Assembly: GCA_035489715.1 (NCBI GenBank)
Contig: DATHAP010000021.1
Location: 694 to 64,693, forward strand
From: Actinomycetes bacterium
Lineage (GTDB): Bacteria > Actinomycetota > Actinomycetes > JACCUZ01
Length of the DNA stretch: 64,000 nucleotides
Direction of reading: 5' to 3'
Shown here: in pieces, positions 1-64,000 of the stretch
Position numbering within the stretch: position 1 is the first letter of the stretch
How the letters are laid out: every line of letters starts with the position of its first letter
Notes under the pieces: generated by a model
Told to the model about the DNA's origin: nothing
What the model saw: the letters and a program-made list of their open reading frames with translations, nothing else
Databases searched by the model: none
Position numbers and translations under genes: made by a program

Positions 1-23
1 CGCCGCTGAGGAGCCTGCGCCCG

Positions 24-3082
<3,059 letters not shown>

Positions 3083-3083
3083 C

Positions 3084-3100
3084 CCTGGCCGTCGGCCAGG
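3084..3100. terminator. GC-rich hairpin between convergent leuA and the downstream minus-strand gene
   Basis: Perfect inverted repeat CCTGGCCG-t-CGGCCAGG immediately after the leuA stop at 3080-3082. No T-tract, as is common in high-GC actinobacteria. Confidence 0.35.
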
Positions 3101-3118
3101 CACGTCAGGCGGCAGACG

Positions 3119-3787
3119 TCAGCCCGAGCGGGCGTGGCGGAGCAGGACGTAGCGGTCGATCCGGCCGGCCTGCTCCCGCGGCAGCCGGTCGAAGCGCACC
3201 ACGGCGTAGCCGTCGGCCGCCTCGACCCGGACGACCACGCCGTCGGCGCTGACCAGGTCGCCGTCGCCGAGGTCGAGCCGGACGGCGACGCGCTCGCCGA
3301 GCGCCACCTGGCCGGCGTCCACGAGCCCCACCCGCACGGCGTCGCGGCTCAGGTCGACGGCGTCGAGCAGCCGCTCGCCGCGGCCGGTCGAGCGCAGCCG
3401 CACCCGGGCGCCGGTCGGGGCGCGCGGCGCGCTGCGCCGGCGCTCCCGGACCACGGGGGAGATGCCGGCCATCGACAGCTCGCCCTGGCCGGCCAGGCGC
3501 GCGAGCCCGCTGAGCACCGTCAGCCGCCGGCCGTGGCCCGCGACCGTCACCCAGAGCCGCTGGTCGGCCAGCCGCTCCGCCACCTCGGGGTCGACCGTCA
3601 GCAGCACGGTCACGTCCAGCCCGCCCGGCGAGGACCGCCACTGCTGCACCGTCGCGTCGTACGCCAGACCGGTGCGCTGGCTGAGCAGCACGACCCGGGT
3701 GCCGGCCGGCGGGGCCACCGGGTCGGCGCTCACGGCATCATCGGGCACGGCGTCGTCGGCGCCTTCGGTCACGCGGTCGCCGGTCAT
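3119..3787 (-). CDS. PilZ-like domain protein (hypothetical)
   Basis: 222-aa ORF with RxxxR (ERRRSAPR) followed by a D-L-S-x-x motif, resembling the PilZ c-di-GMP binding signature. Overall assignment is weak. Confidence 0.45.
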   Translation of the reverse strand: MTGDRVTEGADDAVPDDAVSADPVAPPAGTRVVLLSQRTGLAYDATVQQWRSSPGGLDVTVLLTVDPEVAERLADQRLWVTVAGHGRRLTVLSGLARLAGQGELSMAGISPVVRERRRSAPRAPTGARVRLRSTGRGERLLDAVDLSRDAVRVGLVDAGQVALGERVAVRLDLGDGDLVSADGVVVRVEAADGYAVVRFDRLPREQAGRIDRYVLLRHARSG

Positions 3788-4608
3788 GGCCGGTCCCGTC
3801 CCTCGGCGGAGTACGCGGTGGCGACCCGCCGGAAGCCGACCCGCGAGTAGACCCGGGCCACCTCCGGCGAGCTCGCGGTGAGGAAGACCGTGCCGACGCC
3901 GAGCGCCCGGGCGTCGTCGACGAGCGCGCGGGTGACGGCTGTGCCCAGACCTGCACGACGAGCAGCAGGCAGCGTGGCCACCCCCATGACCTCGGTGACC
4001 CCGTCGATGGGCAGCGTGCGGCCGGCGGCGAGCACTCCCTGCGCGTCCGACTCAGCGACCGCCATCCGCACGGCCCCTTCCGCGAGGAGGCCGAGCACCC
4101 GCTGCTGCACCGGTCGCAGCCGCGCGTCCCGCTCGCGGGTGCCCTGCTCCCCTCGGGTCGTCCCGGCGCTGCCGAAGGCGAGCTCGCTGACGGCCCGGCC
4201 GGCCGCGACCGCCGCCTCGTCCGCGGGCCCGAGCAGGCGGACCCGCACGCCGGACGGGAGCGCGGACGGGTGGTCCTCGCCGGCGTCGTCCAACACCATG
4301 AGCGGCAGCTCCGTGACGGTGAGCGAGCCCTCGTGCTGCACGGCTGCGAGCAGGCCGGGCGTCGTCTCGTCGACCCACTCGAGCACCTCCGGCAGCCCCA
4401 GATGGCGCAGCCGGCCGGTCGCGGCCGCCACGTCCACCGCGTCTAACCCGCCCGCCCCTGCGGTGCCATCGAGCCGCGGCCGCGCGTAGTAGACCCAGCC
4501 ACCGGGCTCGCCGAGGAAGAGCGTGAACGGCCCGCAGTCCTCGACCCGTGCGAAGCGTCGCGGGACGGCGTCGTAGTAGCGCTCGATGCGCTCCAGCAGC
4601 GGCGTCAC
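3784..4608 (-). CDS. GNAT family N-acetyltransferase
   Basis: 274-aa ORF with a C-terminal GNAT core ([20 protein letters not shown]...). Overlaps the neighbouring genes by 4 nt at both ends. Confidence 0.65.
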
Positions 4609-5867
4609 CGTCCGGGTCCTGCCGGTCGCAGCGCACGGGTGACCGTCGTGCGCGCCACCTCACGGCCGCGGTACCAGACGTGGGTGGGTGGGTCCTGCAG
4701 GCGCAGCACCTCCGGCCAGCTGCCGGCCGCGTAGACCTGCAGGTCGGCCCGCGCGCCCGCTTCGACGCCGTACGTCGTCCCGAGCCGCCACGACCCGGCC
4801 GGGACGCTGGTCACCGCGGCGAGGCAGGTCGCGAGCTCGTCCTGCGTGGTCAGGTGCGCCGCGTGCGCGGAGACGAGTGCCACCTCGAGCAGGTCCCCCC
4901 GGCCGAACGGGTAGAACCCGTCGGCGACGCAGTCCTGCCCGAAGGCCACCGGCACGCCCGCGGCGAGCAGCTCGCGGACCCGGGTGGTGCCGCGCCGCAC
5001 CAGGCCGGTGTCGCCACGGCCCTGGAGCACCAGGTTCGTCACCGGGTTCGACACGACGGTGATCCCGGCCCGGGCGCAACCCGCGACGACCTGCGCCGCG
5101 TACTCCTCGTCCGCGGCGCTGAGCGCACACACGTGGCCGACCGTCACCCGGCCCCGCCACCCGCGGCGCTCGGTCTCGTCGACCACCATGGCGAGGGTGC
5201 GCACCGACCCGTCGTCGGTCTCGTCGACGTGCATGTCGACGTCCGCGTCGTGCCGCTGGGCCAGCTCGAAGCAGAGCCGGACGTGCTCGCGCTGGTCGGC
5301 CTCGCCGAGCTCCCAGTGCGGCATGCCCCCGACGACGGTGGCGCCCTCCGCCATGGCGCGCTGCATCAGGTCGAACGCGCCGGGGTCCCTGAGCAGGCCC
5401 TCCTGCGGGAAGGCGACCACCTGCACCTCGGCCACGTCCGCGCAGTCCTGCGCCGCCGCGAGCACGCCCTGGAGCGGGACCAGGCCGCCGACCGTGTCGA
5501 CGTCGACGTGCGACCTCAGCCGGGTGGTGCCGGTGAGGACGGACGACTCGATGACGGCGCGGGCCCGACGCCGGACGTCGTCGACGAGGTAGCCGCTCTT
5601 GGCGGCGTGGATCGAGTCGATCGCGCCGCGCAGCGTGCCGTCGTGCTCGGCCAGCTGGTCGCGGATCAGCACCTTGTCGAGGTGCACGTGGGTGTCGACG
5701 AACGCCGGCAGCAGCAGGCCGCCCGCCGCGTCGACCCGCCGGGCGGGCGGGACGCCGTGGCGGTCGGCCGCGCCGGGCCCGACGGCGGTGACCGTCTCGC
5801 CGGCGACGACGACGTCCACGGGCGACCCGTCCGCCATCGTCGCGGCCACCACCGCGTGCTCCGTCAT
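4605..5867 (-). CDS. Amidohydrolase family protein (cytosine deaminase-like metal-dependent hydrolase)
   Basis: HxH metal motif ([10 protein letters not shown]), HVDE and other TIM-barrel amidohydrolase motifs. Start chosen at MTEHAVVAA (M18 of the ORF). Confidence 0.8.
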
Positions 5868-5877
5868 GAGGAACAGA

Positions 5878-6420
5878 ATGGGGCCCGTGACGGCGCGCGC
5901 GGTGACTATCGACGACACGGAGGCGATCGCGCGGGTGCACGCACGCTCGTGGCAGCGCGCCTACCGGGGGATCGTGGGAGACGACTTCCTCGACGGGCTG
6001 TCCGACGCGGTGTGGGTCGACCGGTGGCGCACGGTCTTCACCGCGCCGCGGGACGAGGCCCGCACCCTGGTCTGGGACGACGGGGACGAGGTGACCGGGT
6101 TCGCCCGGATCGGCCCGGTGCGCGACCCCGACCCGCCCGGACCGCGCTGGGACGAGGTCTACGCGATCTACCTCGACCCGCGCTGCTGGGGCAGGGGGGC
6201 CGGCTCCGGCCTGCTGGCCGCTGCCCTGGCGACGGTCGCCGACGACGTCCCCGGGGTGAGCCTGTGGGTCTTCCGCGACAACGCCCGGGCGCGGGCCTTC
6301 TACGAGCGGCACGGCTTCGAGGTCGACGGCCTGTCGCAGGAGATCACGATCGAGGGGCGGGCGGTGCCGGAGGTTCGCTACCGGCGGTTGTCGGTCGGGT
6401 CGACGACAATGACCCGGTGA
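5878..6420 (+). CDS. GNAT family N-acetyltransferase
   Basis: [13 protein letters not shown]... about 180 aa. GNAT motif [15 protein letters not shown]. Diverges head-to-head from the amidohydrolase with about 10 bp between start codons. Confidence 0.7.
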
Positions 6421-7148
6421 ACCTCTACCGGGACGAGGGTGTCGTGCTGCGCACCCAGAAGCTCGGCGAGGCCGACCGGATCATCACCCTGCTGACCCGG
6501 TCGCACGGCCGGGTGCGGGCCGTTGGCAAAGGGGTGCGCCGGACCCGGTCGAAGTTCGGCTCGCGGCTCGAGCCGTTCACGCACGTCGACCTGCAGATCT
6601 ACGCCGGGCGGTCGCTGGACGTGGTCCAGCAGGCCGAGACCCTGGCGCCGTACGGCGACCGGCTGGCCGGCGACTACGCGCGCTACACCGCGGGCACCGC
6701 GATGCTCGAGACCGCCGAGCGGCTCACCGCCGAGGAGAAGGAGCCCTCGACCCAGCTCTTCCTGCTGATGGTGGGAGGCCTGCGAGCCCTGACCGACGAG
6801 ACCCACTCGCCCGGGCTGGTGCTCGACGCGTTCCTGCTGCGGTCGCTCGCTGTCGCCGGCTATGCCGCGTCGTTCGAGGACTGCGCCCGCTGCACCCGAC
6901 GCGGGCCGCACCCGTTCTTCAACGTGCCCGCCGGGGGAGCGGTGTGCAGCGGCTGCCGGCCGGGCGGCTCGGTGTCGCCCGCGCCCGAGACCTTCGCCCT
7001 CCTCGGGGCGCTGCTCACCGGCGACTGGCTGCACGCCGACGCCAGCGACCAGCGGCACCGCCGCGAGGCGAGCGGCCTGGTGGCGGCCTACCTGCAGTGG
7101 CACCTCGAGCGCGGCCTGCGCTCGCTGCCGATGGTCGAGCGGACCTAG
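6417..7148 (+). CDS. recO: DNA repair protein RecO
   Basis: GTG start ([26 protein letters not shown]...) and the C-terminal zinc-finger Cys pairs (CARC...CSGC) are typical of RecO. Overlaps the upstream GNAT stop by 4 nt. Confidence 0.85.
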
Positions 7149-7564
7149 ACCCGGCCCGGCGGCCACCACGGGGGCTTGCGGCGGTCGCCGCGGCCCCAGA
7201 CGACGTGGCTCTCCTCGCCGTGCTCGCGGTGCAGTCGGTCGTGCACGACCGGGGCGGCCACCAGCGACCACAGCCCGCCGACGAGGACCAGCAGGCCCAC
7301 GACCCGGTGCTCGCCGGACACGAACACGGCCAGCCCGACGTAGGTGACCAGGACGGCGACGAAGACGACCCCGACCAGTCCTGCCTCGGTTCGCACCAGC
7401 AGGCGCACGTCCAGAGCGTACGTCGCGGCTCCGACGACGGTCAGGCTCGGCGGACAGGGCACCGTGGTCGATCCCAGCTCGAGGCCGTGGTCAGTGTCGG
7501 TCGTGCAGCCGAGCTGCGGAGTCACGGGCCCTTCAACGCCCGGACCCCTGCATCGTTCGTCCAC
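7145..7564 (-). CDS. Hypothetical small membrane protein
   Basis: ORF with two or three predicted TM helices in the C-terminal half. The start is uncertain. Confidence 0.3.
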
Positions 7565-7570
7565 GCGGGC

Positions 7571-8080
7571 TCAGTCGTCGGCAAGCTCCGGGGGCCACAC
7601 CACGCGAAACCGTTCGAAGACGACCTCGATCTGGTCGTGGAACTCCACGCCGATCCGGCCCAGGCTGCGCCGGAGGAAGCGGCTGTGGCCGTCGAGCCAG
7701 GACTCGCGGGTGCGGTCACCCTCTCCCTCGTCCCAGGCGAACGCCTCGTCGACGCTGGCCAGCGGACCTATCCGCAGCTCCGTGCTGCGCAGCACCACCC
7801 GAGGGGCCCCCGACCCGTCGTGCACGACCCAGTGCTCGCCGATGCGGGGGAGGGACTCCCCGGCGTGCAGGTAGTCGGCGACCGCGCCTGCGGTGGCCCG
7901 CTTGGGCCCGTGCATCACCAGGTCGAGCAGCTCGTCGGCGAGCTCGGCCGAGTCGCCGAACCGCTCCGACACCGGCGTCTCGGCACGGTGCTCGGGGTGC
8001 CTGGTGACGTACTCCGCCCACATCCGCCCGGCCGCGTCGCGGTCGAGGTCGGGCTGGGGATGGTCGTCGCCGGTCGTCAT
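7571..8080 (-). CDS. ASCH domain-containing protein
   Basis: 169-aa ORF. Size and sequence pattern resemble ASCH/PUA-like proteins (GxKxATAG-like segment HGPKRATAG). Confidence 0.55.
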   Translation of the reverse strand: MTTGDDHPQPDLDRDAAGRMWAEYVTRHPEHRAETPVSERFGDSAELADELLDLVMHGPKRATAGAVADYLHAGESLPRIGEHWVVHDGSGAPRVVLRSTELRIGPLASVDEAFAWDEGEGDRTRESWLDGHSRFLRRSLGRIGVEFHDQIEVVFERFRVVWPPELADD

Positions 8081-8115
8081 CCGGGCATTGTGCCGGGCCG
8101 TCCTAGCCTGGCTCG

Positions 8116-8670
8116 ATGAGTCGGATCCACGAGACAGCGTCCGTCGCCTCGTCCGCCATGGTGACTGGCGACGTCACCATCGGTCGCAACAGCCGGGTCC
8201 TGCACGGCGCCGTGCTCAACGGCGACCTGGGGCCTGTGGTCGTCGGCTCGGACGTCGTGGTGATGGAGCACGCGCTGCTGCGCGGACGCGCCGACCACCC
8301 GGTGACGGTCGGGGATGCCGTGCTGGTCGGCCCGCACACGCACCTGAACGGCACCACCGTGGAGGACGAGGTCTTCGTCGCGACCGGGGTCTCGATGTTC
8401 CCCGGCTCGCGCGCGGGAGCCGGGTCGGAGCTGCGGATCAACAGCGTCCTGCACGTCCGGTCCGTGCTGCCGGCCGGCACGGTCGTGCCGATCGGCTGGG
8501 TGGCGGCCGGCGACCCGGCCCAGCTCTTCTCGCCGGACCGCCACGAGGAGCTCTGGGCGGTGCAGGAGCCGCTGGACTTCCCGGGAACCGTCTACGGGGT
8601 CCCTAGGGGCACCTCGATGCGGGAGATCATGCGCCGCCAGTGCGAGGCGTTCCGTCCCCGCGACAGCTGA
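8116..8670 (+). CDS. Gamma carbonic anhydrase family / hexapeptide-repeat (LbH) protein
   Basis: Repeated [LIV]-G-x-x-x-x hexapeptide pattern throughout the 184-aa protein. Confidence 0.7.
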
Positions 8671-8752
8671 CCGGTCGCGTGTCGCGCGGGCAGGGCTCAC
8701 CCGGGTCCTACCGTCGGAGTCGGCTCGGCCTGGTGCTGGTGCTCCACAGGCA

Positions 8753-9634
8753 GTGCGGGCGCCCGACCGGCAGACCCGCCGGTCCCGGCTCGCCTACTAC
8801 CGTGCTGGCGTGCCCCGCAGTCGACCGAACGCGGTCCGTCCCCCGACACCGCACCCGTCCGGCGCCCGGCCGCCGGCCGTGCCACCCGACCTGGTGCCCC
8901 GGCACGTCGCGGTCGTCATGGACGGCAACGGCCGGTGGGCCAAGGAGCGCGGGCTGCCGCGCAACAAGGGCCACGAGGCGGGGGAGGCGGCGCTGCTGGA
9001 TGTCATCCACGGCGCCATCGAGCTCGGCATCGAGAACCTGTCCGCCTACGCGTTCTCGACCGAGAACTGGCGCCGGTCGCCCGACGAGGTCCGCTTCCTC
9101 ATGGGCTTCAACCGGGAGGTCATCCGCCGGCGGCGTGACGAGCTGGACGCGATGGGGGTCCGGGTCCGCTGGGCGGGCCGCCGCAAGCGGCTGTGGCGCA
9201 GCGTCATCGACGAGCTCGAGGAAGCCGAGCGACGTACGCACCGGAACCGCACCCTCACCCTGCAGTTCTGCGTGAACTACGGCGGGCGGGCCGAGATCGC
9301 CGACGCCGCCGCCGCCATCGCGCGGGAGGTGAAGGCCGGCCGCCTAGACCCGGACAAGGTCGACGAGAAGACGATCGGGCGCTATCTGGACGAGCCGCAG
9401 GTCCCTGACGTGGACCTGTTCGTGCGCTCGTCAGGGGAGCAGCGCACGTCGAACTTCCTGCTGTGGCAGTCCGCCTACGCCGAGCTGGTCTTCCTGGACA
9501 CCCTCTGGCCGGACTTCGACCGACGCGACCTGTGGCGCGCGGTCGAGGCGTACGCCGCCCGCGACCGTCGTTATGGAGGTGCGCTGCCCAATGAGCCGGG
9601 TCAGGAGCAGAACGCGCGGGCCCAGGACAGGTAG
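8753..9634 (+). CDS. uppS: Isoprenyl transferase (undecaprenyl diphosphate synthase family)
   Basis: Motifs [28 protein letters not shown] and [12 protein letters not shown]. The N-terminal extension makes the exact start uncertain. Confidence 0.88.
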
Positions 9635-10446
9635 CGGACCGGCCGGTCGGTGATCACCGGACCGGCGTCGTCGTAGGCCATCCGGGACCACCCCTTGACC
9701 GTGTTGACGGTCCAGGGCCGCACCTCGATGCCCGCCGCGCGCCACTGCGCGGCGCGGGCCTGGGTGACCGAGCCCACCCCGATGACGTACGTCGACCCGT
9801 ACGGCAGGACGGCGTCGGCGGGGCGGGGCTCGCCGGAGAAGTCGATGATGCCGGTGGCGACGGCGGGCTCCTTCGCGCGCACCTGCGCGATCGTCTCCTC
9901 GTCGAAGCTGATCACCCGGACCCGGGCCAGCATGCCGAGCCAGCGGATGCGGTTGAGGAAGTCGTCGAGCTGCTGGGCCGTCGGCCGGCCCTTGAGCTCG
10001 AGCTGGAAGGTCGCGCCGCGGGTGCGCCCGAAGTCGAGGGCCTGCCGCAGCGTCGGCACCTTGACGCCGGCGAACTCCGGTGAGAACCATGAGCCGGCGT
10101 CCAGCGAGCGCAGCTCGGCCAGCGTCGTGCGGGACACCCGGCCGGTCCCGTCGGTGGTCCGGTCGACCGTCGAGTCGTGCAGCACGACCGGGATCCCGGA
10201 CCGGGTGAAACGCACGTCGACGTCGAGCTGGGTGGTGCCGGCCCGCAGCGCGGCCCGGTAGGCCGGGATGGTGTTCTCGGGAGCCGCGTACGAGGCGCCG
10301 CGGTGGGCGATCGGCGGGGCGACGCAGTCGGCGGTCGCGGCGCGTGCCGGGCCTGCGGTCAGGGCGGGGACGAGCGCGACCGAGGCGGCGACCGCGAGAA
10401 CGGCGGACAGGACCTGGGTGCGGGTGGTCGTCGGACGGACAGCCAC
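9601..10446 (-). CDS. Glycerophosphodiester phosphodiesterase family protein (secreted)
   Basis: GDPD motifs IAHRGAS...PENT and VLHD. Signal-peptide-like N-terminus. GTG start chosen at codon 49 of the ORF. Confidence 0.8.
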
Positions 10447-10502
10447 TGCCGGGAACCCCCGTTGAGCTCGGGTGCGACGTACCCGCTCGACGGTAGCGCA
10501 GG

Positions 10503-10901
10503 TCAGGAGCAGCGGGTGCAGGTGCCGAAGACCTCGACCGTGTGCTCGACGGAGGAGAAGCCGTGCTCGGCGGCGACCTTCTCCGCCCACCGCTCGACCG
10601 CCGGCCCGTCCACCTCCACGGTGCTCCCGCAGGACCGGCAGACCAGGTGGTGGTGGTGCCGGTCGCTGCTGCAGCGACGGTAGACCGACTCGCCGTCCGG
10701 CTGCCGCATCACGTCCACCTCGCCGCTTCCGGCCATCGCCTGCAGCGCGCGGTAGACCGTGGTCAGCCCGATCCGGGTGCCGGCGGCGCGCAACCGCGCG
10801 TGCACGTCCTGCGCGCTGCGGAACGCGTCGTCGCGGGCGAGCTCCTCGCGGACCGCGATCCGCTGGCGGGTGTCGCTCACGACGCTGCCACCACGAACCA
10901 C
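10503..10901 (-). CDS. zur: Fur-family zinc uptake regulator
   Basis: Strong similarity pattern to actinobacterial Zur (RSAQDVHARLRAAGTRIGLTTVYRALQAMA...DRHHHHLVCRSCG...HTVEVFGTCTRC). Overlaps the zupT stop; the likely GTG start forms a GTGA overlap. Confidence 0.85.
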   Translation of the reverse strand: MVRGGSVVSDTRQRIAVREELARDDAFRSAQDVHARLRAAGTRIGLTTVYRALQAMAGSGEVDVMRQPDGESVYRRCSSDRHHHHLVCRSCGSTVEVDGPAVERWAEKVAAEHGFSSVEHTVEVFGTCTRCS

Positions 10902-11605
10902 ATCAGCCCCAGGCCGCCCAGCGTGCTCAGCAGGGTCAGCCGCGACGGGTGGCGGGCGTGCGCCTCGGGCAGGATGTCGGCCGTCGCGAGGTAGAGCAGG
11001 AAGCCGGCGAACGCACCCAGGTAGAGCGCCAGCACGTGGTCGCTGACGCTGAAGAACAACGTCGAGACCGCGCCGAGCACCGGGGCGAGGGCGTCGATCC
11101 CGAGCATGGTCAGGGTGCGCCGGCGGTCGTTGCCGTGGGCGCGCATGACGGTCACCGTGTTGAGGCCGTCGGCGAAGTCGTGGGCGATGACGGCGATCGC
11201 GACCGCGAAGCCGACCGTCTCGTCGACCTGGAACGCGAGGCCGATGCCGACGCCGTCGAGGAACGAGTGCACGGCCAGCGCACCGGCCGAGGCCAGCCCG
11301 ATGCTCGGGTCGTGGTGGTGGTGGGTGTCGTACTCGCCCTCGTGCGCCCCGTGCATCGCCACCGAGCGCTCGACGAAGTGCAGCACCAGGAAGCCCCCGG
11401 CGAATGCCACCATCGTGGCGGGAACTCCCCAGACCGTCGCGTCGCTGAGCTCGAACAGCTCGGGGAGAAGGTCGAAGGACACCAGGCCGAGCATCACCCC
11501 GGCGGCGAAGCCGAGCACCAGGTGCAGGCGGTCCCGCGCCTTCAGTGCGACCAGCCCGCCGAGCGCGGTGGAGACCACCGTGACGAGGGCGACGAGGACG
11601 GCCAT
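10877..11605 (-). CDS. zupT: ZIP family zinc transporter (ZupT-like)
   Basis: 243-aa protein from the ATG at 11605. His-rich loop (HEGEYDTHHHHDPS) and ZIP signature HSFLDGVGIG...IAHDFADG. Confidence 0.8.
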   Translation of the reverse strand: MAVLVALVTVVSTALGGLVALKARDRLHLVLGFAAGVMLGLVSFDLLPELFELSDATVWGVPATMVAFAGGFLVLHFVERSVAMHGAHEGEYDTHHHHDPSIGLASAGALAVHSFLDGVGIGLAFQVDETVGFAVAIAVIAHDFADGLNTVTVMRAHGNDRRRTLTMLGIDALAPVLGAVSTLFFSVSDHVLALYLGAFAGFLLYLATADILPEAHARHPSRLTLLSTLGGLGLMWFVVAAS

Positions 11606-11625
11606 GACCGCGAGCCTAGGGCATA

Positions 11626-11640
11626 TGACAACCGTTGTCA
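11626..11640. promoter_or_regulatory. Zur-box-like palindrome TGACAAC-c-GTTGTCA in the zupT/zur divergent promoter
   Basis: Perfect 7-1-7 inverted repeat 21 bp upstream of the zupT start. Its architecture matches actinobacterial Zur boxes. Confidence 0.5.
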
Positions 11641-11665
11641 GTTTCAGTCCGGGTACGCTGCGTGC

Positions 11666-11971
11666 ATGCTCGCCGTGACGCGCCTTCGTCTTCCGGTCCA
11701 CGTCCCCGACGGCGGTCCCGCTGATGCCCGGGGCACCGAGACGCTCCTGCTCGGCGTCCTGGACCTGCTCGCGGCCCGGCCGGGCTTCGTGAGCGGGCGG
11801 GTCGGGCGGTCGGTCGACCAGCCGGCGCTGCTCCTGCTCGTCACCGAGTGGTCGGGGGCGGGCGCCTACCGACGGGCGCTGTCCGGCTACGACGTGAAGG
11901 TCGCCTTCGCCGACCTGATGGCGTACGTCGACAACGAGCCCAGCGCGTTCGAGGTCGTGGCCGCGCGCTGA
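11666..11971 (+). CDS. Small ABM-like (antibiotic biosynthesis monooxygenase / Dabb-type) hypothetical protein
   Basis: 101-aa ORF divergent from zupT. Contains LLLVTEWSGAGAYRRALSGYDVKVAFADL, reminiscent of ABM domain proteins. Confidence 0.4.
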   Translation: MLAVTRLRLPVHVPDGGPADARGTETLLLGVLDLLAARPGFVSGRVGRSVDQPALLLLVTEWSGAGAYRRALSGYDVKVAFADLMAYVDNEPSAFEVVAAR

Positions 11972-12029
11972 CAGCGGGTAGGGTCGCTCACTCACCGCAC
12001 CGACCATCACCCCGCCGACAACCAGCCGG

Positions 12030-13439
12030 ATGGAGGCCATCGTGGCCAAGAGCAGCTCGGGCAGCAGCCGCAACGACGCGGTCATCAGCCTCAGCAAGCG
12101 TCGGGGGTTCGTCTACCCCAGCAGCGAGATCTACGGGGGCACCCGCTCCGCCTGGGACTACGGCCCGCTGGGCGTCGAGCTCAAGGAGAACGTCCGCAGT
12201 CAGTGGTGGCGCACGATGGTGCAGGGCCGCGACGACGTCGTGGGCCTGGACTCCGCGGTGATCCTGGCGCGTGATGTGTGGGTGGCCTCGGGCCACGTCG
12301 ACACGTTCACCGACCCGCTCTCGGAGTGCCAGTCGTGCCACAAGCGGTTCCGGGCCGACCACCTCGAGGAGGCCTACGAGGCGAAGAAGGGCGCGCCGCC
12401 GCCGAACGGGCTGGCTGACGTCAACTGCCCCAACTGCGGGGTGAAGGGCGCGTTCACCGAGCCGCGCCAGTTCTCCGGCCTGCTCAAGACCTACCTCGGC
12501 CCGGTGGAGAGCGACGAGGGGCTGCACTACCTGCGGCCCGAGACCGCGCAGGGCATCTTCGTCAACTTCCTCAACGTCATGACGTCGGCGCGCAAGAAGC
12601 CGCCCTTCGGCATCGCGCAGACCGGCAAGTCGTTCCGCAACGAGATCACGCCGGGCAACTTCATCTTCCGCACCCGCGAGTTCGAGCAGATGGAGATGGA
12701 GTTCTTCGTCGAGCCGGGGACCGACGAGAAGTGGCACGAGTACTGGCTGCAGGAGCGTTGGCGCTGGTACACCGACCTGGGCCTGCGCGAGGACAACCTC
12801 CGCTTCTACGAGCACCCCAAGGAGAAGCTCTCCCACTACTCGAAGCGCACGGTCGACATCGAGTACCGCTTCAACTTCGGCGGCAAGGAGTTCGACGAGC
12901 TCGAGGGCATCGCAAACCGCACCGACTTCGACCTGACGGCGCACGCCAAGCACTCCGGGGCAGAGCTCAACTACTTCGACCAGGAGAAGGGCGAGCGCTG
13001 GACGCCGTACGTCGTCGAGCCCGCAGCGGGGCTGACCCGTGCGACGCTCGCCTTCCTGCTCGACGCCTACACCGAGGACGAGGCCCCCAACGCCAAGGGG
13101 GTGATGGAGAAGCGCACCGTGCTGCGGCTGGACCCGCGGCTGGCGCCGGTCAAGGTGGCCGTGCTGCCGCTCTCGCGCAACGCCGACCTGACGCCTAAGG
13201 CCAAGGACCTGGCCGCGACGCTGCGTCAGTCGTGGAACGTCGAGTTCGACGACGCGGGCGCGATCGGCCGCCGCTACCGCCGGCAGGACGAGGTCGGGAC
13301 GCCGTTCTGCGTGACCGTGGACTTCGAGACCCTCGACGACCAGGCGGTCACGGTGCGCGAGCGGGACTCGATGAAGCAGGAGCGCATCGGTCTCGACGCG
13401 GTGCCCGGCTGGCTGGCCCAGCGCCTGCTCGGCTGCTGA
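12030..13439 (+). CDS. glyS: Glycine--tRNA ligase (class II, dimeric GlyQS type)
   Basis: 469-aa ORF with class II aaRS motifs ([25 protein letters not shown]) and the anticodon-binding C-terminus. Confidence 0.92.
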
Positions 13440-13494
13440 CCAGCGGAGCCGGCGCCGGGCGGTTGGGCGGACGCCCAGCGGGCAGGCCACGTGC

Positions 13495-15084
13495 GTGCCG
13501 GAGAACCGAGACGCGGTGGTCGTCGGCGCCGGCCACAACGGCCTGGTCGCCGCCAACCTGCTGGTCGACGCCGGCTGGGACGTGCTGGTCCTCGAGGCGA
13601 CGGCACACCCGGGCGGGGCCGTGCGCAGCGCGCCGGACACGCCGGCGCCCGGGTTCACCGCGGACCTCTACAGCGCGTTCTACCCCCTCGGGGCGGCCTC
13701 CCCGGTGCTACGCGCGCTGGACCTGGAGCCGCACGGGCTGAGCTGGACGCACGCGCCGGACGTCCTGGCGCACGTCTTCGACGACGGCCGGGCCGCGGTG
13801 CTCTCGCGCGACCTCGACCGGACCGCCGCCTCTCTCGACGAGTTCGCCGAGGGTGACGGTGCCGCCTGGCGGCGCCAGCACGAGCGCTGGGCCGAGATCG
13901 AGGACCCCGTGCTGGCGGCCCTGTTCACTCCCTTCCCGCCGGTGCGCGCCGGGCTGCGGCTGGCGCGCCGGGTGGGTGTGGGCCGAGGGCTCCGGCTCGC
14001 TCGCTTCGGCGTGCTGCCGGTCCGCCGGTTCGTCGAGGAGGAGTTCCGCGGCGAGGGCGCCCACCTGCTGGTCGCCGGCAACGCGCTGCACACCGACCTG
14101 GCGCCGGAGTCCGCGGGCGGGGCGCTCTACGGCACACTGCTCGCGATGGTCGGCCAGCGGTTCGGCTTCCCGGTGCCGGCCGGCGGCTCCGGCCGTATCG
14201 TCGACGCCCTGGTGTCGCGCCTTGTTGCCCGCGGCGGCGAGGTCCGCTGCGGTGCCCCCGTCGAGCGCGTGCAGGTCCATGACGGACGCGCGACCGGAGT
14301 CGTGACGGCGGCCGGCGAGCGCGTGCTGGCCTCCCGGGCCGTCCTCGCCGACGTACCGGCCCCGATCCTGTACGACCGGCTTCTCGCGGACGTACCGCTG
14401 CCCGCCCGGCTGCGCGCCGACCTGGAGCGCTTCCAGTGGGACGCCGCGACGGTGAAGGTCGACTGGGCCCTCCGCGCACCGGTGCCGTGGACCGCGCCGG
14501 GCGCCGGTGGCGCGGGCACCGTGCACCTGGGTGCCGACCTGGACGGGCTCACCCGCTACGCCGCCGACCTGGCGACCCGGCGCACCCCCGGCCGGCCGTT
14601 CACCCTCTTCGGGCAGATGACCACGGCCGACCCGTCCCGGTCGCCGGCCGGCACGGAGTCGGCCTGGGCCTACACCCACCTGCCGCGGCGCGACTGGTCG
14701 GCCGGCGAGGTGGCCGCGGCCGCGGAGCGGATGGAGGCCGAGGTGGAGCGGCACGCGCCGGGCTTCCGCGACCTGGTCGCCGGCCGCCTGGTCCAGGGGC
14801 CGGGCGACCTGGAGTCCGCCGAGCCGGGCCTGGTGGGCGGTGCGGTCAACGGGGGGACCGCCGCGATCCACCAGCAGCTCGTGCTCCGGCCGACCCCGGG
14901 GCTCGGCCGTGCCGACACCGCGGTGCCTGGTCTCTTCCTGGCCGGGTCGTCGGCGCACCCGGGCGGCGGCGTGCACGGCGGGTGCGGCGCCAACGCCGCC
15001 CGGGCCGCGCTGGCCCGGGCCAGGGTCGGCCGCGTCGTCTACGACCGGGCGATGGGCACGTTGGAGGACCTGCTCCTGCGGTGA
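13495..15084 (+). CDS. Phytoene desaturase family NAD(P)/FAD-dependent oxidoreductase (CrtI-like)
   Basis: N-terminal dinucleotide fold AVVVGAGHNGLVAANLL. Length of 529 aa and the C-terminal FLAGSSAHPGGGVHG motif are typical of CrtI-family amine oxidase-like enzymes. Confidence 0.8.
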   Translation: MPENRDAVVVGAGHNGLVAANLLVDAGWDVLVLEATAHPGGAVRSAPDTPAPGFTADLYSAFYPLGAASPVLRALDLEPHGLSWTHAPDVLAHVFDDGRAAVLSRDLDRTAASLDEFAEGDGAAWRRQHERWAEIEDPVLAALFTPFPPVRAGLRLARRVGVGRGLRLARFGVLPVRRFVEEEFRGEGAHLLVAGNALHTDLAPESAGGALYGTLLAMVGQRFGFPVPAGGSGRIVDALVSRLVARGGEVRCGAPVERVQVHDGRATGVVTAAGERVLASRAVLADVPAPILYDRLLADVPLPARLRADLERFQWDAATVKVDWALRAPVPWTAPGAGGAGTVHLGADLDGLTRYAADLATRRTPGRPFTLFGQMTTADPSRSPAGTESAWAYTHLPRRDWSAGEVAAAAERMEAEVERHAPGFRDLVAGRLVQGPGDLESAEPGLVGGAVNGGTAAIHQQLVLRPTPGLGRADTAVPGLFLAGSSAHPGGGVHGGCGANAARAALARARVGRVVYDRAMGTLEDLLLR

Positions 15085-15104
15085 CACCGCCGTTTTGCGG
15101 CGGG

Positions 15105-15557
15105 TCAGGCCTGCGGCTGCCCTCCGGCGTGGCCCTCGGCGATCCGGCCCAGCCGGTCCAGCATCTCGCGGATCCGGTGGACGAGGACCGCCTCCGCGAG
15201 CGGGTTGTTGACCCAGGCGCCGGGGCCGTGGGTCGGCGTCTCGTGCACGGTGACCTCGGTGCCGCTCGGCGTCTCCTCCAGCGTGATGTCGATGACCGCC
15301 TCACCGGCGGGCCAGCCGCGAGCCTGCAGGGTCAGCCGCCGGTGCGGCTCGCAGCGGGTGGACTCGGTCTCGTCCTGGAGGGTCAGCGGCCACAGGCCGA
15401 CCGCATGGTGGATCTTGGCGCCGACCGCGGGCCACCCCGGGTCGACCGCGCGGATCTTGACCGTGCCCGGCACCCAGGACGAGTAGGTCCAGCCGTCGGC
15501 CAGCTCGGCCCACACTGCCTCGGGTGGTGCCGCCACGAGTCGGCTGGTCGTCGCCAT
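15105..15557 (-). CDS. SRPBCC family protein (polyketide cyclase/dehydrase-like)
   Basis: 150-aa protein from M320 of the long ORF (MATTSRLVAAPPEAVWAELADGW...), the usual SRPBCC N-terminus. Confidence 0.6.
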   Translation of the reverse strand: MATTSRLVAAPPEAVWAELADGWTYSSWVPGTVKIRAVDPGWPAVGAKIHHAVGLWPLTLQDETESTRCEPHRRLTLQARGWPAGEAVIDITLEETPSGTEVTVHETPTHGPGAWVNNPLAEAVLVHRIREMLDRLGRIAEGHAGGQPQA

Positions 15558-15566
15558 AGGTGGGTT

Positions 15567-16721
15567 GTGCCCGACAATGGGCCGGTGACACCGGTGACCC
15601 CCACCCAGCCGCTGCACATCGGCCCGCACGTGGTCGTGCCGCCGGTCGTGCTCGCGCCGATGGCCGGCATCACCAACTCGCCGTTCCGCCGGCTGTGCCG
15701 GGAGTTCGGTGGCGGGCTCTACGTCAGCGAGATGATCACCACCCGGGCGCTCGTCGAGCGCGACCCGGAGACGATGCGGCTGATCGAGTTCGCGCCCGAC
15801 GAGACGCCGCGCAGCCTCCAGCTCTACGGCGTGGACCCCACGGTGGTCCGCGAGGCGGTGACGATGCTGGTGGCCGAGGACCGGGCCGACCACATCGACC
15901 TCAACTTCGGCTGCCCGGTGCCCAAGGTGACCCGTCGCGGCGGCGGGGCGGCGCTGCCGTGGAAGCTCGACCTGTTGCGGGCCGTGCTGCGGGGGGCCGT
16001 CCGGGCCGCCGGTCCCGTGCCGGTCACCGTGAAGATGCGCAAGGGCATCGACGACGACCGGCTCACCTACCTCGACGCCGGCCGGATCGCCGAGGAGGAG
16101 GGGGTGGCCGCGGTCGCGCTGCACGGCCGGACTGCGGCTCAGGCCTACTCCGGCACCGCCGACTGGTCCGCGGTCGCCCGGCTGAAGGAGCACGTCACCA
16201 CGGTGCCGGTGCTGGGCAACGGCGACGTGTGGGAGGCGGCCGACGCGCTGCGGATGATGGCCGAGACCGGCTGCGACGGCGTCGTCGTGGGCCGGGGCTG
16301 CCTCGGCCGGCCGTGGCTCTTCCGGTCCTTGGACCGGGCGTTCGCCGGCCTGCCCGACGATCCGCACCCGACGCTCGGTCAGGTCGCGGCCGTCATGCGC
16401 CGCCACGCCGGGCTGATGGCGGCCTGGGCCGGCGAGGACAAGGGTGCCCGCGAGTTCCGCAAGCACGTGTCCTGGTACCTCAAGGGATTCGCCGTCGGCG
16501 GCGACACCCGCCACGCGCTGGGGCTGGTGTCCAGCCTGGGCGAGCTCGACGACCTGCTCACGACGCTGGACCCGGACGAGCCGTTCCCCGAGGGCTCGGT
16601 GGGCGCGCCGCGGGGGCGGCTGGGCTCACCCCGCCGGGTCGTGCTGCCGGAGGGCTGGCTCGACGACCGTCGCTGGGGCCGCGTCGACGCGTCGGCCGAG
16701 CTGGCGGTGTCCGGCGGCTAG
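15567..16721 (+). CDS. dus: tRNA-dihydrouridine synthase
   Basis: Motifs VVLAPMAGITN, LNFGCP, KMRKG and HGRTAAQAYSG. GTG start; the alternative at 15585 is also possible. Confidence 0.85.
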   Translation: MPDNGPVTPVTPTQPLHIGPHVVVPPVVLAPMAGITNSPFRRLCREFGGGLYVSEMITTRALVERDPETMRLIEFAPDETPRSLQLYGVDPTVVREAVTMLVAEDRADHIDLNFGCPVPKVTRRGGGAALPWKLDLLRAVLRGAVRAAGPVPVTVKMRKGIDDDRLTYLDAGRIAEEEGVAAVALHGRTAAQAYSGTADWSAVARLKEHVTTVPVLGNGDVWEAADALRMMAETGCDGVVVGRGCLGRPWLFRSLDRAFAGLPDDPHPTLGQVAAVMRRHAGLMAAWAGEDKGAREFRKHVSWYLKGFAVGGDTRHALGLVSSLGELDDLLTTLDPDEPFPEGSVGAPRGRLGSPRRVVLPEGWLDDRRWGRVDASAELAVSGG

Positions 16722-17055
16722 GCCAGGCCCACCTGGTCGAGCATGCAGGCAACTGCGCCGCTGGCGGCTCGCCTCGAGTGCGGTACGCCGCAGCCGGCTT
16801 TCCTCTCTACGGTTGGGGAGCGCACACTGTTCTGACAGGTGTACTGACTCGCGGATCAGGAGGAGGGAAAAGAGCCCTGTGACGGTTCTGGCGCTGCCGA
16901 CATGGATCTGGATGGACGACCGGTCCTCTTACGGGTACACGCTGACGCCGGACCGCGACGTCATCCCCGGAGTTGCCGTGCCCGAGCACCCGGACGAGCT
17001 GCCTGGTGTGACCGTGCCGGTCACCACGACGACCCCGACCGCTCCGGCGACCGTC

Positions 17056-17664
17056 TCAGCGACGCACCAGGGCGGCGGGCTCGAGGCCCAGCTCGCGCGC
17101 GGCCGCGGTGCGCACCCAGCTGCCGATCTGCCGGCGGCTCAGCACGCCGTCGTGCACCGTCGCCTGCACCGCGAGGCCGTCGAGCAGGGCGGTGATCCGC
17201 CAGGCTGCCGCGCTCGGGTCGGGACAGGTCATCTCACCGCGCTCGACGCCCTCGGCGATGACCGCGGCCACGGTGTCCTTCCACCGCACGTCGAGCTGCT
17301 GGGACACCTCGGCCATCTCGTCGCTGCGCAGGGAGCTGGCCCACGCGTCGATCCACAGCGACCAGCCGCCGGCGCTGCCCTCGGGTCCGTAGAGCGTGAG
17401 GATCCTCGCCAGGCGGCGGGTCGCGCTGCCCGTGCGCCCGGCTGCCGCGTCCAGCCGCGCGAGGTCGCGCTCGGCGGCGTAGGCGAAGGCCTGCGAGAGC
17501 AGCGCGTCCTTGGACTCGAAGTGGTAGAAGACCAGGCCGGTGCTGATCCCGAGGCGGCCGGCCACGTCGGCGACCCGGCTGCTCGCGAACCCGCTCTCGG
17601 TGACCTCGTCGACCGTCGCGCGGAGGATCTCCTCGCGACGTACCTCGACCTTGCGCCGACCCAT
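17056..17664 (-). CDS. TetR/AcrR family transcriptional regulator
   Basis: N-terminal HTH REEILRATVDEVTESGFASSRVADVAGRLGISTGLVFYHF. Confidence 0.85.
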   Translation of the reverse strand: MGRRKVEVRREEILRATVDEVTESGFASSRVADVAGRLGISTGLVFYHFESKDALLSQAFAYAAERDLARLDAAAGRTGSATRRLARILTLYGPEGSAGGWSLWIDAWASSLRSDEMAEVSQQLDVRWKDTVAAVIAEGVERGEMTCPDPSAAAWRITALLDGLAVQATVHDGVLSRRQIGSWVRTAAARELGLEPAALVRR

Positions 17665-17690
17665 GCCCGAACCCTAGGTGGAGGGACACC

Positions 17691-18836
17691 ATGACCGCGG
17701 CACCTGTGACCGAGTCCGGCCTCGCGGCCGCGCTGCGGCCGTTCGGCGAGAGCATCATGCTCCCGGCCGAGGCCTACACGTCGGACGCGGTGCTGGCATG
17801 GGAGCGGCGGCACTTCTTCGCCGGGTCGTGGGTGTGCGTCGGCCGGGTGGACGCCCTGCTGCCCGAGAGAACGACGCAGCACGCGTGCGCGGTCGGCGAC
17901 GTGCCGGTGCTGCTGGCCCGTGAGCCGGAGTCGTTGGGTTCGACGGAGGTGCGGGCGTTCGCCAACACCTGCCGGCACCGCGGTCACGAGCTGCTGGGCG
18001 ACGGCGAGTCGTCGTCGAAGCGTGCGCTGGTCTGCCCGTACCACGCGTGGAGCTACGACCTCTCCGGCTGCCTGCTGGCCGCACCGGGCTTCGGCGAGGT
18101 CCGGTCGTTCGACCCGTCCGCGCACGGCCTGGTGCCGTTGCCCTCGCAGGTGTGGCACGGCTGGGTGTTCGTCAACGCGTCAGGTGAGTCGTCGACGTCG
18201 TTCGAGGACCACGTCGGGGGCCTGACCGGGCTCGTGACGCCGTACGCCGCCGAGACGCTCACCCTGCGCGCGCGGCACGACTACGTCGTCAAGGCGAACT
18301 GGAAGGTCGTGACGGAGAACTACCACGAGTGCTACCACTGCCCGCTGATCCACCCCGAGCTGTGCCGGGTCAGCCCGCCGTCGAGCGGCGAGAACTTCGA
18401 CCTGCCCGGTGCCTGGGTCGGCGGCTCGATGGACCTGCGCGACGAGGCGGTCACGATGTCCTTCGACGGTACGTCGCGAGGCCGGCCCATCGACGGCGCG
18501 GACCAGCGGCAGGTGCTCTACCTGGGCCTGCTGCCCAACCTGTTGGTGTCGCTGCACCCGGACTACGTGATGACGCACCGGATGACGCCGCTGTCGCCGG
18601 GCGAGACGCAGGTGGAGTGCGCCTGGTACTTCCCCGGCGCCGACGTGGACCCGTCGTACGCCGTCGAGTTCTGGGACCGCACCAACCGCCAGGACTGGGC
18701 CGCATGCGAGTCGGTGCAGCGCGGTCTGGCGTCGCCGCACTTCGCGCCGGGCCCGCTGGCGGCCAACGAGGACGCGGTGCACCAGTTCGTCACCGCGATC
18801 GGCACCGGCTACCGCACCGGGTCGCTGCCGGTGTAG
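17691..18836 (+). CDS. Rieske [2Fe-2S] aromatic ring-hydroxylating oxygenase, alpha subunit-like
   Basis: Rieske motif CRHRGHE...CPYHAW and a mononuclear iron site region (YHECYHCPLIHPE). Divergent from the TetR gene. Confidence 0.8.
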   Translation: MTAAPVTESGLAAALRPFGESIMLPAEAYTSDAVLAWERRHFFAGSWVCVGRVDALLPERTTQHACAVGDVPVLLAREPESLGSTEVRAFANTCRHRGHELLGDGESSSKRALVCPYHAWSYDLSGCLLAAPGFGEVRSFDPSAHGLVPLPSQVWHGWVFVNASGESSTSFEDHVGGLTGLVTPYAAETLTLRARHDYVVKANWKVVTENYHECYHCPLIHPELCRVSPPSSGENFDLPGAWVGGSMDLRDEAVTMSFDGTSRGRPIDGADQRQVLYLGLLPNLLVSLHPDYVMTHRMTPLSPGETQVECAWYFPGADVDPSYAVEFWDRTNRQDWAACESVQRGLASPHFAPGPLAANEDAVHQFVTAIGTGYRTGSLPV

Positions 18837-18873
18837 CTGGGGGACGGGTCGTGGTGGCTCGGGTCGTGGTGAG

Positions 18874-20181
18874 TCAGCCCGCGCGGCAGCGGCGGAGCGC
18901 CATCTCGGCCAACCAGGCCGCCGCGTCGGGCAGCACCGAGTCGTCGAAGGCGGCCCTCGGCGAGTGGTTGTCCGGTGCGGCGTCGTGGTCGGCGTGGGCG
19001 CACGCGCTGATGTTCAGGTAGGCGCCCGGCACCCGGTCGAGGACGAACGACATGTCCTCCGAGCCCAGCTCCGGCTCGGTCATCAGCGTGTAGCGGTCGG
19101 CGCCGAAGAGGTCGTGCACCGCCGTGACAGACCGGTCGTACTCCGTCTCGTCGTTCACCGTCACCGGGTAGCCGGGCCGGTAGTCGACCTCGACCTCGAG
19201 CCCGTGCGCGTCGGCGATGCCGCGGGCGAGGCGCTCGATGCCGTGCTGCACCTTGCTGCGGGCCTTGGCGGAGAGGCTGCGCACGGTGGCGTCGAACTCC
19301 GCCGTGTCCGGGATGATGTTGTCCTTGGTGCCGCCCGCGATCCGGCCGACGGTGACCACCACCGGGTCGAACACGTCGAAGCCGCGGGTCGTCATCGTCT
19401 GCAGCGCCACGACCATCTCGCACGCCGTGGGGATGGGGTCCCGTGCGCGGTGCGGCGCGGAGCCGTGGCCGCCGGTCCCGACGACGCGCACCCGCACCTC
19501 GTCGGCGGCGGCGTAGACCGCACCGGGTCGCGAGAACCATTGGCCGCGCGGGTACTCCGACGACGCCACGTGAAGGGCGTAGGCCGCGACGACCTGGCGA
19601 CCGGCCGCCTCGAGCAGGCCCTCCTCGATCATCGGCTCGGCACCGCCGGGGCCCTCCTCCCCGGGCTGGAACATCAGCACGACGTCGCCGTCGAGCTCGT
19701 CGCGGCGCTCGAGCAGGATGCGCGCGGCGCCGACCAGCGCGGCCACGTGCAGGTCATGGCCGCATGCGTGCATGGCTCCGGGGTGCGCCGAGACGTAGTC
19801 GACGTCCACCTCCTCGCTGACCGGCAGGGCATCCATGTCGCCGCGCAGCAGCACCACCGGTCTTGCCCGGTCCGGGTCACTGGTTGCGGGTCCCCGCCCC
19901 CGGAGCACGCCTACCACCGAGCTCAATGCCCGACCGGTCGTCACCTCGACGTCCAGTCCGCCCAGTGCGCGCAGCACCGTCTGCTGGGTCAGCGGCAGGT
20001 GGTTGCCGATCTCGGGGATTCGGTGCAGCTCGCGGCGGAGCGCGACCAGATCGGGACCGAGGGCCCCGGCCAGCTCCAGCAGTCCGGCGGACGACGGGGC
20101 TGGCGGGTATGGCGGGGATGGCGGGGATGGCGGGGATGGCGGGGATGGGGCGGAGGACGAGGACGACTCGGGAGCGCTCAC
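18874..20181 (-). CDS. M20 family metallo-hydrolase (amidohydrolase / N-acyl-amino acid hydrolase type)
   Basis: M20 motifs MHACGHD and PGEEG. 435 aa, with an unusual N-terminal SPPSPPSPPSPPYPP segment encoded by a 9-bp tandem repeat. Confidence 0.85.
   Translation of the reverse strand: MSAPESSSSSAPSPPSPPSPPSPPYPPAPSSAGLLELAGALGPDLVALRRELHRIPEIGNHLPLTQQTVLRALGGLDVEVTTGRALSSVVGVLRGRGPATSDPDRARPVVLLRGDMDALPVSEEVDVDYVSAHPGAMHACGHDLHVAALVGAARILLERRDELDGDVVLMFQPGEEGPGGAEPMIEEGLLEAAGRQVVAAYALHVASSEYPRGQWFSRPGAVYAAADEVRVRVVGTGGHGSAPHRARDPIPTACEMVVALQTMTTRGFDVFDPVVVTVGRIAGGTKDNIIPDTAEFDATVRSLSAKARSKVQHGIERLARGIADAHGLEVEVDYRPGYPVTVNDETEYDRSVTAVHDLFGADRYTLMTEPELGSEDMSFVLDRVPGAYLNISACAHADHDAAPDNHSPRAAFDDSVLPDAAAWLAEMALRRCRAG
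20102..20146. repeat. Tandem 9-bp repeat (GGCGGGGAT x about 5) inside the 5' end of the M20 hydrolase gene
   Basis: Direct reading of ggcgggtat ggcggggat ggcggggat ggcggggat ggcggggat. Encodes the (SPP)n repeat on the minus strand. Confidence 0.8.
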
Positions 20182-20291
20182 CTGCGGAGTCTAGGGAGGA
20201 TGATCGTCGGGGTCTTGCGGGGCGCCCTGCCGTCACGCAAGGTGTCGTCGGGGCGCTTCAAAGCGTCCGCGGTGCGAGCAAGGGGACCCAC

Positions 20292-20720
20292 ATGGCGTTC
20301 GACATCGACGGGCTGCTGAGCCTGTGGTTTCAGGACCCCGGCTCCGACGCGGAGGCGGCTGCTGCCTTCGGCGCGTTCTACACCGACCCGGTCGTGGTGA
20401 ACGGCAAGCCCGTGTCGCTCACCGACCTGGTGACCCGCGGCGCCGCGCTGCGGGCGACGTTCAGCGACCTACGGCGCGAGATCCTCGACGTCTGCGAGGC
20501 GGGCGACAAGGTGGCGGTCGCCTTCCGGATGACCGGCCACCAGACCGGCGTGCTGGCCACTGCCGCCGGCCCGCTCCCGCCGACAGGTCGGGAGATCACG
20601 GTCCGCGTCATCGACATCCTCACCCTGACCGACGGCCGGATCAGCAGCCTCTCGATGGTCGCGGACGAGATGGGTGCCCTTGCCGCCGTCGACGCCGTAC
20701 GCCTCGTCGACACGGCGTAG
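20292..20720 (+). CDS. SnoaL-like / ester cyclase (NTF2-like fold) protein
   Basis: 142-aa protein from MAFDIDGLLSLW... Size and pattern resemble SnoaL-like polyketide cyclase family proteins. Confidence 0.55.
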   Translation: MAFDIDGLLSLWFQDPGSDAEAAAAFGAFYTDPVVVNGKPVSLTDLVTRGAALRATFSDLRREILDVCEAGDKVAVAFRMTGHQTGVLATAAGPLPPTGREITVRVIDILTLTDGRISSLSMVADEMGALAAVDAVRLVDTA

Positions 20721-20789
20721 CGGTGCACGGGTGCCGCGCTACGGTGCCTGCTGAGCCCGGGATGTCTATCTGCTGGTGAGGAGTGCACG

Positions 20790-21173
20790 GTGCCACGCGA
20801 CCCCAACATCCCGGACGAGTTCGACGTCTACACGGTCGTGGTCCTGCGGCGGCCGGCTGATGCGCCGGAGATGTCGGACGAGGCGCTCGACGAGCTCCAG
20901 GCGCTCCACCTCGCCTACCGGGCCGAGCTGCGGCAGCAGGGCACCCTGGTCGTGAACGGGCCGTTCGGCGAGCAGAGCGCCCCGGCCTACCGCGGGATGT
21001 CGATCTTCGCCTGCGACCCGGCGGAGGCTGCTCGCATCTCCGACGGCGACCCCTCGGTGGTCGCCGGCCGGCTGACGTATGACGTCATGGAGTGGTGGGT
21101 CCGGGCGGGGTCGCTCCGGTTCCCGTTCGCCGACGGCCCGGTCGGCGACCGCCGCGCGATGCCGGACGACTGA
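20790..21173 (+). CDS. YciI-like protein
   Basis: 127 aa. YCII-related pattern (VVVLRRPAD...HLAY...LVVNGPF). Good SD (GAGGAG) upstream of the GTG. Confidence 0.65.
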   Translation: MPRDPNIPDEFDVYTVVVLRRPADAPEMSDEALDELQALHLAYRAELRQQGTLVVNGPFGEQSAPAYRGMSIFACDPAEAARISDGDPSVVAGRLTYDVMEWWVRAGSLRFPFADGPVGDRRAMPDD

Positions 21174-21211
21174 GGGGCTCGCCCACGTCTCGTCGCATGC
21201 CCGACGAGTCG

Positions 21212-21685
21212 TCACAGGTCCTTGCGCAGGTGGACGTCGGCGCCGTCATAGGTGGGGACGCCCTGCCACCGGAAGATCTCGCGGTAGCCGTGGCGCTCGT
21301 AGAACCCCGGCGCCTGGAAGGTGAACGAGGTGACGAACACGTGCGTCGCCCCGCGCGACCTCGCCTCGGCCTCGAACTCCGCGAGCAGCTTGCTGCCGAG
21401 CCCGTCGCCCCGTGACGCCTCGCGCACCCACGTCATGCCGATGCCCGCGGCGACTCCCCAGGTCCAGCCGCTCACGCCGGCCGCGAGCTCCCCGTCGGCG
21501 TCCAGGATCCGCACGGTCAGCTCGCGCGCCGGCGCGACGCCGGTGGTCGCAGCTGCGTTGACCCGATCGAGCTCGTCGGACAGCCGCTGGTCGAGATCAG
21601 GCAGGGCGCCGGCGACGACCACGGCGTAGCCGGCACCGCCCGTCGCGACCTTTGCGCCGTTGGCGGCGTCAGGGGACCGGGTCAT
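21212..21685 (-). CDS. GNAT family N-acetyltransferase
   Basis: 157 aa with the GNAT core RGDGLGSKLLAEFEAEA. Confidence 0.7.
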   Translation of the reverse strand: MTRSPDAANGAKVATGGAGYAVVVAGALPDLDQRLSDELDRVNAAATTGVAPARELTVRILDADGELAAGVSGWTWGVAAGIGMTWVREASRGDGLGSKLLAEFEAEARSRGATHVFVTSFTFQAPGFYERHGYREIFRWQGVPTYDGADVHLRKDL

Positions 21686-21737
21686 GGACGACGATCGTGC
21701 CAGCAGTGCGACACGAGGTGCGGGACCGAGAGCGAAG

Positions 21738-22100
21738 TCAGGGCAGTGACGGGTCGGTGCCCTTGACGTAGGTCCTGCCGAGGGGGCCGAGATTGACCGC
21801 GATGGTCCGGCCGTTGGGCAGGCCGTGGTTGACGACGTGGTCGCACTCGCAGTCGTGAGCCCGCCGGTTGCAGCCGGGGAATCCGCACACCTGGTTCCGG
21901 GCGGCGAGGAACGCTCGCATCCGCGGGGACGGCCGGTAGCTGTCGCGGCCGCGGTCGATGACCTGGCGTCCAGCAGCGCCGGGGCCCCACCCGAACTCGA
22001 CCGCCTCGGACACCGTCGCTGCCATACCGCCGAACCTAGTCAAGGGGTTGGACACAACCGATGACCGTGATGTGCCGACGCCCGGACCGCGCGACGCCAC
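21738..22100 (-). pseudogene. Remnant of an HNH endonuclease (actinobacterial DUF222-associated HNH type), C-terminal fragment only
   Basis: Contains CGFPGCNRRAHDCECDHVVNHGLPNGRTIAVNLGPL, the HNH Cys/His core, but lacks the upstream DUF222 region. The terminal C/H-H-K residues are degenerate. Confidence 0.5.
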
Positions 22101-22198
22101 GTCGATCGAGGCGGTTCAGGGGCTACGAGAACCTGATGGGAGGTCGTGACGAGCGGTCGACCGTGAGGGTGAGGCGTCGCCCTGGCCCCAGATCGCGG

Positions 22199-23101
22199 TC
22201 AGCCGCTGCCGGTCGTCGACGGTGCGGGCGCGTCCACTGCCGGCGGCTCCTCCATGGACGCACGCAGCTGCGTCAACGGGGCGTCGCTGACCTGGATGAG
22301 GCCACGGACCGGGCGATCCAGGTCGAAGGTGATCATCAGTGTCAGGGTCACCAGCGCGGAGGCCACCAGCACCGGCGTCAGTCCCCGGCCGAGGGTGGCG
22401 AGATGGAGCGCGAGCAGGCCCAGTGCGATGGCTGCACCGACGATCTCGAGGGCGAGGACCGCTGTCGGCACCCGGTTGCGCAAGCCGAAGACCACGCTGG
22501 ACTGGGCATCGAACGTCTCGTTGAGGCTCTCCACGTATAGACGCACTGAGCTGGCCGTCGGTTCGGCTTCCAGGGCCCGCCCCGCCTCTGTCCACAGCGC
22601 GCGTTCAGCGCGCCCGCTCCGGACCAGCGCGTCGTCCTGGTCCGTGCTGCTGGGCACCGTCCGGGATATCCGGATGCTGGTGTCCGTGAAGTCACGTAGG
22701 AGCTCCAGGGAGCGCGTCCGGCTCGGCTCCGGCAAGGTTTGGGCCCGCAGATAGGTCGTGCCGATCGCGTTGGCCTCTTCCACCACGGCCGCTCTGCGGT
22801 TCTCATAGCGCCCCACTGCCAGGCTGATCCCGAACGCGAGCACGAGCCCCATGAACCCGAGCATCGCGGCCTGCATCACGCCGAAGGGCTCGCGCAGGCC
22901 TTCGGACTTGTCGCGCACCGACCGGCCGACGATGTGCCCGAGGGCTGTCGCGCCCAGGATCACGACGAAGAGGCCGGCTGCCAGTACCAAGCTGCTGAAC
23001 CGGAAGAATGCCAAGCTTCCTCCCTGCCTGAGACCGCACACCGAAACGGCGCCCTCCCTGCAGGGCGCTCCCAACATGTCAGGAACCTCGGGGAGGGGCA
23101 T
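22199..23101 (-). CDS. Hypothetical membrane protein (DUF4239-like topology: 2 TM at the N-terminus, 2 TM at the C-terminus)
   Basis: 300-aa ORF with consistent hydrophobic segments. The start is uncertain. Confidence 0.45.
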   Translation of the reverse strand: MPLPEVPDMLGAPCREGAVSVCGLRQGGSLAFFRFSSLVLAAGLFVVILGATALGHIVGRSVRDKSEGLREPFGVMQAAMLGFMGLVLAFGISLAVGRYENRRAAVVEEANAIGTTYLRAQTLPEPSRTRSLELLRDFTDTSIRISRTVPSSTDQDDALVRSGRAERALWTEAGRALEAEPTASSVRLYVESLNETFDAQSSVVFGLRNRVPTAVLALEIVGAAIALGLLALHLATLGRGLTPVLVASALVTLTLMITFDLDRPVRGLIQVSDAPLTQLRASMEEPPAVDAPAPSTTGSG

Positions 23102-23126
23102 CGCCCTAGACAGGTGAGCTATGGCG

Positions 23127-23684
23127 TCAGGTGCCGATGCACGGCCGCCGCACCAGCTCCTCTGCCAGCAGGTCCATCAGCAGACCGTCGTGCCATTCGT
23201 CGGTGACCGGGTCGCGCTCGTAGCGGCGCATCACGCCCACCGGGCGGAAGCCGACCGCGGCGTAGCAGCGGATCGCCGGCACGTTGTCGGCGGCCGGGTC
23301 GATGACGATCCGGTGCTGGCCGCGGTCGTCGACCAGGTGGGCGGCCAGAGTCGCGACGGCGTCGCGTCCGACTCCGCGGCCGTGCACAGCCGGGTCGACG
23401 AACACGTCAATCGACGCGTGGCGGTACATCGGGTCGTCCTCCTCGCCGTACTGCACCATCCCGCGCACGACGCCGTCGAAGAGGATCGCGAAGCGCACCG
23501 CCGACGAGTCGTCGTACGGCCAGGCGTCCGATGCCGCCTCATCGCCCCAACGGGCGCTCACCTGGGGCGTCGCGAGGATCTGCCGCAGGTCGGCGACGTG
23601 CGACGGCGTGACCGGCACCAGGGTCGTCCGTGCGCCGACGAGCTCCACGGGCCGATCATCGCCCCCGTCTCGCGCGGTTGTCAC
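23127..23684 (-). CDS. GNAT family N-acetyltransferase (aminoglycoside acetyltransferase-like)
   Basis: 185 aa with GNAT core VHGRGVGRDAVATLAAHL. Confidence 0.7.
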   Translation of the reverse strand: MTTARDGGDDRPVELVGARTTLVPVTPSHVADLRQILATPQVSARWGDEAASDAWPYDDSSAVRFAILFDGVVRGMVQYGEEDDPMYRHASIDVFVDPAVHGRGVGRDAVATLAAHLVDDRGQHRIVIDPAADNVPAIRCYAAVGFRPVGVMRRYERDPVTDEWHDGLLMDLLAEELVRRPCIGT

Positions 23685-23694
23685 TGACTCTTTC

Positions 23695-24145
23695 TCAGCC
23701 CAGGTCGCGCGGGACCTGGCGGTGCCATTGCCGGGCGGCGAACGGCTCGCCGTCGCGCCAGCTCTGCAGCGAGATGTCGAGGTCGTACGTCGTCGGGCCG
23801 GCCACCAGCGTCACGTCGGCGCGGGCCCGGACGGCCGCCTCCGGCCACCGCACGGTGAAGTCGGCAGTCGCCTCCGCCCGCTGCTCCCACGTAACCGTGT
23901 CGACCGACACCGCACCGGTGTAGCGCTCGCTGACCGACCCGCCGTCCACCTCGTAGTGGCTGCCGTGCGCGTCGGTGCACGTCGTCCGTCGGCGCAGCAC
24001 GTCGCGCGAGACCTGCCAGTCCACGTCCGACGCCTCGATCTCGGGCGGGGCGACCAGCGGCAGGCGTAGGCGCGGCCACCGACTCGCCTGCCAGCGGCAG
24101 CCCGAGCCACGACGCGGACCGGTCGACCGTCAAGGTCAGAGGCAC
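23695..24145 (-). pseudogene. Frameshifted gene remnant of unknown family
   Basis: Two protein-like minus-strand reading frames (MPLTLTVDRSASWLGLPLAGESVA... and ...VDWQVSRDVLRRRTTCTDAHGSHYEVDGG...) abut with a 1-nt frame offset near 24030. A plus-strand C-terminal fragment (VLVHEGGYALDRLGVDTVGVLRPFGAGDR*) ends at 24335. Confidence 0.3.
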
Positions 24146-24331
24146 CGGCGGGGCGACCGTGTGGGCCAGTCGGTCCCCGCCAGCGACAGTCGCAGCACCT
24201 GCCCGGGCAGCGCGTCGTGCGACATCGCCTCCATCTCGACCGACCGTGCTGGTGCACGAGGGCGGCTACGCGCTGGACCGGCTCGGCGTCGACACGGTGG
24301 GGGTGCTGCGCCCGTTCGGAGCGGGCGACCG

Positions 24332-24952
24332 CTAGCGACGGCGTCGCGCGGCCAGGGCGACGGTCGTGGTGACCGCCAGCGGCCACAGCGACTGCAGCCC
24401 CGCCGTCACCCGCTCCGCCAGACCGACCGAGTCGTCGGCGCGCAGCTGGACGCCGAACCAGGTGAGGCAGCCGACCAGCGCTGCGGTGGCCGTCGCTGCC
24501 GGCAGAGGGCGCAGCAACGGGCCGACAGCGTCGCGCCGCGCCGCGAGGACCGGCCAGACCGACAGGGCGAGGAACGCGACCGAGGCCACCACGGTGTGCG
24601 GCACCGAGCCGGCCCCGTCCGCGGGCAGCGGGAAGACTCCCACCAGAACGGTGGCGAGCCCGCCGCCGGCGAGCACCACCCGCCCGGCCGTCGCGGCGTC
24701 ACCCAGGGCGGCCGCGGTGGTGACGTGGCAGAGCCCCAATCCGGCCAGCGCCCCGGTCATCAGCCAGCGGTCGTCGGCGCCGAGCCCGGCGAGGTCGCTG
24801 ATCGTGAGCTGCACCGAGTCGAAGCCGCCCTGCTGGTGTGCGGCGGCGATGGTCCAGCCGCCGATCAGCAGGACGGGGGCGGCCGCCGAGGAGACCAGGC
24901 CCACGGGCGCGAGCGGGCGGCGGGTCGTCCAGGGCCGGCGCACACGCCGCAT
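24332..24952 (-). CDS. DUF998-like membrane protein
   Basis: 206-aa protein from MRRVRRPWTTRRP... with 5-6 predicted TM helices. Confidence 0.5.
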   Translation of the reverse strand: MRRVRRPWTTRRPLAPVGLVSSAAAPVLLIGGWTIAAAHQQGGFDSVQLTISDLAGLGADDRWLMTGALAGLGLCHVTTAAALGDAATAGRVVLAGGGLATVLVGVFPLPADGAGSVPHTVVASVAFLALSVWPVLAARRDAVGPLLRPLPAATATAALVGCLTWFGVQLRADDSVGLAERVTAGLQSLWPLAVTTTVALAARRRR

Positions 24953-25399
24953 CCTGGACCACCCAGCCGCTCGTCGGGCTGGTGCCCGGCCGGGAGAACC
25001 AAGGGTTTTCCCTGGCGCGCCGGCCCCGGCGCGGTGACTAGCGTGCGGAGGACGTGCGGGGGAGGGGGCGACGTGGAGGCAGATGGGCCGGCAGCCTGGT
25101 CGGGCGGCCGCGCCGAGGAGGTCTGGGCCGCGTACTACAGCGCGGTCGCGACCTGGGTCGCCACCCTGACGGGGGACCAGGCGGCGGCCCGCCAGCTGAC
25201 GAGCGAGGCGTACGTCCGGATGTTCGGCCACTGGGGTGAGGAGCCGGACCCGGAGGCATGCCTCTACCGCGAGGCGCTCCGACTGGTGGAGCGCAGCCGG
25301 CCCCACGCGTGGCGCGCACGCCACGGGTGGCGCTCGCGGGCTCGCCTCCTGGCGGCCGCCGACCTGCCGCCCGCCGTCATCGCCAGGGTCCTGCACCGT

Positions 25400-28147
25400 T
25401 CAGAGCGTGGGGTCTCGCTCGTCCTGGACCTGGCGCAGGTCGAGCAGCTCGGCGGACCGGGCGACGAGCTGGGTGCGCGAGCGGATGCCGAGCTTCATGT
25501 AGACGTGCCGGAGGTGGAACTCGACCGTCTTGGTGCTGAGGAAGAGCTCGGTCGCGATCTCCCGGTTGGTCAGGCCGTCCCGCACCAGGCGACTCACGGC
25601 GAGCTCCTGCGGAGTGAGAGTCGGTCTCGGTGAGGTGCTGACGGCCGCGGCGGCGCCGAGGGCGGCGAGGTCGGCGGCAGCCAGGTCGACGAAGGGACGG
25701 GCCCCCAGCGCGACGAAGCCGTCGAGCGCCGCCCGCACGTCCACCAAGGCGTCGGCCCGCCGTCCCGTGCGGAACAGTACCGACCCCCGCTCCAGGCGGA
25801 CCAGGGCGAGGTCGAAGGGCAGGTCCCGGTCGGTGGCCAGGCCTGCGGCCCGGTCGAACGTCGCCAGCGCCTGATCCAGGGCGCCGTCGGCCGCCTGTAC
25901 CAGGCCGTGCACCCGGGCCACCGGGGCCGTCAGCCACGTCCGGACCTCGTTGGCCTCGAGGTCGTCGATGACCCGCCGGGCATCCTCCCGCCGACCGGTC
26001 CGGACCAGCGCCTCCGCGTAGAGCGCCGGCCACTCGAGCGTCCCCGGCTGGCCCGGCATCGCGCCGGCGTAGCTCTCGACCACCGGGGCCACTGCCTCGA
26101 GGACCTCGTCGGGACGGCCCCGGCTGTGCGCGAGCGTGGCCGCCGCCGTGCCCGCATACCGGATGCTCATCGCCTCCTGGTGACTCCTGGCAGCTGCGAG
26201 CGCGATCTCGACGTGCGTCCGGGCGGTGTCCCAGTCGCCCCGGCGGGCCGGGACGAGCGCGGCGGTGGAGTGCACCGGCGAGATCGCCCAGAACTGGTCG
26301 GTGTCATCGACCAGCTCCACGGCCTGCTCGGCGTTCTGCCGGGCGGAGTCCCAGTCGCCGGTGAGGTACTGCACCTTGGCCAGGTTCGCCCAGGCGGCGC
26401 TGAGGAAGTCGGAGATGCCGATGACACGGCTGGCCCGGACGACCGTGCCCAGGTCGCGGGTGGCACCGACCCAGTCCCCGACGTAGGACCGCGCGTTGCC
26501 GCGGCAGACCGCGGTGATCAGCTGGTCCGGCCGTGGCTCGTCGCCGAAGCCGGCGGCCTCCTCCATCTCGTCGTGCCGGCCGAGCAGGGCCAGCGACGTC
26601 ACCAGGACGGCCCGAGCCATGCTGGCCCCCAGGGTCGCGGCGGGCTCGAGCTCGACGGCCCGGCGGGCGTGGCCGACCGCCTCGGCCTCCCGGCCGCCGA
26701 GCAGCAGGACGTGGGCCATCAGGCGGCTCGCCTCCGGCAGGACCGTCCGGTCGTCGGAGCTCGCGGCACGCTCGAGGGCGACACGCAGCCGCGCCTCCGC
26801 CTCCGGGTGCTGGCCCTCGTTGAGCGCCAGCCAGGCCCGCAGCAGCAGGCGGCGCGGCGTCGGCTCGAGGTCGGCGAGCGCGCCGACCAGCGCCCTTGCC
26901 CGGTGCACGTCCCCGCTCATGAGGCCGGTTGCAGCAGCCTCGTCGAGCAGCCGACCGTCCCTCTCCGGGTCGGTGCCCAGCCGGGCCGCTGCCTCCAGCA
27001 GCTCGGTGGCCCCGACCAGGTCACCCCGGGTGCCCGCCTCCGCCGCGGCCGCCGCCGCTCGCGCGGAGAGGGCGTCGTCGGCGCCGGGTGACGCCGCGAT
27101 CTCGTGTCGCAGCCGCTGCCGTGCGTCCGGGGCGAGCTCCGCGAGACGGGCGTGGAGGTCGAGGCGCCGACCCGTCGTGACGGAGGACAGGACGGCGGCC
27201 CGGACCAGGGCGTGCGCCGGCCGGACGTGCGGCGGCGGGCCCGGCACCTCCGTGACCAGGCCGGCGCCGACCGCCTCCGCGAGCGCGGTGGCCGGCGCGG
27301 TGACCGAGCCGGCCCGGGCCAGCAGACCGAGCGGCCAGTCCGCCCCGGCCACCGCCGATGCCTCGACCAGGCGCCGCGCGCCCGTCGACGCGCGGTCGAG
27401 CAGCGCGACGACGACGGCGCGGAGCTCGCCGGGTGCCGGGAGCTCCGGCGGCAACGACGAGAGCTGCTCGGGGGACAGCTCGCGGAGCAGGGCGGTCGAC
27501 CACAGCGGGTTGCCGCTCGTGTGCTCGGCCAGGCGGCGGGCAGTGCCGACCGGCAGGTCCACGCCGTGCTGCTGCGCGAGCGCGCCCACCGCTGCCGCGT
27601 CGAGGCCGTGCAGGGCGAGGTCGGTCGCCCGCGGGTCCCGGTGCAGCCGAAGGAAGCCCGGTGCGACCGCCGGGTCGTCGAACGAGCGGGCGCTCACCAC
27701 GGTGCAGACCGGGTCGACCGTCAGCCGGCGGAGGGCGAAGAGGATCGCCTGCTGAGACGGGGCGTCCACCCAGTGCAGGTCGTCGACCCAGAGCAGGACC
27801 GGCCGTTCAACCTCGAGGTCGGAGACCGCGGCGACGAGTGCGGCTCCGGCCGCGAACGCAGTGGGTGGCGGGTCAGCTCGGTGCGCACGAGACCTCGCCC
27901 GGTCGAGCAGCTGGCCGACCACGCCGAGGCTCAGTGCGGTCTCGGTCTCCTCGCCGGCCGCGGCCAGGACGGTGACATCCCTGGCCTCGGCGACCAGCGC
28001 CCGGACCAGCGCCGTCTTCCCGATGCCGGCCTCGCCGTGCACGAAGACGAGCGGTGCACCACCCCGCGTGGAGCGCTCGACCAGCCCCGTCAGGACTGCC
28101 AGCTCCTGCTCTCGACCAACCAACGGCGTGCGGTTCGTGCGGTTCAT
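25400..28147 (-). CDS. LuxR-family large ATP-binding regulator (LAL / MalT-like STAND: AAA ATPase + TPR-like region + C-terminal LuxR HTH)
   Basis: Walker A (VFVHGEAGIGKTALVRAL), a long helical repeat region, and the C-terminal HTH LTPQELAVSRLVRDGLTNREIATELFLSTKTVEFHLRHVYMKLGI. Confidence 0.85.
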   Translation of the reverse strand: MNRTNRTPLVGREQELAVLTGLVERSTRGGAPLVFVHGEAGIGKTALVRALVAEARDVTVLAAAGEETETALSLGVVGQLLDRARSRAHRADPPPTAFAAGAALVAAVSDLEVERPVLLWVDDLHWVDAPSQQAILFALRRLTVDPVCTVVSARSFDDPAVAPGFLRLHRDPRATDLALHGLDAAAVGALAQQHGVDLPVGTARRLAEHTSGNPLWSTALLRELSPEQLSSLPPELPAPGELRAVVVALLDRASTGARRLVEASAVAGADWPLGLLARAGSVTAPATALAEAVGAGLVTEVPGPPPHVRPAHALVRAAVLSSVTTGRRLDLHARLAELAPDARQRLRHEIAASPGADDALSARAAAAAAEAGTRGDLVGATELLEAAARLGTDPERDGRLLDEAAATGLMSGDVHRARALVGALADLEPTPRRLLLRAWLALNEGQHPEAEARLRVALERAASSDDRTVLPEASRLMAHVLLLGGREAEAVGHARRAVELEPAATLGASMARAVLVTSLALLGRHDEMEEAAGFGDEPRPDQLITAVCRGNARSYVGDWVGATRDLGTVVRASRVIGISDFLSAAWANLAKVQYLTGDWDSARQNAEQAVELVDDTDQFWAISPVHSTAALVPARRGDWDTARTHVEIALAAARSHQEAMSIRYAGTAAATLAHSRGRPDEVLEAVAPVVESYAGAMPGQPGTLEWPALYAEALVRTGRREDARRVIDDLEANEVRTWLTAPVARVHGLVQAADGALDQALATFDRAAGLATDRDLPFDLALVRLERGSVLFRTGRRADALVDVRAALDGFVALGARPFVDLAAADLAALGAAAAVSTSPRPTLTPQELAVSRLVRDGLTNREIATELFLSTKTVEFHLRHVYMKLGIRSRTQLVARSAELLDLRQVQDERDPTL

Positions 28148-28288
28148 GCCCCGTCCTCATGAACGCCCCGAGTCGACCCTCTGCGGGTGACTATGCAACG
28201 CCCGTCCCGGCCGAGTCCAGCACCAGCCCATGAGTAGGCTCGGCGTGCAGGGTCTTCCGGTCGACGACGATCGCGCGAGGGGTTCGAC

Positions 28289-30985
<2,697 letters not shown>

Positions 30986-30989
30986 CCGC

Positions 30990-31616
30990 TTGCTGATCGT
31001 CCCCCGTCTGGTCGTCAAGGCACTGGCGGCCGTCGTCGTCTGCTGCCTGCTCGTCTTCCTCGGCACCGCGACGTTCGTCTGGTGGACCGCCCGCCAGGAC
31101 GACCGCCGGGTGTCGGACGCGATCGTCGTGCTGGGCGCCGCCCAGTTCGACGGCCGGCCCTCGTCGGTCTTCACCGCCCGACTGGTCCACGCCCGCGACC
31201 TGTGGAAGGCCGACGTGGCGCCACGGGTCATCACGGTCGGCGGCAAGCTCGAGGGCGACCGCTTCACCGAGGCCGAGGCCGGCCGCGCGTGGCTGGCGGA
31301 GAACGGCGTGCCCGCCGAGCGGATCGCCGCGGTGCCGACCGGCACCGACACCCTCAGCAGCCTCTCCGCGGTGCAGGATCACATGCAGCGGCGCGGCTGG
31401 TCCACCGCCGTCGTCGTCACCGACCCCTGGCACGCCCTGCGGGCCGGGTCCATGGCCAGCGGGACCGGCATGAACGCGGTCGTGTCACCGACCCGGCGCG
31501 GCCCGGCCGTCCGCACGCGGGCGACCGAGCTGCGCTACATCGTCCGGGAGACCTTCGGCTACCTGTACTGGAAGATCTTCAACCGCAGCTCCGACTCGGG
31601 TCCCAACGCTGTCTGA
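30990..31616 (+). CDS. YdcF/DUF218 (SanA/ElyC-like) family protein
   Basis: 208 aa with an N-terminal TM helix then the DUF218 pattern [15 protein letters not shown]...VITVGG. Confidence 0.65.
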
Positions 31617-31698
31617 CGTCGCACCTCCCGACGAGCGCTGGGTCCCCGAGCCGGCCAAGCGCTCCGGTCGCACGGCCTTCGACCGGGACCGGGCGCGT

Positions 31699-32856
31699 GT
31701 GCTGCACTCCTCGGCGCTGCGGCGGCTCGCCGGCAAGACCCAGGTCGTGGTGCCGGGGGAGAGCGACTTCCCGCGCACCCGGCTCACCCACTCCCTGGAG
31801 TGCGCGCAGATCGGTCGCGGCATCGGCCAGGCGCTCGGCTGCGACCCCGACCTGGTGGAGACCGCCTGCCTGGCGCACGACCTGGGACACCCGCCGTTCG
31901 GCCACACCGGCGAGGCGGCGCTGGCCGCGGTCGCGGACCCGGCCGGCGGGTTCGAGGGCAACGCCCAGAGCCTGCGGATCCTCACCCGTCTCGAGGCCAA
32001 GGCCTTCGCGCCGGACGGCCGGAGCGTCGGGCTGAACCTGACCCGGGCGGTGCTCGACGCCTCGTGCAAGTACCCGTGGGGCCGCGAGACGGACCCGCGC
32101 AAGTTCGGCGTCTACGCCGACGACCGCGACGTCTTCGCCTGGCTGCGTCTCGGCGCCCCGGAGGGAGCGCGCTGCGTCGAGGCCCAGGTCATGGACTGGG
32201 CCGACGACGTCGCCTACTCCGTGCACGACCTGGAGGACGCCGTCCACTCCGGCCACCTGCGGCTGGACGCGCTGCGCGACCCGGCCGAACGCGCGGCGGT
32301 GGCCGCGCGCACGGTCGAGCGGCATCCGTCCCTGAGCGACGACGACGTACTCCAGGCCATGGACCGGCTGGTGTCGCTCCCGGACTGGCCGGCCGGTTAC
32401 GACGGCTCGCAGCGTGACCTGGCCGCCCTCAAGAACCTCACCAGCCAGCTGATCGGCCGCTTCGCCCGGGCAGCCCAGGACGCGACGACCGACGCCTATG
32501 GTGACGCGCCCCTCTCGCGTCACTCGGCCGACCTGGTCGTGCCGGCCGCCGTCCGCGCGGAGGTGGAGGTCCTCAAGGCCGTCGCCGACCGCTACGTCAT
32601 GTCGCGCGACGAGGCAGCACGGCGGTACGAGCTGCAGACCCAGCTCGTGCACGAACTGGTCGACCTGCTGTCGGCGACGGCTCCCGTGTCGCTCGACCCG
32701 ATCCTGCGCGACGCCTGGGCTGACGCCTCCGATGACCCCGCCCGGCTGCGGGTGGTGCTGGACCAGGTCGCGTCGCTGACCGACGCGTCCGCCGTCTCGC
32801 TGCGGGGCCGCCTGGCGTCGAGGTCCCAGCGAGGTGAGGATGACCGTCATGGCTGA
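31699..32856 (+). CDS. dgt: Deoxyguanosinetriphosphate triphosphohydrolase-like HD-domain protein
   Basis: HD motif region [17 protein letters not shown]...[10 protein letters not shown]. The conserved Dgt N-terminal motif ([22 protein letters not shown]) lies in frame upstream of this canonical GTG, back to the ydcF stop. Confidence 0.8.
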
Positions 32857-34108
32857 CCGGACCTACGTCATCGTCGGCGCGAGCCTCGCGGGAGCGAAGG
32901 CCGCCGAGGCCCTGCGCGATGCGGGCTTCGACGGGCGGGTGCTGCTGGTCGGAGACGAGCGGGAGCGGCCCTACGAGCGACCCAAGCTCTCCAAGGAGAT
33001 CCTCAAGGGCGACAAGCCCCGCCACAAGGCATTCGTGCACGAGGAGGGGTGGTACGACGAGCACCACGTCGAGCTGCGGCTCGGCACGGCGGTCACCGCC
33101 CTGCACCGCGAGGAGCACCAGGTCGAGCTCGCGGGGGGAGAGCGGATCGGCTACGACAAGGTGCTGCTGGCGACCGGGTCGTCACCGCGACGGCTCGAGG
33201 TGTCCGGAGGTGACCTCGACGGCATCCACTACCTGCGCCGGATCGGCGAGTCGGAGCGGCTGCGCGACGAGCTGTCCGCCGGCGGCTCGCTGGTGGTCGT
33301 CGGCGGGGGCTGGATCGGCCTCGAGGTCGCTGCCGCGGCCCGGCACCACGGGGCATCGGTCCTGCTGATCGAGCCGCAGCCCACGCCGCTCTACGGCGTC
33401 CTGGGGCCCGAGGTGGGCGAGGTCTTCGCGGACCTGCACCGCGGGCACGGGGTCGACCTGCGCACCGGCCTCGGTGTGGACGGTTTCGAGGGGGAGGACG
33501 GCCGGGTCACCGGCGTGCGTACGTCCGACGGCACGGTGCACGAGGCGTCCCGGGTGGTGGTCGGCGTGGGTATCCGACCCAACACCCGCCTCGCCGAGCA
33601 GGCCGGCCTCGAGGTCGACAACGGCGTGGTGGTCGACGACCTGCTGCAGACGTCGGACCCGGACGTCTACGCGGCGGGCGACGTGGCCAACGCGTGGAAC
33701 GCGCTGCTGCAGACCCGGCTGCGGATCGAGCACTGGGCCAATGCGGCCAACCAGGGGACGGCGGCCGGTCGGTCGATGGCCGGCCAGGGGGAGCCCAACG
33801 CCAAGCTGCCGTACTTCTTCACCGACCAGTACGACCTGTCCATGGAGTACCACGGCTACGTGCCCCGGGACGAGGGCGACGAGGTGGTGCTGCGCGGCGA
33901 TCCTCGGGCCGAGTCGGCGGCGTCGTGGCTCACCTTCTGGCTCGGCAGCGGCCGGGTCCTGGCCGGGATGAACGTCAACGACTGGGACGCCGCCGACGGC
34001 ATCAAGCGGCTGGCACGGGCCCGCGCGACGGTCGACCCGGCCCGGCTGGCGGACCCCGACGTACCGCTTGCTGAGCTCGCGGACGAGGCGACGGGTGGCC
34101 GGTCGTGA
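32849..34108 (+). CDS. FAD-dependent pyridine nucleotide-disulfide oxidoreductase (ferredoxin/rubredoxin reductase-like)
   Basis: Two dinucleotide folds ([14 protein letters not shown] and [17 protein letters not shown]) and C-terminal reductase motifs. Confidence 0.8.
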
Positions 34109-34566
34109 CGGACGACCTGCCCCGGGTCGTCAGGGCCGAGCGCCTGATCGCCGCCGCTGCCGATGAGGTCTTCGAGCTCGTCGCGGACCCCGCGCAGCAG
34201 CCACGGTGGGACGGCAACGACAACCTCGACGCCGCGGACCCGGGCCAGCGGGTCCGCACGGTCGGTGACGTGTTCCTGATGCGGACGACCAAGGGCAACA
34301 TCCGCGAGAACCACGTGGTCGAGTTCGAGGAGGGCCGGCGCATCGCCTGGCGCCCGGCCGAACCCGGCGAGGAGCCACCGGGCCACCTCTGGCGGTGGGA
34401 GCTCGAGCCGGTCGACGCCGGACACACCCGTGTCGCGCACACCTACGACTGGACCCGGCTCGCCGACGAGCAGCGCCTGCCGCGCGCCCGAGCCACCACG
34501 GTCGAGCGACTGATGGCGTCGGTGGACCGCCTGGCCGAGCTCGCCGAGTCTGCCGAGTCGTCGTAG
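34105..34566 (+). CDS. SRPBCC family protein
   Basis: 153 aa, overlapping the upstream reductase gene by 4 nt. N-terminus ...AERLIAAAADEVFELVADP... is typical of the family. Confidence 0.6.
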   Translation: MTDDLPRVVRAERLIAAAADEVFELVADPAQQPRWDGNDNLDAADPGQRVRTVGDVFLMRTTKGNIRENHVVEFEEGRRIAWRPAEPGEEPPGHLWRWELEPVDAGHTRVAHTYDWTRLADEQRLPRARATTVERLMASVDRLAELAESAESS

Positions 34567-34576
34567 CGCGTCCGAG

Positions 34577-35272
34577 TCACCGGGGGAGCAGCGCGTCCAC
34601 CAGGGTCTGCTGCATCCATCGGGCGTAGGCCGCCACCGTCCACCCGGCCTCGACGACCAGGCGCTGGTAGACCAGCGGCTCGCTGACCAGCGCGGCGATG
34701 ACCTCGGCCCGGTCGGCGTCGACGTCGGGCCGGAGCCCGCCGATCTCGTCGAGGCGAGCCGCGAACAGCTGCGCCGTCGCGCGACGGCCGCGCTCGGACC
34801 GCTCGTGCATCCGGGCCACCTCAGGGTCCCCGTCGGCGGCCACCGCCAGGACCAGCGCGAGGCGCGCGACACGGCGCTCGATGACAGCAATCCGGCGGAC
34901 CCACCGGTGCACCAGCCGCACAGGGTCGGTCTCCTCGGCCTCAGCCCGGATCTCGGGCCGCTCGGCCACCGGCCGGTGGTCCTCGTCGCCGCGCAGCGCA
35001 AGGTCGAGGGCCCGGTCGAGCAGGACGGCCTTGCCGCCCACCGACGTGAACACCGTCTTGCGGCTCACGCCGGCCCGCTCGGCGATCACCTCGACGGTGG
35101 CCGCGGCGTAGCCGACCTCGACGAACAGGTCGTGCGCCGCCGCGACGACCGCGCGCCGGGTGGCCTGCATCTGCGCGTCGCGCAACGGGGACCGGTAGGC
35201 CCGCCGCGGCACGCTGTCCGGGCCGACGACGGCCCCGGGCGAGGCAGGTCGGGTCGGCATCTCTCTTGACAC
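34577..35272 (-). CDS. TetR/AcrR family transcriptional regulator
   Basis: HTH region RRAVVAAAHDLFVEVGYAAATVEVIAERAGVSRKTVFTSV. GTG start. Confidence 0.8.
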   Translation of the reverse strand: MSREMPTRPASPGAVVGPDSVPRRAYRSPLRDAQMQATRRAVVAAAHDLFVEVGYAAATVEVIAERAGVSRKTVFTSVGGKAVLLDRALDLALRGDEDHRPVAERPEIRAEAEETDPVRLVHRWVRRIAVIERRVARLALVLAVAADGDPEVARMHERSERGRRATAQLFAARLDEIGGLRPDVDADRAEVIAALVSEPLVYQRLVVEAGWTVAAYARWMQQTLVDALLPR

Positions 35273-35293
35273 CTCTCAATTTGAGGTTACCTT
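35266..35293 (+). promoter_or_regulatory. Candidate promoter with embedded operator palindrome between the divergent TetR and monooxygenase genes
   Basis: TTGACA (35266-35271), a 16-nt spacer containing the near-palindrome ACCTCTCAATTTGAGGT, then TACCTT as a TANNNT -10. Confidence 0.35.
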
Positions 35294-35337
35294 CGGTGTA
35301 ATCAATCAATGACCAGTGTAGCGAAACGGACGGAACG

Positions 35338-36648
35338 ATGCGGGCGATGGTGGTGGGGGCCGGCCCGGCGGGGCTGATGCTCGGCGGTGGCCTGGCCGGG
35401 TTGGGGGCGGAGGTCGTGGTCGTCGACCGGGACGGTGGGCCGGGCCGGGACGGGACGTGGGACCGGCGGGGGGTCATGCAGTTCGGTCACGCGCACGGCT
35501 TCCGGCCACAGGTGGCGCGGGTGCTGGGCGCGCGCTGGCCGGCCGCGCTGGCCACCTGGCGGGCGGCCGGCGCCGAGCCGGTGGAGATCGACGTGCCGGG
35601 CCTGGGCCCGGTGAGCGGCGGGATGCTGTCGCGTCGGATCGTGGTCGAGCGCGCGCTGCGCACCGCGGCAGCCCGTACGTCCGGGCTGGACGTCCGTCAG
35701 GGTGCGGTGCAGCAGCTGGTCGAGCGCGGTGGCCGGGTCGTCGGCGCGCGGGTCGACGGCCGGGTCGTCGAGGCCGACCTGGTCGTGGACGCGACCGGGC
35801 GGTCCGGTCGGCTGGGCCGGAGCGGGACCGTGCTCGGCGGTGACTGCGGCATCGCCTACGTCAACCGCACCTACCGGCTGCGGCCGGGAGCGGAGCGGGG
35901 GCCGATGTCCTCGCCGATCGCGTGGTTCGGGGCCTTCGACGGCTACCTGGTCATCGTGTTCCCGCACGAGCGCGGGCACTTCTCGGTGGTGTTCGTCCGC
36001 CCGACCGCCGACGTGGCGCTGAGGGAGCTGCGCCATGACGTCGTCTTCGACGCGGCCTGCCGGGCGGTTCCGGCGCTGGCCGTGTGGACCGACCCCGAGC
36101 GGTCGGTCCCGACCGGCCCGGCGACCGCCGGAGGCGCGCTGCGCAACACCTACCACCCGCAGCGGCTGGTGCCCGGCCTGGTGTCGGTCGGCGACGCGGT
36201 CGCGACGACCGCCCCCACCGCGGGCCGCGGCGTCGCGATGGCCGCGATGCAGGTCGACGAGCTGCTGCGGCTGCTGGGCGAGGACCCGGCCGGCGCCGCG
36301 TCGGTGGCCGAGCCCTTCGGCGCGTGGGCGGACCGCCAGATCCGGCCCTGGGTCGCCGACCACGTGACGATGGACGACGCGGCCGCGCTCCGCTGGCAGG
36401 GCCACGACGTCGACCTGTCGCAGCCGCTGCCCTCGGACCTGGTGGTGGCCGCGGCCGAGGTGGAGCCGCGCCTCCAGCCCTACGTCGGGCCCTACGCGAT
36501 GATGGCGGCGCTGCCCGCGAGCCTGGCGCCGGTCGAGCCGTTGGCCCGCGAGGTCTACCACGGCGGCTGGCGTCCGGCGCACGCCGAGGGTCCGAACCGG
36601 GACCGCCTGGCCGAGATCATCGAGGATGCCCACAGCGCCGCCGCCTGA
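35338..36648 (+). CDS. FAD-dependent monooxygenase/oxidoreductase
   Basis: N-terminal FAD fold MVVGAGPAGLMLGGGLAGLGAEVVVVDR and a DG/GD motif region. 436 aa. Confidence 0.8.
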   Translation: MRAMVVGAGPAGLMLGGGLAGLGAEVVVVDRDGGPGRDGTWDRRGVMQFGHAHGFRPQVARVLGARWPAALATWRAAGAEPVEIDVPGLGPVSGGMLSRRIVVERALRTAAARTSGLDVRQGAVQQLVERGGRVVGARVDGRVVEADLVVDATGRSGRLGRSGTVLGGDCGIAYVNRTYRLRPGAERGPMSSPIAWFGAFDGYLVIVFPHERGHFSVVFVRPTADVALRELRHDVVFDAACRAVPALAVWTDPERSVPTGPATAGGALRNTYHPQRLVPGLVSVGDAVATTAPTAGRGVAMAAMQVDELLRLLGEDPAGAASVAEPFGAWADRQIRPWVADHVTMDDAAALRWQGHDVDLSQPLPSDLVVAAAEVEPRLQPYVGPYAMMAALPASLAPVEPLAREVYHGGWRPAHAEGPNRDRLAEIIEDAHSAAA

Positions 36649-36678
36649 GCCAGCGCCGCGCACGTAGACTCCGGTCCC

Positions 36679-38538
36679 GTGGCAGGCCGGATCCGGGACG
36701 AGGACGTCGTCCTCGTCAAGGAGCGGGCCGACATCGCCGACGTCGTCGGCGACGTGGTCACCCTGCGGCCGGCCGGCGGCGGCAACTTCAAGGGGCTGTG
36801 CCCCTTCCACGACGAGAAGTCACCGTCGTTCTCGGTGCGCCCGAGCGTCGGCAGCTGGCACTGCTTCGGCTGCCAGCTCGGTGGTGACGTCATCTCCTTC
36901 GTCATGCAGATCGACCACCTGCCCTTCGCGGACGCGGTCGAGCGGTTGGCCGACCGGTTCGGCGTCCAGCTGCGCTACGACGAGGGCGGCACCGGGCCGG
37001 TGCGGCAGCACGGCAAGCGGCAGAAGCTGGTGGAGGCGCACCGGGTGGCCGCCGAGTTCTACGCCGAGCAGCTGGCGACGCCAGCGGCGGCGGCCGGGCG
37101 CCAGTTCCTCGCCGAGCGCGGCTTCGACCAGGCGGCCGCCGAGCACTTCGGCGTCGGCTTCGCGCCTCGCGACTGGGACCTGCTGACCCAGCACCTGCGG
37201 GGCCGCGGCTTCGCCACCCAGGACCTGGTGACCGGCGGCCTGACCCGGGAGGGCCAGCGCGGCCCGATCGACCGCTTCATGGCCCGGCTGCTCTGGCCGA
37301 TCCGCGACATCAGCGGCGACGTCATCGGCTTCGGCGCCCGGCGCCTCTTCGACGACGACCGCATCGAGGCCAAGTACGTCAACACGCCCGACACCCCGAT
37401 CTACAAGAAGTCCCAGGTCCTGTACGGCCTCGACCTGGCCAAGCGCGACATCGCCCGGCGGATGCAGGCGGTCGTGGTCGAGGGCTACACCGACGTCATG
37501 GCCTGCCACCTGGCCGGCGTCGGGACGGCGATCGCCACCTGCGGCACCGCGTTCGGCGACGAGCACATCAAGATCCTGCGCCGGCTGCTGATGGACCAGA
37601 ACGAGTTCCGCGGCGAGGTGGTCTTCACCTTCGACGGCGACTCGGCCGGCCAGAAGGCCGCGATGCGCGCCTTCCAGGACGACCAGAAGTTCGTCACCCA
37701 GACCTTCGTCGCGGTCGAGCCCAGCGGCATGGACCCGTGCGAGCTGCGCCAGCACAAGGGCGACACCGCGGTGCGCGACCTGGTCGCCCGCCGGGTGCCG
37801 CTCTTCGAGTTCGCGCTGCGTACGACCATCGGCCACTTCGACCTCGACACCGTCGAGGGCCGCACGCAGGCGACGCGGGCCGGCATGGACGTCGTGCGGC
37901 AGATCCGCGACGTCTCGCTGCGCAGCAACTACGCCCGGTCGCTGGCCGGGTGGATCGGCCTGGCCGACCCCGACGAGCTGGTGCGTGCCTCCCGCGGCGG
38001 TGTCGACGAGATCGGTCGCCGGGTCGCCGCCGAGCCCTCGGTGACGTCCGGCCTCGACCCGAACGACCCGGCGCTGCGGGTGGAGCGCGACAGCCTCAAG
38101 ATCGTGCTGCAGACGCCGGCGCTCGCCGGCGCGGCCTACGACGACCTCGACGACGCGGTCTACACGGCACCGGCGTACGCCGCGGTGCGCGCCGCGGTCC
38201 GCGCGGCCGGTGGGGTGGCCGAGGCCGGGGCGGGCGGGGCGACCTGGGTCGAGAAGGTCGACCTCGCAGCCGCCGACGACGGAGTGCGCGGCCTGGTGCG
38301 CGGCCTCGCCGTCGAGCCGCTGCCGGCGTCCGACCAGGGCCTTACGCGCTACGCCACCGAGGTGCTAGCGCGGCTCGAGGAGCTCGCCGCGACCCGGCGC
38401 ATCACCGAGGTGAAGTCGCGGCTGCAACGACTCAACCCGGTAGAGCAGGTCGCCGAGTACAACCGCCTGTTCGGCGAGCTGGTCGCCCTCGAGGCACACC
38501 GGAGGTCGTTGCGCGAGCGAGCGATCGGCACCCTCTGA
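36679..38538 (+). CDS. dnaG: DNA primase
   Basis: Zinc-finger [13 protein letters not shown]...[11 protein letters not shown] and TOPRIM motifs ([21 protein letters not shown]). 619 aa. Confidence 0.93.
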
Positions 38539-38626
38539 GCCTGCGCGGAGCGCGGTCTGCCCGAATGGCGAAGATCGATCTGATAAATGGCTGCGTCGGG
38601 GGCTTCGGGGGAGCAGACTGATCGTC

Positions 38627-39805
38627 GTGGGGGAGGCTGCAGTCCTACCTGACACCGTTGGGCAGACGGTGGACCGGCTCCGCGTGCAGGGCACCGGGAC
38701 CGGACTGCTCCCTGCGCAGGCGGTCGCGGCCGAAGCCACCGCCGCCGGCCTGACCCCCGAGAGCATCGACGACATCGTCGCTCGACTGGCCGAGATGGGC
38801 GTCGAGGTCGTCTCCGACGAGCCCACCGCCGAGGACCTCGCGGCGGAGGCCGTCGAGGAGGAGGCGCCGGCGCTCGACGACGCCGGGCCGGCCGCGTCTG
38901 CCGACCTGGTCCGTGTGTACCTGCGCGAGATCGGCCGGGTCGCCCTGCTCACCGCCGCCGACGAGGTCGACCTCGCGAAGCGGGTGGAGGCCGGCGTCTT
39001 CGCCGCCGAGAAGCTCGACCACGAGACCGGTCTCCCGCCCGAGCTGCGCCGTGACCTGCGCGCCATTGTCAGCGACGGGCAGCGCGCCAAGAAGCGGTTG
39101 ATCGAGGCCAACCTGCGACTCGTCGTCTCCATCGCGAAGCGCTACTCCGGGCGCGGCCTGCCCTTCCTCGACCTGATCCAGGAGGGCAACCTCGGCCTGA
39201 TCCGTGCCGTTGAGAAGTTCGACTACACCCGCGGCTTCAAGTTCTCGACGTACGCCTCCTGGTGGATCCGGCAGGCGGTCTCCCGCGCGGTCGCCGACCA
39301 GGCGCGCACAATCCGCATCCCGGTGCACATGGTCGAGACCGTCAACCGCATCCTGCGGGCACAGCGGATGCTCGTGCAGACCCTAGGTCGCGACCCGACC
39401 GCCGAGGAGATCGCCGAGCGGGTCGACCTGCCGGCCGAGCGGGTCGCAGAGATCAAGCGGCTGGCGATGGAGCCGGTGTCCCTGCACTCGCCCGTCGGCG
39501 AGGAGGAGGGGTCCGAGCTCGGGGACCTGATCGAGGACAGCGAGTCGATCCCGCCGCCCGAGCTGGTCGCCGGCGGGCTGCTGCAGAGCCACGTCGAGGC
39601 GGTGCTCGGGCACCTCGGCGAGCGCGAGCGCGAGGTCGTCCGGATGCGCTACGGCCTCACCGACGGCGAGCCGCGGACCCTGGAGGAGGTCGGCCGCGCC
39701 TTCGGCGTCACCCGCGAGCGGGTCCGTCAGATCGAGGCGAAGAGCCTGGCCAAGCTGCGCCACCCGCACCTGTCGGCGCAGCTGCGCGACTACCTCGGGA
39801 CGTGA
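38627..39805 (+). CDS. RNA polymerase sigma-70 factor, group 1/2 (RpoD/HrdB-like)
   Basis: Regions 1.2 ([15 protein letters not shown]), 2 ([19 protein letters not shown]...[12 protein letters not shown]), 3 and 4 ([17 protein letters not shown]). Immediately downstream of dnaG. Confidence 0.9.
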
Positions 39806-40299
39806 GCCCCGCGCTCTTCCGGTCGTGGCGGCGGCCACGGTCGTCGCGCGGGCCGTCACCGCTTCCCCTCCCGCCCGGTGAGCGGTTCCTGGTCGCCGCA
39901 CAGGACGCGGCCGGCGGGTGGGTCGTCGCCACCGACCGGGCTCTCGTCACCGCGGACCGCCGGCTGGCCTGGATGGACGTCGCGCACGCCCGCTGGGTCG
40001 ACGACGACGGCACCCTGACCGTCGAGCCGGTCGACCACGACCAGCCGGACTGGCGGGCCGAGCTCCCGGAGCCGGGACGGCTGCCCGAGACCGTGCACGA
40101 GCGGGTGATGGCGAGCATCGTCGTCACCCGGCGGGTCCCGGTGCCTGGCGGGTCGGTGCGCGTCGTGGGCCGTGACGGCGGCGACGGCGAGCTCAGGTGG
40201 CAGGTGGTCGCCGACCCAGGTGTGGACGGTGCGGCTGCCGACGTACGGACGGCTGCAGACTCCGCCGTCGCTGCGCTGCGCGCGGAACTGGGCCGCTGA
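39802..40299 (+). CDS. Hypothetical protein, translationally coupled to the sigma factor gene (GTGA overlap)
   Basis: About 165-aa ORF in a protein-like frame (…[28 protein letters not shown]…). No recognisable motif. Confidence 0.35.
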
Positions 40300-40303
40300 C
40301 GCG

Positions 40304-41359
40304 TCAGGCGGCCTTCGCGGTGCGCCGCGACGCGGGCTTGACCGGGCGGCGCAGCAGCCGCAGCACCGCGGCCTCGATCTGCCCGTGGGTCGCCGGCTGG
40401 CCGAAGCTGGCCTCGGCGCCGAGCCGCTCGAGCGACCGTTGGATCGTCACGCCGTCGTCGTAGAGGTCGAGGACGCGCGGGTCGATGTAGGAGCTGCGGC
40501 AGACGGCCGGTGTGTTGCCGAGGTACTCCGAGACCTCCTTGACCACCCGGGTCACCGCCCGCTTGCGCGCGGTCGCGGACGTCGGTGCCTGGGTGGAGAC
40601 GGCGAGCCCGACGGCGGTGAGGACGGTGGCGTGCCAGGTGCGGAAGTCCTTGGCGCTCACCTCCTCGCCGACCACCTCGCGCAGGTAGGCGTTGATGTCG
40701 GCGCTCGTCACGTCGTGCCACCCTGTGCGGTCGCGGTAGGCCAGCAGCTCCTTGCTCGGGTCGTCGCGCTTGAGCAGTGCGACGACGACCTTGCGGACGT
40801 CGTCGTCGACGAGCGCCTGCACGCGCTGCTTGCCGCTCTTGGCGACGTAGTCGAAGACCACGAGGTCACCGGTGACAGTGACGTGCTCGCGCCGCATGGT
40901 CGCCAGGCCGTACGTCCCGTTGGCCTCGGCGTAGCTCTCGCCGCCGACCCGGAAGAAGCCGAGGTCGAGCAGCCGGAAGGCCGCGGCGAGGACCCGGTTG
41001 CGCGTCAGTCCGCGCTCGGCGAGGTGCACCAGGACCTGCTCGCGCGCGGTCGGCAGACGCTTGGCGAAGGTGAGCACCCGCTCGTGCTTCTCGGCATCGC
41101 GCTGCACCCGCCACTCATCGTGGTAGCGGTACTGCCGGCGGCCCGCGGCGTCGGTGCCGAGCGCCTGGATGTGCCCGCGCGGATGAGGACAGATCCAGAC
41201 GTCCTCCCACGCCGGCGGGAGCACGAGGCCCCTGATCCGGGCCAGCGTGTCGGGATCGACGACCTTGGAGCCGTCGTGCCACTCGTAGGAGAAGCCCTTG
41301 CCGCGGCGCACCCGTCTGATGCCGGCGCCCGAGCAGTCGACGCGTCGCAGCCGTGCCAT
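40304..41359 (-). CDS. DNA topoisomerase IB (bacterial poxvirus-type TopIB)
   Basis: 351-aa protein from MARLRRVDCSGAGIRRVRRGKGFSY... with the TopIB catalytic region (SAKDFRTWHAT...) and a C-terminal active-site Tyr context (SYIDPR). Confidence 0.75.
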   Translation of the reverse strand: MARLRRVDCSGAGIRRVRRGKGFSYEWHDGSKVVDPDTLARIRGLVLPPAWEDVWICPHPRGHIQALGTDAAGRRQYRYHDEWRVQRDAEKHERVLTFAKRLPTAREQVLVHLAERGLTRNRVLAAAFRLLDLGFFRVGGESYAEANGTYGLATMRREHVTVTGDLVVFDYVAKSGKQRVQALVDDDVRKVVVALLKRDDPSKELLAYRDRTGWHDVTSADINAYLREVVGEEVSAKDFRTWHATVLTAVGLAVSTQAPTSATARKRAVTRVVKEVSEYLGNTPAVCRSSYIDPRVLDLYDDGVTIQRSLERLGAEASFGQPATHGQIEAAVLRLLRRPVKPASRRTAKAA

Positions 41360-41376
41360 CTCGCCCCCCGCCCGCG

Positions 41377-41685
41377 TCAGCTGGAGTGACCGTTGCTGCC
41401 GGCCGGCTCGGTCGTCGAGGTCGTCGTGGTGTCGTGCTGGCCGCCGAGCCAGGACGGGCGCTTCTCCTGCAGCGTCGGCACCACCCGGTCCGCCGCCTTG
41501 TCCTTGGCCGCGGACAGCGCCTCGCCGGCCTGGTGCTGCAGGCTGCTCGCGGTGCTCTGGACCGCAGGGCTCGACGCGAAGGCGCGGGCGGCCCGACTGA
41601 TCTGCTCGTACCGCGCCCGTCCGGCCCGGCTGCCCAGGACGTAACCTGTGGCGAAGCCGGCGAAGAAGGTGACCTTGGTGCGCAT
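41377..41685 (-). CDS. Hypothetical small protein
   Basis: 102 aa from MRTKVTFFAGFATGYVLGSRAGRARYEQI... with an N-terminal amphipathic or TM segment. Confidence 0.35.
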   Translation of the reverse strand: MRTKVTFFAGFATGYVLGSRAGRARYEQISRAARAFASSPAVQSTASSLQHQAGEALSAAKDKAADRVVPTLQEKRPSWLGGQHDTTTTSTTEPAGSNGHSS

Positions 41686-41824
41686 CGTCTGCTCCCGTGG
41701 ATGGGCGGCTGGAGGACATCGACAAGGGTGCCCCAGGCGTGTCGGGAGAGGGCATACCCGGGCTCTCGCACCCGACACCTTGCGATAACCTGTGCGGGTC
41801 CCCGGCCGGGCCCTGCCCGGCCGT

Positions 41825-41897
41825 TCCCGCATAGCTCAATTGGCAGAGCAACCGGCTGTTAACCGGTAGGTTCCTGGTTCGAGTCCAGGTGCGGGAG
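41825..41897 (+). tRNA. tRNA-Asn (anticodon GTT)
   Basis: Cloverleaf: acceptor TCCCGCA/TGCGGGA, anticodon stem ACCGG/CCGGT with loop CTGTTAA, T-arm CCTGG-TTCGAGT-CCAGG. Confidence 0.85.
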
Positions 41898-41913
41898 CAC
41901 CTCCATCTCACCC

Positions 41914-41987
41914 GGGGCGGTAGCTCAGCCGGTTAGAGCAGGGGACTCATAATCCCTCGGTCCCGGGTTCGAGTCCCGGCCGCCCCA
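41914..41987 (+). tRNA. tRNA-Met (anticodon CAT), elongator type (G1:C72 paired)
   Basis: Acceptor GGGGCGG/CCGCCCC, anticodon loop CTCATAA, T-arm CCGGG-TTCGAGT-CCCGG. Confidence 0.85.
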
Positions 41988-43403
41988 CATGGCCTGGCCT
42001 GGTCGCTTGTTCGTTTGGAGATCGTGAGGGCTGTCCGGAATGTCCCCAGGTGGGCACGCGGTGGGCACATGGTTGTGCCCATCAACTCGGGTGGTGGCCC
42101 TCGGGACCAGTGCCGCGGCGGCCTCGGCGGCGGCCTGCGCGACCTGTGGCATCACGCTGAGGTAGATGTCACGAGTGATCTGGGTGGTGGTGTGCCCGAG
42201 CTGCTCGGACACCACCTTGACGTCGACCCCCGCGGTGAGCGCGAGCGTCGCGGCGACGTGGCGTAAGTCGTGCAGCCGGATGGCGGGCATGTCGTGCCGG
42301 GTGACGAGCCGGTCGAAGCGCTGGGAGACTCCGTTGGGGGTCAGCGCCCGGCCGTCCTCGTGGGTGAACACGAGACCGGTCTCGGTCCAGCCCGCCCCCC
42401 AGCGCAGTCGCAGCTCGTGCTGAGCCTTGCGGTGCCGGCGAAGCACCGCGACGGTAACCGGGTCGAGGGCAACGGTGCGCTCGCTCGCCTCGCTCTTCGG
42501 TCCGTCCCAGTCCCGCTGCGACCCGGCACGGACGGTCGCGGACGCGGCATCCAGGTCGACGTCGACCCAGGACAGCCAGACCGCCTCGGATCGCCGTAGG
42601 CCGCGGAACACGAGCAGGTGCCACAGCGCGTAGAGCCGGTCATAGGCGACGGCGTCGAGGAACGCGCCCGTCTGCGTCGGTGTCCACACCATCACCGGGG
42701 AGGGCCGCCGGCCGGTGCTGCGCCACTGGACGACGCGCTCGTCAGTCCAGACAAGCGCCCGGGGCTTGCGGACCCGCTCGAGCTCGACGTAGAGCACCGG
42801 GTTGTGCGCGATCTTGCGCCGTTTCACGGCGGCGTTAAGGGCGCTGCGTGCAGTGGCGTGCACGGTGCGGATGCGGTTCGGGGTGAGCGGGCGACGTGCC
42901 TGCTTGGTGTCGGTGCGCACGGCCAACAGGCGCGTCAGCATCGCGGATGGCTTGCCTGGGCCGGGTCGGCCGATCAGCCGCATCGCGGCGTAGAGCTCCT
43001 CGAATTCGGTGTCGCGCAGGTCGGCCAGCCGGACATGCCCGAGGCCCGGCTTCAGGTAGAGCTCGATGTGGTGCTCGTAGGACGTCCGGGTCGAGGCCTT
43101 CAAGGCCAGCTTTCCGGCCATCCAGTCATCCAAGAACTGCGCGAAGGTCAGCCCGCGGTCTCTCTCGATGTGGGTGCCCTTGTGCACCTGGTCCAGGACC
43201 GCCACCATCGCGGCCTCGGCGTCACGGCGGGATTCGAACGGCCCCACCTTGACCTGACGACGACGACCGTCCACGCCACGGGGTGCGTCGTAGCGAAACC
43301 ACCAGCTGCCGTGGCCACGCTGCCCTCGCCGAGGGCAGCGTGCACCCAACTGTCGACCGGACGCGTCGCGGCAGCCGCATCGCTGCATCGTCGACCCGCG
43401 CAT
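41925..43403 (-). mobile_element. Tyrosine-type site-specific integrase (phage/ICE integrase); its 3' end overlaps the tRNA-Met gene
   Basis: N-terminus M..QRCGCRDASGRQLGARCP...GSWWFRYDAP typical of actinobacterial integrases. C-terminal catalytic R...HxxR...Y region (LHDLRHVAATLAL...TRDIYL). The ORF has no stop until inside the tRNA-Met sequence. Confidence 0.85.
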
Positions 43404-43434
43404 TGCCTGCCTCCTTGCTCGGTTGCCCTTCTTC

Positions 43435-43674
43435 CTAGCCTGCGGACGGCGGTAGGGGAAGCGCGGTCGCCGGTTCGGTGGACAGTCCGAGCAACTCGAT
43501 CAGGTACGCGGTAGGGATCTTGATCTGGTGTCCGACGCGTAGGACCGGTGTCGGGAAGTGGTCGGTGCGGATGAGCTCGTAGGCGACGGTGCGACCTATG
43601 CCGAGCACCTCGGCGGCGGTGACCACGTCGACAACGGCTGGGAGGCGGCGCACCTCGGTGGCAGTCATCGTCAT
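43435..43674 (-). CDS. Excisionase/AlpA-family helix-turn-helix DNA-binding protein
   Basis: 79 aa with LPAVVDVVTAAEVLGIGRTVAYELIRTDHFP. Located next to the integrase gene. Confidence 0.7.
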   Translation of the reverse strand: MTMTATEVRRLPAVVDVVTAAEVLGIGRTVAYELIRTDHFPTPVLRVGHQIKIPTAYLIELLGLSTEPATALPLPPSAG

Positions 43675-44020
43675 GTCTGGCTATGTGCCACGAAAGCGCT
43701 GAGGCGAGGGGTGATGCGGAAGAACACGTGGCCCTTTCCTGCGCCGACCGTGCTCGACACGCTTGCCCGTGGCAGTGATGCCCTTGCCACCGACACGGTC
43801 CGGCACGGACTGGCTGATCCCGTCTCGCCGCCGCCCTTCAAGATCCGGCACCCTGGAGCTTTAGACGCACTGCCCGGGCTTCGCCCTCACAGACCGCCCT
43901 CGACTGGGCGGACGCACGTCTCGTGTTCCTGCGGATGGGTGCGACTTGAGGTTCTTCACGCCGCGATGACAGCGCATCGGCTTCCGCACTTCCACTAACC
44001 CGCTGTGTCGTTCGTGCTGA

Positions 44021-44308
44021 TCATCGCCTTGGCCTACATGGAGCCAGGTGTCGGTAACGTTGGCGGGCGCCTTGCCTGGTGATGCCGACTGCGTCGGCCA
44101 CCACGGGCCAATTCTGCCCTTGTTCGAGGAGCCGGCGGATCTCGTCTTCGATCTCAGCGTGAAGCTCGCGTTGGCGTTCTACCGGTCGCCTGAGCTGATC
44201 CGCAGCCGTCGATCGCCCGGACCGCGGCAGCAGCGGGAGCGGTGGAGCAGAGACCGCCGAGGCAGCGGCCGGCTCCAAGAGGGTTGTTTGGCGACTTCGG
44301 GCGGTCAC
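44021..44308 (-). CDS. Small HTH DNA-binding protein (sigma-70 region 4-like)
   Basis: 95 aa with the C-terminal NWPVVADAVGITRQGARQRY helix-turn-helix. Confidence 0.45.
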   Translation of the reverse strand: MTARSRQTTLLEPAAASAVSAPPLPLLPRSGRSTAADQLRRPVERQRELHAEIEDEIRRLLEQGQNWPVVADAVGITRQGARQRYRHLAPCRPRR

Positions 44309-44505
44309 TATCCGCGGGCTCTCCGCTGCCTTGATCGCAAGTTGTGCGCGTTCGGCTCGTCGCGTGGCTTGGCCCGACTCTTGCGTCCCATGGATTCCTC
44401 GTCATGATCGTCGCTCGACTCCGTGGGTTTATGTGCGCCAGAAGTGCCCGAGCCAAGGCGTGTAGCGAGCGCTCGTCGGAGGGGCGCAAGCGGCCCCGAG
44501 GACCC

Positions 44506-44523
44506 TGACAACAACTGTTGTCA
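44506..44523. promoter_or_regulatory. Inverted repeat TGACAAC-aact-GTTGTCA sharing its 7-mer half-sites with the zupT Zur-box-like site
   Basis: Read directly from the sequence. A second IR (CACTCG...CGAGTG) lies immediately downstream. Confidence 0.35.
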
Positions 44524-44725
44524 CTCGTGATGCCAGACGAGTGAGCTGACCTGGTATCGATCTTGTCGGGTCACTTGCCTCGTGCGGTGAGGCAGTCCTC
44601 GAGACGATCGGGAGGGTGATCGGACGCCTGGACGAGAAGGGTCGACGGGGACCTCTGCCCGTGGGATCGAGGGCCGGTGAACGGGACGAGTTCGAAGGCC
44701 TCCCGTTCAGCTAGTGGTGACCTCC

Positions 44726-45922
44726 TCAGGGACCCCCGGGTACCTCAGGTGCTGGCGTGCGTGCTCGTGCTCTGCCGGCCGCCAGCGCCGCAAGTCCGGT
44801 GGTTATCGGAACTGCCGCGATGAGCCCGAGGGTGCCGACGGCGCTGCGCACGATCTCCTGGGCGATCAGCTGGTCGGACAGTGTCCGGCCGAGGGACTCG
44901 CTGCCGGCGAGGATGAGCACCAGGAGGGGCAGGGAGGCGCCCGCGTAGGCGAGCACGATGGTGTTGACGACCGATGCGATGTGGGCGCGCCCGACCCTGA
45001 TCGCGCCGCGGTAGAGCTTGGAGGGTGGGTAACTGGGGTTGGCGCGGGCCAGTTCGTCGACGGTGGCTGTCTGGGTGACGGTGACGTCGTCGAGGACGCC
45101 GAGCGCACCGATGATGATGCCGGCCAGCAGCAGGCCCCGGGTGTCGATGGAGTAGACCTCGCCGACGTAGGCCGTCGCCTCGTCCGCGACGCCGGTGAGT
45201 GAGGTCGCTTTGACGGCCGCGGCTGCCAGGACGCCGGTCAGTGCCAGGCTTGCGAGGGTGCCCAGGACGGCGACGGTCGTGGAGCGGGTCACACCGTGCG
45301 TGAGGTACAGAACGGTCAGCATGATGAATGCGGAGCCGACGACGGCCACCAGAAGGGGTGGCTTGCCGTCGAGGATCGCGGGAACCACGAAGCGCAGCAG
45401 GACGGCGAACGTGATCGCCAGGCCCGCGAGCGCGGCGAGGCCGCGCCACCGGCCGAAAGCGACGATGGCCAATGCGAACGCGGCGCAGATGACCGAGAGC
45501 TGAGTTCCGCGCTGCTGGTCGACGACCTGGTATCGCAGCTTCGCCGGCGCGCTGCGGGTGTAGGTGAGCGTCACGTCGTCACCGACGCTGACATCGGGCG
45601 CAGCTGCCCCCGCGGGAAGGTTCGCTGTCACCGTCCGCCGGTCTCCCAGCTCGACCTCGGCGGTGCCGCAGCCGGCGGGCCGTGCCTGCCCGTTTCCAGT
45701 GTTGCCCGTCGAACCGTCGGGACACGGGACCTCGTGGATCGAGGAAATGCTGCCGCTGAGGACCCGATAGTCGGCGGCCGGCGCAATGCCAGGCTGTGGC
45801 CCTGGCCACAGCAGGGCCATCATCGAGATGACCACGGCAAGTACCCCCACCAGTCCGACGACCACGAGTGCCGTTGCGCGACGGGTGTGGTGCGGCTGCG
45901 GATGGGTGTGCCTGCCGGGCAT
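44726..45922 (-). CDS. YibE/F family membrane protein
   Basis: 398 aa with multiple TM helices and YibE/F-like conserved stretches (GALGVLDDVTVTQ, VNTIVLAYAGASLP). Confidence 0.7.
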   Translation of the reverse strand: MPGRHTHPQPHHTRRATALVVVGLVGVLAVVISMMALLWPGPQPGIAPAADYRVLSGSISSIHEVPCPDGSTGNTGNGQARPAGCGTAEVELGDRRTVTANLPAGAAAPDVSVGDDVTLTYTRSAPAKLRYQVVDQQRGTQLSVICAAFALAIVAFGRWRGLAALAGLAITFAVLLRFVVPAILDGKPPLLVAVVGSAFIMLTVLYLTHGVTRSTTVAVLGTLASLALTGVLAAAAVKATSLTGVADEATAYVGEVYSIDTRGLLLAGIIIGALGVLDDVTVTQTATVDELARANPSYPPSKLYRGAIRVGRAHIASVVNTIVLAYAGASLPLLVLILAGSESLGRTLSDQLIAQEIVRSAVGTLGLIAAVPITTGLAALAAGRARARTPAPEVPGGP

Positions 45923-46131
45923 GGGTGGCTGCCTCCATCAACGGCGGGGTGAAGATTCAACGCTAGTGGCGCTGGTCGCGCCACCCGGGCGAGGGCGGCC
46001 CGCAACCCGCCAAAGGCGGGTCCCCGGACTCCGCAGGAACGGTCCGGCACCAGGACGCGCGGGCCTGCCGGCCGGGTGCGATCTGGTCGGCCCTGATCGA
46101 ACCCGGTGGGCGTTTCGGCGAAAGCCGTCCG

Positions 46132-47415
46132 TCAGAGGCGCTGCCCGGCAGGCAGCCGCCGCGCCCATCGCCACAGCGCCACGTCGTAACCGCCCTTCAC
46201 GACACCCGCGACCAGCAACGGCAGACCCAACGCGACCTGCTGGAGCAACCCCCCGACCAGGGGGCCCAGTGGCCGCACCGAGTAGCGAGCAGCGTTGGTC
46301 ACCGCCGCCACCGATGTCCGCTCGGACGGTTCGACAACCCGCATCACCAGAGCTTGCCGGGTCGGCACGTCCATGTTCGACAGGCTGGTCCGCGCGAGCA
46401 GCAGCAGCACCGCGACCGGGAAGGTCGGGGCGAACGCGACCGCGGCCAGCAGCAGGTTGCTCGGCAGGTGGGTGCCGACCATCGTGGGCACCAGCCCGAC
46501 GCGGTCCGCCAGCCGCGGCGCGACCCACACGGACACCGCCTGCAGCACCGAGGTCGTGAAGAACAGGGCACCGAGCGCGCCCACGGGGACGCCGTATCGC
46601 TGGCTCAGGTAGTAGGCCAGGAAGCTCGCGGTCACCAGGCCGCCGCCGGCGGCGTCGACGGCGAACAGGGTGGCCAGCCGCCGGACCCGGGCCCGGGACG
46701 GGCCCAGCCGAGACCAGCCGCGCACCGCCGCGCCGACCCCCGATGTCGGCGCGATCGAGGCCGGACCCGGCAGATCGCCCGCGTCGGGCGGCGGCTCGAC
46801 CGCCCGGGTCAGCCGCGACGCCAACACCGCACCGGCCAGTCCCACCGGGACCAGCACCAGGAACGGCCACGACGACGACGCAGGCACCCCGAGCCGGGCC
46901 GGCACGGTGGCGGCCAGCGCGCCGGCCGCGCCGCACAGCAAGGCGACCGCGTTGTATACGCCGTAGACGCGGGCCCCGGACCGGCCGGCGGCACCGGCGT
47001 GCTCGTTGGCCAGCATCGACTGCTCCAGTGTGGTGGCCGGCCCGTTGTCGACCACGTCGGTCGACAACAGCCCGGTCAGCGCGACCAAGAGCAGCAGCCA
47101 CGTCATGACCTCGCGCCCGGCAGAGCCCCCGACCCCGTCGGCGACCGAGCCTCCGACCGCGACCATGAGCCCGGCGCACGCCAGCCCCACGAACAGCAGC
47201 AGGTAGCAGCGGCGGCGCCCGACCCGGTCCGCGACCGCGCCTACCACGAGGGAGGCGCCCGCGGTCCCGGCGACCAGCGCACCCAGCAGCACGCCGGTCC
47301 GCACCGTGGAGACGTCCCGGGCCGCGAGCAGCGCGCCGAGCAGAACCGCAGTGCACCCATACCCGCCCCCCCGCAGGCCCTGCGCGGCCACGATGCGCCG
47401 CGCGTCACGGCTCAT
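46132..47415 (-). CDS. MFS transporter
   Basis: 12 predicted TM helices. MFS-like motif region (VADRVGRRR) after TM2. The start may be M173 or M185 of the ORF. Confidence 0.7.
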   Translation of the reverse strand: MSRDARRIVAAQGLRGGGYGCTAVLLGALLAARDVSTVRTGVLLGALVAGTAGASLVVGAVADRVGRRRCYLLLFVGLACAGLMVAVGGSVADGVGGSAGREVMTWLLLLVALTGLLSTDVVDNGPATTLEQSMLANEHAGAAGRSGARVYGVYNAVALLCGAAGALAATVPARLGVPASSSWPFLVLVPVGLAGAVLASRLTRAVEPPPDAGDLPGPASIAPTSGVGAAVRGWSRLGPSRARVRRLATLFAVDAAGGGLVTASFLAYYLSQRYGVPVGALGALFFTTSVLQAVSVWVAPRLADRVGLVPTMVGTHLPSNLLLAAVAFAPTFPVAVLLLLARTSLSNMDVPTRQALVMRVVEPSERTSVAAVTNAARYSVRPLGPLVGGLLQQVALGLPLLVAGVVKGGYDVALWRWARRLPAGQRL

Positions 47416-47454
47416 CCGGACTTGACCAGTCGCCTGCGACCACGGTTGCATGTG

Positions 47455-48003
47455 ACCATGGTTGCACCGGAAGGCGGTCCCGGCGAGTGGGTGCTGCTCA
47501 CCTACCGGCTGCCGCGCGAGCCATCCACACCCCGCAGCGCCGTCTGGCGCCGGCTGCGCCGACTCGGCGTCGCCCAGCTCAGCGACGGACTGGTCGCGCT
47601 GCCCGCCGATGCTCGCACCCGCGAGCAGCTCGAGTGGATCGCCGACCAGGTCCGCGAAGCCGACGGGACCGCGGCCGTGTGGCTGGCTCGCCCGGCCTCG
47701 GCCGCGCACGAGCGGGAGATCGCCGTGGACATGGCAGCTGCCCGTGCCGGCGAGTACGTTCCGCTGCGCGAGCACGCGGAACGGGTCCACGCCGACGTGT
47801 CGCTCTCCGAGCCCGACCGGGCCCGCGCCGTCCGCCGACTGCGCGCGGATCTGCACCGCATCCGCCGGCGTGACTACTTCCCACCTCCCGAACGCGACCT
47901 GGCGCTGGCCGCCATCGACGCGCTCGCCCGCAGCGTCGCCACCCCCACCGGCGCTGCGACCCGCCACGCCGCGCTGCCTGTCGGCGAGGGGCAGCGACGA
48001 TGA
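47455..48003 (+). CDS. ChrB-like protein, N-terminal domain (chromate resistance regulator family)
   Basis: WVLLTYRLPREPSTPRSAVWRRLRRLGVAQLSDGLVALP matches the ChrB N-terminal signature. Divergent from the MFS gene. Confidence 0.55.
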   Translation, partial: TMVAPEGGPGEWVLLTYRLPREPSTPRSAVWRRLRRLGVAQLSDGLVALPADARTREQLEWIADQVREADGTAAVWLARPASAAHEREIAVDMAAARAGEYVPLREHAERVHADVSLSEPDRARAVRRLRADLHRIRRRDYFPPPERDLALAAIDALARSVATPTGAATRHAALPVGEGQRR

Positions 48004-48422
48004 AGTGGGTGACCCGTCAGTCCGTGCACATCGACCGGGCCGCGTGCGCCTGGCTGATCCGCCGCTTCATCGACCCGACCGCCGACTTCGAGTTTGTCGC
48101 CGACCCCGACGAGGTCCCCGCCGACGCGACCCTCTTCGACATGCCGGGTGTCGATCTGTCCCACCACGGCGACGACTGCACCTTCGAGACTTTGCTGCGT
48201 CGCCACCATCTCACCGACCCCGTTCTGTGGCGCCTCGCCGCACTGGTCCACGAGGCCGACATCGACGACGGCCACTACGACGCCCCCGAGGCGCCCGGCT
48301 TCGACATCGCGCTGCGCGGGCTGAGCATGGTCGCCGACGACGACCGCGTCCTCGAGCTGACCGGGCCGTTGTTCGAGGGAACCTACCGAGTTCTTCCGCC
48401 GCCAGCTCCTCCTCGGAAATGA
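48000..48422 (+). CDS. ChrB-like protein, C-terminal domain
   Basis: MKWVTRQSVHIDRAACAWLIRRFIDP... matches the ChrB C-terminal domain pattern. ATGA overlap with the preceding ORF. Confidence 0.55.
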   Translation: MKWVTRQSVHIDRAACAWLIRRFIDPTADFEFVADPDEVPADATLFDMPGVDLSHHGDDCTFETLLRRHHLTDPVLWRLAALVHEADIDDGHYDAPEAPGFDIALRGLSMVADDDRVLELTGPLFEGTYRVLPPPAPPRK

Positions 48423-48995
48423 ACGGGCATGACCCGTCCGCAGCACGTCTCCGGGGGCCGCGACCGAACAACCCGGCGGCGAGAAACCCGACCGCGACGA
48501 TTCGACGGGAGCCGAACCGACCGCTGCTGTAACGGTCGATCCGCCGCTCTCGGCGACGGCCGCAATAGGGCGCGACTGGTTCCGACACAAGTATCGCCCA
48601 AGGCCGGTTGGTATCGAGCTCCCAGCCCAAGGGCTCCGCGGTCGGTCGGCATGCGGTTGCGCCAACATTTGACTGACCGGTGCTGCCTTTCCCCCGTGGA
48701 CAGCGCCGGCCCACATCTGGTTCAGTCCCAACGCGCTCCTAAGCGGAGGGCACCCGTTTGCCTGATGTTTCCGCATGCTGATGGATCCGCGGCAGAAGTG
48801 AGTCTGTTGGCGGTGCAGCGGACGCTCCCCCTGGCATTCGTGACGGCTCGGGGCCGCTTCTTATCGACATCTAGGATGCTGAATTACGGTGAATCCGCGT
48901 CGTGGCGCGGAGCGGGAGCAGATCTGCGCCATCATCATCCGACATCGAATTGGCGGCGAGCAGAGCGTCTCAGCCAGGTTGCAGTCGCGACGCCG

Positions 48996-49448
48996 TCATG
49001 TGTGCGGGCCCGGTGCTGTTGGTGCCATTGGGCTGCGCTCGCGGTCCGCCGTTCGTCGTTGGTGCGCGGCTGCCTCAAACGGCGCACGGTTCGTGCCCTC
49101 ACCGCTCAACGGCGCGACGCCGCGACCCGTGACTGGCCTGCTGCCCAGCAACCGGGGCATAAAAGCCCCGGGGTGGATACGGACGGTCACGATCAGCCAC
49201 CGGCCGTCTAGCACCCAGACACGGCCCTCTGCGTGCCCGATACGTGCCAGGTACGCCAGAGCGGCGATGCAAGCCGCAGCCTCTCCGCTTGGATCGTCTG
49301 CGTCGGTGCCGGCCGAGGCCACGACGGCGCCGGCTTGGGCGGCCTGCTCGGCATGACCGTTCGCGTGCCGTTGGGCATCCCGGGTTGACATCCGGTCCAA
49401 TGCCAGGCCGGCGCCGAGAATGACGACCGCGGCCAGGAACGCCGCCAT
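48996..49448 (-). CDS. Hypothetical protein with N-terminal TM helix (weak)
   Basis: Only protein-like ORF in a 1.2-kb stretch with little credible coding signal. No motif. Confidence 0.2.
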   Translation of the reverse strand: MAAFLAAVVILGAGLALDRMSTRDAQRHANGHAEQAAQAGAVVASAGTDADDPSGEAAACIAALAYLARIGHAEGRVWVLDGRWLIVTVRIHPGAFMPRLLGSRPVTGRGVAPLSGEGTNRAPFEAAAHQRRTADRERSPMAPTAPGPHT

Positions 49449-49699
49449 TCGCCACAACCGCCGCTGGGGCCGGTCGGGGGTCGAACGTGTGCGTACATGG
49501 CCGTGGTAACTGGTGCCAAGCGGCCGCACCACTTCTCTACCGTGCGCCGTCGGGGGTCGCTCCCACAAGCCCTCGCGGGGGGCCATTGCCAGTGTCGGCT
49601 GGCCTGGCAAGCATGCAGGCCGGCCTATTCCAAGCACCTGGTGTCCCGAACACCCCGGGCAATGAGCAAGTGCCGCAATAGGCCGCGGGGATCATCCGC

Positions 49700-51208
49700 T
49701 TACGGGGTGGTCGGTGACGCGCTCGGGGACACTGCCGGCGGGAACTGCTCTGCATAGACTTTCCGCTCGATCTTGGCTGAGACCAGGCCGAGCCCGCCGA
49801 GCGTAATGTCGTCCCAGGCTTGCAGACGCCCCGTCCGCCGATCAAAGTAGAGCACTGACGCGCGCACCGGCGTCGGCTTCTCGTTCTGCAGCCCGGCAAG
49901 CCCGGAGCCACCGGTCGAGCCCTGCAAGAAGCTCACCGTGCCGGCTGGGAGCTGGCTCTGTTCGCGGCGGTGGTAGTGCCCTGAGAGCACGAGTGGCACC
50001 AGGCCGTCCAGCTCAAGGGCCGATGCCCCGTCATGCATCACGGCGACGTCGACCGGGTGGCCCGCTTCCGCCGCTGCTCCGGCCCGGTCGGCGAGCAGCA
50101 AAGCGACCTGTGAGACGCTGGGCGGCGCGTTCTGGTCCCGGGTGTTCTTGTCGGGGGTGAACCGCGGGTCACCAATCCCAAGAAACCGCAGCCCCGCAAC
50201 CTCGACGATCTGCCCGTCGAGGACCACCGCGTTCGGCTGCGCCGCGACTGCGGCCTCTGTCACCCCCGAGTCGTGGTTGCCACGCGCCCATAAATACGGC
50301 ACTCCCAGTGTCCCGATTGACTTGACGTAGAAGTTCTCCGGCGCTGTCCCGTGATCCATGAGGTCGCCCGCGTCCACTATCGCGTCGGCGTCGTACTGGT
50401 CCGTAACTGACCGGATCACCTCCCAGGAAGCGGGGTTGAGATGCATGTCGGACACGAACAGGATCCGCACCGTCGACGGGTCAGGGCGGTACGCAGGCAA
50501 CGTCGACGTCACGTCATAAAGCCGGGAGACGTTCGTCACGAGTATCGCGAGCTGTGCCTCGTACTTCTGGAAGTCGGTCACGATGCTCTGCGCGTCGCCT
50601 ACAACCGTGGGCGCACTGGCGAGCAGACCCTGGTACTTCGGCTCATTAATGCTCTCCGGATCCCAGGTCGCCGCCGCTGTCCCGCCCCCGGCCAGCACGG
50701 CCGCCAGGCACACACCCCCGCTGGCCATCACAAGCCGGAACCGGCGGCGGAAGACCATCAGGCCCAGGAGCAGCGCGCCAACCACGGCGGCGAGGACTGA
50801 CCGAATCACGAGTTTCTTGACGCCGTTCGTCAGGTCCTTCGCGACCTGCTCCCCCAAGCCCTCGACCGTCGTGGGATTGCTGAAGATGCGCCGCGCATCG
50901 GCGGCATTGATCCGGGTCACCTCGGCGCTCAGGCGCCACGGCCCGGTATGACTGTCGACGGTTAACTCACCCAGCGGCGGGATCGCGAGCTCGCTGCCGC
51001 CATGCACATTGGGCTGCACCGCCAGCCGTGCCTCGAGTGGCCCCACTGGCGTCTCGAGCCGGCCACCCGCGAGCAGGCCCAACCAGCAGCCCACCAAACC
51101 CACAACCACCACCTCGACCACGATGCCCACCCGCCGACGACGGCTGCCCTGCTCGCCGCGCAGCCGGTCCCAACGCGCGTTTAGCCGGGAGATGGCTGAC
51201 ACGGACAT
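49700..51208 (-). CDS. Membrane-anchored metallophosphoesterase (calcineurin-like phosphoesterase)
   Basis: Motifs ILFVSDMHLN, GDLMDHG, ARGNHD and SGHYH. Two N-terminal TM segments. AGGAG SD before the ATG at 51208. Confidence 0.75.
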   Translation of the reverse strand: MSVSAISRLNARWDRLRGEQGSRRRRVGIVVEVVVVGLVGCWLGLLAGGRLETPVGPLEARLAVQPNVHGGSELAIPPLGELTVDSHTGPWRLSAEVTRINAADARRIFSNPTTVEGLGEQVAKDLTNGVKKLVIRSVLAAVVGALLLGLMVFRRRFRLVMASGGVCLAAVLAGGGTAAATWDPESINEPKYQGLLASAPTVVGDAQSIVTDFQKYEAQLAILVTNVSRLYDVTSTLPAYRPDPSTVRILFVSDMHLNPASWEVIRSVTDQYDADAIVDAGDLMDHGTAPENFYVKSIGTLGVPYLWARGNHDSGVTEAAVAAQPNAVVLDGQIVEVAGLRFLGIGDPRFTPDKNTRDQNAPPSVSQVALLLADRAGAAAEAGHPVDVAVMHDGASALELDGLVPLVLSGHYHRREQSQLPAGTVSFLQGSTGGSGLAGLQNEKPTPVRASVLYFDRRTGRLQAWDDITLGGLGLVSAKIERKVYAEQFPPAVSPSASPTTP

Positions 51209-52557
51209 GGCTCCTACCTCACTCCCCCGCGCACCGTTGTCGGAGAGGCGTCCAGGGCGCGGGCCCGTCGTCACCAGTCTCGGGGGCCGCGCCACGGCGC
51301 TCACGCCGCCATGCGGGGCGTCCGCGCTGACCCGCTCAAGTGGTGGCGCGCCCCGGGTGGCGCTACCGAAGTCAGCGGTTTCATTCGGGGTATTTCAGAC
51401 CGACGCTCATCGGTGGGCCCTCGCCCACGCCTCGAGCGCACCAACGCTGACCAGAAGGTCGCCGTTGGCCCTGGAATACGGCCGTACGGGAGTGTTTCAT
51501 TGCGAGCCCGCCCGGGCGAGTTCGCCGAGAGGCCTACCAATTCTGTCGGCGGCGTGCCGTAGGTCCAACCACTCGTCGGGCTCCGACAGCCCGCCGGTTA
51601 GACGTCGCAGTTGCACACTTCCCCTATCGACGTCCCTAGGCCCCCTCTTTATTTCTGTGGCCGGTCCTGACCCCCGCCACATAAATGTGGGTGACGAAGA
51701 GCCGGACCGGCGCGGGCGGTGAGCGGGAGGTCGAGCAGTTCTAACCGACGTTCGGCCATGCAAGCGCTCTGGCAAGCGGATGCTGGCATCGCCCCTGTTA
51801 GGTCATCCGGGGAGAGATCATTTAGCGCAAGCTACCCACCATTCGCCGATGAGCGGCGCTCAGCATGGGCCTCGGCAGGCGGGACGGCGACCGCTGCACT
51901 CTCACCTGCTCGCACCGGAGCGCGTCGTCGGAGACCATCACGTCCACCGGCAGAGCTTCCGTACGCCCGAGTCGGTCCTGCCGTCCACTGGCGATCCGCG
52001 AGGTGATCGCTGAATGATCGAGTCGAATTGGGCACATCATCGCCAACCAGAGGACCGACGCGACGACCAACCCAGCGCAGGCCGCACAGACCAGCACCGA
52101 CAGCCACAGCCCCCTGTCCTCGGCCGGACGGTACGCGGACGAGGTCAGCACCCCGTCATGGTGTCGTTGGAGATCCCGGAAGCGCAGGCAGGTGGCCGTG
52201 AGAGTTGGGACTTTCAAGAGCGAATCGCGCAAGACGGAGGCGTCCGCCGGTGCTTGATCGCGCCGATGGTACGGGGTTGCGCTCGCCGTCCGCGCCGGGC
52301 GCCTTGCCCGGCCGGCGCGATGCCGGTCGCAGCGTCGCCACGGCGCGAGCTCGCGGCGATGACGCAAGAGCGCCGTTCCGTGATGCACGGTCTGGCCCAT
52401 CACGCTCCGTGAGCACTGTGGACGCCGATTCGGGCGAGGGTCGTCTAGAAGGCACCGACGTCTTGCCGCGAGGGTCGGCCGGGGTGTCTGATGCAGGAGG
52501 CGGAGCGGCGTGGTCGGCGCTCCGGCGATCAGCCCCCGCCAGGAGCGGAGGGACGTC

Positions 52558-54462
52558 ATGCGAGTTGTTGCTCTGTCGACGGCCGCCTGCCTGGCGCTGT
52601 CGTTGGCCGGCCTGTCAACCACGGCCTCGGCGGCTCCGGCGGGCACGGTGGAGAGTGCCGTGACTGATGACGGTGCCTACGTGCGCCATGACGGTGGCAC
52701 CGACCGGGCCATTCAGCACTGCAGCACCGGGGGCTCCAGCGCCACGCCGGCTGCTCCAGCCAACGGCGACGCCGACCCCAATGACGGCGGGAACAGGCGG
52801 CAGGGCAACGAGCCGTCCGTGGCCGTGGACCCGACCAACCCCAACCTCGTCGTGGCCGGATGGAACGACTACTGCCAGTCGGACCTGGCGGCGGGCTGGC
52901 AAGGCCTCGCCTACTCCACGGACCGGGGGGCGTCCTGGACCGACTCGGTGGTCCCCGGCTACCCCGCCGACACCTCGGCCGAGGGGATGGCCTCGCCGCT
53001 GTACGGGACGCACACCGACGCCGGTGACCCGCTGGTCGCCTTCGACAACGCCGGCCGGCTGTTCGTCGGCGGGATCGCGTTCAACCGGGTCAAGCCCTCC
53101 AACGGCGATGTGTGGCTGGCTTCCTACAGCAACCAGCCGCACCCGTCCGGGTACCCGAAGGACTACCTGCGCACGGTCGTCGTCGGCAAGGGCACGCCCT
53201 CGGAGGTGATCGGCGGCATCTTCCAGGACAAGCCGTCCCTCGAGGTGGACCGCACCGGGGGGCCGGACGACGGCAACGTCTACATGTGCTGGTCCCGGTT
53301 CGTTGGCGCTGCCGGCCGCACCAAGATCTACTTCAGCCGCTCCACCGACCACGGGGCCACTTTCTCCCGGCCGATGCCGCTGTCCGAGGGCGTCTCGGTG
53401 CAGGGCTGCGACATCGCCGTCGAGCACGACGGCGACGTCTACGTCACCTGGGGCACCTTCAACACCTCCGCGCGGATCGACCAGGACGGGATGGCCTTCG
53501 CCCGGTCGACCAACGGCGGCGCGAGCTTCTCCCGGGCGGGCGTGCTGGCCGGTTTCACCCGGTACTTCCCCTTCGACGGCAGCCGGGACTGCGGCGACGA
53601 CACCGAGTTTTGCGGCCCACCCGGCTACGTCTTCCACCGGGTGCCGCTCGAGCCACGGGTCACCGCCGACCAGACCGGGCAGCTGCCGGGGATCTACGCG
53701 ACCTTCAACGCCATCGACCCGACCACCCGGGTGGCCAGCACGTCCCCGTACTCGTCGGCGGACCCTGGCTTCGTCGGGCGCTCGGTGGTCTACGTCGCCC
53801 GGTCCACCAACAACGGCCAGACCTGGGGGGACCCGGTCAAGGTGGACAACGCCGGAGGCCGCGGACACCAATACTTCAGCGACGTCGACGCCTACGCCGG
53901 CCGGCTGATGGCCATCTGGCAGGACAACCGCACTGACGACGACTACAGCGTGCAGCTGCCGATCGGCAACACCCTGGACGCCCAAGGCCGCGCGATCTCC
54001 TCGGCCGAACCACTGCAGGCAGCCCTGGCCGACGTCGTCGGCACCTACGCCTCGGTGTCGACCAACGGCACGTCATTCACGCCGCTGGGGATGATCTCGA
54101 CCGTGACGCACCAGCCGCAGAAGGAGATGTTCGCCAACCGGTCGGTGCCGTTCCAGGGCGACTACAACTGGGTCGCTCTCGCCGACTCGACACCAGGACC
54201 GGCCATCGGGTCACTGTTCGCATACGCGGCGTGGACGGACAACCGGCAAGTCGTAGGCGGTGTCGACCCGCGCGAGCTCGAGGCCGACGGGTACGACGAC
54301 GGGTTCGACGTGCTGCAGTGCCGGATCGATCTCGGTGCCGGGCCGGCATTGCCCGAAACTGTGCCGCTCGCCCGCAGGGACGCGCCGTACAGCGGCGACA
54401 ACTGCGGTAACGCCGGCGGGCTCGACCAGGACATCTTCGGGGCGATGGTGCCGGTGAGCTGA
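52558..54462 (+). CDS. Secreted BNR/Asp-box repeat protein (sialidase-like beta-propeller)
   Basis: Signal peptide MRVVALSTAACLALSLAGLSTTASA. Four Asp-boxes (STDRGASW, SRSTDHGATF, ARSTNGGASF, ARSTNNGQTW). Confidence 0.75.
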   Translation: MRVVALSTAACLALSLAGLSTTASAAPAGTVESAVTDDGAYVRHDGGTDRAIQHCSTGGSSATPAAPANGDADPNDGGNRRQGNEPSVAVDPTNPNLVVAGWNDYCQSDLAAGWQGLAYSTDRGASWTDSVVPGYPADTSAEGMASPLYGTHTDAGDPLVAFDNAGRLFVGGIAFNRVKPSNGDVWLASYSNQPHPSGYPKDYLRTVVVGKGTPSEVIGGIFQDKPSLEVDRTGGPDDGNVYMCWSRFVGAAGRTKIYFSRSTDHGATFSRPMPLSEGVSVQGCDIAVEHDGDVYVTWGTFNTSARIDQDGMAFARSTNGGASFSRAGVLAGFTRYFPFDGSRDCGDDTEFCGPPGYVFHRVPLEPRVTADQTGQLPGIYATFNAIDPTTRVASTSPYSSADPGFVGRSVVYVARSTNNGQTWGDPVKVDNAGGRGHQYFSDVDAYAGRLMAIWQDNRTDDDYSVQLPIGNTLDAQGRAISSAEPLQAALADVVGTYASVSTNGTSFTPLGMISTVTHQPQKEMFANRSVPFQGDYNWVALADSTPGPAIGSLFAYAAWTDNRQVVGGVDPRELEADGYDDGFDVLQCRIDLGAGPALPETVPLARRDAPYSGDNCGNAGGLDQDIFGAMVPVS

Positions 54463-54865
54463 ACGGCCACACCTGCGGGTCGCCCCCGTTCCGGGCGGCC
54501 CGCAGTGGTCAGCTTCTGGGCTCGAGTTCCAACTCGGGCCGACCGAGCGGGTGATGGTCGTTCCGGGGCTGGTCGGACCGGCCCTAACGCTGTGTCCGTC
54601 AGAGCAACTGCCCGTCGCCAGGCATCGGGCTGGCCACGGCGAGGCGGGCCTTGTGGATCGAGATGTTCATGTGACGGATCATCCTCGGCGAGGTCCGCCA
54701 AGAGGAGTCGCTTGACCTGCCGTAGGTCGCGGTAGGTTCTCGACTTCGATCATGGGTACCCACTCTCGTGCGAGAGGGGGTACCCACATCGGGGACAGCC
54801 GCTCAGTGAGACCGGAGCCGATCCCGAGTTCCTCTCGGGGTAGGTCCCCGAGAAGATGGCTGACC

Positions 54866-55543
54866 GTGACCCCCGAGAGTCGATCCTGGCCAGCGACGCT
54901 CGGACTGCTGGCAGGGGCGTGGGCGGCGGTCGCAGCCGTCGTCGTCGCTTGGGGCTGGGTGCTCACGAACCACCTCGAGGGCTCGATCGGCGCCGTCGAC
55001 GACGACCTGGCACGCCAGATCACGGACGAGCGTACCCCGATACTCACCGACGCCGCCGAGATCGGGACCTACCTCGGCGAGACGCGCGTGGGCGGCATCG
55101 TGGTCGCGCTCGCCGCGGTCGTCTTCGCGCTCTGGAAGCGGACCTGGCTGCCGATCGTCTTCGTCGCCATCGTGGAGGCCGGTCTGGGCGGCATCTACCG
55201 GCTCGGGATCCACGTCGATCCGCGCGACCGTCCGCCTGTCCAGAGCCTCGACACGGGACTGGATCCCCAACACAGCTTCCCATCGGGCCATGTCGGGACG
55301 GCGATGGCGATCTTCCTGGTCCTGCTCTCCCTGGTCTTCGCGTACACGCGGGCCTCCCGAGGGTGGGGGATGCTGCTGGTCGTGGTCCCGCTGGCGTGCC
55401 TGGCCGCGCGGCTCTACCAGGGGGCCCACCACCTCAGTGATGTCCTCACCAGCGTGGTTTACGCGGCCGCGTGGATCGGCATCGTCGCCCGGCTGGTTTT
55501 CGGCCAGCGCGTCGCCAACCCCTCATCTACCGTCTCCGCGTGA
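54866..55543 (+). CDS. PAP2 family phosphatase (phosphatidic acid phosphatase type 2)
   Basis: PAP2 motifs KxxxxxxRP (HVDPRDRPP), PSGH, and SR...H...D (YQGAHHLSDV). About 6 TM helices. Confidence 0.75.
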   Translation: MTPESRSWPATLGLLAGAWAAVAAVVVAWGWVLTNHLEGSIGAVDDDLARQITDERTPILTDAAEIGTYLGETRVGGIVVALAAVVFALWKRTWLPIVFVAIVEAGLGGIYRLGIHVDPRDRPPVQSLDTGLDPQHSFPSGHVGTAMAIFLVLLSLVFAYTRASRGWGMLLVVVPLACLAARLYQGAHHLSDVLTSVVYAAAWIGIVARLVFGQRVANPSSTVSA

Positions 55544-55946
55544 GCGACCAGGGCGCCCACGCCAGGCCCAGGCTCCTGCGGCTTCGCCTGCTCGCCCGCG
55601 ACGATCGCTGCTCGGGGCGTTGCTGGCGATCTCGCTGCTCTGGTTGTCGTCGGCACTGCGGTGTTCGGGGTCGGGCGAGACGACGATGATGAGGCCGTCG
55701 AGTCGATCCCTGCGGTCACCGCAGCGAGCCGTGTTGCCGACCTCTGGCGATCGAGGTGTTCGAGAACCTGAGCCGCGAGCACGTGCCCGGTGACGTCGAC
55801 TACCGGCTTCGGGGCCGCTTTTCTGTCAGCTGGTTTCCGCCTCGGATCCGCCCGGAATCACGCGGCCGTCGAACGTTGGCAAAGGTGGGCCATAATGTGC
55901 CGGCGCGGGACCTCAACGTAGCGGGCGGCATAGGGGGGAGGCAGCA

Positions 55947-56042
55947 GTGAGACAATTGCGTCGTGGAATGACGCCTCTCGTCATCGGCTGGATTGCCCTG
56001 ATCGCCCTGATCGTGGTGCTCCTGGAGGTCTTGAGACGGTGA
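55947..56042 (+). CDS. Candidate 31-aa hydrophobic peptide (MRQLRRGMTPLVIGWIALIALIVVLLEVLRR)
   Basis: GTG preceded by GGGGGGAGG at about 6 nt. Single TM helix. Below the ORF-track size cutoff. Confidence 0.3.
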   Translation: MRQLRRGMTPLVIGWIALIALIVVLLEVLRR

Positions 56043-56617
56043 GCTGGCCGGCCGTCAGGGGTGGGGAATCCCTCGCTCCCCCGGGGCAACAGAGGTCTTT
56101 GTGGGCCGCGCGCAGCCTCGCCCGCACTTCCTGGGGTCACCGGCGGTGCTGACCATTGGGGGTGTGGCGCAAGGCGCGATCCGCCGATCGCGTACCCCGG
56201 CGCCCGACTCGCCAGGAGCTGCACGACGCGACTCCGGTAGGTAGAGGTCTTCGCTCTGGACGCGCTCGGCCGCATCGCCCCGGGCGCCGGAGACCCGGGA
56301 AGGCATTAGGCATCGGCTCAACTCGGGCAACGGCGGCTGACCGGCCTGTGGACATGGGCGCGATCACACCCGGCGTCAAGGTGTGACCAATGCACCGTCT
56401 CGGAGAATCTGGGTCCTGCGCCGGACGGGGGGCTGGACGATAGTGCCGCGTGCGTCGCCGGGCGCAGTTCGGAAGGCCTTACAACGACTCGTTGACCGTG
56501 CGGGTCACTTCGTCAGGATCGATGCTGCCTTTATGGAGGTGTCACCCAGCCAGGCTGCGGGCAGGACCGTGGAAGAGTGCCCGCTCGGGGGCACCAGTGG
56601 AAGAAGGAGTCCCTGCC

Positions 56618-56893
56618 GTGACCATCGAAGGCATTATCGGCGCCCTTATCATCGGCGCGATCATCGGCGTCCTGGGACGCCTGATCGTCCCAGGCAAACA
56701 GGACATCCCCATCTGGCTGACAATCGCGGTCGGCATCGTCGCCGCCCTCATCGGATCGGCGATCGTCGGTCCGCTGCGCGACACCGACGGCATCGACTGG
56801 GTCGAGCTCATCGTGCAGGTCGCGCTGGCCGCGCTCGGCGTGTATCTCGTGGCCAGCTTGCGGGGCCGTGGCCGCACTACCCACCACGTCTGA
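56618..56893 (+). CDS. GlsB/YeaQ/YmgE family stress-response membrane protein
   Basis: GIIGALIIGAIIGVLGRLIVPGKQDIPIWLTIAVGIVAALIGSAIVG is the family signature. GAAGGAG SD before the GTG. Confidence 0.7.
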   Translation: MTIEGIIGALIIGAIIGVLGRLIVPGKQDIPIWLTIAVGIVAALIGSAIVGPLRDTDGIDWVELIVQVALAALGVYLVASLRGRGRTTHHV

Positions 56894-57027
56894 CCTTGCC
56901 TGCAGCCCGCGTTCGCCCGCCCCTCCGCAGCGGGCCCTGGCTGCCTGGGTGTCACGCACCGGCGTCTATTCCGCAATCGCGCGACTAGACGCCGCTTCCC
57001 GGTCTCATGCTTATCCGGGTTCAGCAC

Positions 57028-57174
57028 TCAGCCCATGATGATTAGACAGCCGATGATCAAGCCCATCCCGGCGAGGAGCAGCGGGTCAAGCGCACTGGCG
57101 TTGGGCATCCGGACGCCGGTGTGGAAGCCACCGGCCGCCAGACCAGCGACCAGCAGGATTGAGAGCCAGCTCAC
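57028..57174 (-). CDS. Candidate 48-aa hydrophobic peptide
   Basis: GTG-initiated ORF VSWLSILLVAGLAAGGFHTGV...LLLAGMGLIIGCLIIMG with a GGAAGAAG SD-like stretch upstream. Convergent with the yeaQ-like gene. Confidence 0.2.
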   Translation of the reverse strand: MSWLSILLVAGLAAGGFHTGVRMPNASALDPLLLAGMGLIIGCLIIMG

Positions 57175-57254
57175 TCGAAAACTCGCTTCTTCCGTTGCTT
57201 GCTAGCCGCTGCCTCGTCTCGGCAGGCGGCGACTCGCCCCGACGTGATCCATGT

Positions 57255-57284
57255 TTGACACGACGCTTATGTCGTGTCTAGCAT
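57255..57284 (+). promoter_or_regulatory. Candidate promoter of the sulfate transporter operon with an embedded 8-6-8 inverted repeat
   Basis: TTGACA, an 18-nt spacer, then TAGCAT. The spacer holds the perfect IR GACACGAC-gcttat-GTCGTGTC. Confidence 0.45.
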
Positions 57285-57302
57285 CCTAACCACTGTAAAT
57301 CA

Positions 57303-58364
57303 GTGGAGAAAGGGATGATCATGGGGTTTTGGCGCGGCAAGCGGCGCGTGGCTTCGGTAACTGTGGCGGCGGCCGTCCTTGGTGGACTCAGCGCCTGCGC
57401 CAGCACCGAGCCGGATTCGGAGGCGGCGGCCTCGTCGTCGGAGGGCAAGACCGTCGAACTGTCGCTGGTGGCGTACTCCACACCGCAGGCAGCCTTCGAG
57501 CAGATCATCGCAGCCTTCCAGGAGACCGGGGCCGGCCAGAACGTCAAGTTCACCCAGTCCTACGGCGGCTCGGGCGACCAGAGCCGCGCCGTGGAAGCCG
57601 GACTTCCGGCCGACTTCGTGATGTTCTCCCTGGAGACCGACATGACCCGCCTGGTGGACGCCGGCATGGTGGACCCCGCGTGGAACACCGATGAGCACAA
57701 GGGCATGATCACCGACTCCGTTGTCGCCCTGGTCACCCGCAAGGGCAACCCGGACGGCATCCAGGACTGGTCGGACCTGACCAAGAAGGGTGTCGAGGTC
57801 ATCACCCCGAACCCCTTCGCCTCCGGCGGCGCCCGGTGGAACCTCATGGCGGGCTACGGCGCGCAGGTGACCAACGGTGCCTCCGAGGCAGAAGGCGAGC
57901 AGTACCTCGCCGACCTGCTCGCAAACGTCCCGGTGCAGGACGAGAGCGCCCGGGCTTCTCTCCAGACCTTCACCGGCGGCAAGGGCGATGTACTGATCGG
58001 CTACGAGAACGAGGCCATCTTCGCTCAGCAGAATGGTCAGGACATCGACTACGTCGTCCCGGACTCCACCATCCTGATCGAGAACCCGGCGGCGATCACC
58101 AGCACTACCAAGCACCCCAAGGAGGCCCAGGCGTTCCTCGACTTCGTGCACGGCGAGGAGGCTCAGAAGATCTTCGCGGAGAACGGCTACCGACCGATCG
58201 TCGAGGGTGCGGACACCGCGGGGCAGGACTTCCCCGAGCCCTCGGGTCTGTTCACGATCGAGGAGCTGGGCGGCTGGGATGAGGTCGCCACGAAGTTCTT
58301 CGACGCCGAGAACGGCATCGTCACCGAGATCGAGCGCAACCTCGGCGTCTCGACCGAGAAGTAG
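57303..58364 (+). CDS. sbp: Sulfate/thiosulfate ABC transporter substrate-binding lipoprotein
   Basis: Lipobox-like signal (LGGLSACAS) and sulfate-binding protein family pattern throughout. 353 aa. Confidence 0.85.
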   Translation: MEKGMIMGFWRGKRRVASVTVAAAVLGGLSACASTEPDSEAAASSSEGKTVELSLVAYSTPQAAFEQIIAAFQETGAGQNVKFTQSYGGSGDQSRAVEAGLPADFVMFSLETDMTRLVDAGMVDPAWNTDEHKGMITDSVVALVTRKGNPDGIQDWSDLTKKGVEVITPNPFASGGARWNLMAGYGAQVTNGASEAEGEQYLADLLANVPVQDESARASLQTFTGGKGDVLIGYENEAIFAQQNGQDIDYVVPDSTILIENPAAITSTTKHPKEAQAFLDFVHGEEAQKIFAENGYRPIVEGADTAGQDFPEPSGLFTIEELGGWDEVATKFFDAENGIVTEIERNLGVSTEK

Positions 58365-58373
58365 CGAGAGCCT

Positions 58374-59240
58374 TTGACCAGCAACATGGCCGGCGCCGGC
58401 GTGAGCCTCCTCCCTAGGGCCACGCCGGCGCCACCGGCCGCGCCGCCACGGCGCCCCCTCCACGGCAGAGGACAGGCGATCGGCCTCGGCTTCGTCGTCC
58501 TCTACCTCAGCCTCATCGTCCTTATCCCGCTGGCCGCAGTAGTGGCCAAGGGACAGGAGAACGGCTTCTCCGGGTTCTGGAACGCCGTCACCACGCCCGA
58601 GGCCGCCTCCACCCTCAAGCTGACCATCGGAGCCTCCTTCGTGGTCGCGCTGATCAACGCCGTCATGGGAACTTTGATCGCCTGGGTACTCGTCCGGGAG
58701 CGTGTCCCCGGGCGGGCGGTGTTGGACTCGCTCATCGATCTGCCGTTCGCCCTCCCGACGATCGTCGCCGGGCTGGCGCTCCTGACCGTCTACGGAGCAC
58801 AAAGTCCGGTTGGGCTCGACATCGCCTACACCCGGCTGGCAGTGGTCGTGGCGTTGCTGTTCGTCACGTTGCCTTTCGTGGTGCGGACCGTCCAACCGGT
58901 CCTCTTGGAGCTGGACACCGAGATGGAGCAGGCCGCCGCGTCGCTCGGCGCCGGACCAGCCACCATCTTCTTTCGGATCGTCCTTCCCAACATCGTCCCC
59001 GCCATCGCCGCGGGGACCGCGCTGTCCTTCGCGCGGGCCATGAGTGAGTTCGGGTCAACCGTGCTCATCTCGGGCAACCTGCCCTTCCAGACCCAAGTGG
59101 CATCCGTGCACATCTTCAACCAGCTCGAAGGCGACAACCTCACCGGCGCAGCAGCGGTCTCCACCGTCCTGCTCGTCGTGTCCCTCGTCGTCCTCGTGGC
59201 ACTCGACCTGCTGCAACGCTGGGCGGCCCGCCGTGGCTAG
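58374..59240 (+). CDS. cysT: Sulfate ABC transporter permease CysT
   Basis: 6 TM helices with the ABC permease EAA-like loop (AASLGAGPATIFFRIVLPN). Confidence 0.85.
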   Translation: MTSNMAGAGVSLLPRATPAPPAAPPRRPLHGRGQAIGLGFVVLYLSLIVLIPLAAVVAKGQENGFSGFWNAVTTPEAASTLKLTIGASFVVALINAVMGTLIAWVLVRERVPGRAVLDSLIDLPFALPTIVAGLALLTVYGAQSPVGLDIAYTRLAVVVALLFVTLPFVVRTVQPVLLELDTEMEQAAASLGAGPATIFFRIVLPNIVPAIAAGTALSFARAMSEFGSTVLISGNLPFQTQVASVHIFNQLEGDNLTGAAAVSTVLLVVSLVVLVALDLLQRWAARRG

Positions 59241-60042
59241 CCCGGGGGTCCTCGTGCGACCGGCCCTCAAGGGCGTTGCGCTGCTCTACCTCACGTTCCT
59301 TCTCGTCATCCCGGTTGCGTTGATCTTCTACCGCACCTTCGAGAACGGCATCCAGCCGGTGATCGACGGGCTCACCGACCCAGCCACGGTCCACGCCTTC
59401 CAGATCACCGCCGTGGTCGCCTTCTGGGCGGTGGTCGCCAACACCATCTTCGGTGTGACGACGGCGATCCTGCTGGTGCGCCACGACTTCCGCGGCAAGC
59501 GCGTGCTCAACGCCCTGATCGACCTGCCTCTGGCAGTCTCACCCGTCATCGTCGGTCTCGCGCTGATCCTCGTCTACGGGAGCACCACCGGCATCGGTCA
59601 GACCTTGTCCGGCATCGGCGTGAAGGTGATCTTCTCCATCCCGGGCATGGTGATGGCAACCATCTTCGTCTGCATCCCGCTCGTCGTGCGCGCAGTCGCC
59701 CCCGTCCTGGAGGAGATCGGCAACGACCAGGAGCAGGCGGCCGCCACTCTGGGTGCCGGACCCGTACAGACCTTCCTGCGGATCACCCTGCCCTCGATCC
59801 GGGGCGCGCTCGCTTACGGCGTCGTCCTGGCACTCGCCCGCTCGCTCGGCGAGTACGGCGCCGTCGCCGTGGTCTCCGGCCGGCTCGTTGGTCGAACGCA
59901 GACCGTCACGCTGCTGGTCCAGGAGCGATACCTCAACTTCGACCAGGAGACGGCGTACGCTTGCGCCCTGCTTCTCGTGGTCACCGCCGTGCTGGCGTTG
60001 ATCGTCAGTCGCCTCTTGGCGCCCAAGGAGATCACCCGATGA
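59233..60042 (+). CDS. cysW: Sulfate ABC transporter permease CysW
   Basis: GTG start overlapping the cysT stop. EAA loop [19 protein letters not shown]. Confidence 0.85.
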
Positions 60043-61004
60043 GCATCATCGTCCGCGACGTGTCGAAGAACTTCGGCGACTTCTCGGCCCTGAAAGACGT
60101 GTCCGTCGAGATCCCCACCGGCGGCCTGACCGCTCTGCTGGGGCCGAGCGGCGGCGGCAAGTCCACCCTCCTGCGGGTCATCGCCGGCTTGGAGAAGCCC
60201 GACAGCGGCTCGGTGGAGATCGAAGGCCGTGAGGCGACCTCCCTCCGCCCGCAGGAGCGAGGTGTCGGGTTCGTCTTCCAGCACTACGCAGCGTTCAAGC
60301 ACCTGTCCGTACGGCGCAACGTGGCGTTCGGACTGGAGATCCGCAAGCAGCCGAAGGACGAAGTGCGCCGGCGCGTCGACGAGCTGCTCGAACTTGTCCA
60401 CCTGGAGCAGTTCGCGCACCGGTATCCGGCCCAGCTCTCCGGCGGTCAGCGACAGCGCATGGCACTGGCTCGCGCGCTCGCCGTGGAGCCGGCAGTCCTC
60501 CTGCTCGACGAGCCGTTCGGTGCCCTCGACGCCCAGGTGCGGAAAGAGCTGCGGACATGGCTGCGGCGGCTGCACGACCAGGTGCACGTCACCACGGTCT
60601 TCGTCACCCACGACCAGGAAGAGGCGATGGAGGTTGCCGACTCGATCGTCGTCATGGCTGACGGCGAGGTCAAGCAGGTCGGCACCCCAGACCAGCTTTA
60701 CGACGCGCCAGCTAACGACTTCGTCATGAGCTTCCTCGGGCCGGTAACCCGCCTCGGAGGCAAGCTCATCCGGCCGCATGACATCGAACTCTTCCCGCAC
60801 CGTGAGAACAACACCGAAGAAGCCACCGTCGAGCGCGTCACCCGGCTCGGCTTCGAGGTACGGGTCGACTTGCTCGTCGCGGGCGAGGAACTCTGGGCAC
60901 AGGTCACCCGCGGAACGGCCGAGCAGTTCGGCCTCGAAGGCGGGCAGACGGTGTATGTGCGCCCCGCTCGGGACCGGCGCATCGCACCCGTGGCGGCGGG
61001 GTGA
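60039..61004 (+). CDS. cysA: Sulfate/thiosulfate ABC transporter ATP-binding protein CysA
   Basis: Walker [10 protein letters not shown], signature LSGGQRQR, Walker [12 protein letters not shown] and a C-terminal TOBE-like domain. ATGA overlap with cysW. Confidence 0.9.
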
Positions 61005-61073
61005 CGGCGCCCACTTTCCCGCGATGCATCACCTAACCGTTCGCCGGGTGGCCGGCCGCACGCCCCACTGGTC

Positions 61074-61526
61074 GTGAACGTTCCATCGCGGGTGGACTTC
61101 GCGCTCCGGGCCACGATTGTCCTTGCCGAGTCGCCAGAAACCCTTCTGAGCAGAGGGGAGATCGCACGCTTGCAGCGAATCCCCGCACCCGTCCTGACTG
61201 ACATCCTGGTGGCGATGAAGCGTCGTGGGTTGATCGCCAACACCCTCGGCCCGAACGGGGGGTATCGACTAGCCCGCCCCCCAGCCAGTATCACGCTCGG
61301 GGACATAGTTCGCGCCGTCGACGGCCCCCTTGCTTTGATCGGGGACCGGCACCCTGGCGACCTTTCGTACGCCGGACCGACGGCCGCGCTTAGAACGGTG
61401 TGGCTCGCCGTGCGAGGAAGCCTCGCCGACGTGCTCGACAACGTCACCTTGGAGCACGTACAGCGCCGACAGCTGCCTCAGCGCATCGTTGACATCGCCA
61501 CGGAGTACGGGCTCGACGAGCGTTGA
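61074..61526 (+). CDS. Rrf2 family transcriptional regulator
   Basis: N-terminal winged HTH typical of Rrf2 (DFALRATIVLAE...GEIARLQRIPAPVLTDILVAMKRRGLIANTLGPNGGYRLARP). Confidence 0.8.
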   Translation: MNVPSRVDFALRATIVLAESPETLLSRGEIARLQRIPAPVLTDILVAMKRRGLIANTLGPNGGYRLARPPASITLGDIVRAVDGPLALIGDRHPGDLSYAGPTAALRTVWLAVRGSLADVLDNVTLEHVQRRQLPQRIVDIATEYGLDER

Positions 61527-61592
61527 CCGCCGCGCCGACCCCGTGCGCTGGGCGCATTGTCGCTGGGGAACAAGTGTCGAAGCCGATGCGGG

Positions 61593-61988
61593 TCAGTACG
61601 CATAGATGTCCACCAGAAAAGCACCCAGCATCGTCAGCGCAGCAAGAACACCGACTTCTGCCGCTCGCTGTGACCGGGCCACTGCCAATGACAAGAGCGC
61701 ACTGGAACCCCCCAGAGTGAACACTCCTGAGCCAACGTCCTGCCAGCTCACAGGAAAGGGCCTGAAAGGCAGGTCATGCGAGAACATCGAAGTCGTCTCC
61801 GTCGTGCGAAGAATTATGTTCCACGCAAGTGGCGAGAGAAAGGCGGTCAGGCCACACGCCGCTAAGACGAGCATCCTTCGCTCTCTGGCGATGACCAGCA
61901 CAAAAATCACCGCAGCCAGAACGGACCACAGGGCGCCATACAGCATGTGCCCGTAGCTCATGTCACCTCCCGCGCGTGCGACGCGCAC
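61593..61988 (-). CDS. Hypothetical membrane protein (4 TM)
   Basis: 131-aa ORF with hydrophobic periodicity. No motif. Confidence 0.4.
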   Translation of the reverse strand: MRVARAGGDMSYGHMLYGALWSVLAAVIFVLVIARERRMLVLAACGLTAFLSPLAWNIILRTTETTSMFSHDLPFRPFPVSWQDVGSGVFTLGGSSALLSLAVARSQRAAEVGVLAALTMLGAFLVDIYAY

Positions 61989-62079
61989 CAGACAGCCGCC
62001 GGTGCTGTATGGCTGGCGGCCGCCGGCAGCTAATTCGCTGTAGTCTTCGGAAGGTACCCGGTTCGCCTTCCTGAACGCC

Positions 62080-62400
62080 CAATATTGGTACTCGCCGGAG
62101 GCGTCGGGTCACGGCGTGAGCTGCTCAGACCCCACGCTTATCGTGGTCACCGGCAACGGCGGGCTACACCTGTACTACCAACTACATGAGCAGGCGCCGT
62201 TCATCGAGAGGCCGACCCATGCCAACCACCGCCGTCGAAGTTCTGCACGACGACGGGCGCTGGTACCTCGCGTAGTTGCTCGGGCAGCACCGCGACCGGG
62301 CGACCGGCGAGCGGCGCTGCGGTGTCCGATACTCGGCGGCGCCAGGGATGGCGTATCGGCGCGTTGTCTGGGCCGACCAGTGCCGGCGCTACCGCCACAT
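62080..62400 (+). pseudogene. Possible remnant of an archaeo-eukaryotic-type primase (PrimPol) gene
   Basis: Frame X encodes ...TLIVVTGNGGLHLYYQLHEQAPFIE, which fits AEP motif II (sGxGGxHxY). The frame is interrupted after about 40 residues and continues in an offset frame that runs into a TAG. Confidence 0.25.
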
Positions 62401-62520
62401 AAGGTCACGCGAAGAGCCGCTGGAGGGGCGAGCCGCTGAAGCGTCAGGCGTGTAACGCTTCCGGCAGCGGGACCGATCACGAAGCGCCACCTCAATCCGG
62501 GGCGTGCCGGAGAGGACTCG

Positions 62521-63117
62521 ATGCTGACACGCATGGCGGCCGTGGTTGCCGCTCGCACCCGTCTAGTCGGCTTCGTCACGGTCGCTCTGCTCGCCGGCGG
62601 CATCGGGGGGGTCTGGGCCGCCACTAACACGACCGCTCCCCACGTCTCGGTCATGACCGTGGCAGGCGAGAAGGGCGGCCAGGCGGCTGCCGAGGGGACC
62701 AGCAAGACCAAGGCTGCAAAGGTCAAGTCGTCCGGAAGTGAAGGTACCCATGGTGCCTGCGTCTCAGCGGTAGCCCGCAGCGACGCCAAGGGCGGGCCGA
62801 ACGACAACCACGGTGGCGCCGTCTCGCGGGCGGCCCACACCTGCGCGCCAAAGGTGGCGGGCAGCTCGGTCGACCGTTCCTCTAAGCAGCCGAAGGCGCC
62901 CAAGCCCACGAAGCCGCCCAAGCCTTCCCCGGCTGCGACCGTCAACGGCGGTCAGCCGAGCCACGAGGCGAAGTCCAGCGCCGCCGTGACCCCGAACCCC
63001 GGAGCCACGCCGTCTGAGTCGCCGACCCCCGATCCCGCAACGCCCTCGGGGACGACGCCCACGAGCACGACATCGACTGAGACCCCAGCAACCACCACCG
63101 CGACCGCCAAACCATAG
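62521..63117 (+). CDS. Low-complexity Ser/Thr/Pro-rich secreted or membrane-anchored protein
   Basis: N-terminal TM/signal (LVGFVTVALLAGGIGGVWA), then a PT-rich tail (PKAPKPTKPPKPSPA...TPTSTTSTETPATTTATAKP). Confidence 0.4.
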   Translation: MLTRMAAVVAARTRLVGFVTVALLAGGIGGVWAATNTTAPHVSVMTVAGEKGGQAAAEGTSKTKAAKVKSSGSEGTHGACVSAVARSDAKGGPNDNHGGAVSRAAHTCAPKVAGSSVDRSSKQPKAPKPTKPPKPSPAATVNGGQPSHEAKSSAAVTPNPGATPSESPTPDPATPSGTTPTSTTSTETPATTTATAKP

Positions 63118-63442
63118 ACCGTCAGGTTTCCGGCGGTCATGTGGTCCGGCGACCGCCGGCGCTCCATGATCAGGCAACGAGACTTGCGCCGACCCCCCTG
63201 CAGCCGGCGCAAGCCTCTTGCGCTGGCCGTCGTCTCGACCGGTCCCCGGAACGCTGCCGACAGATCCCCGACCTGTCGCGCGTGCCCCATTCTGCGCAAT
63301 CCCGACCAAAGCGGTAAGCAGACGGTCGGCCAGAACAGTGTGGGGCCAAACGGAGGAGGGTCGCCCTCCACCCTCGTAGCAACAGGTTTCGGCTCCCCCT
63401 GCCGGGTGAGGCCCTCCCTCACCGGGAGCAAAGGAGACCAGC

Positions 63443-63637
63443 ATGGAGATCGACAAGTCACAGATCATCGAACTGCTCAAGTCCCGCGGTGACGACGCCA
63501 AGGCCAGGCAGGCCGAAGGCGATCTGCCCAACAAGGTCGACACCGACAAGGACAGCGGGCTACTCGAGAAGTACGGCCTCAACGCTCAAGAGCTCATGGG
63601 CAAGCTGCCAGGCGGCCTAGGCGGCCTCGGAGGCTAA
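63443..63637 (+). CDS. Small hypothetical protein (64 aa)
   Basis: Strong SD AAAGGAG 6 nt before the ATG. Hydrophilic protein with a Gly-rich tail (LPGGLGGLGG). Confidence 0.4.
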   Translation: MEIDKSQIIELLKSRGDDAKARQAEGDLPNKVDTDKDSGLLEKYGLNAQELMGKLPGGLGGLGG

Positions 63638-64000
63638 TCGGTTCAGGCACGACAAAGGAAGGCGGGCCCGCGCCGCCGGACGGGGGATACTCGACGACGC
63701 GGGCTCGCACAGGCTAGCTATGGTCACTTGGCCCTACGTCTTGGCGCACCTCGAGCACCGAGCCGCGCTGTACGGCCGGTCGACCTGGCGGATCTTGGCG
63801 GCGTGCCGGATAAGGGAACAGTCACGACGGAGATGAAATCGCGCGTGAGTAGCCACGGGTTCATCCGACGCCGTTGTCAACGGCTCAACCCAGCCCGCGG
63901 GCGGCTCATACGGCATGGGGGCTCCCTGGCAGGCTGGGCGGTGCGGCGTGCGACACCATTTTTCGCAAGGCGGCGGTGTGAAACGGAGCCCCGGACGTCC

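Follow-up and report, generated by a model that had tools for sequence, protein, structure and literature searches.

The perfect 7-1-7 palindrome TGACAACCGTTGTCA (site 1) lying upstream of a ZIP-family importer gene and a zur gene is probably the Zur operator of this ZIP-zur operon, and a second palindrome with identical 7-mer half-sites (site 2) probably falls outside the zinc circuit as the target of a protein encoded by an integrative element. The window, that is, the whole stretch of DNA that we analyzed, spans 64,000 nucleotides and has a G+C content of 71.5%. Both palindromes had been pointed out in a sequence-only reading and were found at the coordinates it gave; the 21-bp distance of site 1 from the importer start, the GTGA overlap and the divergent start at 11666 proved equally correct. 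The features discussed here are collected in Table 1.

Table 1. Coordinates of the features of the ZIP-zur locus and of the integrative element in the window.
Feature	Position	Strand	Basis or remark
zur, Fur-family, 125 aa	10503..10880	-	Pfam FUR (PF01475) 8e-29; PDB Zur matches
ZIP-family metal (zinc) importer, 242 aa	10877..11605	-	Pfam Zip 2e-21
Predicted -10 hexamer TAGGCT, ZIP-zur promoter	11613..11618	-	TAnnnT 7 nt before ATG
Predicted Zur box TGACAACCGTTGTCA, 7-1-7 (site 1)	11626..11640		Motif fit and positional conservation in 8 orthologous loci
Predicted -10 hexamer TACGCT, ABM-like gene	11654..11659	+	TAnnnT 6 nt before ATG
Divergent ABM-like small gene, 101 aa	11666..11971	+	Weak Pfam ABM match, 0.0079
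tRNA-Met (CAT), element integration site	41914..41988	+	tRNA prediction
Tyrosine integrase gene	41925..43403	-	3' end overlaps tRNA-Met
Excisionase-like HTH_17 gene	43435..43674	-	Domain match
Island HTH gene, family 123-133 aa, start MGRKSRAK	44021..44391	-	phrog_686 'HTH DNA binding protein' 1.2e-10
Site 2, TGACAAC-AACT-GTTGTCA	44506..44523		8-2-8 in the window; 7-4-7 arms conserved in relatives
Second inverted repeat TCACTCGT-N8-ACGAGTGA	44521..44544		Adjoins site 2
YibE/F gene	44726-45922	-	Own hairpin 44678-44709 directly after stop codon

The importer protein scored 77 bits with Pfam Zip, against a cut-off of 35, and 80 bits with the NCBIfam model of ZupT (NF003243), under its equivalog cut-off of 252; on these scores we classify it as a member of the ZIP family and not as an equivalog of E. 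coli ZupT. The protein database holds thousands of homologues, many of them labelled ZIP/ZupT by JGI, and a search of the PDB with the ZIP protein gave no sequence-level match. The GTG of zur and the TGA of the importer gene overlap as GTGA (10877-10880). Because the two genes overlap in one operon, importer and repressor are predicted to be made from a single autoregulated transcript. Upstream, 21 nt separate the proximal edge of the palindrome from the A of the ZIP ATG (11605, minus strand). The small divergent gene has only a weak ABM match of its own, and its orthologues in relatives match PF03992; glyS starts downstream of it at 12030 (plus strand), and the GDPD and uppS genes lie beyond zur.

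Site 1 stands out in the window both by its rarity and by its fit to known Zur boxes. A search for TGACAAC-N0-8-GTTGTCA gave two matches in 64 kb (11626-11640 and 44506-44523), compared to none in 100 dinucleotide-preserving shuffles. The TGACAAC 7-mer itself occurs six times, four of them within sites 1 and 2, and among the 155 perfect inverted repeats of the window with 7-bp arms and a spacer of 0-8 nt, none but these two have A/T-rich arms. All 10 specified positions of the published actinobacterial Zur box TGaNAANNNTTNtCA are matched by site 1 (PMC5472717). The signature of Zur boxes consists of G:C pairs at positions 2, 8 and 14, which are read by R53 of S. coelicolor Zur (ScZur; PMC9371925), and G2, C8 and C14 are all present. 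Site 1 is also the sole match to TGANAANNNTTNTCA in 64 kb when up to one mismatch is allowed. It is identical at 13 of 15 positions to TGATAACGGTTATCA, a C. glutamicum site verified by EMSA (PMC2823685), and fits the mycobacterial consensus at 14 of 15 (PMC7174638). Besides the 17-genome actinobacterial motif taaTGaNAANNNTTNtCANta, the literature offers the motif tGaNNatSatNNtCa obtained by ChIP for S. coelicolor Zur (PMC5472717), and site 1 fits this one as well. The canonical box TGAAAATGATTTTCA had no match in the window with up to three mismatches; judging by its letters, the local Zur-box candidate is a G+C-richer variant of it.

Phylogenetic footprinting gave congruent results. The set consisted of eight contigs (L081-L087, L107) with ZIP proteins 80-88% identical to that of the window; all are from one clade of metagenomic relatives, which restricts how deep the footprint reaches. 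These close relatives were found through the protein database, where many ZIP homologues have 78-97% identity; a search of genome contigs with the ZIP protein yielded only homologues of ~54% identity, mostly from Streptomyces. In all eight relatives the ZIP gene is followed by a Fur-family gene of 123-128 aa that either has a 4-nt overlap with the end of the ZIP gene or begins just beyond its stop codon, by a few nt. The order glyS-(ABM)-ZIP-Fur-GDPD-uppS-recO is kept in nearly all of them, and the divergent ABM gene, with a spacer of ~61 bp, in five. The distance between box and ZIP start codon is unchanged in 8/8 relatives while the surrounding spacer diverges, and the box reads TGACAACGGTTTTCA, TGAAAACCGTTGTCG, TGAAAATGGTTGTCG, TGAAAACCGTTGTCA, TGAAAACGGTTGTCA and similar, with the consensus TGAAAACsGTTGTCr. 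Ten of the 17 invariant columns in the promoter alignment (97 nt) fall inside the 15-bp box, and most of the remainder belong to the start codon and to the fixed letters (T, A, T) of a TAnnnT hexamer. When scored with a position weight matrix (PWM) built from seven orthologous sites, the window site being left out, site 1 was the top match in the window at 28.2 bits (window mean -41, 99.9th percentile -3.6). No Zur box was found upstream of the ~54%-identical Streptomyces ZIP homologues, so control by Zur is not universal among ZIP genes; the sequences suggest that the Streptomyces genes are under a different mode of control. As a separate observation, these homologues (L002-L048) share another motif, gatcGGATAGCAAGGGCAC-ATG, about 20 nt upstream of the start codon.

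The protein encoded next to the box is, by its sequence relationships, a clear Zur orthologue of the solved S. coelicolor and M. tuberculosis proteins. Its top PDB matches were S. coelicolor Zur (3MWM, 1.5e-49) and M. tuberculosis Zur/FurB (2O03, 2.6e-45), and it also matched the Zur-RNAP-DNA complexes (7VO0 and others). Other members of the Fur family reached at best 2e-17 (Fur), 2e-13 (PerR) and 1e-11 (Nur) in the same search, leaving a gap of about 30 orders of magnitude to ScZur and M. tuberculosis Zur. Alignment to the PDB Zur proteins showed a complete ligand pattern D/C/HHHH/CxxC/E/H/CxxC, with the three zinc sites (D, C, H, H), (four Cys) and (H, H, E, H), whose ligand sets are described in PMC2823685, aligned and identical. 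The recognition helix GLTTVYRxLQ is intact and includes the Arg equivalent to ScZur R53, the residue of that helix that reads the G:C pairs of the box (PMC9371925); R11 of ScZur, which contacts the minor groove, is not conserved and is Ser in this regulator.

It is very unlikely, in our judgment, that site 1 serves a regulator other than Zur, such as a Fur paralogue or a TetR/ArsR-type protein, or is a palindrome arisen by chance. What such a reading has on its side is that the regulator scored above the cut-off of no NCBIfam equivalog. A chance origin is excluded by the empty shuffles and by the position of the box being conserved in eight related loci; a different regulator is opposed by the fit to experimentally defined actinobacterial Zur boxes and by the adjacent gene encoding a Zur orthologue. 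Nur, by comparison, recognizes a 6-5-6 motif (PMC2691836).

The geometry of the intergenic region is likewise consistent with a Zur operator. A TAnnnT hexamer placed just before a start codon is a signature of leaderless actinobacterial transcripts. The ZIP start codon is preceded by such a hexamer, at a distance of 6-7 nt, in the window and 8/8 relatives; the ABM start codon of the relatives is preceded, again at 6-7 nt, by TAGGCT, TAGGGT or TACGGT. From this we infer that the ZIP-zur operon and the ABM-like gene appear to be transcribed from leaderless promoters arranged back to back, with only 60 bp between them. The end of the box is 7-9 nt from the predicted -10 hexamer on the ZIP side and 12-13 nt on the ABM side, which would place the box at about -35 to -21 of the predicted ZIP-zur promoter and at about -40 to -26 of the ABM promoter. 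A scan with the sigma-70 consensus gave no match at site 1 or site 2, as one would expect of actinobacterial promoters. A Zur box commonly lies across the -35 element and works by occlusion (PMC6103462). Since the box would cover the -35/spacer region of both predicted promoters, repression of both divergent units by Zn-Zur is the likeliest mechanism.

We thus propose the following circuit. When zinc is sufficient, Zn-loaded Zur dimers would bind the 7-1-7 palindrome, covering the -35/spacer region of the two predicted leaderless promoters, and the ZIP-importer/zur operon would be off; zur would be autoregulated through its co-transcription with the importer gene. The divergent ABM-like gene would probably be repressed from the same box. 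When zinc is scarce, apo-Zur would leave the operator, and the importer and more Zur would be produced. The notion of a Zur box in front of a coupled ZIP-zur pair, already proposed from the sequence, is therefore upheld as a prediction by motif fit, regulator orthology, promoter geometry and footprinting. Its extension to the divergent ORF is probable: the ABM-like gene is probably a second target of the box, given that the arrangement is kept in five of the eight relatives.

Compared with known systems, site 1 is best described as an ordinary, well-conserved predicted Zur operator, a well-supported assignment of a well-known and unsurprising kind. The 15-bp 7-1-7 layout TGAnAAnnnTTnTCA is that of the boxes of S. 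coelicolor znuA/zitB, the M. tuberculosis Zur regulon and C. glutamicum znuB2/znuC2, with which site 1 also shares the G:C pairs at positions 2, 8 and 14 and, as predicted, the overlap with a zinc-uptake promoter; the Zur of the window has the same recognition helix as the cognate Zur of those boxes. The differences are that the importer in the window is a ZIP-family permease whereas theirs is ZnuABC, that its half-sites are G+C-richer (TGACAAC compared to TGAAAAT), and that, unlike in the known cases, one box would serve two back-to-back, apparently leaderless promoters. We take the placement of zur, distal in its operon and near glyS and uppS, to be like that in mycobacterial smtB-zur, C. 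glutamicum znr-zur and S. coelicolor znuCB-zur. In better-studied actinobacteria the glyS/uppS neighborhood presumably holds an ArsR-type sensor gene or znu genes, where here it holds a ZIP permease. The upstream partner of zur is a zinc importer gene with a 4-nt overlap in the window and an ArsR-type sensor gene in smtB-zur. In M. smegmatis, the zur-containing operon is repressed by Zur itself (PMC7174638). Direct control of a ZIP importer by Zur, predicted here, is found for zupT of Cupriavidus metallidurans (PMC6103462, Table 3), which differs in belonging to another phylum, in having another Zur-box sequence and in that zupT is not co-transcribed with zur.

We then consider site 2, TGACAACAACTGTTGTCA at 44506-44523, some 33 kb from site 1. 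The arms and the 7-4-7 spacing under which it had been described are there, although in the window it is strictly an 8-2-8 repeat, TGACAACA-AC-TGTTGTCA. Related elements (L092-L103) were recovered via the protein database and one metagenome search; the arms are kept across them while the spacer varies (CAGTTG, CGGTTG, CGATCG). Together with the adjoining inverted repeat, site 2 forms an invariant block of ~38 nt (44506-44543), over which the alignment of the related elements has 26 consecutive invariant columns. On the strand of the HTH gene the block reads ACTC(G/A)TCTGGCATCACGAG-TGACAAC-N4-GTTGTC(A/G), and it is found in all L092-L103 elements that reach that position. The sequence ACTCGTCTGGCATCACGAG-TGACAAC-N4-GTTGTCA is invariant where the HTH proteins are 42-79% identical and the flanks diverge. 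In L103, whose HTH protein is 42% identical, the block is kept, the rest of the intergenic DNA is unalignable, and a GATC spacer turns site 2 into a perfect 18-bp palindrome. In the window, site 2 lies in a stretch of ~330 bp without codon-position signal, between the 3' end of YibE/F and the HTH gene, with the block ~115 bp upstream of the HTH start codon. The exact 18-mer had four matches in viral contigs, in two unrelated phage contexts of ~60% G+C and with no similarity in the flanks, and we dismissed them as chance.

The suggestion that Zur might also bind site 2 is not supported. Here the half-sites are 3 bp further apart than in a 7-1-7 box, so the dimer geometry of such a box does not fit, and the repeat belongs to a ~38-nt block that is specific to the element. 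It could still be argued that host Zur binds through a pseudo-box, TGACAACAGTTGTTG, thereby tying expression of HTH-xis-int to zinc status. The shifted 7-1-7 register CAACAACTGTTGTCA within site 2 is indeed the second-best PWM match in the window (13.9 bits), and the same matrix gave 19.3 bits for the L098 variant, compared to 17.5 for the verified C. glutamicum site; moreover, ScZur binds boxes with mutated signature G:C pairs with a Kd only 3-7-fold weaker (PMC9371925). Against this, there is no G:C pair at position 14 of the pseudo-box nor, in the window variant, at position 8. The Zur-like register is not conserved in homologues either: L103 keeps the 7-4-7 arms while its best Zur register drops to 9.4 bits, and what is conserved is the symmetric 7-4-7 repeat plus 19 further nt, not a 7-1-7 register. 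As the orthologous Zur boxes mostly have TGAAAAC and not TGACAAC, the identity of the 7-mers at sites 1 and 2 is best read as a coincidence. We therefore regard binding of Zur to site 2 as improbable, weak cross-binding being conceivable; membership of site 2 in the zinc circuit is not supported by the sequences compared, which give no sign of a role in zinc regulation.

The genes to the left of site 2 point instead to an integrative element. The last 21 codons of the integrase gene are antisense to tRNA-Met, and the sequences of L095 and the window part company precisely in the anticodon loop (41946), 2.6 kb from the block; this divergence probably marks the crossover point of the integrase, with L095 representing another junction state (attP or other context). 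The alternative arm of L095, 63 nt long, does not occur in the window. Between 42100 and 64000 we found no attR copy of the 3' segment of tRNA-Met, neither as a repeat of at least 14 nt nor as a significant blastn match, and the site 2 region was rejected as an attR of the tRNA-Met integrase, there being no repeat of the tRNA 3' half in that interval. The gene called HTH in the earlier reading has its true start at ATG 44391 and is frameshifted in the window: its homologues (P0121-P0129) have 123-133 aa and begin MGRKSRAK, and relative to the 123-aa P0121 the frame is lost after nine codons (MGRKSRAKP), apparently by a 1-nt deletion. This is either a pseudogene reflecting real decay or a sequencing error; L092-L094 encode an intact HTH protein. 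No relatives of the HTH protein were found in viral contigs.

Site 2 had also been placed inside the island. More exactly, it bounds the conserved int-xis-HTH module on the outside, and the gene content to its right resembles that of an ordinary chromosome. From these comparisons we read site 2 as a cis element conserved in a small tRNA-Met integrative element, possibly one in decay, and as most likely bound by an element-encoded protein, either as the operator of HTH-xis-int or as a recombination-associated site. The alternative that the island's own HTH regulator recognizes site 2 is thus compatible with the sequence evidence, and we rank the operator first and a recombination or insertion hot spot second. 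The distance of ~115 bp to the HTH start codon counts against the operator, being far for a simple repressor. The arrangement is one we take to be like that of pSAM2-type int-xis modules, with an integrase over a tRNA 3' end, an HTH_17 excisionase, a small HTH regulator and an upstream palindrome; it differs from pSAM2-type elements in that the window has no replication or transfer genes and that the HTH family has no characterized member.

Further observations concern the surroundings of the element. To the right of the block the window carries YibE/F, MFS, ChrB_C, metallophosphoesterase, BNR protein, PAP2 and sulfate/molybdate-type ABC transporter genes, and int and xis were the only mobility genes seen in 43000-64000. 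The G+C content falls from ~0.72-0.78 to 0.64-0.70 to the right of the tRNA genes, except in 46000-48000, where it is 0.75. A type IB topoisomerase gene (PF01028, PF21338; 40304-41911, minus strand) adjoins the tRNA-Asn/tRNA-Met pair.

The second-ranked explanation, that site 2 and the adjacent repeat form a recombination site or an insertion hot spot, be it a module boundary or a target of IS110-family elements, seems to us possible but doubtful. Homology of the 99.6%-identical contigs L092 and L093 to the window stops at 44542, the outer edge of the repeat, and the ends of six contigs fall no more than about 40 nt from the block. Beyond it there are at least three types of flank: YibE/F (window, L094, L099); the flank of L098, where the N-domain of an IS110-family transposase (PF01548, 2.8e-15) lies ~220 nt away, with related flanks in L092 and L097; and DUF7711, DUF7712 and DUF2243 genes (L101, L102). 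The 8-N8-8 layout also resembles the core site of a tyrosine recombinase. These points are countered by the crossover of the integrase mapping to the tRNA anticodon loop, 2.6 kb away, and by the other end having neither the tRNA-Met 3' half nor the block spacer in a second copy. In addition, the first ~25 nt of the differing flanks are still weakly similar, which speaks for mosaic divergence and against a sharp insertion junction.

Two details of these flanks were noted besides. In L098 (3-338, minus strand) the spacing of the IS110 N-domain would fit the non-coding end of an IS110 element, and in L102 an ORF further upstream (429-863) has a C-terminus that looks, by eye, like that of an IS110 transposase.

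Site 2, as a pair of neighboring hairpins past the stop codon of YibE/F, could also be taken for a terminator or a structured RNA, a reading we find scarcely credible. The fold of site 2 is no better than that of shuffled sequences (z = -1.14), it has no T-tract, and no terminator was predicted there; a better hairpin (44678-44709) stands directly after the YibE/F stop codon, and the block is conserved in elements that lack YibE/F. An Rfam search of the window and the related loci gave only tRNAs. An element-encoded protein remains, for us, the most likely ligand of site 2. Bolder roles for the block, as a dedicated recombination or targeting site of small tRNA-Met elements, perhaps a target of IS110 (bridge-RNA-type) elements, or as a device for zinc sensing through the pseudo-Zur box, appear unlikely. 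The ~38-nt block and its association with variable junctions retain a modest interest.

There is a methodological caution here: half-sites that recur unchanged at a second place in a genome, in this case within a mobile element, need not mean the same regulator; spacing and conservation across genomes tell the two palindromes apart. For the organism and its relatives, site 1 provides a comparatively validated, predicted Zur operator in a poorly studied clade of high-G+C soil actinobacteria, and the clade-specific box TGAAAACsGTTGTCr can be used for regulon prediction. It also suggests that the ABM-like protein, so far uncharacterized, may be a member of the zinc-starvation response and a previously unnoted candidate of the Zur regulon.

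Follow-up and report, generated by a model that had tools for sequence, protein, structure and literature searches.

In Bacillus subtilis and Staphylococcus aureus, the genes for cysteine and sulfur uptake are controlled by CymR, a master repressor from the Rrf2 family, which relies on complex formation with CysK (O-acetylserine thiol-lyase) to bind DNA and responds to cysteine and O-acetylserine. Other Rrf2-family proteins, such as IscR, NsrR, and RsrR, are dimeric winged helix-turn-helix repressors; their sites are pseudo-palindromes that span about 23 bp or more and overlap promoters. The NsrR site covers 23 bp and has a sequence-insensitive 7-bp centre, and CymR of S. aureus carries out thiol-oxidation sensing (PMC9338935). 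The corynebacterial sulfur regulators are McbR, CysR, and SsuR, and the CysR sites are 10-bp inverted repeats with spacers of 6-8 bp (PMC2580772); as of a 2011 review, sulfate assimilation in mycobacteria had no known CysB-like regulator (PMC3141025). The Corynebacterium glutamicum regulators and Escherichia coli CysB are functional analogues of the regulator considered below, since they adjust the genes for sulfate uptake and reduction to the sulfur status; however, they belong to unrelated protein families (TetR, ROK, and LysR), and CysR and CysB act mainly as activators, from sites upstream of the -35 element.

The sulfate importer operon and its Rrf2-family protein

The window, i.e., the whole 64,000-nucleotide (64-kb) stretch of DNA analyzed here, contains a sulfate-uptake operon of ordinary type, with a small regulator gene of its own. 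On the forward strand, the gene sbp/subI for the sulfate-binding lipoprotein (57321..58364; 347 aa, lipobox LSAC; TIGR00971, 180.6 bits, cutoff 155.5; Pfam SBP_bac_11) is followed by the permease genes cysT (58374..59240; TIGR02139, 290.9 bits, cutoff 246.1) and cysW (59254..60042; TIGR00969, 294.4 bits, cutoff 240) and by the gene cysA for the ATPase with a TOBE domain (60039..61004; TIGR00968, 407.1 bits, cutoff 342.75; Pfam ABC_tran and TOBE). The GTG start of cysW was inferred from the L037 gene call, and the CysW equivalog model TIGR02140 gives 294.7 bits, just under its cutoff of 329.1. The importer genes are separated by 9-13 nt or overlap, as do the cysA start and the cysW stop (by 4 nt). 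All four components match sulfate-specific NCBIfam profiles within one operon and thus constitute a sulfate/thiosulfate ABC importer, which bears out the assignment made in the original prediction. On the opposite strand, a small ORF for a 48-aa membrane protein (57031-57174) is separated from sbp by a divergent intergenic region of 146 bp. The cysK gene was not found among the ORFs scanned in the window.

The fifth gene (61074..61526, forward strand, GTG start) encodes a 150-aa Rrf2-family protein. It had been placed 70 bp downstream of cysA, and the measured gap between the cysA stop (61004) and its start is 69 nt (61005..61073, forward strand); all other sequence features described in the original prediction are likewise in place. 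The gap is about 70% identical to that in L001, near the neutral level, and contains no obvious Shine-Dalgarno sequence before the GTG start. Family membership, defined by an N-terminal winged helix-turn-helix and a long dimerisation helix together with a profile match above cutoff, is confirmed by PF02082 (105.7 bits, cutoff 30, E=2.7e-30, profile positions 3-129 of 132 covered) and TIGR00738 (93.3 bits, cutoff 73.3). The AlphaFold model (pLDDT 84.8, pTM 0.83) has only Rrf2 proteins among its top 37 PDB matches, led by CymR, IscR, and RsrR. Comparison with the L001 protein (83% identity) gives a dN/dS ratio of 0.15, which indicates purifying selection and hence a working gene.

The protein contains no cysteine, and therefore it cannot hold an Fe-S cluster. 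No more than one cysteine occurs in any of 34 proteins, namely that of the window and 33 encoded in L001-L034 (not all of which adjoin sulfur genes), and the homologues beside sulfur genes have none. The three cluster-ligating cysteines that the original prediction proposed to look for are thus missing, which excludes an Fe-S sensor of the IscR/NsrR/RsrR/RirA type, for which three cysteines and a fourth ligand are needed. The loop that bears the cluster ligands in such sensors corresponds to residues 85-89, which are modelled with low confidence.

The resemblance to CymR lies in the cluster-free Rrf2 fold, the link to sulfur-acquisition genes, and the presumed repressor function, and the PDB structure that best matches the model is B. 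subtilis CymR (2y75; 27% identity, Foldseek E=1e-6). However, the CymR equivalog model NF047409 scores 53.1 bits against a cutoff of 195, so the protein is not a CymR orthologue; its C-terminus EYGLDER, part of a motif EYG(L/V)DER(P) common to it and the nearest sbp-linked group, is unlike that of CymR; and CymR is a global regulator, whereas the window protein appears to be local and operon-encoded. Thiol-oxidation sensing of the CymR type is impossible in a protein without cysteine.

The window protein shares with IscR, NsrR, and RsrR the fold and the wing motif Gx6Gx2GGx2L (PMC9338935) but, besides the cluster ligands, lacks the wing arginine (Arg60 in NsrR, Arg59 in IscR). This residue, nearly invariant in the alignment (column R58), is replaced by Leu58, giving NTLG in place of the family SRRG (S/Q-R-R-G), and the recognition helix reads PAPVLTDILVAM in place of P-x-KFLExIL. 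The DNA-contact residues typical of the clade, i.e., the K-F-L-E-x-I-L helix and the wing arginine before a conserved glycine, are thus not retained, and DNA binding by this protein may be atypical.

Rrf2 genes beside sulfate genes in Actinomycetota

Among 21 informative loci from uncultured Actinomycetota, i.e., those with adequate flanks, 19 (the window included) have an Rrf2 homologue adjoining sbp-cysTWA, in four gene arrangements. The Rrf2 gene is convergent and downstream in L012-16 and L032, divergent and upstream in L017-21, L025, L026, and L034, present on both sides in L028, L029, and L031, and downstream on the same strand in L033 and the window. The pairing recurs in Acidimicrobiia, Thermoleophilia, and unclassified Actinomycetota MAGs. 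Homologues of about 40% identity follow cysD-cysNC-cysQ in Mycolicibacterium thermoresistibile (L006) and, in Streptomyces and Janibacter (L008, L010), lie next to genes for TauE-family permeases, and some homologues of 44-47% identity (L002, L003-5) are not beside recognisable sulfur genes. The mycobacterial protein belongs to the same cysteine-poor clade, with the family positions conserved, and its gene likewise closes a sulfate-assimilation operon at the 3' end; it differs in having an ATP sulfurylase/APS kinase operon as the partner, here replaced by a transporter operon, and the recognition helix and wing arginine are diverged in the window protein. The window gene, following cysA, thus falls into a clade of cysteine-poor Rrf2 proteins encoded beside sulfate uptake and activation genes. 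Adjacency kept through four arrangements and several classes would be hard to explain without functional coupling, so the conserved neighbourhood strongly backs a functional link between the importer and the Rrf2 protein.

In the divergent arrangement of Ilumatobacteraceae, a 23-bp palindrome (11-1-11) over the sbp -10 element is the most conserved intergenic block, and L026 has a symmetric C:G to A:T change in it. Judged by its pattern of conservation, this palindrome behaves as would be expected of the site of a local Rrf2 repressor. No motif beyond chance was shared among the different Rrf2-linked promoters, so the operator is not transferable between clades.

The original prediction considered a cys-linked Rrf2 protein an unusual pairing for Actinobacteria. 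This does not agree with the 19 paired loci, the cysD-cysNC and TauE neighbours, and the SEED name that such proteins already bear (predicted regulators of sulfate adenylyltransferase). Rv1287 of Mycobacterium tuberculosis is listed together with cysD-cysNC, and is co-regulated with these genes, in an earlier report (PMC10470581); in the literature searched, no clade protein encoded after cysD-cysNC had an experimental characterisation. The neighbourhood data make this one uncharacterised clade, including the M. tuberculosis gene co-regulated with cysDNC, the obvious candidate for a regulator of sulfate assimilation across several actinobacterial classes. It is quite possible, if somewhat short of probable, that Rrf2 proteins with neither cysteine nor cluster form one clade across the phylum (the window gene, those flanking sbp-cysTWA in Acidimicrobiia and Thermoleophilia, and those in the Rv1287 position after mycobacterial cysD-cysNC) and that this clade is the long-missing dedicated transcriptional regulator by which Actinomycetota control sulfate uptake and activation, with sensing unlike that of Fe-S or CymR-CysK systems and with a new operator for the window variant, whose recognition helix and wing are rebuilt. 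A cysteine-free Rrf2 protein must respond to its effector in a way that differs from both mechanisms known in this family. The operon itself is routine, and some value lies in the family-level pattern behind it, which extends an existing annotation-level prediction and overturns nothing.

The sbp promoter and its inverted repeats

The consensus scan of both strands between 56800 and 62200 identified a sole sigma-70-like site (shuffle mean 0.2), which matches 10/12 consensus positions and precedes sbp on the forward strand. It consists of TTGACA (57255..57260) and, after an 18-nt spacer, TAGCAT (57279..57284), so that the promoter with a perfect 8-6-8 repeat across its spacer, as originally described, was recovered at 57255-57284. 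The -35 hexamer is 100% conserved in L037, L038, L039, L042, and L043; the -10 hexamer is 100% conserved in L037 and L039 and aligns with TATAGT/TAGAGT in more distant relatives.

The repeat, GACACGAC-gcttat-GTCGTGTC (57257..57278; arms 57257-57264 and 57271-57278), extends to 14-nt arms (57251-57284) with 12/14 positions complementary. Its statistics are only modest, and its unusual aspect is the position within the promoter. Perfect 8-nt-arm repeats with 0-12 nt spacers number 69 in the window, and first-order Markov shuffles give about 49. By itself, a repeat of this kind is thus commonplace in DNA of 71.5% GC; the chance that a random spacer makes one inside this fixed promoter is about 0.002. 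As RNA the palindrome would fold with -12 kcal/mol, but the predicted transcription start is downstream of it.

That this palindrome is the operator of the adjacent Rrf2 protein, which would occlude RNA polymerase when bound there, seems unlikely. The exact placement of perfect symmetry between -35 and -10 and the geometry of two 8-bp arms about a 6-bp centre (22 bp), resembling the 23-bp NsrR site (PMC9338935), agree with such a role, as does the palindrome that the Ilumatobacteraceae relatives have across the core promoter, and the altered recognition helix and wing of the window protein would be in keeping with a new operator. However, the spacer is 72% (L037) and 50% (L039) identical to that of the nearest orthologous promoters, like unconstrained upstream intergenic DNA (69% and 53%), whereas -35, -10, and leader are 94-100% identical in the closest ones (L037/L038, L039). 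Only 6/8 arm pairs are kept in L037, with a 5-nt loop (1 nt shorter), and 4/8 in L039, the substitutions breaking the symmetry with no compensatory changes, and no palindrome is present in the more distant L042-L044, whose promoters share this architecture. The outer conserved bases are accounted for by the -35 sequence TTGACAc and by GTGC before the -10, which is also present in group A promoters, where there is no palindrome. The search for further copies suggested in the original prediction, run within the window, gave a single match with 3 mismatches, at chance level. The palindrome is probably not a conserved binding site of the regulator, contrary to the original prediction, and is most likely, judging from these alignments, a recent or accidental feature of one lineage. 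It is very improbable that it serves as a real operator of a different dimeric repressor encoded elsewhere, which may also control the divergent membrane ORF: its location in the 146-bp divergent region and the sites of actinobacterial regulators such as CysR (5-10 bp arms, 6-8 bp spacers; PMC2580772) are in keeping with this, but the spacer is as poorly conserved for any repressor, and the window offers neither a candidate regulator nor a second copy of the site.

A better operator candidate is the leader inverted repeat CCACTG-taaat-CAGTGG (57290..57306, about +1 to +17), which overlaps the predicted transcription start and is the best-conserved non-coding element. Its arms are identical in the window, L037, L038, and L039, the sole substitution falling in the loop, a pattern expected of an operator and seen here in a sample of three relatives; the leader is 97% (L037) and 94% (L039) identical, compared with 69% and 53% for neutral flanking DNA. 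Part of this conservation is explained by the extended Shine-Dalgarno sequence GGAGAAAGGG (57305..57314, forward strand; 6-12 nt before the sbp ATG at 57321), with GAGAAAGG invariant in all close relatives. As RNA, the leader had no significant fold (z = -0.3) and no Rfam match. At 17 bp (6-5-6), the repeat is shorter than the 23-bp NsrR sites (PMC9338935).

A proposed feedback model for sbp-cysTWA

We favor, with moderate confidence, a reading in which the sulfate importer is routine and the cluster-free Rrf2 protein, encoded on the same transcript, represses the sbp promoter by feedback. One strong sigma-70-type promoter would drive sbp-cysT-cysW-cysA and, by read-through, the fifth gene for the cysteine-free Rrf2 protein, a divergent member of the actinobacterial clade habitually found beside sulfate uptake and activation genes. 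This protein would most likely act as a local repressor of the same promoter, closing a negative feedback loop. Since Fe-S and thiol chemistry are not possible without cysteine, a sulfur-status signal would relieve repression via a small ligand or a partner protein. The scan found no promoter-like or terminator-like site in the cysA-Rrf2 gap, which speaks for co-transcription. Observations that go against the model are the shortness of the leader repeat, the similar leader kept in L042, where no Rrf2 gene follows cysA, the loss of the wing arginine, and the lack of a visible Shine-Dalgarno sequence for Rrf2.

It is quite unlikely that the Rrf2 gene is a mere neighbour with other targets, with sbp-cysTWA under the control of an unlinked factor, either a SigH/R-type sigma or a sulfur regulator of the ROK, LysR, or TetR type. 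The use of McbR, CysR, and SsuR by corynebacteria (PMC2580772), the homologues of 44-47% identity away from recognisable sulfur genes, and the motif comparison, which yielded no assignable operator, would be compatible with independent regulation; however, the adjacency to sulfate genes is kept in four arrangements and several classes, and in the divergent arrangement the sbp -10 element is covered by a conserved palindrome.

Sulfate importer operon and its Rrf2-family regulator

Judged from its sequence, sbp-cysTWA is a routine operon for sulfate import that is accompanied by a presumably co-transcribed, cluster-free Rrf2 regulator. The operon comprises, on the forward strand, sbp (57321-58364), which encodes a lipoprotein with the lipobox LSAC, cysT (58374-59240), cysW (59254-60042), and cysA (60039-61004), all four of which pass sulfate-specific NCBIfam models, and is followed on the same strand by a gene for a 150-aa Rrf2-family protein (61074-61526; Pfam Rrf2, E=2.7e-30). 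The sigma-70-like -35 box TTGACA (57255-57260, + strand) and -10 box TAGCAT (57279-57284, + strand) upstream of sbp are separated by an 18-nt spacer and form the sole site of this kind on both strands of the 56800-62200 region, for which shuffled sequences yield 0.2 sites. Inside this promoter lies the perfect inverted repeat GACACGAC-gcttat-GTCGTGTC (arms at 57257-57264 and 57271-57278); the promoter, the palindrome, and the genes were all found as described in the original prediction. The 69-nt gap between cysA and the Rrf2 gene contains neither a promoter-like nor a terminator-like site, thus the simplest reading is that the latter would be transcribed by read-through from cysA. The string CCTAACC upstream of the Rrf2 gene is not kept in the related contig L001. 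A 48-aa hydrophobic ORF without a Pfam match (57031-57174, - strand) is divergent from sbp and shares with the sbp promoter a 146-bp intergenic region; it is kept in the relatives L037/L038 (91% nucleotide identity) and L039 (83%), where it is called as a 54-aa gene.

The encoded regulator is a genuine member of the Rrf2 family (TIGR00738, 93 bits vs. a cutoff of 73). Comparison with its 83%-identical relative in L001 gives a dN/dS of 0.15, indicating purifying selection, and therefore this is not a decaying gene; L001 and L037, once considered as parts of one genome, differ by ~12% in their overlap and represent related strains. The AlphaFold model (pLDDT 84.8) has as its best PDB match CymR of B. 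subtilis (2y75, 27% identity), followed by IscR, RsrR, and S. aureus CymR; orthology with CymR was rejected, the score of 53 bits being far under the equivalog cutoff of 195. The protein contains no cysteine, so the question of an Fe-S cluster, raised in the original prediction, is answered in the negative. The family consensus IPxKFLExIL...S/QRRGxxGGY is represented by IPAPVLTDILVAM...NTLGPNGGY, in which leucine replaces a near-invariant wing arginine. This position is equivalent to Arg60 of NsrR and Arg59 of IscR, which read the minor groove at operator ends (PMC9338935), and the DNA-contact surface of the regulator is atypical. Its C-terminal tail EYGLDER resembles the EYGVDERP terminus of the nearest sbp-linked group, a similarity that ties the two together.

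Promoter spacer palindrome and conserved sbp leader

The symmetry of the spacer palindrome reaches imperfect 14-nt arms with 12 of 14 positions complementary. Taken alone, such a repeat is not very unusual: the window, with 71.5% GC, contains 69 perfect 8-nt-arm inverted repeats (spacers of 0-12 nt), compared with ~49 in Markov shuffles. Its placement is less expected, the probability that a random spacer in this fixed promoter would give such a repeat being ~0.002. No second copy was found in the window, where the one other match has three mismatches, which is the chance level, and the only copy with up to two mismatches among 36 further loci (L001-L036) is a coding-region match in L015. Interpretation of the palindrome as a terminator or riboswitch was rejected, as it has no U-tract and transcription is predicted to start downstream of it. 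A supposed resemblance to the McbR motif was also dropped, since it was not confirmed in PMC2580772.

The original prediction regarded the palindrome as an operator, and comparison with the closest orthologous promoters from L037/L038 (sbp 93% identical) and L039 (sbp 83% identical) argues against this role. The TTTGACA...TAGCAT elements and the whole leader (57285-57320) are common to all three contigs: compared with L037 and L039, respectively, the window is 100% and 100% identical in both the -35 and the -10 boxes and 97% and 94% identical in the leader, whereas the spacer retains 72% and 50%, similar to the unconstrained DNA upstream of the -35 box (69% and 53%). Given a synonymous divergence of 0.47-0.70 between these genomes, the spacer behaves as neutral sequence. 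The arms in L037, GACACGTC and GTCGTGCC, form six of eight pairs around a 5-nt loop, and in L039 the palindrome is reduced to the outer GACAC/GTGCC; neither contig shows a compensatory change relative to the window. The surviving outer bases have other explanations, namely the TTGACAc of the -35 box and a GTGC element directly before the -10 box, which also occurs in the palindrome-free promoters of a more distant group of metagenome-assembled genomes (MAGs; L012-L016 and L032). The same promoter architecture with unrelated spacers is found in L042, L043, and L044. Thus, the palindrome is real, but it is probably not a conserved operator.

An alternative is that the palindrome represents a recent, lineage-specific gain of an operator. 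Its 8-6-8 geometry would suit an Rrf2 dimer, as the 23-bp site of NsrR has a central 7 bp that is indifferent to sequence (PMC9338935). We consider such a gain unlikely. The perfect repeat is two substitutions and one indel away from its counterpart in L037 and could easily be a drift product of a partly symmetric ancestor.

The most likely mechanism, held with moderate confidence, is negative feedback, in which the Rrf2 protein would repress the sbp promoter. The inverted repeat CCACTG-N5-CAGTGG in the leader (57290-57306) has more support as a candidate operator than the spacer palindrome has, although at 17 bp it is short.

This leader repeat overlaps both the predicted start of transcription and the beginning of the Shine-Dalgarno sequence, and the sole substitution among relatives falls in its loop. 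The surrounding sequence CCTAACCACTGTAA(A/G)TCAGTGGAGAAAGG is nearly invariant in L037, L038, and L039. Related leaders precede all sbp genes of the wider clade, with variants in L012-L016, L028, L035, L040, and L042-L044 that include AACAACAGTTTCTTGATGGAGAAAGG, ACCAGTAACTCGATCAAGAAAGG, and CCTAACTAAGCCAGTCAAGAAAGG; across several clades the sbp 5' leader is far better kept than the promoter spacer. An exact metagenome scan with the conserved leader AACCACTGTAANTCAGTGGAGAAAGG returned no relatives beyond one known contig. An extended Shine-Dalgarno sequence accounts for part of the conservation of the leader; the rest may reflect either a DNA operator at +1 or an mRNA-stability or translation element. 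An RNA explanation of the leader was rejected, as the hairpin is no more stable than in shuffles (z -0.3) and Rfam contains no matching family at E<0.5; in L042 and L043, the related leaders lack structure. A similar leader is kept in L042, although in that locus cysA is followed not by an Rrf2 gene but by a cysteine dioxygenase gene (CDO_I, 9882-10412), another sulfur-metabolism neighbour.

Rrf2 regulators linked to sulfate genes in Actinomycetota

The Rrf2 protein of the window is a member of a widespread actinobacterial clade, uncharacterised but predicted before, that is linked to the uptake and activation of sulfate. A scan with the sbp protein, limited to one genome per species, yielded 25 loci, all from uncultured Actinomycetota MAGs, and an Rrf2 homolog directly adjoins the sbp operon in 19 of the 21 loci that have sufficiently long flanks; clear absence was observed only in two Microthrixaceae loci. 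The Rrf2 gene is convergent after cysA in the closest MAGs (L012-L016 and L032; 47-49% identity), divergent before sbp in Ilumatobacteraceae (L017-L021, L025, L026, and L034), and on the same strand after cysA, as in the window, in an Acidimicrobiales MAG (L033). Solirubrobacterales (L028, L029, and L031) have two Rrf2 paralogs, one on each side of the operon, the upstream one divergent and the downstream one convergent. The pairing, originally regarded as unusual in Actinobacteria, is therefore widespread, occurs in several arrangements, and is already predicted at the annotation level.

Homologs with ~40% identity follow cysD-cysNC-cysQ in Mycolicibacterium thermoresistibile (L006) and adjoin a TauE/SafE-family permease in Streptomyces and Janibacter. 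In M. tuberculosis, the cysDNC block is listed as including Rv1287, whose expression falls with it (PMC10470581); according to a 2011 review, no CysB-like regulator had been identified for mycobacteria (PMC3141025). Each of 34 proteins examined has at most one cysteine, and we found no experimental characterisation of these Rrf2 proteins in the papers searched. In L006, the cysD promoter region is immediately preceded by about eight 20-nt units in tandem (CGCACACTCGACGCTGCGCC and variants; ~4108-4277). In the Streptomyces locus L008, the Rrf2 gene precedes the TauE permease, and the region before the Rrf2 start codon is filled by a long, G-rich array of tandem GGGCGGAC-like units (~7790-7985). 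Beside the Rrf2 gene of L002, the place of the transporter is taken by a 311-aa gene with no family match.

In the eight Ilumatobacteraceae Rrf2-sbp intergenic regions, conservation is highest in a 23-bp palindrome (11-1-11) over the sbp -10 box, TTTCCTACCAT-A-CTGCTGGGAAA (in full TTTCCTACCATACTGCTGGGAAA; e.g., ~5703-5725 in L018), of which L026 has the near-perfect variant TTCACAGCAT-A-ATGCTGTGAA (in full TTCACAGCATAATGCTGTGAA), where C:G is symmetrically replaced by A:T. This palindrome is a strong candidate for the Rrf2 operator of this clade, and the divergent arrangement supports a putative role of the family as local repressors. A universal operator for all Rrf2-linked sulfur promoters was rejected, since 8-mer enrichment (one mismatch, 17 representative regions) did not exceed that in shuffles, and the operator is thus not transferable to the window by homology; the absence of a between-clade motif is consistent with divergent recognition helices. 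Upstream of the convergent Rrf2 genes in the closest MAGs, a search for sites of autoregulation revealed only the conserved CTGACAGAGTG, located 7 nt before the start codon in 6/6 loci, which looks like an extended -10 element from which a leaderless Rrf2 mRNA would be made. In L012, 10-nt arms form a perfect inverted repeat (CGTCGACCAC-GTAAAC-GTGGTCGACG; ~5799-5824) at a distance of 200 nt before sbp, probably representing the terminator of the gene that precedes it.

Genomic setting of the operon

The sulfate operon may be located on an integrated island (43000-64000). GC content drops from ~73% (1-40 kb) to ~67% (48-64 kb), and a tyrosine-integrase ORF (41925-43403, - strand) comes after the genes for tRNA-Asn (41825-41898) and tRNA-Met (41914-41988); no att-like direct repeat was found within the window. 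The tRNA genes are adjoined by a gene for a bacterial type IB topoisomerase (40304-41911). A protein with a ChrB C-terminal domain is encoded at 48000-48422, 9 kb upstream of the operon; ChrB proteins constitute a family of chromate-resistance regulators, and chromate is a sulfate analogue.
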